From assembly GCA_903925435.1 (NCBI GenBank), contig CAIYFF010000072.1:1-27986 (forward strand): a DNA stretch of 27,986 nucleotides, in the 5' to 3' direction. Shown piece after piece: positions 1 to 27,986 of the stretch (positions are counted from its first letter, which is position 1; the number at the start of each line of letters is the position of its first letter). This stretch comes from an uncultured Planctomycetota bacterium (lineage in GTDB: Bacteria > Planctomycetota > UBA1135 > UBA2386). The translations under genes were made by a program, and so were the position numbers. A model generated the notes under the pieces. It was given only the letters and a program-made list of their open reading frames with translations. It was not told where the DNA came from and searched no databases.

Positions 1-1
1 A

Positions 2-70
2 GCAACGGAACGCCCTGCCTGCGTGCTCGTCGGCTGCGGCGCCGACGTGATCCGCTACCGCGCGCGCTGA
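2..70 (+). CDS. Possible 3' end of a gene entering from the left edge (ATERPACVLVGCGADVIRYRAR*)
   Basis: Frame from position 2 is open with G/C-ending codons (gtg ctc gtc ggc tgc ggc gcc gac gtg atc cgc tac) to TGA at 68-70. It would overlap the convergent epimerase end by 16 bp. Too short to identify. Confidence 0.35.
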   Translation, partial: ATERPACVLVGCGADVIRYRAR

Positions 71-963
71 GGCGCGAGCGCCGCACGCAACGCGTCGTCG
101 ACGTCTTCGTGCAAGAAGCGGAAGCCCGCTTCGAGCAATCGCCGCGGCATCGCGCGCTGGCTGCTCAGCAACACCGCGTCGGCCATCTCGCCAAACATCA
201 ATCGCAGAGCGAACGCGGGCACGGGCAACAACGCCGGACGATGCACCGCGCGGCCGAGCGCCTTGGTGAAGTCGCGGTTCGTGACGGGCTTTGGCGACAC
301 GCAGAGATAGGGGCCGCGCGCGGATTCGTTGGCGAGCAAGAACGCGATCGCAGCGCAAAGGTCAGAGAGCGCGACCCAACTCGTCCATTGCGCGCCGTTG
401 CCGATGGGGCCGCCGAGACCGAGCCGGAATGGCGGCAGCATCTTCTTGAGCGCGCCGCCGTCCTTGCCGAGCACCATGCCGATGCGCAAGTGGCACACGC
501 GAGCGCCGCGTTCTGCAAGCGGCTTGGTCGCGCGTTCCCATTCCTGCGCGACGTCGGCGAGGAAGCCTTGGCCCGCTTCGGAGCGTTCGTCGAGCAGCTC
601 GTCGCCGCGATCGCCGTAGATGCCCGTCGCCGACGCGCTGACCAGCACGGGCGGCCGTTCGAGTTGCGCGAGCGAGCGGCACAGCTTCTCGGTCGCGGGG
701 CCGCGGCTGTCGCGAATCGCCTGTTTGCGAGCCTTGGTCCAACGCCCCGCCGCGACGTTCTCGCCGGCGAGATGCACGACGGCGTCGAGCCCGCGCGCCG
801 CATCGAGATCGATGCGACCACTCGATGGGTCCCATGCGATCGCGTCTTTTGCGCCTGCGCCGCTGCGCACGAAGCGTCGCACGTCATGGCCAAGGCAGCG
901 CAAGTGCTCGCGCAACGCGGTGCCGACAAAGCCCGAGGCTCCGGTGATTGCGATCGTGGACAT
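55..963 (-). CDS. TIGR01777-family NAD-dependent epimerase/oxidoreductase (YfcH-like, C-terminal DUF1731-like region), 302 aa
   Basis: N-terminal Rossmann motif IAITGASGFVG; VVHLAGENV..RWT..RK..I.DSR; SASATGIYGDRG; W..WVALSD; P..VTN..F..ALG..HRP..LPVP.FAL....GEMA..LL.SQR..P..L...GF.F. Confidence 0.92.
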   Translation of the reverse strand: MSTIAITGASGFVGTALREHLRCLGHDVRRFVRSGAGAKDAIAWDPSSGRIDLDAARGLDAVVHLAGENVAAGRWTKARKQAIRDSRGPATEKLCRSLAQLERPPVLVSASATGIYGDRGDELLDERSEAGQGFLADVAQEWERATKPLAERGARVCHLRIGMVLGKDGGALKKMLPPFRLGLGGPIGNGAQWTSWVALSDLCAAIAFLLANESARGPYLCVSPKPVTNRDFTKALGRAVHRPALLPVPAFALRLMFGEMADAVLLSSQRAMPRRLLEAGFRFLHEDVDDALRAALAPQRAR

Positions 964-1084
964 AGTGGGGACTGGGATGATGCCAGAGGCGCTGTCGGGT
1001 CGATCCGTCTGCGTCTAAGAAGCAATGCAGCGGTGAAACGGAGCATGGAGCTCGTGGACGCGTTCGCGGTTGGCTCGGATGCGG

Positions 1085-1404
1085 ATGCGTGCGCCGCCTT
1101 CTCCGGATGTCTCGGCGCATGCGTGGCTGAGTCGGGTCTTCGGGACGAGGCTCGCTGGGAGCGCGAGCGCCTCCGGCTATGCCCCAGACTCTGCGGAGTA
1201 TTCGGTCTGCATCACGGGGCTGACATCGCGTTGCGTCGTGATGCAACCTGTGTGCACACGGCCTTCTGCGCGCGGAATGGAGCCATTCCGTTAGATAGGA
1301 GGACGCCGGGGAGTTGCTTGCGGAGAGTCTTCGCCCATGCGAACTTGGCAACGCTTCTACAGATCCGGCAGCGAGTAGAATTCGCCACAATGTGGCATCG
1401 ATGC
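1085..1404. repeat. Cluster of short inverted repeats/palindromes in the 964-1443 intergenic region
   Basis: 12-bp stem with two G-U pairs 1085-1096/1113-1124; TGCATCACG/CGTGATGCA 1208-1216/1237-1245; palindrome GTGTGCACAC 1250-1259; CGGAATGG-AG-CCATTCCG 1273-1290; TTCTAC/GTAGAA 1355-1360/1375-1380; GCCACA-A-TGTGGC 1384-1396; palindrome GCATCGATGC 1395-1404. Confidence 0.7.
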
Positions 1405-1443
1405 CGCGCGGACAGTGCTCGTGGCCCTTAGGATGGAAGTGCT

Positions 1444-2529
1444 GTGACGAAGGAGACCCCGGCGAACAAACCTGACCAGCGTGCACTGCGCGTCATCGCG
1501 TCGGTCGTCGGCGTCGTGTTCGCTGCGTTGCTGCTGGAGCTGGTGCTGCAGGTTGCGGCCTTGGTGATGCATCTGCGGAACTCCGATGTGCATGCCGCAG
1601 CGGGAGGAGATGGCACAGCGCGCGTGGTGCTATGCGTCGGTGACTCGTTCACGTTCGGTCTGCATGCGACGTCGCCCGCGTTCTCCTACCCTTCATTGGC
1701 GCAGTCGCTCGTCGCTGCGCGTGGTGGGGCGCCGACACAGTTCGTCAATCGAGGCGTGCCCGGCCAGTCGTCGCGCGACGTGTTGTTGCGGCTCGATGAC
1801 GATCTGGCGCGGCACCGGCCGGAGGTCGTCTACGTGCTCGTTGGCACGAATGACCACACGTTCCGTCCGACGTTGGTGAGGGCCGAAGAACTCGCATCAA
1901 CGCGGCCCCCGGGATTCGCATGGCGGGTGCGCACATGGCGTTTGCTGCAGTTGCTGACCAACTCCGGGTCCGAGGCCGATGCGCAGCGCGGGCTGCCGTT
2001 CGTCGGCGTGTGGCACGCCAATCAGGTCGAGTTCGAGTTCACGGCAGAGGGAGTGATGCGACTAGGCGACCAGCAGTGGACGTGGTCGCTTGCGCCCGAC
2101 GGCGGACTGCGCGTGCAGTTGCCGGACGGGAGGCAGCTGCCGATCGAGTGGCGTCTCGAAGGTCCGCGGCTCCACGTCGCATGCGCCCTATGGGATCCGC
2201 CGTTGCTGTTCGAGCCGGGACCGATGCCCGGCCCTGGCAACGCAGTGTTGCGGGAGCACCTTCGCCAGATCGTCGCCAAGGTCCGAGTGGCCGGGGCGCG
2301 CTGCGTCCTGCTGACGTATCCGGGCGGCGCGTTCGCGCGGCCCGGGCTCAATGACGAGCTCCGAGCGGCGGCGCGCGAGAACGGCTCGGAGCTGCTGGAC
2401 GTGGAGGCTCGGTTCGTCGAACTCGCGAAGGACGGCGACATCGCTCGCTACTACGTCGAGGACGGGCATTGCTCGGATCTCGGCAACGAGGAGATCGCGA
2501 AGCTGTGTGCGGCAGATGCGCAACGGTGA
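1444..2529 (+). CDS. Membrane-anchored SGNH/GDSL hydrolase-family protein, 361 aa
   Basis: N-terminal TM helix (VIASVVGVVFAALLLELVLQVAALV); block I VLCVGDSFTFG; block II NRGVPG; block III LVGTND; C-terminal EDGHCS. GTG start, with an in-frame TAG just upstream at 1429. Confidence 0.88.
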   Translation: MTKETPANKPDQRALRVIASVVGVVFAALLLELVLQVAALVMHLRNSDVHAAAGGDGTARVVLCVGDSFTFGLHATSPAFSYPSLAQSLVAARGGAPTQFVNRGVPGQSSRDVLLRLDDDLARHRPEVVYVLVGTNDHTFRPTLVRAEELASTRPPGFAWRVRTWRLLQLLTNSGSEADAQRGLPFVGVWHANQVEFEFTAEGVMRLGDQQWTWSLAPDGGLRVQLPDGRQLPIEWRLEGPRLHVACALWDPPLLFEPGPMPGPGNAVLREHLRQIVAKVRVAGARCVLLTYPGGAFARPGLNDELRAAARENGSELLDVEARFVELAKDGDIARYYVEDGHCSDLGNEEIAKLCAADAQR

Positions 2530-2569
2530 ATAGAGCCGCATGGCCTGAGCCTCGTCCTGTTCGCGCTGC

Positions 2570-3787
2570 GTGGCTACTGTGCGCCGCGTGACCTCGGCCT
2601 CCGAATCGTCGATTCCGCCCGCCTTCCGCAAAACGGCGTCGCGCCGTGCGCACCTCGACCAAGGCAATCTGCTGCGATCGCTGACGCTCGTCATCAACAA
2701 GGTGCCGGGCGGCATCAACCTCGGGCAGGGCGTGTGCGATCTCGATTCGCCAAAGCCGCTGCTCGACGGCGCGAAGCGCTGCATCGATGGCGGCGATCGT
2801 CAGCTCTACACGCCGTATGCGGGCCTGCCGGAGTTGCGCGCCGCGATCGCGAGCAAGCTGCGCAGGCACAACGGACTCGACTACGGGCCCGAGAACGTCG
2901 CGGTCACGACGGGCTCATCGGGCGCGTTCTTCGCGGCGGGAATGACGCTGCTCGATCCGGGCTCGGAAGTGATCCTGTTCGAGCCGTTCTATAGCTACCA
3001 CTGGTCGACCACTCCGTTGTTCGGCGCCGTGCCAGTGGCTGTGGCTCTCGATCGCGACACGCTCGCATTCGATGAAGCAGCATTCCGCAAGGCGTTGACG
3101 CCGAAGACGCGCGCGGTGGTCGTCAACACGCCGGGCAATCCATCGGGCAAGGTGTGGAGCCGAGCCGAACTGCAGCGACTCGGCGAGATCCTCGACGGCA
3201 CGGACGTGATCGTGCTGACGGACGAGGTCTACGAATACATGTGCTTCGACGGTCGCCGCCACGTGTCGCCGGCGAGCGTCGCGTCGCTGAAGGACCGCAC
3301 GCTGACGATGAACTCGTTCAGCAAGACGTACTCGATCACGGGATGGCGCATCGGCTTCCTCGCGGGCCCGGCGGCGATCGTCGAGAAGTGCGGCATCGTC
3401 TTCGACCAGATCGAAGTGTGCGCGTCGCGACCGATGCAGCGCGGTGTGCAAGCGGCGCTCGAGCAGTTGCCGGACTCGTTCTACGACGACTTGCAGCGCA
3501 GCTACGAGAAGAAGCGAGATGTGTTCTGCGCCGCGTTGCGCGACGCGGGCTTCCGCTTCCAGAAGCCAGAAGGCGCCTACTACGTGCTCGCCGACTACGG
3601 CGACGTGTTGGGCAATCTGGAGCCTCATCCCGCCGTGCTGCAGATGATCGAGCGCATCCAGATCAACGCGGTGCCCGGGCACCTGTTCTATGGCGAGCCA
3701 AAGGGAGTGCGGTCGATGCGATTCCAGTTCGCGGTGGAGATGCCGGTGCTCGAAGAAGCGTGCAAGCGCTTGAGGAGTCTGCGGTGA
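2570..3787 (+). CDS. PLP-dependent aminotransferase class I/II (start may be GTG 2588)
   Basis: INLGQG, YTPYAGLPELR, NTPGNPSGKV, DEVYE, PLP-lysine motif SFSKTYSITGWRIG, PEGAYY. Confidence 0.93.
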   Translation: MATVRRVTSASESSIPPAFRKTASRRAHLDQGNLLRSLTLVINKVPGGINLGQGVCDLDSPKPLLDGAKRCIDGGDRQLYTPYAGLPELRAAIASKLRRHNGLDYGPENVAVTTGSSGAFFAAGMTLLDPGSEVILFEPFYSYHWSTTPLFGAVPVAVALDRDTLAFDEAAFRKALTPKTRAVVVNTPGNPSGKVWSRAELQRLGEILDGTDVIVLTDEVYEYMCFDGRRHVSPASVASLKDRTLTMNSFSKTYSITGWRIGFLAGPAAIVEKCGIVFDQIEVCASRPMQRGVQAALEQLPDSFYDDLQRSYEKKRDVFCAALRDAGFRFQKPEGAYYVLADYGDVLGNLEPHPAVLQMIERIQINAVPGHLFYGEPKGVRSMRFQFAVEMPVLEEACKRLRSLR

Positions 3788-6258
3788 TGGCGCTGTCTCG
3801 TTGGGAGTTCGCGATTGCATTGTGTGTCGCCAACGCTTGCGCATCGCTCGCGATGGCGCAGGGGCCAGAGCCTGATGCGGGACTGGTTGCGCTTCACCAA
3901 GCGAGGCTCGACGCAGTGACGAGCGGCGTCGTGCTCAACATCGCGGCCCATCCCGACGACGAAGCGTCGCGCACCAACACGATCCTGCGGCGCAAGCACG
4001 CTCTCCGCGTCGTGACTGCGTATTCGACGTATGGCGACGGTGGGCAGAACGCGATCGGCAAGGAGATCGGCCCCGAGCTCGCGCAGTTGCGCGTGCGCGA
4101 GACGCTCGCGGCCGCCGCGATGATGGACTTCGAAGTGCGCTGGCTCGGCATGCGCGACTTCGGGTTCTCCAAGTCGCTCGACGAGACGCTCGCGGTGTGG
4201 GGCAAGGACGCGCTGCTTGATGCGATGCGCAAGGTCGTCGATGAAGTCGATCCCGACTTCGTCGTGACCAACCACGATCTTGTGCACGGCCACGGCCATC
4301 ACCGCGCGTCGTTCTGGGCGATCTCCGAGGTGATCGAAGAGCGCCGCAAGGCAGGCAAGCACGCGCCTGCGTTGTATTCGCGTTGCAGCCTCGAAGAAGC
4401 GCAGTGGACCGTCGATCCAGGCGAGTTGGATCCTGTCCGCGGCGAGACCTACGCGCGGCTCGCGCATCGCGCGTGGACGCAGCACGTGACGCAGGGGCCG
4501 TGGAGCGGGCACGAGCCGCTGCAGGTGGGCAAGGACTACTGGAAGCTCATGCTGCCTGCGGGCGCGCCGAAGGACGTCGCCGCGCAGCCGTTGTCGTTCG
4601 TCCGGCCGCGCTTTGCGCGCGCTGCGGAGAGTCTCGCAACGGAGATCGGCGGCGTGATGCTGGACAGCCCCATTGCGTCGGTGGAGGCGAGGGCAGCCAC
4701 TGCGCTGCGCAAGCTGCGCGAATGGGCGAAGCCGCTCGACTTCTACACGGGCATCCATCCGCAACTCGAAGTGAAGGACGAGTCGAAGCGCCGCATCGAT
4801 GCGTTGCAGCGCGTGTTGCTCAGCGAGGCTGGCGTGCGCGTCGAAGCGTGGCTCGAGGAGTCGGAGGTGCCGCGCGGCGGCGAAGGCAAGGCGTATGTGG
4901 TCGTGCACGGCATGGAGCGCGTGCAAAACCTCGTGGTCCGTTGCGGCGACAAGGACGCGGAGCCGGTCGCGCCGCGCATTCGCAGCACGTTCTTTGACGC
5001 GATGCCCGCTGTGCCCGTTGGCGCGACGCCTGCGGATCTTGGTATCGGCAACGGCGCGACGCCCGCGAAGGGCGCTGCGCCTGCAGTGCCGGCGCCGCCG
5101 CCGATTCCTGTCCCTGGTCGGCTCGCGCTTTCGTTCCTCAACGCGAAGCCCATCGCGCGCGCGCCGGAGGTGGACATGGTGACGATCGACGTGGCGTTCG
5201 ACCTCGTCGGCGTCGAGGCTCCGATGGAGCCTGGCATCCACTACCTCACCGCGCCGACGCAAACGGTGCGCATCGAGATGCAGCGCAAGCTCGCGTTCTC
5301 GACCGTCGAGCCCGTGGAAGTCACGTGGGATCGCGAGGTCGTGCTCGCGCCCAATGACCGCGCATCCGAACGCATCTTCAGCGCCAGCGTGCGCAGCAAG
5401 CTCTCGGAAGGTCTCGCCGAACCGATCCGCGTCGTGACAGGCGCCGGCATTCGCGCGGAAGCGATTCCGAGCCGAGTGTCGCTGTCGAAGGACCACGCAG
5501 AGGCGCGAGTTCTCGTTCGCGCGTCGATCGACGGCGCCGCGCTGTCGAGCGATCCTGCGATTCGGCTCGAAGTCGGCGGCCAGAAGGCGTCGCTGCGCAT
5601 CGTGCCGGTCGAAGTGTTCGTTCCTCCCGGTTTGCGCATCGGCCTCGTGCGCGGCCCCGACGACACGATCGAGCGCACGCTCGCCGATCTCGGCATCGCG
5701 TACTCGCAACTCGATCGCGATGCGCTCGCGACCGCGAGGCTCGACGAGTTCTCGGCGCTGTTGCTCGACATGCGCAGCTACCACCACGTGCCTGAGCTTG
5801 CCGAGCACAAGGATCGCATCCTGCAGTACTGCCGCGCGGGTGGCCGCGTCGTCGCGATGTACCACAAGCCTGGCGAATGGAACGAGCGCGCAGGGCATCC
5901 TTTGCTCGCGCCGTTTGCGCTGACGGTCGGCAACGATCGCTGCACGGAAGAAGACAGCGCGGTCGTGATGCTGCAGCCGCAACATTCGATCTGGACCAAG
6001 CCGCACGCGATCACGATGCAGGACTTCGAAGGTTGGACCCAAGAGCGCGGCCTCAACTTCCCCAGCAAGTGGGACACGGCGTGGACGCCGCTGCTGGAGA
6101 CGAAGGACCGGGCGGACGAGAAGGCGAGCCAAGGCGCATTGCTGCACACGCAGTATGGCCGCGGCGACTTCGTCTATTGCTCGCTCGCGCTGTATCGCCA
6201 ATTGCGCAACGGCCACGCGGGCTCAGCGCGCATTTTGGTCAACCTGCTCGCGCGGTGA
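3787..6258 (+). CDS. Secreted PIG-L/LmbE-family deacetylase with beta-rich middle domains and C-terminal class I glutamine-amidotransferase-like domain, 823 aa
   Basis: ATG overlaps the upstream TGA (TGATG, 3785-3789); signal peptide MALSRWEFAIALCVANACASLAMA-Q; AAHPDDE, GDGGQNAIG, DFGFSKS and HGHHR motifs; C-terminal F.GW.QERGL.FP..WD and SLALYRQL..G..G..RI..NLL typical of long LmbE-like proteins. Confidence 0.88.
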   Translation: MALSRWEFAIALCVANACASLAMAQGPEPDAGLVALHQARLDAVTSGVVLNIAAHPDDEASRTNTILRRKHALRVVTAYSTYGDGGQNAIGKEIGPELAQLRVRETLAAAAMMDFEVRWLGMRDFGFSKSLDETLAVWGKDALLDAMRKVVDEVDPDFVVTNHDLVHGHGHHRASFWAISEVIEERRKAGKHAPALYSRCSLEEAQWTVDPGELDPVRGETYARLAHRAWTQHVTQGPWSGHEPLQVGKDYWKLMLPAGAPKDVAAQPLSFVRPRFARAAESLATEIGGVMLDSPIASVEARAATALRKLREWAKPLDFYTGIHPQLEVKDESKRRIDALQRVLLSEAGVRVEAWLEESEVPRGGEGKAYVVVHGMERVQNLVVRCGDKDAEPVAPRIRSTFFDAMPAVPVGATPADLGIGNGATPAKGAAPAVPAPPPIPVPGRLALSFLNAKPIARAPEVDMVTIDVAFDLVGVEAPMEPGIHYLTAPTQTVRIEMQRKLAFSTVEPVEVTWDREVVLAPNDRASERIFSASVRSKLSEGLAEPIRVVTGAGIRAEAIPSRVSLSKDHAEARVLVRASIDGAALSSDPAIRLEVGGQKASLRIVPVEVFVPPGLRIGLVRGPDDTIERTLADLGIAYSQLDRDALATARLDEFSALLLDMRSYHHVPELAEHKDRILQYCRAGGRVVAMYHKPGEWNERAGHPLLAPFALTVGNDRCTEEDSAVVMLQPQHSIWTKPHAITMQDFEGWTQERGLNFPSKWDTAWTPLLETKDRADEKASQGALLHTQYGRGDFVYCSLALYRQLRNGHAGSARILVNLLAR

Positions 6259-6264
6259 GCGAGC

Positions 6265-7593
6265 TCACAGTCGCTGCGTGACGCAGCCCGTTGCGCGCGC
6301 TTCGAACGGCGTCGCGGCAAGGTCGACGACGAAGCCTTGCCACGTGACGTCGACAGCGCCGTAGCTGCGCAAGAACGCGCGCGTGGCGGTGCTCATCGGG
6401 ACCATCGCTTGGAAGCGACCGAACGCGTTGGTGGTGCCGAAGAACGTGATGCCGTTCGGATCCGCGAGATCGACGCAGACGTTGCCGCCGCTGCCGGGTG
6501 CGCCAAATCCTGGGATCTGCGCCACGGGCTGCGAGCCGTCCGCATTGCTGCCGCCGAGGAGCGGCCCGAAGGACAGCCGCGCGAGCGCGATCGCGTTGGG
6601 GCGCTGGCCGTCGGTGATCAAGAAGCCGATGTCGTCAGCTCGCGCGAACGACGATGGCGGCGGCGGAATCAGCGCGGTTGCGTCGTGCAGGTCTGGGTGC
6701 AGCCCCGACAGCATGTTCGTCGTGCCGCCGAGTGGAACGCGCGCCGTTGGGCTCGGCGACGTCAGCGCGCGGCTCGTTGCGTAGTAGAGCTGGTTGGTCT
6801 GCGTGACGGCGACGCCGCCTGGCGCATACGTCAGCACGTCGAGGTCGAGTTGGCGGTAGTCGCCGCGGCGCCCGGCAATGCCGGGGAATAGCGCAGCCGC
6901 GCCAGTCGGCAGTGGGAACGCGCCGCCGGTGGTTGCGACCGTGCACACGAGGTTGGGCGGCAACGGGCTCGCGGGCAGGCGCGGGCCCACGACGTCGCGC
7001 GGCGTCGCGGCGGTCACGTTGGGCATGAAGTCCGCGGTGATGCGACAGCCGAGGCCTTCGTTGGGCCATGTGCCCGCTTGCAGGCCAATGCCGAGATAGA
7101 GGTCGTCGTCGGTCGGCCCGTGCGATGCGCCAAAGCGCGCGGGAGTGGGCGGTGGATTGATGCCGACGAGCAGCGTGTGGACTGCAGGCCCCGTCGATGC
7201 GTTGGGCGGCGTGTTGATGCGACCGGTGCGAAACCAGACGCCGGCGCCGTTGCTGCGCACATCGGGCCGCCCCGGTTGCAGCGGATCGTCGAGATAGCCG
7301 ACCAGCGTGTACTGCTCTGGCGTGAAGCCGACTTGGTCTTGCACGACGACGCGCAGTCCGACGATGCGGCGCGCTTGCCCCGTGGGATCCGCGGGATCCA
7401 CGAACGCGTGGCGATAGTGGCGGCCCGAGAACACCTGCAGCAGATCGACGTTGGTCGTGTCTGCGCCGCCGCGATCGGTGTAGGACGTCTCGAAGCCCGC
7501 GGTGAAGCCGAGGAAGTGCGCGGCTTGCGCGGTGGCGGTGTGTGCGCCGCACGCAATCGCGCACAGCAGCAACGCGACTGCGCGCGGATTCAC
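6265..7593 (-). CDS. Secreted hypothetical protein, paralog B (442 aa)
   Basis: GTG start overlapping the upstream TGA (GTGA 7590-7593); signal peptide MNPRAVALLLCAIACGAHTATA-Q; collinear along its whole length with the 8128-9453 product. Confidence 0.88.
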   Translation of the reverse strand: MNPRAVALLLCAIACGAHTATAQAAHFLGFTAGFETSYTDRGGADTTNVDLLQVFSGRHYRHAFVDPADPTGQARRIVGLRVVVQDQVGFTPEQYTLVGYLDDPLQPGRPDVRSNGAGVWFRTGRINTPPNASTGPAVHTLLVGINPPPTPARFGASHGPTDDDLYLGIGLQAGTWPNEGLGCRITADFMPNVTAATPRDVVGPRLPASPLPPNLVCTVATTGGAFPLPTGAAALFPGIAGRRGDYRQLDLDVLTYAPGGVAVTQTNQLYYATSRALTSPSPTARVPLGGTTNMLSGLHPDLHDATALIPPPPSSFARADDIGFLITDGQRPNAIALARLSFGPLLGGSNADGSQPVAQIPGFGAPGSGGNVCVDLADPNGITFFGTTNAFGRFQAMVPMSTATRAFLRSYGAVDVTWQGFVVDLAATPFEARATGCVTQRL

Positions 7594-8147
7594 CGGCGCG
7601 CGCCTTGCTGTTGCTGCGCCTTCTCGCGTTCGGCGATCGCTTCGTCGGCCGTCTGCGCCGGCGAGCCCTTGCCTTCGCGCGCGAGGATCGGCGTCGCCTG
7701 CGGCACGCCGTTCATGTCGACCATCTTGACCGTGGTCCACGCGCCATCTTGATGCTTCCACCACCACCAACCGTTGTGGAAGACCTTGTCCACGATCGGC
7801 GAGTAGGGTTGCTCGTCCCACATCAGCGCGATGTCGTCCGTGACATCGTTGATCGCTTCGATGGTGGAGCCATCAGGCAACGTGACCTTGCCGGGGCGCG
7901 CGCCGTTCGTGAGCGTGAAGGCGCTCGCGGGCTTCTGCGTCGCGGCCGCGGCCTCGGACGGCTTCGCAGGCGGCGTGGCCTGCGCAGGAGCAGGGGCTTC
8001 CTGCGCAGGGGGCACGGGTGTCGCGTCCGGTTGCGCGGGCGCGACCACCTCGCGGCTCATCACCAGATAGATGGCGACCGCCGCGCCCGCGGTGACAAGC
8101 ATCGCGAGCGGGTAGATGGCCTTTCGATCAGAGGTGCTGGATGACAC
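7590..8147 (-). CDS. Small membrane-anchored hypothetical protein (TM helix, Pro/Ala linker, WWWW-containing domain), 185 aa; alternative start ATG 8102
   Basis: Hydrophobic helix LAMLVTAGAAVAIYLVM; PAQ-rich linker; good codon bias; overlaps both neighbours. Confidence 0.82.
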   Translation of the reverse strand: MSSSTSDRKAIYPLAMLVTAGAAVAIYLVMSREVVAPAQPDATPVPPAQEAPAPAQATPPAKPSEAAAATQKPASAFTLTNGARPGKVTLPDGSTIEAINDVTDDIALMWDEQPYSPIVDKVFHNGWWWWKHQDGAWTTVKMVDMNGVPQATPILAREGKGSPAQTADEAIAEREKAQQQQGARR

Positions 8148-9453
8148 AGCCGGTGGCCTTCACCTCGGACGGGCTCGTCGCGAGATTGACGACATAGCCT
8201 TGCCAGTGCAGGTCCACCGCGCCGTAGGACGCGAGGAACGCGCGGGCCGGCGCGCTCAGCGGGAACATCTGCTGGCAGCGGCCGTTCGCGTCCGTGAAGT
8301 TGATGAACGTGAACGCGCTCGGGTCGGCGAGATCGATGCAGACGTTGCCGGCGCTCGTGGCGGCGTTGAAGCCGGGGATGAACGCGATCGGCACCGAGCC
8401 ATCCGGGTTGAAGCCGCCGACCAACGGGCCGAACGCGAGGCGGATGACCGCGAGCGAGTTCGGGCGGTTGCGCTCCGTGATCAGGAAGCCAATGTCATCC
8501 GCGCGAGCGGGCGCGCCAACGGGCGGGGGCAGCGTGCCGGTTGCGTCGTTCACGTCCGGGTTGTTGCCCGAGAGCATGTTCGTCGTGCCGCCAGCCGGAA
8601 CCTGCGTGGCCGCGTTGACGAGCGGCGGGTTGCGGAGGTTGCTCGACGGGTAGCGGATCTGGTTGGTCTGCGTCACCGCGACGCCGCCCGTGGTGAGCGC
8701 GAGGATGTCGAGGTTGAGCTGGCGGTAGCCGCCGCGCGAGCCGGCGGTGCCGGGGAATGCCGGGATCTGGCCGGTCGGCAGTGGCGTTGCGCCACCGGTC
8801 GTGGCGACCGTGCAGACCAGGTTGCGGATGTTCGTGTTACCCGGCAGGCGCGGGCCGACGACGTCGAGCGAGTTGGTGCCCACATTGCCGAGGTTGAAGT
8901 CGAACGACATCCAGCAGCCGAGGCCGTCTGCGGGCCACGTGCCGTTGCGCAGGCCGATGCCGAGGTAGACGTCGTCGTCCGTCGGGCCGTGCGCGGCGCC
9001 GAAGTTCATCGGCGTGGCCGGCGGGTTGATGCCGTAGGTGATCGTCCAGAACGCAGGGCCGGTCGCGGTGCTCGGCGGCGTGTTGATGAGTCCCGTGCGG
9101 AACCAGACGCCAGTGCCGTTCGCGTTCGAGTCAGGCTGGCCAGGAGCCAACGGGTCGTCCTTGTAGCCGACCAACGTGTACTGCTCTGCCGTGTTGCCGA
9201 TCTGATCCTGAACGTTGAATCGGAAGCCGACGAGGCGCTTGCTCGCGCCGAGTGGATCTGCCGGATTGATCAGGAAGTGGCGGTAGTCGCGCGTTGCGAA
9301 GACCTGAAGGATGTCGACGTCGAGCGCGTTGATGGTGGCGCGGTCGGTGTACGACGTATCGAAGCCGCCATTGAAGCCGAGGAAGTTGGCGAGCTGTGCG
9401 GGGAGCGCGCTCGACAAGGAGGCAACGAGGGACAGTGCGAGGATGGAACGCAT
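8128..9453 (-). CDS. Secreted hypothetical protein, paralog A (441 aa)
   Basis: ATG at 9453; signal peptide MRSILALSLVASLSSALPA-Q; N/T/G/P-rich mature part with strongly biased codons (aac, ttc, acc). Confidence 0.9.
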   Translation of the reverse strand: MRSILALSLVASLSSALPAQLANFLGFNGGFDTSYTDRATINALDVDILQVFATRDYRHFLINPADPLGASKRLVGFRFNVQDQIGNTAEQYTLVGYKDDPLAPGQPDSNANGTGVWFRTGLINTPPSTATGPAFWTITYGINPPATPMNFGAAHGPTDDDVYLGIGLRNGTWPADGLGCWMSFDFNLGNVGTNSLDVVGPRLPGNTNIRNLVCTVATTGGATPLPTGQIPAFPGTAGSRGGYRQLNLDILALTTGGVAVTQTNQIRYPSSNLRNPPLVNAATQVPAGGTTNMLSGNNPDVNDATGTLPPPVGAPARADDIGFLITERNRPNSLAVIRLAFGPLVGGFNPDGSVPIAFIPGFNAATSAGNVCIDLADPSAFTFINFTDANGRCQQMFPLSAPARAFLASYGAVDLHWQGYVVNLATSPSEVKATGCVIQHL

Positions 9454-9520
9454 GGGGATGGTTCTTGGGTGCACAGGGACGGCCCGGCTCCAGGGGGTGA
9501 AGCGGGCGAAGGAGCGGCGA

Positions 9521-9549
9521 ATCCTACGCATGCCGCGCGCTGGTGGGAA
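9521..9549 (-). promoter_or_regulatory. Candidate sigma70-like promoter for paralog A (TTCCCA-N17-TAGGAT)
   Basis: Minus strand 4/6 and 4/6 matches to TTGACA/TATAAT at 17-bp spacing, about 70 nt upstream of ATG 9453. Confidence 0.3.
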
Positions 9550-9636
9550 CCTCCGCAAGCCCAAGGAGCATGCTGCTCTGGGCGTAGCAACTACGGCGGC
9601 TGCGCTATATCGGTGCGGCGCATCGCGCCGCGACCG

Positions 9637-12261
9637 TCACGCTCCCTGTGCTGCGCGCGGCGCAGTCAGGGCTGCCATGGCATAGAGCCCGGCCGCCACG
9701 AGGGTGACGACGAAGAACCCGCCTTCCATCGCAACCAGGATGCTGAGGATCGACGCCATCACCGAGGCGGCGCCGTTCACGCCGAACGCCCAACCGATCA
9801 TGCCCTGCTGCTCGTTGCGCAGCAGTGAGAGGCCCGTCGGGAACGGGATGCCCATCGCGAACGCGAGCGGTGCGATCGTCGCCATCGTGACGACGATGCG
9901 CAGCGGCTCCGACCACGCGAGCGTCGATTGCAGCACGGCGGGCAGCAGCAGCGCCTGCAGCAGCAGCAACACGACCACGGCAAAGCCAGCGCGCATCGCG
10001 CCGCGTTGGCCGAGGCCCTTCTTGCCAGCCCACGACGAGCCGAGGCCCGAGAACAGCAAGAAGCTGCAGAGGCCGACGCTGAGCGAGTAGGTCGGGTGGC
10101 CGAGGTAGAGCACGAAGCGCTGGATCGTGCTGATCTCGACCAGCAAGTAGGCGAGGCCGAGCGCCGAGAAGAAGGCGATCACGCGCAGGCGCGAGTTGGC
10201 GGAGCCCGCCTTCGTCGAGAAGCCGAGGCGGAACATCGGCAGCAGGATCAGCAGCGCGGTCGCGATCAGCGTCTGCACGAACAGCGCGGCGAGGATGTAG
10301 AGGCCGATGGGCTCGCTGCCCGTCAGCGCTGCGTAGCCGTCCTTGCCCTTCGACGTGAACGAGAGGTCATTCCACGAGTTGAAGTTGAAGAAGAACGGCT
10401 TGTCGTCGGTCGCCGGATGCGTGCGGTACTGGTAGCCGTCGTGGAACGCTTGCTCCGCTTCGGGGCCCTTCGCTGCGGCATCGAGCAGTTGGCTGTACTC
10501 GTTGTTCTCGCCCTTGAGTCCCGCGGCGTAGTAGAGGACGTGGTTGGTCTTCGGCGCGTTGAGCGGCGGCAGGTAGGCCTCGATCTTTGCGACGTCTTCC
10601 TTCGTGAAGGGCGTTTTGCGCATCAGCACCGCCGCGTAGCGCATCGGATGCTCGTAGTCGCGCGACATGCGCTCCTTGAGCTCGGTGAAGTTCTTGATGT
10701 GCTCGAGGCCCTGCGCGCCCTTCAGCTCCTTGGCGAAGTCCATCATCTGGCCGTCTTCTTGGTTGACGACCAAGAAGTGCTTGCGCGGGTCCGTGATGCC
10801 GAGCTTGCGCAGCGCGCGCGCCGCGGTCGCGACGAGCTTGAGTTCTTCGCGCGGCGGCTCGAAGCGGAAGCGGATCACCGTGATCACGCCGTCATCCGCC
10901 ATGTGCGCGAAGAAGTCGTCGAACGCTTCGATCGTGTAGAGGTAGCTCTCGCTGAAGATGTAGCTGCCCGACGACAGAGCTGAGTAGGTGTCGGTGCCCG
11001 ACATCTGCAGCAAGTCGAACTTCTTGCCTGAACGGCGCAGGTAGCTGCGGCCTTCGGACTTCACCCACGTCACGCCGGGGCGGTCGTAGATGTGGTTGGT
11101 GTAGGCGCCGAACTTGCCGCGCACGAGGTCGATCGTGTCGCCGTTGATGTCGACGGCCGTGATCGTCTTTGCGCCGCACGCGAGCCCGGTCTCGATGTCG
11201 TTGCCGCCACCGGGGCCGATGATCAGCGCGTTGGGATCCTTCACGAGCTGGTAGCCGAGGCCGTACCAGTGCTTCTTGTAGTCGAGTTCCTTCGCGTAGC
11301 CGCCGGACCAGATCTTGGTCGGCGCATCGCCATCCTGGAACACGTGCACTTCGGTGCGCGGGCCGCTCGTCGGGTTGTCGCGGTCCTTCGCCGCATTGCC
11401 GGGCGTCGGGTTCATCGGCAGCGTGTCGATGCGACACGTCGGGCTCCACACCGTGGAGCGCAGGCTCATGTCCAACTCGGGATACTTCGGATCCTGCGTC
11501 TTGCGCAGGTAGTCGGTCATGCCCTCGTAGAAGAGGTCCATGGTGCCGAGCATCTTGCTCTTCGCTGGCTCGATCGGGAGCAAGCGATTGGTCGCTTCCG
11601 GGAACGCCATCGACAGCGGCCAGATCGCGATCGTCAGCAGCGCGAGCGCGCGCATCAGGGTCGTCATCGAACCGCGCGAACCAAGGGTCGATGCGAGGCC
11701 TGCGATGCCGCCGAGCGCCGCAAACAGATAGAGGCAGCCAGGTCCGCCGAGCGGGCGCACCAGCAACACGAACAAGAAGCTGCCGATCGCGGAGCCGATC
11801 AGGTTCCAGAAGTACGTGCGGTGCACGATCGCCGCGTGTTGCTGCAGCGCGATCGAGATCGCGAGGCCAGCGAACAAGAACGGCACGATCAGGTACGCGT
11901 AGCGCAGGAACAGCAGCAGGTACTTGCTGCGGTCCTGTTCGATGTCGAGCGTGTCGAGCGGCGTGTGGCACAGCACCATGAACGCGCCGATCAAGCTGAT
12001 GCCGAACATGCTGCAGCAGAACGACACAGCCTTCTGCGAGTCGCCGAACATGCGCCCGATGCTCGGGAACATGCCGAGCAGTCCGCCGCCGGCGCCGAAG
12101 CCGAGCAACGTGACGGTGACCACCATGTAGGTGAGGTGGTGCCACAGCATCACGCTGAAGAGGCGCGTCTGCAGGACTTGCACTGCGAGCGTCGCAGCCG
12201 AGATCAGCGCGACCGCGAGCAATATGCCGCGGGTCGACTGCGGCGATTCGGAATGGGTCAT
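9637..12261 (-). CDS. Polytopic membrane protein with central class I SAM-dependent methyltransferase (spermidine-synthase-like) domain, 874 aa
   Basis: Multiple TM helices at both ends; QDGDAPT; SAM motif I LIIGPGGGNDI; AVDING; EGRSYLRR...FDLLQMSGTDT; ESYLYTIEAF; FFFNF; LAYLLVEI; GIPFPTGL; W.FGVNG.ASV. Confidence 0.88.
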   Translation of the reverse strand: MTHSESPQSTRGILLAVALISAATLAVQVLQTRLFSVMLWHHLTYMVVTVTLLGFGAGGGLLGMFPSIGRMFGDSQKAVSFCCSMFGISLIGAFMVLCHTPLDTLDIEQDRSKYLLLFLRYAYLIVPFLFAGLAISIALQQHAAIVHRTYFWNLIGSAIGSFLFVLLVRPLGGPGCLYLFAALGGIAGLASTLGSRGSMTTLMRALALLTIAIWPLSMAFPEATNRLLPIEPAKSKMLGTMDLFYEGMTDYLRKTQDPKYPELDMSLRSTVWSPTCRIDTLPMNPTPGNAAKDRDNPTSGPRTEVHVFQDGDAPTKIWSGGYAKELDYKKHWYGLGYQLVKDPNALIIGPGGGNDIETGLACGAKTITAVDINGDTIDLVRGKFGAYTNHIYDRPGVTWVKSEGRSYLRRSGKKFDLLQMSGTDTYSALSSGSYIFSESYLYTIEAFDDFFAHMADDGVITVIRFRFEPPREELKLVATAARALRKLGITDPRKHFLVVNQEDGQMMDFAKELKGAQGLEHIKNFTELKERMSRDYEHPMRYAAVLMRKTPFTKEDVAKIEAYLPPLNAPKTNHVLYYAAGLKGENNEYSQLLDAAAKGPEAEQAFHDGYQYRTHPATDDKPFFFNFNSWNDLSFTSKGKDGYAALTGSEPIGLYILAALFVQTLIATALLILLPMFRLGFSTKAGSANSRLRVIAFFSALGLAYLLVEISTIQRFVLYLGHPTYSLSVGLCSFLLFSGLGSSWAGKKGLGQRGAMRAGFAVVVLLLLQALLLPAVLQSTLAWSEPLRIVVTMATIAPLAFAMGIPFPTGLSLLRNEQQGMIGWAFGVNGAASVMASILSILVAMEGGFFVVTLVAAGLYAMAALTAPRAAQGA

Positions 12262-12323
12262 CGGGATTCGGCGCTGGACCGGCGATGCCGGCAGGTGGGG
12301 CCACGCAATGCGAGGCGCGAAGG

Positions 12324-12352
12324 ATGATGGTGGCGTCCCGCTAGACCGTCAA
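12324..12352 (-). promoter_or_regulatory. Candidate sigma70-like promoter TTGACG-N17-CATCAT upstream of the membrane methyltransferase
   Basis: 5/6 match at -35, exact 17-bp spacer, -10 keeps the key A and final T. Lies in the 136-bp gap about 60 nt before ATG 12261. The -35 is overlapped by the inverted repeat ACCGTC-N8-GACGGT (12345-12364). Confidence 0.5.
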
Positions 12353-12397
12353 GGCAACGACGGTGCGAACGCGCAGAGAAAACGGCAAGCGCGGCGC

Positions 12398-14356
12398 TCA
12401 TCGCGAGTAGCGCTCCCGTTCGTGCGCGGAAATCGCCGCGGCAAGCCGCTGCATCGCGTCGGCCGCGATCGGCATGGCCTGCGCGCGCAGTAGCAGTTCG
12501 CGCGGCGTCTCCCCGTGCACAAGTTGAACGTGCGCGCGCCGCATCGCCGCGTCGAGCGCGCGGACTGTGAGCGGAATGCGCTGGTTCTTCACATGGCGTC
12601 GCCAGAACGACAGCATCGAAAGCAATGCGAGCAAAGCCGCGCATTCGATCGGGCTCGTGAGGAATGCGACCACGGTCTCGCCGAGGCTGCGGCCGATCGC
12701 CGAGAACAACGCCGCGCGCTCGGCTTCGCCGAAGCCGGTCACGTTGGCCCACGCTTCTTCGAGCCACTTGCGCATGTCGGCGAGCATGCCTGACTCATGG
12801 GCGCCGCCTTCGTCCGCCATTGCGGGCGTTGCGTCGAGCGTGGTCCAGCCGGCCCCAGGCAGCCACGCCTCGACCCACGCGTGCGCGTGACGCTGGCGGA
12901 CGACGTAGGCGCCGGACGATGCGTCGCGTTCTTGCGCGAGGTAGCCGCCGATCACGCGGCACGGGATCGACTGCATGCGCAGCACGAGGCACAGCGCCGT
13001 GGCGAAGTACTCGCAGTGGCCGCCGCCCGAACCGAGCAAGAAGTCGTCGAGGCTGCGAGCCGCCGCGGGCGTGCCGGGCAGCGCGTAGCGACGTTCTGCC
13101 GACAGCCAATCGCGCGCGTGCTCGGCGCGTCGCTGTGGGCTCGCGTCCGCTGGCAGCGTGCGGCGAAGTTCTTCTTCGAGAGCAACCAGCGGCGATGGCA
13201 GTCGTTCTGGCGTTTGCGTCAGGATCGCGCGCGCAGCGGGCGTCAGTTCTCCAAACGCCGCGACCTCGCTCGCGCGCACCGAGAAGCGAACTTCGCGCGG
13301 CCCTTCGCCGAACTCCACGAGCGCCACGACGCCATCCGCCTTCGGATCGACCAGCGCGCCAGCGGTGAAGTGCAAGTCGAAGGACTCGGCTTCCAGCGGC
13401 AAGAAGAGTCGATTGGCGCTCGTGTCGAGCAGCGTGACGGTGACCGCATCGCTGTCGTTGGCTGCTGCTGCGTCGCGACGACGGCCTTCGTCGCGCGACG
13501 AGGCGCGAACCCAGCGAGTGGCCGAGGTCCCGCTCCACGGAATGTCCGTCGCAGTGCGCGTTCCGAATTCGCGGATGCGGAACGGCTGCCAGCCCGCGCC
13601 ATCGAAGTTGACGAACGTGGCGCCGCGCCAATGCGTCGGCGTGTTCGCTTCGCCCTTGCTCGCGATGCGCATCACCGGCGCGTCGCTGAGTGTCGGAGTC
13701 GTCGAGCGGTCGATCCGCACTTGGTCTGCGAACGCGACCACGGGCGCGCCGCCAAACTGCATGGAGTCGCCGAGCCAGCCCTCGCGCTTGAAGTCGCGTG
13801 GCCACAGCGCGAACACCAAAGCGGTCGCGAGCAGCGCTGCGGCGCTGCGCCAGAGCCCGTTCTGAATCAGCGCGCGCACGGCGCCGCGCGGTTGTTCACC
13901 GCTGCGCGGAAGGCACACGTGCAACTGCAGCGCGAGCACGAGCAGCGCCGCATACGCGAAGAACGCAATCGACCAGCCGAGGTCGCCGCAGAAGAAGCTC
14001 GTGACGAACGCGATGAGGAACGAGTTGAAGAACAACAGGTCCGGGCGCTGCTTCTGGCCGATGTTGTTGAGCAGGTGCACTTGGCACAGCGCGGAGAGCA
14101 GCAGCCCGTCTTCGAGCATGTGCAGCAACCCGCTGGTGACCGCGTCGTGCACGAGGAACGCAAACGAAGCGAGGACTGCGGCGTTCCAGATGCCTCGATA
14201 GACCGGGCTCTCGGCGAACCGCGCAAACAGCGGCGTCGCGGCAGCGCAGGACCACAAGGCCCACAGCCACGGCGAAGTCACGGTGCCGGTCAACTGCACG
14301 AACGCGAGGTCGAGCAGCACGATGCCCAAGAACAGCCAGCGCAATGCACTAGGCAT
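12398..14356 (-). CDS. Transglutaminase-like domain membrane protein (DUF3488/TgpA-type), 652 aa
   Basis: About 6 N-terminal TM helices; HWRGATFVNFDG..W; catalytic triad motifs GHCEYFATA, HAWVE, LDATP; C-terminal TM and ETPRE motif. Start overlaps the DUF58 stop by 8 bp. Confidence 0.9.
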   Translation of the reverse strand: MPSALRWLFLGIVLLDLAFVQLTGTVTSPWLWALWSCAAATPLFARFAESPVYRGIWNAAVLASFAFLVHDAVTSGLLHMLEDGLLLSALCQVHLLNNIGQKQRPDLLFFNSFLIAFVTSFFCGDLGWSIAFFAYAALLVLALQLHVCLPRSGEQPRGAVRALIQNGLWRSAAALLATALVFALWPRDFKREGWLGDSMQFGGAPVVAFADQVRIDRSTTPTLSDAPVMRIASKGEANTPTHWRGATFVNFDGAGWQPFRIREFGTRTATDIPWSGTSATRWVRASSRDEGRRRDAAAANDSDAVTVTLLDTSANRLFLPLEAESFDLHFTAGALVDPKADGVVALVEFGEGPREVRFSVRASEVAAFGELTPAARAILTQTPERLPSPLVALEEELRRTLPADASPQRRAEHARDWLSAERRYALPGTPAAARSLDDFLLGSGGGHCEYFATALCLVLRMQSIPCRVIGGYLAQERDASSGAYVVRQRHAHAWVEAWLPGAGWTTLDATPAMADEGGAHESGMLADMRKWLEEAWANVTGFGEAERAALFSAIGRSLGETVVAFLTSPIECAALLALLSMLSFWRRHVKNQRIPLTVRALDAAMRRAHVQLVHGETPRELLLRAQAMPIAADAMQRLAAAISAHERERYSR

Positions 14357-15305
14357 GGGCGGCTCCTCCTGCGCAAACGGTCAGCAGTTGCGCGCGCTGC
14401 GATGCGGCGGGTGGCGCAACTGCGTCGTGTGGCAACGTCGAGGCTGTCGCGAGCCAACGCAGCAACGGCGCGGGCTCAGGTCGATCCGCATCGAGCGCGA
14501 GGTCTGCGTCCTGGCTGCGCAGTCGCAGCGCCTGCTTCGTCTTTGCTGCATCGAGCACAAGCCGCGTCGCGATCGACAGCGCGCGTTCGAGCGACGCTGC
14601 GTCGCAGCGACGATCGATGACGAGGTCGACGCCTTCGCCGCCATGGCGCTCGTACTCCTTGACGATCGGCGAGCCGCGACGCGCGGTCGCCTTCCAGTGG
14701 ATCTGGCGCAGGCTGTCGCCATCGCGCCAGTCGCGGAGGCCCGCGAGGGACTCCTCGTCGCCGCCAGGTGGGCGATTGCCATCGCCGCCGCGGCCACGTT
14801 GCGAGGGGTCTTCGGGCGCAGCGGGCGTTGGATACGCGATTGCTTCACCGCGAACGGTGACGACCTGCTCCGCCATGCAAACGCCAAACGGATGACGCGA
14901 GCGAATGCGCAGTCGTTCGATCGCATGTGCGCCGCGCGGCATGCCCTTCAGCGCAGCCGTCACGGTCTCGCCGTCGGAGACGACCGGCAGTTCGGCAATG
15001 CAGATCGACTTGCCCGCTGCGTCCGCATGCACGAGCACGCCAAACGCGCGCCGGCCTTTTGGCATCGTGATGCGCACGCGCATCGGATGCGGCGATCCTG
15101 CGGGCGCAGGCTCGATCGCAAGCAGCTCCGCGCTCGCGCCGCGCAAGTTGCGCCATGAGCCGGTGACGCCGAGCGCGCCGAGGATGGCGAGGAACGACGT
15201 CAGCAGGAAGAACAGGTTGGAGTATGGCGTCGCGAAGAACAGCAACACTACGGCTGCGAAGAACAACCCGCCCTTCGCTCCAAGGCCTGTCGGCGAGAGT
15301 CGCAT
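14349..15305 (-). CDS. DUF58 domain-containing protein, 318 aa
   Basis: N-terminal TM pair with NLFFL; RG...I....SRHPFG; LRDWRDGDSLRQIHWKATARRG.PIVKEYE; LERALSIA. Sits directly downstream of MoxR. Confidence 0.9.
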   Translation of the reverse strand: MRLSPTGLGAKGGLFFAAVVLLFFATPYSNLFFLLTSFLAILGALGVTGSWRNLRGASAELLAIEPAPAGSPHPMRVRITMPKGRRAFGVLVHADAAGKSICIAELPVVSDGETVTAALKGMPRGAHAIERLRIRSRHPFGVCMAEQVVTVRGEAIAYPTPAAPEDPSQRGRGGDGNRPPGGDEESLAGLRDWRDGDSLRQIHWKATARRGSPIVKEYERHGGEGVDLVIDRRCDAASLERALSIATRLVLDAAKTKQALRLRSQDADLALDADRPEPAPLLRWLATASTLPHDAVAPPAASQRAQLLTVCAGGAAHA

Positions 15306-15309
15306 CGGC

Positions 15310-16248
15310 TCACAGTGGAACGGCGGTCTTCGCGATCACTTCCTGCAGCATCGCAGCAGCGCTGCCGCCGCCGCGAACGAACATGCGGTGCGCGAGCACG
15401 GGCATGGCGAGCGCCTTCAGGTCGTCCGGCAACACGTAGTCGCGGCCTTCGAGCCATGCGCGCGCACGAGCTGCGCGCAGCCACATCAACGCGGCGCGCG
15501 GACTCGCGCCGAGCGCGACCTCGGTGTGCTCGCGCGTCGCCGCGACGATGCGCAGCACGTACTCGGCCACCGTTTCGTGCACGACAACCTCGGCTGCAGC
15601 AGCTTGCGCCGCGAGCAGTTGGTCGCGCGAGATCACGGGGTGCACGGAGCGCAGCGAGCTCTCCGCATCGCGGCCGGTGTAGAGCGCGAGTTCTTGCGCG
15701 CTGTCTGGATAGCCCAGCTCGATGCGGACGAGGAAACGATCGAGCGCCGCTTCCGGCATCGGATACGTGCCGTGGAACTCGATCGGGTTGCGCGTCGCAA
15801 ACACATGGAACGGCGCGCCGAGGTCCATCGTCTTGCCTTCGAGCGAGACCGAGCCGGACTCCATCGCTTCGAGCAAGCACGACAAGGTGCGCGGGCTCGT
15901 GCGGTTGATCTCGTCCGCGAGCACGAGGTTGGAGAACAACGGGCCTTCGACGAACTCGAACTGGCGCTCGCGCTCGCGCCAAACTGCGCTGCCGAGGATG
16001 TCGCTCGGCATCAGGTCATTGGTGAACTGGATGCGGCGGAAGCTGCAGTCGATGCTCGCGGCGATCGTGCGCGCGAGCAGCGTCTTGCCGATGCCAGGCT
16101 TGCCGTCGAGCAGCACGTGGCCCCGCGCGATGAGTGCGCAGAGGATCGCTTCGAACGCGTCCGAAGGGACGGCGACGATGTCGCGGACATTGCGTTCGAG
16201 GGTCGTGCGCAGCGCCTTTGGCGCTACGGCTGCAGTGCTCAGTGCCAA
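15310..16248 (-). CDS. moxR: MoxR-family AAA+ ATPase, 312 aa
   Basis: TTG start with GGAGG SD (16257-16261); Walker A GKPGIGKT; RIQFT.DL.PSDI.G; Walker B LADEINR; NPIE..GTYP.PEA.LDRF; GASPRA; GRDYV.PDD.K.LA.PVLAHR. Confidence 0.93.
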   Translation of the reverse strand: MALSTAAVAPKALRTTLERNVRDIVAVPSDAFEAILCALIARGHVLLDGKPGIGKTLLARTIAASIDCSFRRIQFTNDLMPSDILGSAVWRERERQFEFVEGPLFSNLVLADEINRTSPRTLSCLLEAMESGSVSLEGKTMDLGAPFHVFATRNPIEFHGTYPMPEAALDRFLVRIELGYPDSAQELALYTGRDAESSLRSVHPVISRDQLLAAQAAAAEVVVHETVAEYVLRIVAATREHTEVALGASPRAALMWLRAARARAWLEGRDYVLPDDLKALAMPVLAHRMFVRGGGSAAAMLQEVIAKTAVPL

Positions 16249-16332
16249 GGCGTGGTCCTCCGGGTCCAGCCTGTTTCGGCACGCGGGGATGCGCGCGTGA
16301 GCCCCGTGCGCGAAGTGACGATGCCAGCGGCC

Positions 16333-17037
16333 TCAGCGCGCTGCGTCGTCGTCGCTCTGTTCGTCGTCTTCGTCTTCTTCGTCGAGGTCGTCGTCGTCCT
16401 CGAACTCGTCGTCGTCGAGGTCGCCGTCCTCGCTGTCTTCCTCGTCGAGGTCCAAGTCGTCCTCGAACCCTTCCTCGAGGTCGTCCTCGAACGCGTCCGC
16501 TTCCGCCGCAGCCACCGCGGGATCCTCGCCGCCCTTCGTCATCAGTTGGCGAAACCGCTCGTCGTTGCGCACCGAGTCCAAGTCAGGCTCGTCATGGAGC
16601 ATGTCGCGGAAGCTCGCGTCGATGCCGCAGGCGATCGTCACTTCGTCCAGCGCGCGCTCTGGTTCGCTGGCAAGCGCGAGGTAGCAGCCGAGATTGAAGT
16701 GGCCGATCGCCGACTTCGCGTCGCGTTCGAGCAGTTGCTCCATGCAGCGGATCGCTCCGGGCAGATCCTTGAGCCGCTTCCTGCACCATGCCTCGGTCAG
16801 GTCGAGCCACTCGAGGTCGTGTTCCTTCTCGCGGAGCATCGCGATGTCGATCAGCGCTTCCTTGTGCCGCTTCAGGCCCACGTAGGCGCGAACGCGCAGC
16901 GTGACGGCGACGATCGCAGCCTGCGGGTCGTCGAGCAGCGGTTGCAGGCGTTCGAGCGCGCGCTCAGGGCAGCGCAAGTCGAGCCAGCCGTCGATCTCGG
17001 CGACGAGGCGCTCTAGATGCTGCGGAATGGAGTCCAC
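16333..17037 (-). CDS. TPR-like helical protein with very acidic C-terminal tail, 234 aa
   Basis: Helical repeats (ALERL.., EAWCRKR..DL.GAI.CME.LL); terminal TPR signature HFNLGCY.AL......AL......IDASF......EPDLDSVR.D.RF..L; 38 of 53 tail residues are D/E. Confidence 0.8.
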   Translation of the reverse strand: MDSIPQHLERLVAEIDGWLDLRCPERALERLQPLLDDPQAAIVAVTLRVRAYVGLKRHKEALIDIAMLREKEHDLEWLDLTEAWCRKRLKDLPGAIRCMEQLLERDAKSAIGHFNLGCYLALASEPERALDEVTIACGIDASFRDMLHDEPDLDSVRNDERFRQLMTKGGEDPAVAAAEADAFEDDLEEGFEDDLDLDEEDSEDGDLDDDEFEDDDDLDEEDEDDEQSDDDAAR

Positions 17038-17088
17038 GGCCGTTCGAGTGTGCGAGGAGGCGCAGGCGGGCGCAAGGCGCGCGTGCCG

Positions 17089-18162
17089 CTACGCGAGGGT
17101 CTCGTGGCCGCGCGCACGCAGCGGAGCCACGCGCAACAACTGGCCGTTCTCGATCAGCGCCGCGTCGTCCGCGAGGTTGACGGTCGGACACACGTGCCGT
17201 GGAACGAGGCGCAAGAGCGTGCCGATCGGCGGCGCGGTTCCTCGTTCTACGACCATGGGCAAGTGCTCTTCGCTCGGCTTCAGCGCGCGCAGCGCATACT
17301 GCCCCATGGCGCGCGCGCACGGATCGCCGGCGGCGGCGTCGAGCGCCTTGCTCCCGGCGTCGACGGTGATGCGATCCTTCGTCGGCGCGGACACCACGCG
17401 CGCTTGCACCTGCACCGCGCACGCAAAACCATCGATGCCGAGTTCGCTGCTGCGCGTGTCCCAGTAGACGACGGTGCCCGGGCTCACGGCATGGTGGAAC
17501 GCGGAGAACGGCTCGTAGGCGAGCGCGATCGGAAACGTCGGCGTGCCGCTGGTGACGAGCTCTCCTGGGTTCTGCAGCGTGCGAGCGAGCGCCACCAATT
17601 CCGCGTAGATCGCGCGCGCAGCAGCCGCGCGTTCTTGCAGCGAGCCGCTGTGCAGATGGCCCTCGTAGCAGTGCAGCCCGCGGAACGATTCCGCCGCGGC
17701 TTCGACGACGGCGAGCGCGCGCTCACGTTCGCGCAGAGGAACGCCAGATCGCATGTAGCCAGGGTCGAGATCGACGAACACACCGAGGCCGGATTCGCGC
17801 ACGAGCTTCGCGTGCGATGGATCCTCGCTGAGGAGCGACACGCGGTGCTTCGGATGGGCGCGCTGCAGCGCTGCCGCGCGCGCGAGGTTGGCTCCGTGCT
17901 GCGACATCGCGAACAGCACGTCGATCACGCGGTCGCCAGCTTGCTCGAGCAGCAGCGCGCACTCGCGCGTGGTCGACGCCTTGAACTTGCGCACGCCTGC
18001 TTCGAGCAGCAGTTCGAACACCTCGGTCGACTTGCACGTCTTCACGTGCGGTCGCCATCGATGCATCGCGCCGTCGAGGTAGTGCCGCATCGTGGCAAGG
18101 TTGTGCCGCACTGCGTCGAGGTCGATGAGCAGGGTAGGCGTTTGGAGGTCTTCGATGCGCAT
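17089..18162 (-). CDS. Fold-type III PLP enzyme, DSD1/D-threonine aldolase (alanine racemase-like) family, 357 aa
   Basis: ATG 18162; TPTLLIDLDAV..N; RPHVKTCK (PLP lysine); DLDPG..RSGV; YEGH; SGTPTF; SPGT.VYWD; VDAGSK; SEEH; metal-binding PRHVCPTVNL. Confidence 0.88.
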   Translation of the reverse strand: MRIEDLQTPTLLIDLDAVRHNLATMRHYLDGAMHRWRPHVKTCKSTEVFELLLEAGVRKFKASTTRECALLLEQAGDRVIDVLFAMSQHGANLARAAALQRAHPKHRVSLLSEDPSHAKLVRESGLGVFVDLDPGYMRSGVPLRERERALAVVEAAAESFRGLHCYEGHLHSGSLQERAAAARAIYAELVALARTLQNPGELVTSGTPTFPIALAYEPFSAFHHAVSPGTVVYWDTRSSELGIDGFACAVQVQARVVSAPTKDRITVDAGSKALDAAAGDPCARAMGQYALRALKPSEEHLPMVVERGTAPPIGTLLRLVPRHVCPTVNLADDAALIENGQLLRVAPLRARGHETLA

Positions 18163-18172
18163 GGGGGTGGTC

Positions 18173-18898
18173 TCAGATCGCGCCTGTGCGCTGCAGGAAC
18201 GCTTCCATGCGCGCGAGGATGTCGCCGATCTCTTGATTGAGGCGGTGGTTGCCGTTCGGCACGACCCACAGCTCCTTGTGTCCAATGGGCAGCGCTGCGA
18301 AGAACGCTTCGCTGAGGCGCGTCGGCACCAGTTCGTCGTGGGTGCCGTGTGCGACAAACACTGGCATCGGCAGCTTGTGGGGCAGCGATTCCTCGTCGTG
18401 CGAAGCCGCATCCATCAGCGCGCGTTCGTGCACGAAGAACTGCTTGCCCTCGCTGGTCTGCATGCGACCTTGCGCATCGAGCCGTTGGCGCATGCGCGGC
18501 AAGAAGCCGAATGCGGGCGCGAGCAACACAAGCGCAACGACATCGTTGGGCCGCGACGCCGCGAGGTGCGCGGCGACGAGCGCGCCGAGGCTCGATCCGA
18601 CGAGGATCGAGGGCCCGGCGAGGTCGAGCACGAGGCTGGCATCGACGAGCAGTTCGGACATCGTCACGACGCCGATCGTGCCCGTCGAATCGCCGTGGCC
18701 GCGGAAGTCGAATCGCGTGAACGCGCGGCCTTGTCGCTGCGCGTGCGCAAACAGCGCGTTGCTCTTCTCCCCTTGGCGCACCGAGCCGAGCCCGTGCAAG
18801 AACACGTAGCCCGGCGAGGTCCCTGCGCGCCGTTCGACCACCACGCGCTCGCCGGGCGCGGGCTGTAGGACCGTGGTGGTCGTCGGCGCAGGCTTCAC
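18173..18898 (-). CDS. Alpha/beta hydrolase (ABHD10-like esterase), 241 aa
   Basis: GTG overlapping the greA TGA (GTGA 18895-18898); FLHGLGS...G.K; RFDFRGHGDS.G; nucleophile elbow VGSSLG; HGTHDELVP; NGNHRL. Confidence 0.88.
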   Translation of the reverse strand: MKPAPTTTTVLQPAPGERVVVERRAGTSPGYVFLHGLGSVRQGEKSNALFAHAQRQGRAFTRFDFRGHGDSTGTIGVVTMSELLVDASLVLDLAGPSILVGSSLGALVAAHLAASRPNDVVALVLLAPAFGFLPRMRQRLDAQGRMQTSEGKQFFVHERALMDAASHDEESLPHKLPMPVFVAHGTHDELVPTRLSEAFFAALPIGHKELWVVPNGNHRLNQEIGDILARMEAFLQRTGAI

Positions 18899-21078
18899 AC
18901 GCGTTCGATGACGTCGATGCGCACGGTAACCGGACCGGCGGGCGACGGAACTTCGCCGGACTCGCCGACCGACAGGCCGAGGATGCCCTTCGCGATCGGA
19001 GCGCGGTAGTTGATCGTGTGGTCGTCGATGACGTCCCACGGACCGAGCACCGCGTAGGTGCGCTGCTTGCCGTTCGCTTCCTCGGTGAAGGTCACGCGCG
19101 TGCCGGGTGCGACCACATCGCCAGTGACAGCCTGGTCCTCGATCAGCTTCGCCATGCGGATCTGCTGATCCATGTCGGTGGCGCGCGTCGTCAGGTTGCG
19201 CTGCTCCTCCATGGCGGACTCCCACTCGCTGTTCTCGCTGAGATCGCCGAGCGAAGCCGCGGCGCCGATGGCCGTGCTGTTCGCTGGGATCTTCTCTTCG
19301 ACGAGGACGCGGTAGTCGTCCTTGATGCGCTTGAGGCCGGCGATCGTCGTGAAGACCGCGTCCTCGCGCTCCCAGAACGGCTTCTCGTTCTTCGCGGCGA
19401 GTTCCGGATACTTGTCGGCGACCGCGCGGAGGATCAGGTTGCTGATCTCCGAAGGGAAGTCCTCGCCGCCGCGCTCGCTGATGCCGAGGTAGTTGCCAAG
19501 GTCGTCCTTGCTGATCGTCGCCAGCGAGCGGTGCAGGAAGCCGCGCTTGCCGGTGAGCAGGCTCGTGAGGCGCGACAGCAGTCGGCCCTGGAACACGTTG
19601 CCCTTGCGCTCGGCGGAGAGCACGCGCGCGAGGTGCATCAGCACGCGGCCCACGGTGACGTCATCCGGCTTGTCGTCGCGCTTGTCGAACGTGCCGTCCG
19701 AGAACGCGCGGCCGAGCAGGTAGGTCAGCAACGGGAAGCGGCGGGGGTATGGCGCGACGCGGTCCCAGACGTCCATCAGTCGTTCGCCGCACTTGGCGTC
19801 GACGATCGACTGCACGACGTTCTCGACCACCGAGTTCGGCACATCGGGCAGCACGGACAGCGTGCGGTCGATCCAGTGCTCACCGATCGCTTCGGGCAGC
19901 AGCTTCACTGCGTGCTCGCGCGACAGTTGCGTGGCGAGGCGATCCAGCGCCGCTGCATGCAGCGCGCCATCCGGGCCGACCAGCAGCGCGCGGAGTTCGA
20001 CTGCCGCCGACGTGCTGCACTTCCGGCCGTGTTCCTCGAGGAACAGGATGCCGTCGAGGATGTGCGCGTGGTTGTCCTTCTTGTGGCCCAGGCTCTCGTC
20101 GACCGTCTTTTGAGCGACGTCGAGGATCTGAGCGCGGACTTCATCGTCCTGGCCGCGCGCGAGGTAGTCGCGCAGCACGGCGATGCGATCGCCGAGGCTG
20201 TTCTCGTGCTTGAGCGCCGCCGCTGCTTCTTCTGCGAGGCCCACTGGCCGGTCGCGCAACACGAAGGAGGGGCGCGTCGCGGTGCCTTCTGCCTTGAGCC
20301 ACGGATCCTTGGTCGCGGCGAGCTTCGCGCGCTTCCAGTAGCCGGCCCATGCCTTCTCCTCGATCACCGAGGGGATGAGCTCGTTCTTGAGTTGCTGGCT
20401 CGAGACCGTGCCGCGATAGAGCTTCGCGACGATGCGGATCAGTCGCGACGGATCCTTCTCGGCAAAGGTCTTGAGGTCCGCCATGCGCAGCAACTTCATC
20501 GCGCGCAGGTCCTCGGGATCGAGCGGCTTGAAGCGGTCGATCACCGTGTCGATGGGGAACGACTCCTTGCGGCCCGATGCGAACTGAACGGAGAGCTCGC
20601 CTTGCTCTGCTTGGAACTCGAGCACAACGCCCTCGCCCCAACCTGCCGCGTGGTAGACCACGTGGCCCTTGGTGAAGCGGCGCAGGCGGTCGAACTCGAG
20701 CAGCGCTTGCGCATTGACGGACGAACCGTCGATGCCGGCGCGCTGGCGCATCGCGTCCCACCAGTTCTCTTCCGAGAACTGCTGCTCCAGCAGTGCGAGC
20801 AGGCGCTTGGCGAGCGCTTCGTTGTGCGCTCCGCGCTTGACCACGCGCGTCGCGAGATCGATCGCTGGTATCAACGTCGAGGCCGAGGCAAGCGCCTCGA
20901 TCATCATGTTGGCCAGCGCGAACGCGCGCCCGGACTGGGCTTGGTCGCAGAGGCAGTCGACAACGCCCAGATACTGCTGGATCGCGTCGGGTTTGGGCGT
21001 CTTGACCGCCTGCTCCCAGGCGGTTTCGAGCGAATCGAGCTGGAGGGAACGTGCGAGGTGGACGAGGTCGGTCGTCAA
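18895..21078 (-). CDS. greA: Long-form GreA/GreB-family transcript cleavage factor (about 575-aa N-terminal extension plus GreA domain); start uncertain, TTG 21078 preferred
   Basis: C-terminal domain has IPAN..AI..A...GDLSENSEW.SA.EEQ, V..GT.V, Y.VLGPWD, INY.APIAKGILG..VG. The N-terminal part is a continuous well-biased ORF. Sequence upstream of 21078 looks non-coding. Confidence 0.88.
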   Translation of the reverse strand: MTTDLVHLARSLQLDSLETAWEQAVKTPKPDAIQQYLGVVDCLCDQAQSGRAFALANMMIEALASASTLIPAIDLATRVVKRGAHNEALAKRLLALLEQQFSEENWWDAMRQRAGIDGSSVNAQALLEFDRLRRFTKGHVVYHAAGWGEGVVLEFQAEQGELSVQFASGRKESFPIDTVIDRFKPLDPEDLRAMKLLRMADLKTFAEKDPSRLIRIVAKLYRGTVSSQQLKNELIPSVIEEKAWAGYWKRAKLAATKDPWLKAEGTATRPSFVLRDRPVGLAEEAAAALKHENSLGDRIAVLRDYLARGQDDEVRAQILDVAQKTVDESLGHKKDNHAHILDGILFLEEHGRKCSTSAAVELRALLVGPDGALHAAALDRLATQLSREHAVKLLPEAIGEHWIDRTLSVLPDVPNSVVENVVQSIVDAKCGERLMDVWDRVAPYPRRFPLLTYLLGRAFSDGTFDKRDDKPDDVTVGRVLMHLARVLSAERKGNVFQGRLLSRLTSLLTGKRGFLHRSLATISKDDLGNYLGISERGGEDFPSEISNLILRAVADKYPELAAKNEKPFWEREDAVFTTIAGLKRIKDDYRVLVEEKIPANSTAIGAAASLGDLSENSEWESAMEEQRNLTTRATDMDQQIRMAKLIEDQAVTGDVVAPGTRVTFTEEANGKQRTYAVLGPWDVIDDHTINYRAPIAKGILGLSVGESGEVPSPAGPVTVRIDVIERV

Positions 21079-21170
21079 AGTCAGACCATCCAGAAGGCGG
21101 TTGAGCGGCAGAAGGGCGGAGGAATGTAGCGACGACCTCGACGCCACGAAAGCCTGCGCACGCGGAAGGT

Positions 21171-21273
21171 CGCGTGGGTTCTGACCTTTCTCTCCCTCTC
21201 TTCTTCGTCCCACGCGCGTCGCGCGTCGCCGTTCCAGGCGCAGCAGCGATCGGGCTACGCGCCGGATCGCTGC
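21171..21273 (-). promoter_or_regulatory. Structured region upstream of greA: 8-bp stem around a 30-nt purine-rich loop, plus a 9-bp hairpin
   Basis: CGCGTGGG/CCCACGCG at 21171-21178/21209-21216 encloses the minus-strand loop ACGAAGAAGAGAGGGAGAGAAAGGTCAGAA; GCAGCGATC/GATCGCTGC at 21243-21251/21265-21273. Confidence 0.4.
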
Positions 21274-21286
21274 CGCAATCGACCGA

Positions 21287-21967
21287 TCACTCCGCGAGGC
21301 GGGCGATCAGCGTGCTGATGTCCGTAGTCGCGCAGGCTTCGTCGTAGGTCGCGAGTTCGACCTGGTCGAGCACTTCGTCCGGCGCGATCAGGATCACGTA
21401 GTACTCCTGTCCGTATTGGCGGCGGAACGCGACGATCTTCGGCAGGATCGGGTTTTTGAGGTCCTCGACGGTCTCGATCACGACGCTCTTGCCTTCGCGG
21501 CCGCGGCCGCGGAGCACGATCATCGGCGCGTAGGCCGCGACCTGCTTCTCCAGCACCGACACTTCGAAGTGCCGCGGCGTGTGGCTGTGCGCGACGCCGG
21601 CGTGGCCGAGGCGATCGCAGACGTTCTGCTCCAGCGAGCTCCCGAGCATGCGGCCGCCGCAGCGACCGTAGCCAAAGCCATGGCCGGCGCCGTGCACGCC
21701 GAGGACGTCATCCTCGTCGTCCATCGGTTGGAAGCCGCGCGGGATGTAGGCAGGCGGCTGCGGGCGCGCCGGGCGAGATGGCGACTTGGTGGTGCCGCGC
21801 TGCGCCATGGGCTGTGCTTTTGCTGGGCTCTTGCCGGCCTCGGGCTTCCTTGGCGTCGCCTTCTCCTCCTTCTTGGGAGCCGCTGGCTTGATGCGGGCGG
21901 TCTCCGTCTTGGCGGGCTTCTTGGCCTTGGGCTTCTGCGAGGACTTGCTGGGGGTCTTGGTGGGCAT
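21287..21967 (-). CDS. Hypothetical protein: Lys/Pro-rich disordered N-terminus plus degenerate PD-(D/E)xK nuclease-like domain, 226 aa
   Basis: ATG 21967; 15 Lys in the first 61 aa; C-terminal pattern SSLE..V...L...GV.....P..F.......YAPMIVL......VIETV aligns by eye with S..E...A..L...GI.Y.YEP..F....Y.PDF.L....IE.K. Confidence 0.8.
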   Translation of the reverse strand: MPTKTPSKSSQKPKAKKPAKTETARIKPAAPKKEEKATPRKPEAGKSPAKAQPMAQRGTTKSPSRPARPQPPAYIPRGFQPMDDEDDVLGVHGAGHGFGYGRCGGRMLGSSLEQNVCDRLGHAGVAHSHTPRHFEVSVLEKQVAAYAPMIVLRGRGREGKSVVIETVEDLKNPILPKIVAFRRQYGQEYYVILIAPDEVLDQVELATYDEACATTDISTLIARLAE

Positions 21968-22112
21968 ATTCGTTCGGCAGTCCTAGGTGGTTCTACGGCA
22001 GTGAGTTACGTCAGATGATGGCCGCTGTTTTGCCGCCATCGGTCCTGGTTTCCCGTCTGTCGAGTACCGCAGTCGGTTGGTCTGAACCCCCTCCGTGGAG
22101 ATTCGAGCGGAC

Positions 22113-22140
22113 ATTCTAGCGAGCGTTGCCATGGCGGGAA
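22113..22140 (-). promoter_or_regulatory. Candidate promoter TTCCCG-N16-TAGAAT for the long minus-strand gene run
   Basis: -10 is a 5/6 match, -35 is weak; lies in the divergent gap 21968-22264. Confidence 0.3.
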
Positions 22141-22264
22141 GGCCCCCAGGCATGGCCGGATGGCTTAGGCAGAGCGCCCGAGTCGCTGCACTGCGGCCTT
22201 TCCCCCCTCAAGAACGCGACTTCAGTCCGCCGATCCAGCCCCGTCAATCATCAGGCCTAGGGGA

Positions 22265-23569
22265 ATGGACGACATACGGCTCGGCTCGCTTCTGCTCGAG
22301 AGCAAGATCATCCGGGAAGCCGACCTCGAGAAGTGTCTCGAGGTCCAGGCTCTCACCGGCAACACCCGCACGGTGGGGCAGATCCTGCTGGAGCAGGGCC
22401 GCATCGACCGCGCCACGCTCGACCGGCTCGTCCAGCTGCAGGAAGCGCGCTGCGCCGTTCGCGACATTGCGCCGCCCGATGCCGCCGAGGTGATGAGCGA
22501 GAGCCTGCTGGAGTCCGCGGTCCGCAGCGGCGCGCGCGACCTCGTGATCAGCGAGGGCCGGCCGGTGATGGTCCGCCAGGCCGCGAATTGGCGGCCGCTC
22601 ACGAGCGAGCCCGTGCGGAGCCCCGAGGTCTGGGACTTCGTTCGCCGCGAGATGGGCGCCTCAGTGCTCGAAGAGTTGGCGGACCGGCAGTTCGTCGTTC
22701 GCGACCTGAAGCGTCCGGGCGTGTGCCGCGGCCGCATCACCGCGATGCGCCACACCGACGGCGTTGCCGTGATGGCTGAATTGCGGCCTGAGACGGTCGC
22801 GACGATGACCGAACTCGGCGTGCCCGACGCGGTGTCGTCGTTGCTCACCAATGCTCGAGGCCTCGTGCTGTTTGTCGGCGAGCGCGGCGAAGGCCGCAGC
22901 GAACTGCTCGCGAGCGTGCTCGCGGAGATGGCCAAGGAGCAAGGCCGCTACGTGGTGTCGCTCGACGACACGCTCGATGCGCCCCTGCCGCAGGGCGGAG
23001 CGCTCGTGACGCGACGTCGCATCGGCGAACACGCGACGGACTATGCATCGGGCCTGCGCACCACGCTGCGCGAGGACCCGGATGCGATCCTGCTCGGCTC
23101 GGTGGACGACGCGGACACGTTCGATCTCGCGCTCCGCGCGGCGGAAGGCGGCCGCCTCGTCGTCGGTTGGATGAGCGCGAAGTCGGTGGTCGCATGCCTG
23201 CGCCGCGGGCTGTGCTTCTACCCCGCGGTGGATCAACCGCGCGTGCGTCAGAGCCTCGCCAACGCATTGCGCGCAGTCTGCGTGCGGCATCTCGTCGTCA
23301 GCAAGGCGGGCGACAGCATGGTGCCCGTCACAGAGTGGATGTCGGTAGGCGACGCCGCGCGCGACGTGCTGCGCCATGGAGAACTCGACAGCCTCACGAT
23401 GCTGATGCGCGTGGAAGGCAACGACAACGGCTCGTCGCTCGACCAGCGACTGTGCGTGCTTGCGAAGGACTCGCAGATCCGCGTCGAGGACGCCTATGCG
23501 CGCGCGGAGGACAAGGCATGGTTGCTCGATCGACTGGGCACCGGATCGAACCAGGGGGTGACGCTGTGA
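22265..23569 (+). CDS. PilT/PilU-like secretion ATPase homolog, degenerate, with N-terminal tandem MshEN-like motif, 434 aa
   Basis: SD-like AGGGGA then ATG; PilT layout (DL.I..G.P.MVR, GLVLF.G..G.G, LREDPDAILLG, ALRAAE.G.LV, VR..LA..L.AV....L, EW......R..L..G, SLDQ.L..L.....I..EDA...A.D). Walker A reads GERGEGRS and Walker B reads ILLGS. Confidence 0.85.
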   Translation: MDDIRLGSLLLESKIIREADLEKCLEVQALTGNTRTVGQILLEQGRIDRATLDRLVQLQEARCAVRDIAPPDAAEVMSESLLESAVRSGARDLVISEGRPVMVRQAANWRPLTSEPVRSPEVWDFVRREMGASVLEELADRQFVVRDLKRPGVCRGRITAMRHTDGVAVMAELRPETVATMTELGVPDAVSSLLTNARGLVLFVGERGEGRSELLASVLAEMAKEQGRYVVSLDDTLDAPLPQGGALVTRRRIGEHATDYASGLRTTLREDPDAILLGSVDDADTFDLALRAAEGGRLVVGWMSAKSVVACLRRGLCFYPAVDQPRVRQSLANALRAVCVRHLVVSKAGDSMVPVTEWMSVGDAARDVLRHGELDSLTMLMRVEGNDNGSSLDQRLCVLAKDSQIRVEDAYARAEDKAWLLDRLGTGSNQGVTL

Positions 23570-24654
23570 TGGACAGCAAGGAACTCGAGCGCATGCTCGC
23601 GTCGATGACGCGCGCCGGCGCATCTTCGCTGCACATTCTGTCCGGCCACCCGCCGTGCGTTCGCGTGCAGCGTCGCTTCGTGAAGTCGGAGCACCCCGTG
23701 GTCGAACCCGCGGAGGTCGAAGCGCTGCTCGCGGACTTGCTGTTCGATGACCATCGGCAACGGCTCGCAGAATGCGGGCAAGTCGACGTTCTCTACGTCG
23801 CGCGCACCGGCCAGCGCTTCCGCACGACGGTGCTGCGTCAGGAGAATGGGCTCGCGATGTTGATGCGTCCGATTCCCGAGGCGCCGCCGCAGTTGCAGGA
23901 CCTGCAGCTTCCGCAGCAAGTCGCTTCGCTCGTCGAGCTGCAGAGTGGCCTCGTCGTGATCGCTGGCTCGTTTGGCTCGGGCAAGAGCGCCACGCTCGCA
24001 GCGCTCGCCGACGCGCTCAATCGCACGACGTCGCGCCACATCGTGACCATCGAGGAGCCGATCGAGTTCCTCCATCCGCAGGGCCGCGCGTTGTTGCATC
24101 AACGCGAAGTGGGCGCGCACGTCCGCGACGCCGCTGCTGGCGTGCGGCAAGCGATGCGCCTTGGCGCCGAAGTGTTGTTCGTGAGCGAGATCCAAGACGC
24201 GGCGGTGCTCGATGCTGCGCTCGACGCAGCCGAGGCGGGTTGCCTCGTGTTTGCGGGTTTCGATGCCAGCTCGGTGGTCAGCGCATGCGCGGGGATCGAG
24301 AAGCTCGCGTCGCAAGACCAACGCGAACGCGTGCGCGCGCGATTCTCTGCGTCGATGCGCGCGGTGACCGCGCAGACGCTGCTGCCGTGCGCGCACCAGC
24401 AGGGCCGCGTGCCGATGGTCGAAGTGCTCACCGACAACTCCGCGGCGCAAACGGCGATTCGCGATGGGCGCGTCGATGAGTTGCCCGCGATCATGCATCG
24501 ATGCCGCGGCCTCGGCATGCAGACCGTCGATTCGGCTCTGCGCGGCTTGCTCGCGCGCCATCTCATCACGCCCGAAGAGGCGATGCAGCACGCGGTGCAG
24601 CGCGACCAGGTGCTCGCGCGCGCGACGGCGGGCGCTGGCGTGCCGGGTCGGTGA
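23569..24654 (+). CDS. PilT/PilU-like secretion ATPase homolog, partly degenerate, 361 aa
   Basis: TGATG overlap with the previous gene; ASSLHI..G.PP.VRV, RFR, MRPIP, GLVVIAGSFGSGKSATLAA, HIVTIEEPIEFLH, QREVG, V.EIQD, AAEAGCLV, RVP.VEVL, AIRDG, GMQT.D..L. Confidence 0.9.
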   Translation: MDSKELERMLASMTRAGASSLHILSGHPPCVRVQRRFVKSEHPVVEPAEVEALLADLLFDDHRQRLAECGQVDVLYVARTGQRFRTTVLRQENGLAMLMRPIPEAPPQLQDLQLPQQVASLVELQSGLVVIAGSFGSGKSATLAALADALNRTTSRHIVTIEEPIEFLHPQGRALLHQREVGAHVRDAAAGVRQAMRLGAEVLFVSEIQDAAVLDAALDAAEAGCLVFAGFDASSVVSACAGIEKLASQDQRERVRARFSASMRAVTAQTLLPCAHQQGRVPMVEVLTDNSAAQTAIRDGRVDELPAIMHRCRGLGMQTVDSALRGLLARHLITPEEAMQHAVQRDQVLARATAGAGVPGR

Positions 24655-24673
24655 GGCGTCTTCGCGCCGGCGC

Positions 24674-25459
24674 TCAGGCCCCGGCGCCGTCTTCGTCGAG
24701 GTCGAGCCCGCGCTCTTCCTCTTCGCTGATGCCTTCGCCGAAGTTGGAGCCGAGATAGATCCGGCGCACTTGCTCGTCTGCGACGATCGTGTGCGGCTCG
24801 CCTTCGGCAAACACCTTGCCCTTCGCGATGATGTAGGCGCGGTCGGTGATGCGCAGCGTTTCGATCACGCTGTGGTCGGTGATCAGGATCGCGATGCCGC
24901 GCTCTGCGAGCGCCGCGAGGATGCGCTGGATCTCCTCGACCGTGATGGGGTCCACGCCCGCGAACGGTTCGTCGAGTAGCAACAGGCGAGGCTCGGTCGC
25001 AAGCGCGCGCGCGATCTCCAAGCGACGTCGTTCGCCGCCGGACAATTGCTCGCCAAGCGAATCGACGAGATGGCCGAGTTGCAGGTCCTCGATCAGTTCT
25101 TGCGCGCGCTGCTCGCGCGGAGCCCGCTTCATGCCGCGCGCTTCGAGCACGCACGCGACGTTGTCGAGCACGGTCATGCGCCGGAACACCGACGCTTCCT
25201 GGCTCAGGTAGCCAAGGCCGAGGCGCGCGCGGCGATACATCGGCAGGCGCGTGATGTCCTTGCCGAGGAACATCACTTTGCCGGCGTCGGGATGCACCAT
25301 GCCGACGACCATGCGGAAGCTCGTCGTCTTGCCGGCGCCGTTGGGGCCCAGCAGTCCGACGATCTCGCCTTCGTCGACGCGGATCGACACCTTGTCGACG
25401 ACGCGGCGGCCGCGATACGCCTTGACCAGTCCTTCGGTCTGCAGGATCGGCGAAGTCAC
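24674..25459 (-). CDS. lptB: LPS export ABC transporter ATP-binding protein LptB, 261 aa
   Basis: L.KAY.GRRVV..VSI.V..GEIVGLLGPNGAGKTTSF; DIT.LPMY.RAR.G.GYL.QE.SVFR; LSGGERRRLEIARALA..P..LLLDEPFAGVDP; ITDH.V.ETL.I.DRAYI; V..IYLG..F. Confidence 0.95.
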   Translation of the reverse strand: MTSPILQTEGLVKAYRGRRVVDKVSIRVDEGEIVGLLGPNGAGKTTSFRMVVGMVHPDAGKVMFLGKDITRLPMYRRARLGLGYLSQEASVFRRMTVLDNVACVLEARGMKRAPREQRAQELIEDLQLGHLVDSLGEQLSGGERRRLEIARALATEPRLLLLDEPFAGVDPITVEEIQRILAALAERGIAILITDHSVIETLRITDRAYIIAKGKVFAEGEPHTIVADEQVRRIYLGSNFGEGISEEEERGLDLDEDGAGA

Positions 25460-25466
25460 AGTCAGA

Positions 25467-27152
25467 TCAGCGAATGGGGGACATGCGCGGGAACGGCCAG
25501 CGCCAGAAGATGAGCAGCGCGCGGCCGCGGATGTGCTCGCGCTTGACGAAGCCGTGCCAGTCCTCGGGGGGCTCCCAAGCCTTCTGGCCCTCGCCCGTCG
25601 TCGGCGGCTCGATCGTGAACTTGCCCGTCTGCTCGTCGACGAGGCCGCGGCCCTTGAGCGCGTGGATCTCGCCGAACTCGTCGATCATCGCAAGCGCGTC
25701 CTTGCTGCGGATGACGATCGGCGTCTCGTCGCGATCCTTCTGCATCGACGCAGGCATCGGACGCTTGTTGCCGCGCAGGACGCGCGCGCCTTCCGCTGCG
25801 CGCGCCTTCGCTTCGTCGGGCGTGACTGCTGTGCCATCCGCGAGTCGGCCGATGTCGATCGACGTCCAACCGCGCGAGTCGATCGACTGCAGCGTGTTGT
25901 CGCCCATCATGAAGTACTTGCCGTCTGGGATCGGGATCAGGTCCTGCGCATACGAGAAGCCGCGCTTCGTGTAGTGCAGGTCGCGGTCGATGCGCAGGCC
26001 TTCGATGTGCACCTTGCCGGCGCCCTTCAGTCGCAACTGCGGCGCGCTCGCGTGGTCGCCGGTTGCACCCGTGCCGCCGCCCTGGATCTCGCAAGCGTCG
26101 CGGCAGTCGTGGCTCGACACGTCGAAGCGCTGCGCCACGTCGCCGTCGCGCCACGCGATCAACTCGTCGTCGAGATGCGCGAAGCCGACCTCGGTTGCGA
26201 CGCCTGGCGGCAGTTCGAACACGAAGCTCGGCGACTCGATCGCCGGTTCGTTGCCGCGCTGCGCCATCAGCTTCGCCTTGCCGCCTTGCACGAGCAGCGA
26301 GAACGTCGTCATCGGCAGACCCGGACGGCGCACTTCGACTTCGAGCGCGAGTTCATCGAGCGTCTGTTCGGGCCGCACGGTCGCCGTGATGCGCGCGTCG
26401 GGGACGATCTCGCATTCGCGCATGCCCGCCTTCTCGCGGATCGCCTGCGCAGTGCTCGTCGGGTAGCCGTCCCACACGCGATCGACGAAGCCGCCGTCGA
26501 CGTTGTCCTTGAACTGCAGCTTGTAGACGCGGCCCGCGACGGGCTCGAGCGCAACCGTGAACGCGCCCAGCTCCGAGCCTTCGCTCCACGCCTGCGTCGG
26601 CGTGCCGTAGAGCATGCCGCCGAGTCCCTTCTGGCCTTCGTGCAGCAGTTGGCGCGCGGGGTAGATCTCCTTCCACAGACCCTGCTGGATTCGATCCGGC
26701 TTGCGCAGCGGCTCGTAGGTCCGCTTCGTGCCGTCTTGCGTCACGCGGTAGAGGTTGCCGCCGCCGATGAACAGCGTTTCGCCGGGCAGGCCGACGAGGC
26801 GCTTCACGTAGTTCTGGTTCTGCTGCAGCGGGTAGCCAAACACCGTGACGTCCCAACGCTGCGGCTCGCGAATCGCCGGCGTCAGCTTGTCGACGAGAAG
26901 TCGGTCATAGACGCCTGCTTCGCTGCTGCCCATCAACGTCGGTTGCATCGACGATGTCGGGATCTGGAACGCTTCGAGGCAGAACCACTTCAGCAGCACG
27001 GCGCCGAGGATCGCGACGCCGAACGCTTCGAGGTTGTAGCGAATCGGCCCGATGCGGGGCTTCAGCTTGGTCTTCGGCTGCGAGGCCGACTTCGCGGCTT
27101 GGATCGCGGCCTGTTCGACCGCGGTGCGCGCTGCAAGGATCGGATCCGTCAT
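25467..27152 (-). CDS. lepB: Signal peptidase I with large insertions, 561 aa
   Basis: One TM helix then box B FQIPTSSMQPTL (Ser68), box C DRLLVDK, box D NYVKRLVGLPGE (Lys117), box E YFMMGDN..S.DSR.W, and GFV....I.GRA..IFW. Directly downstream of lepA. Confidence 0.93.
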   Translation of the reverse strand: MTDPILAARTAVEQAAIQAAKSASQPKTKLKPRIGPIRYNLEAFGVAILGAVLLKWFCLEAFQIPTSSMQPTLMGSSEAGVYDRLLVDKLTPAIREPQRWDVTVFGYPLQQNQNYVKRLVGLPGETLFIGGGNLYRVTQDGTKRTYEPLRKPDRIQQGLWKEIYPARQLLHEGQKGLGGMLYGTPTQAWSEGSELGAFTVALEPVAGRVYKLQFKDNVDGGFVDRVWDGYPTSTAQAIREKAGMRECEIVPDARITATVRPEQTLDELALEVEVRRPGLPMTTFSLLVQGGKAKLMAQRGNEPAIESPSFVFELPPGVATEVGFAHLDDELIAWRDGDVAQRFDVSSHDCRDACEIQGGGTGATGDHASAPQLRLKGAGKVHIEGLRIDRDLHYTKRGFSYAQDLIPIPDGKYFMMGDNTLQSIDSRGWTSIDIGRLADGTAVTPDEAKARAAEGARVLRGNKRPMPASMQKDRDETPIVIRSKDALAMIDEFGEIHALKGRGLVDEQTGKFTIEPPTTGEGQKAWEPPEDWHGFVKREHIRGRALLIFWRWPFPRMSPIR

Positions 27153-27181
27153 CGTGTGGCTCTCGGCGTTTGGTGCTGAGG

Positions 27182-27986
27182 TCAGTCGTCTTCGCCGCTG
27201 CGCAGCACCGACAGGAAGGCCTCCTGCGGGATCTCGACGCTGCCGACCATGCGCATGCGCTTCTTGCCTTCCTTCTGCTTCTCCAGCAGCTTGCGCTTTC
27301 TGCTGATGTCGCCGCCGTAGCACTTGGCGGTCACGTCCTTGCGCATTGCTGCGATGTTCTCGCGCGCGATGAACTTGCCGCCGATCGCCGCTTGCAGCGC
27401 GACTTCGAACTGGTGCCGCGGGATCTCCTTGCGCAGTTGCTTCAGGATCTTGCGGCCGCGGTTCTCGGACTGGTCCTTGTGGCAAAGGAACGACAGCGCG
27501 TCGACTTCGTCGCCGGCGACGAGGATGCGCACCTTGACGAGTTCGCTCGGCTCGAAGCCTTCGACTTCGTAGTCCATCGTGCCGTAGCCGCGCGTCGCCG
27601 ACTTCAGGTGGTCGTGGAAGTCGAAGATGATCTCCGCGAACGGAATGCGGAAGCCGATCATCACGCGCTCGCGGCCGTAGTAGTCCGTGCGCACGTATTG
27701 GCCGCGGCGGTCGGTGCAGATCTTCATCACTGCGCCGATGAACTCGGCGGGCACGACGACATTGACGCGCGTGATCGGCTCGAGGTACTCGGCGATCTGC
27801 GACCCGTCGGGCAGTTCGCTCGGCGACCGAATCTCCTTCTCTTCGCCGTTCGTGAACTTGATGCGGTAGCGCACCGTCGGCGCCGTCTGCACGAGGTCGA
27901 TGTCCTCTTCGCGTTCGAGGCGCTGCTGGATGACCTCCATGTGCAACAGGCCGAGGAAGCCGCAGCGGAAGCCGAAGCCCAGCGCA
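27182..27986 (-). CDS. lepA: Elongation factor 4 (LepA), 3' part; the gene continues beyond the right edge
   Basis: ALGFGFRCGFLGLLHME..QQRLERE; TAP.V.Y; EII.DF.D.LKS.T.GY...DYE; VDALSF; IPR..FEV..QAAIG.K.IARE.I.A.RKDVTAKCYGGDISRKRKLLEKQKEGKKRM..VG.VE.PQEAF. Confidence 0.98.
   Translation of the reverse strand, partial: ALGFGFRCGFLGLLHMEVIQQRLEREEDIDLVQTAPTVRYRIKFTNGEEKEIRSPSELPDGSQIAEYLEPITRVNVVVPAEFIGAVMKICTDRRGQYVRTDYYGRERVMIGFRIPFAEIIFDFHDHLKSATRGYGTMDYEVEGFEPSELVKVRILVAGDEVDALSFLCHKDQSENRGRKILKQLRKEIPRHQFEVALQAAIGGKFIARENIAAMRKDVTAKCYGGDISRKRKLLEKQKEGKKRMRMVGSVEIPQEAFLSVLRSGEDD

Follow-up and report, generated by a model that had tools for sequence, protein, structure and literature searches.

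The window analysed here, a stretch of 27,986 nucleotides from an uncultured Planctomycetota bacterium, carries on its minus strand two large genes with a small gene between them. The first large gene (pos1; P0001, paralogue A; 8128..9453) encodes 441 amino acids, the small partner gene (P0002; 7590..8147) 185, and the second large gene (pos2; P0003, paralogue B; 6265..7593), which has a GTG start, 442, as does the database gene call for pos2. These coordinates bear out the order and sizes given in a preliminary description of this DNA, which also had the genes overlapping by 20 and 4 bp. The 4-bp GTGA overlap is real, the GTG start of pos2 lying on the TGA stop of the small gene. The 20-bp overlap between pos1 and the small gene holds for a start at GTG 8147 and disappears with the stored gene call, which begins at ATG 8102 (170 aa) and leaves a 25-bp gap to pos1. 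The N-terminal SSSTS of the small protein looks conserved, but its DNA overlaps the highly conserved C-terminus of pos1, which forces this apparent conservation, and the motif thus does not settle the start codon.

Upstream of pos1 is a promoter-like element (9521..9549, minus strand), in which TTCCCA (9549-9544) is separated by a 17-nt spacer from TAGGAT (9526-9521). The alignment of six related loci has this element kept amid otherwise divergent intergenic DNA, with invariant GGTT..C and TAG..T columns, and RNA depth increases downstream of it. Given that the element falls under the threshold of the consensus scanner, we regard it as a putative promoter, from which transcription is predicted to start some 7 nt past TAGGAT (near 9514). 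Near the three genes the consensus scan for promoters and terminators came up empty, and an Rfam scan of the window found no RNA family.

The products of pos1 and pos2 are similar from end to end and have the same architecture. In BLASTP, 418 residues align with 2 gaps and 61% identity, a figure within the 55-65% estimated by eye at the outset, and the shared sequence blocks listed at that stage are all present, several of them as invariants of the whole family. The 20-nt exact repeat (6710..6729 = 8573-8592) was likewise recovered; it is the longest word common to both large genes and encodes GGTTNML in both paralogues. The four cysteines that had been described as conserved occur in both paralogues, but the family as a whole keeps only C372 and C436 invariant; C179 is confined to the close subclade, and pos1 has a fifth cysteine, C392. 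Identity between pos1 and pos2 by codon position is 0.67/0.77/0.58, and dN/dS is 0.12-0.26 for the large genes (0.12-0.25 for pos2) and 0.25-0.49 for the small gene, values that place all three genes under purifying selection. The codon-position pattern together with dN/dS indicates that pos1 and pos2 are real genes under constraint rather than a chance similarity.

The large protein is rich in Gly, Thr, Asn and Pro and nearly devoid of Lys and Glu. Across 31 members of the large family, K does not exceed 1.1% and E is mostly below 2%, compared with 1-4% and 4-7% in neighbouring genes, and mature pos1 is acidic, with a pI of about 5.0. Such a composition is characteristic of beta-rich proteins outside the cytoplasm with structural or binding roles.

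The AlphaFold2 model of pos1 (pTM 0.75, mean pLDDT 69) suggests a two-domain exported protein. A predicted Sec-type signal peptide (aa 1-20) ends in an AQ that is invariant across the family. It is followed by a probable N-terminal jelly-roll, a lectin-like beta-sandwich (8689..9393, minus strand; aa 21-255) suggested by the model and by fold matches, in which the invariant QDQ, WFR and WP.DG motifs sit. The inter-domain segment (8503..8673, minus strand; aa 261-317) has a pLDDT below 50 and holds the motifs that the family conserves most strongly (TQTNQ, GGTTNMLSG, PD and RADD); the repeat copy at 8573-8592 falls within it. The C-terminal domain (8131..8502, minus strand; aa 318-441) is Ig/FN3-like in the model and by fold matches, and holds the invariant C372 and C436 and the conserved ATGC..QHL C-terminus. 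At the domain level Foldseek returned jelly-roll and Ig matches only, and whole-chain searches of PDB, AlphaFold DB clusters, BFVD and ESM Atlas gave no match with a TM-score above 0.41.

The small protein is predicted to cross the membrane once, and its hydrophobicity peaks at residues 10-30. In the model, a transmembrane helix (nt 8058-8102, minus strand; aa 16-30) leads into a disordered Pro/Ala-rich stalk (nt 7893-8057, minus strand; aa 31-85) and a beta domain (nt 7677-7892, minus strand; aa 86-157; pLDDT about 83) with the motifs GWWWWKH.DG...NGVPQ, and the protein ends in a C-terminal helix with a basic tail. The membrane helix and the P/A-rich spacer are kept in 22 homologues of the small protein. 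A fold search with the beta domain was without any match, the Ig fold included. The single helix and long stalk fit the role of membrane anchor first proposed for the middle protein.

Sequence, profile and fold searches yielded no characterised family that accounts for the pair. Scans of the three proteins against Pfam and NCBIfam (both at E up to 1), PADLOC and PHROGs gave no usable match, and two hits on the low-complexity stalk, DUF6476 (E 0.76) and BamI (E 0.006, 16 bits against a cut-off of 180), were set aside as noise. A family-profile search of PDB sequences had 0 matches at E up to 10. Feature searches of ESM Atlas returned only unnamed Planctomycetota clusters, the named matches, at 0.81, being at chance level, and in deep protein searches, including one with a profile of divergent members, all homologues were labelled 'hypothetical protein'. 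Within the 62%-complete genome, the N-terminal domain of the large protein has no other match; a shared C-terminal sorting module was also considered and rejected, the last 124 residues matching nothing else there.

The two families form a two-gene module that is present in a minority of Planctomycetota, with the large gene duplicated at the present locus. In all 18 distinct loci where a full-length large gene has DNA downstream of it, the small gene comes directly next. The check set at the outset, whether the middle gene is ever absent beside homologues, thus came out in favour of the proposal, since every informative locus has it. At deeply diverged paralogue loci, about 12 of 18 have an adjoining small-gene homologue, in same-strand, convergent or divergent order, and in one genome the large-protein profile matches about 10 times, with partners that diverge in step. 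In a reciprocal search, with the small protein as query against about 400 genomes of the phylum, only two genomes besides the window's own gave clear matches; of the four matches in these two genomes, three adjoin a clear large-family gene and the fourth adjoins a weak candidate. An ORF lying between the two small genes of genome G119 gives a weak match to the family profile (hhalign probability 31%, E 5e-4). A complete, single-contig genome from the same taxonomic family (G157), which may come from a cultured strain, has two divergent pairs. Distances within the large and small families correlate (r 0.71; reached by 0 of 2000 permutations).

The unit that is conserved is therefore the pair of large and small genes and not, as had been proposed, the trio, whose second large gene arose by duplication and occurs in five close relatives. 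The pos2 copies form one clade (support 100/100), and most genomes with the pair carry one large gene. An all-against-all comparison of neighbours found no third partner that recurs outside the close clade. The chromosomal context of the locus is conserved among relatives; the MoxR-DUF58-TgpA genes, an 874-aa membrane protein and a PIG-L gene near it reflect lineage synteny only.

Four lake metatranscriptomes contain the locus. The RNA contig depth of pos1 in the four runs is about 109, 16, 19-39 and 10-36, and in the same runs depth is 0 on the PIG-L side. Depth is highest at pos1 and low at pos2, and a single RNA contig covers pos1 and the small gene. In every genome pair the dS of pos1 is lower than that of pos2, which fits a gene with higher expression. 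Both the RNA depth and the lower synonymous divergence of pos1 agree with the earlier suggestion that the two large proteins are major and minor forms.

From the perspective of known systems, the small protein resembles TonB/TolA-type anchors in its N-terminal membrane helix, its Pro-rich spacer of about 55-65 residues and its small C-terminal globular domain, which would reach a partner across the periplasm. It differs from the TonB family in lacking the TonB_C domain (PF03544), and neither the window nor the gene tables of related loci include ExbB/ExbD genes. A second comparison is with SlaA/SlaB, the two-component S-layer of Sulfolobales, in which SlaB is anchored at its C-terminus and uses a coiled coil. 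As in that system, adjacent genes encode a larger, beta-rich exported protein, abundant and acidic, and a smaller membrane-anchored stalk protein. However, there is no homology, and the small protein described here has its helix at the N-terminus; nor did the large protein show S-layer anchoring or secretion modules (SLH, T1SS RTX-type signal and the like) or any Pfam domain. The acidic pI, the K/E-poor composition and the high RNA depth are at most indirect hints of a surface lattice. The host is also diderm, so a stalk in its cytoplasmic membrane cannot carry a layer outside the outer membrane.

The fold matches point in several directions. The lectin-like domain of Clostridioides difficile Cwp84 (PDB 4d59, 4ci7) is matched at a borderline score and 11-12% identity, with no relation at the sequence level, and in Cwp84 this domain adjoins a cysteine protease domain, which the large protein lacks. 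The jelly-roll domain can also be compared with jelly-roll heads of phage tail fibre and tip proteins (Douge gp20, 8zdp; Bxb1, 9d93; phi812 baseplate, 9euf), but the large protein has no PHROGs match and no phage genes lie nearby. Secreted proteins with a T9SS C-terminal domain, which are likewise built of several beta-sandwiches with an Ig-like end, are the top AlphaFold DB clusters (E 3e-6 to 1e-5), but their TM-scores are 0.16-0.32 and the large protein is without a Por_Secre_tail/TIGR04183 domain.

We suspect, at somewhat short of even odds, that the large protein is an abundant binding or structural protein of the cell envelope, held by a membrane-anchored stalk. In this scenario, the large protein would be exported via the Sec pathway, and its Ig-like domain would be closed by a disulfide. 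A Sec signal by itself delivers a protein only to the periplasm. The small protein would sit in the cytoplasmic membrane via one N-terminal helix, its Pro/Ala-rich stalk of about 55 residues reaching into the periplasm and carrying at its tip the small Trp-rich beta domain. This end domain may bind the large protein and so fix its height in the envelope, and the jelly-roll domain may bind a ligand, for which a glycan or a polymer of the envelope is the likeliest candidate. Pos1 would encode the abundant form and pos2 a low-level variant on the same tether. Gene structure, homology, strict pairing over deep divergence, purifying selection and transcription in lakes are what the analysis shows, whereas membrane topology, physical contact, envelope location and ligand are what we infer. 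It is possible, if doubtful, that planktonic and sludge Planctomycetota have in this pair an envelope system of two components not described before. An abundant, lectin-like protein nearly devoid of Lys and Glu, displayed on a stalk in the cytoplasmic membrane, would then form a coat that is S-layer-like or captures glycans within the unusual planctomycetal envelope, and the expanded paralogues would differ in specificity.

Alternatively, the large protein could be an enzyme, such as a glycan hydrolase or lyase with a jelly-roll fold from a family not yet described, with the small protein as a membrane-anchored accessory that positions or regulates it. The large family has about 47 invariant columns, many of them polar (including R38, D47, Y57, Q82-D83-Q84, R119, W173, D197, R317 and D319), the jelly-roll/ConA-like fold occurs in several glycan-degrading enzyme families, and Planctomycetota are known polysaccharide degraders. 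However, conservation peaks in the inter-domain linker and not on the jelly-roll sheet, and further genes for catabolism or transport do not recur next to the pair. The empty Pfam, NCBIfam and PDB profile searches also speak against an enzyme, and by sequence (Pfam, NCBIfam, PDB) the large protein belongs to none of the described lectin, CBM, GH or PL families. We therefore consider an enzyme improbable.

It is less probable again that the adjacency is regulatory or historical, with products that do not bind each other and a small protein that has its own role in the envelope. The translational coupling first proposed for the trio is not conserved, nor are the overlaps, given gaps of -20 to +128 bp and some paralogue pairs that are convergent or divergent; spacing of more than 300 bp also occurs. 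This variation in orientation and spacing is what neighbours without contact could show. Yet the pairing persists to about 25-30% identity and through several independent rearrangements, as well as in the reciprocal search, and neither clear family member is found alone, the exceptions being copies that are apparently secondary or truncated at a contig end.

Were the pair a toxin (or bacteriocin) and its membrane-anchored immunity protein, as in polymorphic toxin systems, a secreted protein would likewise be followed by a small membrane protein, and the many large-profile matches with co-diverging partners in one genome could be accounted for. We find this very unlikely. Conservation of the large protein spans its full length, collinear up to the final residue and without the variable tip of a toxin, selection is purifying rather than diversifying, and pos1 is transcribed steadily in lake water. 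The proteins of the trio match no toxin, defence or phage family, and a Pro-rich stalk of 55 residues is not usual in immunity proteins. Least credible is a fibre or pilus built of the large proteins as major and minor subunits, with the small protein as assembly chaperone: the expression pattern, the Ig-like C-terminal domain and the two large genes per small gene, which arose at least twice (in the trio and, as large-large-small, at locus L044), would suit it, but the conserved neighbours of the pair include no usher, secretin or assembly ATPase, no usher occurring at any locus, the small-protein domain has no Ig-fold (PapD-like) match of the kind expected from chaperone-usher pili, and a single large gene is the rule.

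Protein-level descriptions of the planctomycetal cell envelope are still poor, and among the freshwater lineages with this module there are few cultured members, if any. Given its strict pairing, its transcription in lakes and its retention through deep paralogy, the module is a testable candidate for an abundant envelope component. Even if the tether model fails, two co-evolving families without annotation merit a DUF-type entry. If it is true, the pair would be a TonB-like 'protein on a stalk' that serves display rather than energy transfer, and it would offer a handle, by antibody, tag or knock-out, on how these cells bind particles or polymers.

The three minus-strand open reading frames of the trio lie at 6265-9453 with the sizes already reported: the upstream large gene, pos1 (8128-9453; 441 aa), a small gene with a GTG start (7590-8147; 185 aa) and the second large gene, pos2 (6265-7593; 442 aa, also with a GTG start). 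As had been judged by eye, the two large proteins are collinear along their whole length; 418 residues align, with two gaps and 61% identity. Identity by codon position is 0.67/0.77/0.58, and the 20-nt exact repeat (6710-6729 and 8573-8592) is the longest word common to the two genes. The small gene and pos2 do overlap by GTGA; pos1 and the small gene overlap by 20 bp only if the GTG start is used, and the ATG at 8102 of the stored gene call (170 aa) puts 25 bp between them. Given that the residues upstream of this ATG are an alternative frame of the highly conserved pos1 C-terminus, conservation of the small-gene N-terminal residues is uninformative about the start. Apart from these two small points, the description of the locus is confirmed.

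The conserved unit is the pair of one large and one small gene, rather than the trio. All fetched loci were scanned with profile HMMs of both families. The 18 distinct loci in which the large gene is full-length and has DNA beyond its 3' end all show a small gene immediately after it on the same strand. The preliminary description had proposed a translationally coupled trio. Only five of these loci (the window, L001, L004, L019 and L022) have the order large-small-large, and the overlaps are not conserved among related loci. The presence of the middle gene beside homologues elsewhere strongly favours a functional link. In the tree, pos2 copies form one clade (support 100/100), whose sister (89/86) comprises pos1 copies and two single-copy genes, and by this topology the second large gene is the product of one duplication. 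The duplication may either predate the two single-copy lineages, with loss there, or be later, with faster pos2 evolution afterwards.

The pairing extends to diverged paralogues in other genomes, one of which (7.9 Mb) has ten matches to the large-protein profile. A small-gene homologue adjoins the large gene in about 12 of 18 fetched loci of this kind, where it is either downstream in the same orientation or arranged convergently or divergently. A second, independent case of a shared small gene is found at locus L044 (G402:C1:378641-386042), where two tandem divergent large-family genes precede one small-family gene, an order that differs from the window trio. In the reciprocal search, with the small protein as query against about 400 genomes of the phylum, clear matches were confined to the window's genome and two others of its family; of these four matches, three adjoin a clear large-family gene and one a weak candidate. 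In a near-complete genome of that family, two small-family genes flank an ORF of about 395 aa (L050:2154-3338, plus strand). The signal peptide of its product terminates in PAQ, and its match to the large-family profile is weak (hhalign probability 31%, E 5e-4); it may be a very divergent member. Pairwise distances among large proteins correlate with those among their small partners (r 0.71, reached in 0 of 2000 permutations), with shared phylogeny contributing to the value. That the genes stay strictly paired even among deep paralogues is a genuine result.

Neither family is represented in the curated libraries that were searched. Pfam, NCBIfam, PADLOC and PHROGs gave no usable match for any of the three proteins, and the family profile found none among PDB sequences. 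HMMER, run exhaustively against 1.84 billion representative proteins, found 43 relatives, and word-seeded searches of 5.8 billion clusters gave about 30 large-protein and 20 small-protein clusters, all unnamed or named 'hypothetical protein'. Lakes, rivers and activated sludge are the sources of the Planctomycetota MAGs that carry these genes, among them a Lake Biwa bin labelled CL500-15, a lineage described as often particle-associated in deep lakes (PMC5607371). The window's own genome, a 62.6%-complete MAG, has the family at this one locus only.

The window sequence is present in twenty runs, mostly of lake water, six of them metatranscriptomes. Four RNA runs were mapped on 10 kb of the window, giving contig depths of about 109, 16, 19-39 and 10-36 on pos1, 3-27 on the small gene and 0-20 on pos2. 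Depth was zero on the PIG-L side (4334-6337), which argues against DNA carry-over. A single RNA contig of 1491 nt, which belongs to a close relative and is diverged in the stalk region, covers pos1 and the small gene. Because the RNA runs were chosen with this same stretch and contig depth is a poor expression measure, we limit the claim to transcription of the locus, with pos1 as its dominant gene. A TTCCCA-17 nt-TAGGAT element about 70-95 nt upstream of pos1, conserved in six loci, suggests that the module has its own putative promoter. Separately, lake metatranscriptomes X17 and X18 show a sharp depth peak (113 and 87) at 9678-10011, in the 3' end of a gene for an 874-aa membrane protein, with flanking bins near zero. 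No Rfam family matches there, and the peak might reflect either a small stable RNA or a conserved stretch of another organism's sequence.

All three genes are constrained: dN/dS between orthologues is 0.12-0.26 in the two large ones and 0.25-0.49 in the small one, whose stalk region evolves fast; dS is lower for pos1 than for pos2 in every genome pair.

Outside the close clade, all-against-all comparison of neighbours showed no further partner that recurs beside the pair; within that clade, the MoxR, DUF58, TgpA, 874-aa and PIG-L genes reflect simple synteny. The operon for a MoxR AAA+ ATPase, DUF58 and a TgpA-like transglutaminase (12398-16248, minus strand), upstream on the same strand, is conserved in close relatives, and no evidence of a functional link with the pair was found among the examined loci; a MoxR-like gene also adjoins the pair in L024. 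The 874-aa polytopic membrane protein (9637-12261, minus strand) has no Pfam match and resembles spermidine synthase only weakly, over residues 344-460 (NCBIfam E 0.001, a score well under the cut-off); its gene shares synteny with the pair across seven related loci and is absent from L005 and distant loci. In single-copy relatives, the slot taken by pos2 in trio genomes holds a gene for a conserved protein of about 250 aa (L021:3042-3788, L008:10008-10772, L005:9903-10721; 37-46% identity between loci), whose Secretin_N-like match is weak and does not reach the threshold (E 0.0013). Similar domains occur in the window's genome only within larger ORFs (contigs C521 and C523). Two single-copy relatives also have, downstream of the pair (L005:10902-12706 and L008:10949-12720), genes for an ECF-type sigma factor and for a 411-aa protein that weakly matches arylsulfotransferase-like beta-propellers; both are absent from the window.

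The large protein has an N-terminal signal peptide ending in an invariant Ala-Gln. Its AlphaFold2 model (pTM 0.75, mean pLDDT 69) falls below pLDDT 50 at residues 261-317, which hold the family's most conserved motifs (TQTNQ, GGTTNMLSG, PD and RADD). Such conservation in a stretch that does not fold alone in the model makes it a good candidate interface, or else a candidate ligand or metal site. The invariant C372 and C436 probably close the C-terminal domain, which weakly resembles the C-terminal sandwiches of other proteins in structure. A shared C-terminal sorting domain had also been proposed; at the sequence level, no other protein of this genome contains the last 124 residues. Across 31 members of the large-protein family, Gly, Thr, Asn and Pro are high, and Lys (at most 1.1%) and Glu (mostly <2%) are low compared with neighbouring genes (Lys 1-4%, Glu 4-7%); the mature pos1 product has a pI of about 5.0. 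In the small protein, a single hydrophobic helix at residues 16-30 is followed by some 55 disordered residues rich in Pro and Ala, then by a beta domain (pLDDT ~83) in which Trp, His, Asp and Asn-Gly-Val positions are invariant, and finally by a helix with a basic tail. A fold search with the small protein gave no match, and its likeness to TonB is in architecture only. The predicted helix and Pro/Ala-rich stretch fit the anchor role first proposed for the middle protein.

We tentatively favour, at somewhat less than an even chance, a scenario in which the large protein would be exported and then retained in the envelope by the small protein, a membrane-anchored stalk. The end domain of the latter would bind the large protein, perhaps via the conserved linker, and the predicted jelly-roll domain would bind a glycan or envelope polymer. 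The pos1 product would be the abundant form and that of pos2 a minor variant on the same tether. The data show the pairing, the architecture, the constraint and the transcription, from which topology, contact, location and ligand are inferred. That the large protein is instead an undescribed jelly-roll enzyme, with the small protein as accessory, is improbable. Quite improbable is that the genes are neighbours whose products make no physical contact. A toxin-immunity pair is very improbable. Fibre subunits with the small protein as chaperone, one of the roles first proposed, are about equally improbable. The rest of the probability is reserved for explanations not yet conceived.

Folds of these kinds are common, and many comparable 'hypothetical' gene pairs exist. 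The stronger reading of the retained, tethered large protein, that the pair is a new envelope display system, is less likely than not. We suggest that in these Planctomycetota the pair may function as an exported beta-sandwich protein and its membrane tether.

Follow-up and report, generated by a model that had tools for sequence, protein, structure and literature searches.

A predicted PilT-fold pseudo-ATPase with an MshEN_N-type domain and its probable PilT-like partner in a family of Planctomycetota

Published control of type IV pili by c-di-GMP operates via extension ATPases (MshE, PilB, PilF) or adaptors (FimX, PilZ), with PilT-type proteins listed as non-binders, V. cholerae PilT among them (PMC10333796). 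In MshE (5HTL), Geobacter and Myxococcus PilB and Thermus PilF (GSPII), an N-terminal four-helix domain of the c-di-GMP-binding type, built from two motifs, is tethered ahead of an ATPase fold of the PilT/VirB11 superfamily. PilT and PilU, including those of tandem pilT-pilU arrangements in which one of the two adjacent PilT-like genes may depend on the other, keep all four catalytic boxes and carry no MshEN domain. In FimX-PilZ-PilB and other degenerate-enzyme receptors, a catalytically dead fold relays the c-di-GMP signal to a pilus-type ATPase. The alpha3beta3 ring of F1/V1-ATPases alternates catalytic and non-catalytic RecA-like subunits, paralogs by duplication of which one kept catalysis and the other the fold and interfaces. 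Two described gene pairs are also close in layout. In M. xanthus, MXAN_6705 and MXAN_6706 encode neighbouring PilT paralogs that are conserved throughout the Myxococcales; the N-terminus of MXAN_6705 is the longer one and is called disordered, with MshEN and c-di-GMP unmentioned, and deletion of MXAN_6706 causes a partial S-motility defect (PMC13584747). In Geobacter, GSU0435 (mshE) encodes an MshEN-bearing superfamily protein directly upstream of the PilT-like gene pilT3, away from the main pil cluster, and has been treated as a putative polymerisation ATPase gene with no clear co-transcription (PMC5065972).

Here, we analyse a pair of adjacent genes, A and B, in a window of 27,986 nt, the whole stretch examined, from an uncultured Planctomycetota bacterium (GCA_903925435.1, contig CAIYFF010000072.1). 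Gene A shares the tethered two-motif domain with MshE, PilB and PilF, but its body is PilT-type and lacks N1/MshEN_C and the PilB-specific parts, it is predicted to be catalytically dead, and it lies outside any pilus operon. Its fold is that of PilT and PilU, from which it differs in both its boxes and its MshEN domain. The pairing recalls MXAN_6705/MXAN_6706 as published, with MXAN_6705 a possible ortholog of A, although those proteins have all boxes intact. The Geobacter GSU0435-type upstream protein is described as PilB/GspE-like, whereas gene A is PilT-like throughout. In FimX-type receptors, the dead GGDEF/EAL folds bind the ligand themselves, whereas in gene A the dead fold would be the ATPase and the ligand site a separate MshEN domain. 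F1/V1-ATPases belong to a different superfamily, and a ring assembled from A and B is only hypothesised. Across the literature searched, we found no paper combining PilT, Planctomycetes and c-di-GMP and no description of an MshEN pseudo-ATPase/PilT pairing; neither a PilT-type MshEN protein nor MXAN_6705 was found in the main text and the searched parts of the supplement of Wang et al. (2016).

Domain layout of gene A

The following features concern gene A and its upstream region.

22265..23569, + strand: gene A, MshEN_N plus PilT-fold pseudo-ATPase (predicted), 434 aa, from translation, profiles, AF2 model and orthologs
22195..22245, + strand: promoter-like box TCAAG-N16-GCCGATCC, ~30-57 nt upstream of the gene A start, conserved in the family
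22265..22462, + strand: MshEN_N-type four-helix domain, residues 1-66, from NF053729, family profile and fold matches 5HTL/8PFA
22277-22348, + strand: MshEN motif 1, residues 5-28, as the published 24-residue consensus with one deviation, Lys for Gly at position 10
22349-22369, + strand: MshEN spacer, residues 29-35, 7 aa
22370-22441, + strand: MshEN motif 2, residues 36-59, starting T-V-G (family consensus P-[LI]-G)
22463..22498, + strand: flexible linker, ~residues 67-78, with pLDDT <50 at 67-77 and an alignment variable in length and sequence
22499..23545, + strand: PilT-like N- and C-terminal ATPase-fold domains, residues 79-427, from coordinates, motif table and conserved-position comparison

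Gene A translates without stops into 434 aa, and its GC3 of 0.85 is on par with the neighbouring genes. The body of the protein is PilT-like and not PilB-like. TIGR01420 (pilT_fam) aligns end to end with residues 79-417 (E 3.8e-58; 339 of 343 model positions), with a score of 197.4 bits that lies below the curated cut-off of 319.1, and Pfam T2SSE matches at 1.3e-16. A PilB/GspE-type body was considered and rejected, as those models cover only ~130 C-domain residues (1e-10 to 1e-14). The best PDB sequence match is PilU (3.8e-38), and the AF2 model (pLDDT 85.9) contains the complete two-domain PilT fold, an N-terminal PAS-like and a RecA-like C-terminal domain, which Foldseek superposes on Geobacter PilT4 6OK2 (E 1.4e-34, TMt 0.92, rmsd 1.9 Å). 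The structural core and most ring-forming surfaces are retained.

A sequence-only reading of this DNA had noted two tandem 24-aa MshEN motifs in gene A, with Gly replaced by Lys in the first and a 7-aa gap between them, and coordinates, profiles and fold all bear this out. We compared the protein with the MshEN consensus of two tandem 24-residue RLGxx[LVI][LVI]xxG[LVI][LVI]xxxxLxxxLxxQ motifs separated by a 5-residue spacer in a 53-residue unit, and found both motifs in tandem. The spacer has 7 residues against 5 in the standard unit; that of Geobacter PilB is also 7 residues long and aligns without gaps. Both the T-V-G start of motif 2 and the P-[LI]-G of the family are permitted by the relaxed MshEN motif of Wang et al. 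(2016). The profile search that the same reading had proposed returned a match of NCBIfam NF053729 ('c-di-GMP_motif') to residues 5-57 (E 1e-6), at 28.4 bits, or 34.0 bits for the isolated domain, under the curated cut-off of 38. NF053729 matches 29 of 29 family members (best E 6.5e-14). A family profile of the first 66 residues hits the solved MshEN/GSPII domains of PilF (3.7e-13), Geobacter PilB (6.9e-9) and V. cholerae MshE 5HTL (1.3e-7), and the top 13 PDB fold matches of an AF2 model of residues 1-66 are all MshEN/GSPII c-di-GMP domains. This model superposes on 5HTL with TMq 0.77, rmsd 1.0 Å and 36% identity; the domain is small, and the fold E-values are accordingly weak (0.05-1.5).

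The 31-sequence family alignment shows no variation at R5, L6, G7, L10, L11, L25, Q28, G38 or Q59, of which L11, Q28 and Q59 drop to at least 90% in the 29-sequence N-terminal alignment. The ligand-contact positions of V. cholerae MshE reported by Wang et al. (2016) correspond to R5, L6, G7, L21, L25, Q28, G38, L52 and Q59 of gene A, all nine of which are invariant or at least 90% conserved in its family. The MshEN region also has the lowest dN/dS within the gene (0.09-0.14). Based on homology in profile and model comparisons, we assign the N-terminal domain to the MshEN_N type, and we predict that it binds c-di-GMP. An MshEN_C subdomain is absent; the low-confidence linker (residues 67-77) leads into the PilT N-domain from ~residue 79.

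Degenerate catalytic boxes, selection and descent

The catalytic boxes and one retained helix of gene A lie as follows.

22877-22903, + strand: Walker A, GERGEGRSE, residues 205-213, departing from GxxGxGK[ST]
22961-22978, + strand: Asp box, LDDTLD, residues 233-238, departing from IEDPIE
23087-23110, + strand: Walker B, ILLGSVDD, residues 275-282, departing from GE[ML]RD with its catalytic Glu
23150-23179, + strand: His box, GRLVVGWMSA, residues 296-305, departing from GHLV..TLHT with its two His
23354-23383, + strand: AIRNLIRE-like helix, kept

In gene A, the Walker A Lys, the Asp box, the Walker B Glu and both His-box histidines are all replaced, so that the earlier claim of four broken boxes stands, save that its end of Walker A (22900) fell one codon short. 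The Walker A Lys is missing from 34 of 34 family orthologs examined (Arg, Ile, Leu or Ser in its place), as are the Asp-box Glu, the Walker B Glu (Asp, Ser or Asn instead) and both histidines. The catalytic Glu-to-Ser exchange in Walker B, also proposed from the sequence, holds for the gene in the window and not across the family, where most orthologs have Asp. A replacement signature, GERGxGR / DD / [AG]D[VI]G / GGRLV..LDA, is common to the orthologs: their Asp box reads VDDE-P and their Walker B region [AG]D[VI]G, where the window's gene has LDDTLD and GSVDD, and the His box is mostly GGRLV..LDA with a few [ECS]G variants. The former active site is now filled by newly conserved residues. These replacements suggest that the PilT-fold body of gene A has lost ATP hydrolysis and, in some orthologs, probably ATP binding as well.

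Single-copy orthologs of gene A occur in 64 of 91 genomes (30 of 41 genera) of one Planctomycetota GTDB family, with an intact frame and the same substitutions. The dN/dS is ~0.16-0.22 for gene A and 0.14-0.19 for gene B. Since purifying selection and the same substitutions extend across a whole bacterial family, gene A is a pseudo-ATPase and not a pseudogene: catalytic residues are gone, the frame is intact, and selection across species is purifying, the features that define a pseudoenzyme. The sequence-only reading had likewise judged that the gene is not decaying, and the orthologs with shared substitutions and dN/dS below 1 that it suggested looking for were thus found. Among 31 high-quality family genomes, 8 are without the pair, which is therefore dispensable.

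Gene A and gene B descend from pairs of a catalytically intact MshEN-PilT and a PilT. The MshEN-bearing A proteins are monophyletic (UFBoot 100), the A proteins of the planctomycete family group with P0144 and the B proteins with the partner of P0144 (support 100 in each case), and the A and B trees mirror each other. In the distant A proteins L018-L020, L023, P0157, P0166, P0178, P0200 and P0238, all four catalytic boxes are intact, and intact MshEN-PilT + PilT pairs were found in other Planctomycetota, Myxococcota and Acidobacteriota. As the distant pairs are catalytically intact, one half of an old two-ATPase module has become a pseudo-ATPase here. In the Myxococcota, where the MshEN-PilT family is very large, a second PilT directly follows an MshEN-like PilT at loci L084 and L110. 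A locus search with full-length intact proteins recovered mostly canonical PilT, with full-length MshEN-PilT in 5 of 80 loci. No MshEN on a PilT body came up in the literature searched, yet the intact pairs in three phyla show that the combination is not rare in nature. Fused double-PilT proteins were considered as Rosetta-stone evidence and set aside, most being non-orthologous to A and B; P0290, an A-B-like fusion of 818 aa, comes from one metagenomic sequence only and could be a frameshift artefact.

Gene B and the genomic neighbourhood

Gene B and its boxes have these coordinates.

23569..24654, + strand: gene B, PilT-like partner, 361 aa, its ATG overlapping the gene A TGA by one base
23965-23994, + strand: Walker A, kept
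24046-24069, + strand: Asp box, kept
24172-24198, + strand: Walker B with Glu, kept
24238-24273, + strand: His box, replaced by conserved GCLV..[ED]A[GS]S

Like A (197 bits), gene B scores below the pilT_fam cut-off of 319 (289.7 bits, rounded 290), and both proteins form their own clades apart from PilT and PilU. Both His-box histidines are gone from gene B and the second Asp-box Glu is sometimes lost too; it may therefore be a poor ATPase. In 37 of 37 extracted pairs, gene B comes straight after A at a distance of -4 to +24 nt, and a B ortholog is present in all 64 family genomes that have A, while 26 of the 27 without A show only paralog-level PilT matches. Losses in the two proteins are complementary: a universally conserved N-domain Arg (position 172) is gone from A and kept by B, whereas a conserved C-domain Arg (R314 of A) is gone from B and kept by A in 15 of 15. 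Adjacency, co-occurrence and co-diversification of A and B are thus obligatory, although inside one family adjacency and co-occurrence are partly due to shared descent. A small membrane-anchored ORF lies upstream of A in most relatives and is missing from the window; it is therefore not an obligatory part of the module.

All 34 family loci have a TCAAG-N16-N[CT]CGAT box before A, against none of four distant loci (0.1 expected from shuffles), and in 24 of the 34 it reads G[CT]CGAT. Flagellin genes of relatives carry TCAAG-N14-[TG]CCGA.CAT, and we take both boxes to resemble the sigma-28 consensus TAAAG-N14-GCCGATAA. Downstream of B, 25 of the 40 family loci fetched have a highly conserved flagellin gene in the same orientation, usually 140-430 nt away and, at two loci, ~1.9-2.0 kb away. 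Flagellin does not adjoin the pair in the genus of the window and is found on other contigs, at contig ends in the genome analysed here. No pilus, secretion or platform gene occurs in the 28-kb window or adjoining the pair in relatives; the other conserved neighbours are a GreA-like protein, an ABC ATPase, signal peptidases and LepA. The 297-nt spacer upstream of A was also considered as a riboswitch or known RNA (no Rfam match at gathering or E<=1) and as a structured RNA (fold no better than shuffles, z +1.2), and both were rejected; its conserved stretch is single-copy in the genome. A simple scan for sigma-70 promoters and terminators gave nothing useful, and a genome-wide TCAAG-N16-CGAT scan for a regulon was uninformative because most of its 74 matches lie within coding sequence. 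The 62%-complete assembly contains three PilB+PilC-type loci, three canonical PilT genes and two GGDEF proteins.

Proposed function and alternatives

We propose, with an even chance of being right on these comparisons, that gene A is a c-di-GMP-sensing, non-catalytic regulatory partner of the downstream PilT-type ATPase B. That it is a signal-sensing partner of B is probable, since it has lost the ATP-splitting residues, begins with a c-di-GMP-sensor domain and is translated together with B; because the B start codon overlaps the A stop, the two would be made in fixed proportion. B, which keeps the Walker A Lys, Asp-box Glu and Walker B Glu, would form the catalytic half, and A would most likely assemble with it, either in a mixed ring, such as an alternating A3B3, or ring on ring. 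Open and closed conformations with C3 symmetry are known for PilT, and an alternating A3B3 would fit them. Binding of c-di-GMP to the tethered sensor domain of A would then shift the ring conformation and so alter the ATPase activity of B or its docking on a membrane platform. The target may be flagellar motility, or a type IV pilus or T2SS-type platform whose genes lie elsewhere in the genome. The regulatory subunit of a pilus motor inferred from the sequence has accordingly gained a candidate partner in gene B, which the sequence-only reading of A did not mention, while its pilus context is weakened by the lack of a pilus gene nearby and by the flagellin next to the pair in most relatives. 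The narrower version, an obligate mixed A-B ring (e.g. alternating A3B3) in which three dead c-di-GMP-binding subunits gate three live ones and which is expressed with late flagellar genes, we regard as rather doubtful. No demonstration of hetero-oligomers of PilT-family ATPases was found in the literature searched, and in M. xanthus a PilT-PilU interaction was not seen by two-hybrid (PMC13584747).

Several features count against a sensor partner: the NF053729 score below its curated cut-off, Lys for the turn-forming Gly in motif 1, Thr or Pro instead of Arg at the start of motif 2, and the absence of MshEN_C. Together with the 7-aa spacer in place of 5, they would suit a degenerate MshEN that no longer binds c-di-GMP, comparable to the XpsE N-domain, and instead mediates protein interaction or dimerisation or binds another ligand; non-binding MshEN-like domains are known in XpsE and in PilB of Xanthomonas and P. 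aeruginosa. However, conservation in the protein peaks at the Leu triads, both Gln and the RLG/xxG turns, the first-position Pro and non-Gly residues of close homologs fit the relaxed motif of Wang et al., the Geobacter PilB spacer also has 7 aa without gaps, and the model fits onto c-di-GMP-bound MshE with an rmsd of 1.0 Å, which makes loss of binding quite unlikely. It is harder still to credit that A acts alone as a c-di-GMP-dependent inert ring, a plug or clutch competing with PilB/PilT at the type IV pilus base. The full PilT fold with its AIRNLIRE-like helix and the several PilB/PilC platforms and canonical PilT genes of the genome would allow it, but the strict adjacency to B with its start-on-stop overlap, the joint occurrence or loss, the mirrored trees and the complementary residue losses speak against it. 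Recent decay of an active PilT into a pseudogene in one strain has the loss of all catalytic motifs as its sole point and is refuted by the intact frame and same substitutions in 64 genomes of 30 genera, the dN/dS of ~0.2, the normal codon bias and the new conserved residues in the former active site.

The pair could instead belong to a flagellar regulon and, in place of a pilus motor, regulate swimming or the switch from swimming to attachment, in the manner of the flagellar brakes that c-di-GMP controls. The flagellin after B in 25 of 40 loci and the fixed-spacing box before A in 34 of 34, akin to the TCAAG-N14 box of flagellin, point this way. However, flagellin is not adjacent in the window's own genus, the spacer of the A box is 2 nt longer than in the sigma-28 consensus and the flagellin box, and the intact pairs of other phyla are not beside flagellin. 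The remaining conserved neighbours are functionally unrelated, and the synteny within the family may therefore simply be inherited. We know of no PilT-family protein acting on flagella, and consider this reading unlikely, though it is compatible with a c-di-GMP-sensing partner of B should the pair act on the pili of flagellated swarmer cells.

The widespread MshEN-PilT + second PilT-like module points to an undescribed coupling of a second messenger to retraction-type ATPases. In the planctomycete lineage, the sensor-bearing subunit gives up catalysis yet stays under selection, the pattern expected of a regulatory subunit in a mixed ring. Were A and B to form such a ring, the PilT/VirB11 superfamily would have its first heteromeric motor, and with it a natural experiment on the division of labour among subunits of hexameric secretion ATPases. 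A second messenger would then act directly on the retraction-type side of a filament machine, timing the passage from swimming to surface attachment. Such a ring would likewise supply a concrete hypothesis for the adjacent PilT paralogs, so far unexplained, of the genetically tractable Myxococcus. Automatic annotation labels such proteins 'twitching motility protein PilT' or 'TadA', names that are misleading for a dead subunit.

A conserved PilT-type protein with degenerate catalytic boxes

The best-supported reading of our results is that gene A (22265-23569, +) encodes a predicted c-di-GMP-sensing pseudo-ATPase acting with the co-translated PilT-like ATPase encoded by gene B (23569-24654, +). 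Translation of A gives an uninterrupted frame of 434 codons, and the normal codon bias attributed to it in the sequence-only reading agrees with its GC at codon positions (0.73/0.49/0.85), which is the same as in other real genes of the window (67% G+C). Each feature which that reading had listed for A was recovered in its place, the sole slip in its coordinates being the end of Walker A, which lies at 22903 and not at 22900.

Sequence features of gene A (+ strand)
Residues 5-28: MshEN motif 1
Residues 29-35: spacer between the MshEN motifs
Residues 36-59: MshEN motif 2
Residues 205-213 (DNA end 22903): degenerate Walker A
Residues 233-238: degenerate Asp box
Residues 275-282: degenerate Walker B
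Residues 296-305: degenerate His box

The body of A is PilT-type, as had been proposed, since positions 3-341 of the 343 in TIGR01420 (PilT/PilU) align to residues 79-417 (3.8e-58; 197 bits, well under the cut-off of 319), PilU and PilT are its best matches by sequence in the PDB, the A model fits Geobacter PilT4 with a TMt of 0.92, and PilB and GspE models cover the central C-domain only.

A word-indexed search returned 193 relatives of about 430 aa and 42-94% identity, of which the named ones are all from Planctomycetota MAGs and are annotated as 'PilT', 'T2SS/T4P/T4SS ATPase' or 'TadA'. Within the window's GTDB family, 64 of 91 genomes carry the ortholog, each in one copy (23/31 high-quality genomes, 30/41 genera), and the six genomes sampled from the other families of the order lack it. 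In the 31-sequence alignment and in 34 loci, a conserved signature that differs from the catalytic sequence occupies the former catalytic positions: G-E-R-G-x-G-R-x-E at Walker A, V-[VL]-D-D at the Asp box, E-D-P-D..[AG]-D-[VI]-G at Walker B and E-G-G-R-L-V..L-D-A at the His box. The Walker A Lys position is Ile, Leu or Ser in a few lineages, and positive charge is therefore dispensable there. Within-genus pairwise dN/dS was 0.16-0.22 for A and 0.14-0.19 for B (NG86, rough estimates at such GC3). Substitutions common to the family orthologs, together with this dN/dS, exclude recent decay and uphold the earlier view that A is no decaying pseudogene; we conclude that the observation holds and that A is a functional gene.

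The N-terminal MshEN-type domain

A profile match to the tandem MshEN motif was obtained in part: the 53-position NCBIfam model NF053729 ('c-di-GMP_motif') aligns to residues 5-57 with an E-value of 1e-6, but it scores 28 bits, or 34 when the domain is taken alone, short of the curated cut-off of 38. A profile of 29 orthologous N-termini matched, among solved structures, MshEN/GSPII domains and little besides, including all three GSPII repeats of Thermus PilF (3.7e-13), Geobacter PilB (6.9e-9), V. cholerae MshE 5HTL (1.3e-7) and c-di-GMP-bound PilF-GSPIIB crystals. Geobacter PilB aligns to the A N-terminus over 59 residues without gaps and also has a 7-residue spacer, so that this length, compared with 5 residues in MshE, is not unique to A. 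Models of NfrB, a c-di-GMP-activated glycosyltransferase, were matched by 29/29 A-family N-termini. AlphaFold places four helices in the domain (3-12, 18-30, 37-44 and 49-65), both when the whole protein and when residues 1-66 alone are modelled; for residues 1-66, MshEN/GSPII domains account for 13/13 top PDB matches, the best being ligand-bound MshE (TMq 0.77, rmsd 1.0 A, 56 columns).

According to Wang et al. 2016, the two guanines are held by R-L-G turns, Leu triads and two Gln; across the A family these residues vary little or not at all, and dN/dS is lower in the N-terminal segment (0.09-0.14) than elsewhere in the protein. In motif 1 of A, Lys replaces the turn Gly, which is Gly in most orthologs, and in motif 2 the first Arg is changed to Thr or Pro, of which Pro is permitted by the relaxed motif of that study. 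The MshEN_C subdomain is absent from A. Taken together, we regard c-di-GMP binding by A as likely. Carriers of MshEN described by Wang et al. 2016 are extension ATPases, glycosyltransferases, response regulators and uncharacterised domains, and a PilT-type MshEN protein was not found in its main text and the searched parts of its supplement; a 2023 review table gives PilT as a non-binder of c-di-GMP (PMC10333796).

The co-translated partner and the origin of the pair

A Pfam search of the whole assembly identified a second T2SSE match directly 3' of A. This gene, B, to which the sequence-only reading made no reference, begins with an ATG at 23569 that overlaps the TGA of A by one base, and encodes a 361-aa protein (pilT_fam, 290 bits) that retains Walker A (GSFGSGKS), the Asp box (TIEEPIEF) and the Walker B Glu (SEIQD), with GCLV..FDAS as its His box. 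Across family B, the Walker A Lys and first Asp-box Glu are invariant, the Walker B Glu is retained in most, and a conserved ESGCLV..[ED]A[GS]S stands in place of the His box. The two genes are adjacent in 37/37 extracted pairs with gaps of -4 to +24 nt, and a B ortholog (at least 235 bits) occurs in all 64 A-bearing family genomes; among the 27 A-less genomes, 26 have paralog-level matches only (31-36% identity) and one is borderline. Since these genomes are kin, the co-occurrence is no independent statistical test.

Distant relatives of A were sought by searching 1.8 billion cluster representatives exhaustively with HMMER. Full-length matches (429-450 aa, 26-34% identity) have the same N-terminal motifs; the Walker A, Asp, Walker B and His boxes are all intact in several of them, and others are intermediate. 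A second PilT-like gene lies directly 3' in four Planctomycetota genome loci from other families and in all three metagenomic contigs. A full-length MshEN-PilT gene with intact boxes and a PilT-like gene behind it are also found in Myxococcota (L084, L110), where the MshEN-PilT branch is very large, and in another Planctomycetota MAG (L072); of two Thermoanaerobaculia loci, L066 has the downstream gene and L119 ends too near A to show a partner. From 64 sequences hand-chosen from family and distant loci and canonical PilT representatives, we inferred a maximum-likelihood tree (LG+G4, 347 columns).

Support for clades in the tree (UFBoot)
All MshEN-bearing proteins: 100
A orthologs with degenerate boxes: 98
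A orthologs with degenerate boxes plus intermediate P0144: 100
Family B plus the partner of P0144: 100

These supports and the mirror-image subtrees of A and B indicate that the pair is ancient, and the sensor-bearing A appears from its sequences to have lost catalysis stepwise in the window's lineage. Comparison at positions with 85% or higher conservation among intact PilT-like proteins shows that A retains its structural core, along with several arginines of the N-domain; a further N-domain Arg, universally conserved, is gone from A and present in B, and a conserved C-domain Arg is gone from B and present in every A ortholog. Such complementary losses would be expected if each protein supplied a different half of shared interfaces, as we infer from these residues.

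No B-type partner keeps the first His-box His: even beside an intact A, Cys or a hydrophobic residue stands at that position (G[ILVMC]LV), which marks this as an old signature of the B lineage, older than the catalytic loss in A. In one metagenomic pair, the PilT-like partner of an intact MshEN-PilT (L059, 5446-6894) bears an added C-terminal PilZ domain, giving a predicted c-di-GMP receptor in both subunits. Tandem double PilT cores in one polypeptide of 708-818 aa were also observed (P0141, P0142, P0145, P0152, P0158, P0242, P0290); the first half of P0242 has a degenerate Walker A (GNRGSGRS) and the second is intact, and P0290 resembles an A-B fusion, but with one metagenomic sequence behind it that may be a frameshift artefact.

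The adjacent Myxococcus xanthus PilT paralogs MXAN_6705/6706 are conserved across Myxococcales; the N-terminus of MXAN_6705 is longer and supposedly disordered, and deletion of MXAN_6706 partly impairs S-motility (2026 PilU paper, PMC13584747). Going by this description, they are probably the intact counterpart of the A-B module. In Geobacter, a gene named 'mshE' directly precedes pilT3 (PMC5065972). The module is built from known parts and is no new kind of system; it is widespread and not confined to the window's genome, and is unrecognised in annotation and, within the literature searched, in papers.

Flagellin linkage and genomic neighbourhood

In 25 of the 40 family loci fetched, B is followed on its own strand by a flagellin gene, usually 140-430 nt away (loci L142-L181; L011 10718-11548 and L013 12233-13060). 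This flagellin is 73-100% identical across the family, whereas A is only 41-66% identical. In the window's own genus flagellin is not beside A-B, and flagellins are on other contigs. Directly 5' of A, a TCAAG-N16-N[CT]CGAT box at fixed spacing was detected in 34/34 family loci and 0/4 distant loci (0.1 in shuffles), and a TCAAG-N14-[TG]CCGA.CAT box precedes the flagellin start by about 100 nt. The sigma-28 consensus is TAAAG-N14-GCCGATAA. We take both boxes to resemble this consensus, the A-box spacer being 2 nt longer. In a genome-wide scan for TCAAG-N16-CGAT, most of the 74 matches fell within coding sequence. Given the flagellin adjacency and these boxes, the pair may belong to the late flagellar regulon, which would fit a role at the swim-to-attach transition with either pilus or flagellum as the target.

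Neighbours of the A-B pair in the window
12398-16248, - strand: cluster of a MoxR-type AAA ATPase (AAA_3), a DUF58 protein and a TgpA-like transglutaminase
18895-21213, - strand: 772-aa GreA-like fusion protein, with a GreA/GreB domain at its C-terminus behind a long N-terminal extension
21287-21967, - strand: 226-aa protein, transcribed divergently from A, with a counterpart at this position in relatives (219 aa in L011)
Neighbour of A-B: D-serine-dehydratase-like enzyme
Downstream side of the pair: ABC ATPase and signal peptidases

Gene order in this neighbourhood is kept in relatives at 42-46% identity. The 772-aa protein, which matches the NCBIfam 'transcript cleavage factor/unknown domain fusion protein', adjoins the pair throughout the family; its relatives bear an HTH_GRAD domain. 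The 226-aa protein has no Pfam or NCBIfam match, and the MoxR-DUF58-transglutaminase cluster is typical in make-up and kept in relatives (L011). In most relatives, A is directly preceded by an ORF of 163-184 aa whose product has a membrane helix at its N-terminus and an Ala-rich body; this ORF is absent from the window and its two closest species (21968-22264 compared with L031, L032, L033 and L034). In its place is a conserved non-coding stretch of about 130 nt that occurs once in the genome, matches nothing in Rfam and shows no significant fold.

No pilus or secretion genes lie within the window. The 62%-complete assembly contains three PilB+PilC-type loci, three canonical PilT genes, one Tad-like platform protein and two GGDEF proteins, and therefore both the c-di-GMP signal and candidate platforms exist.
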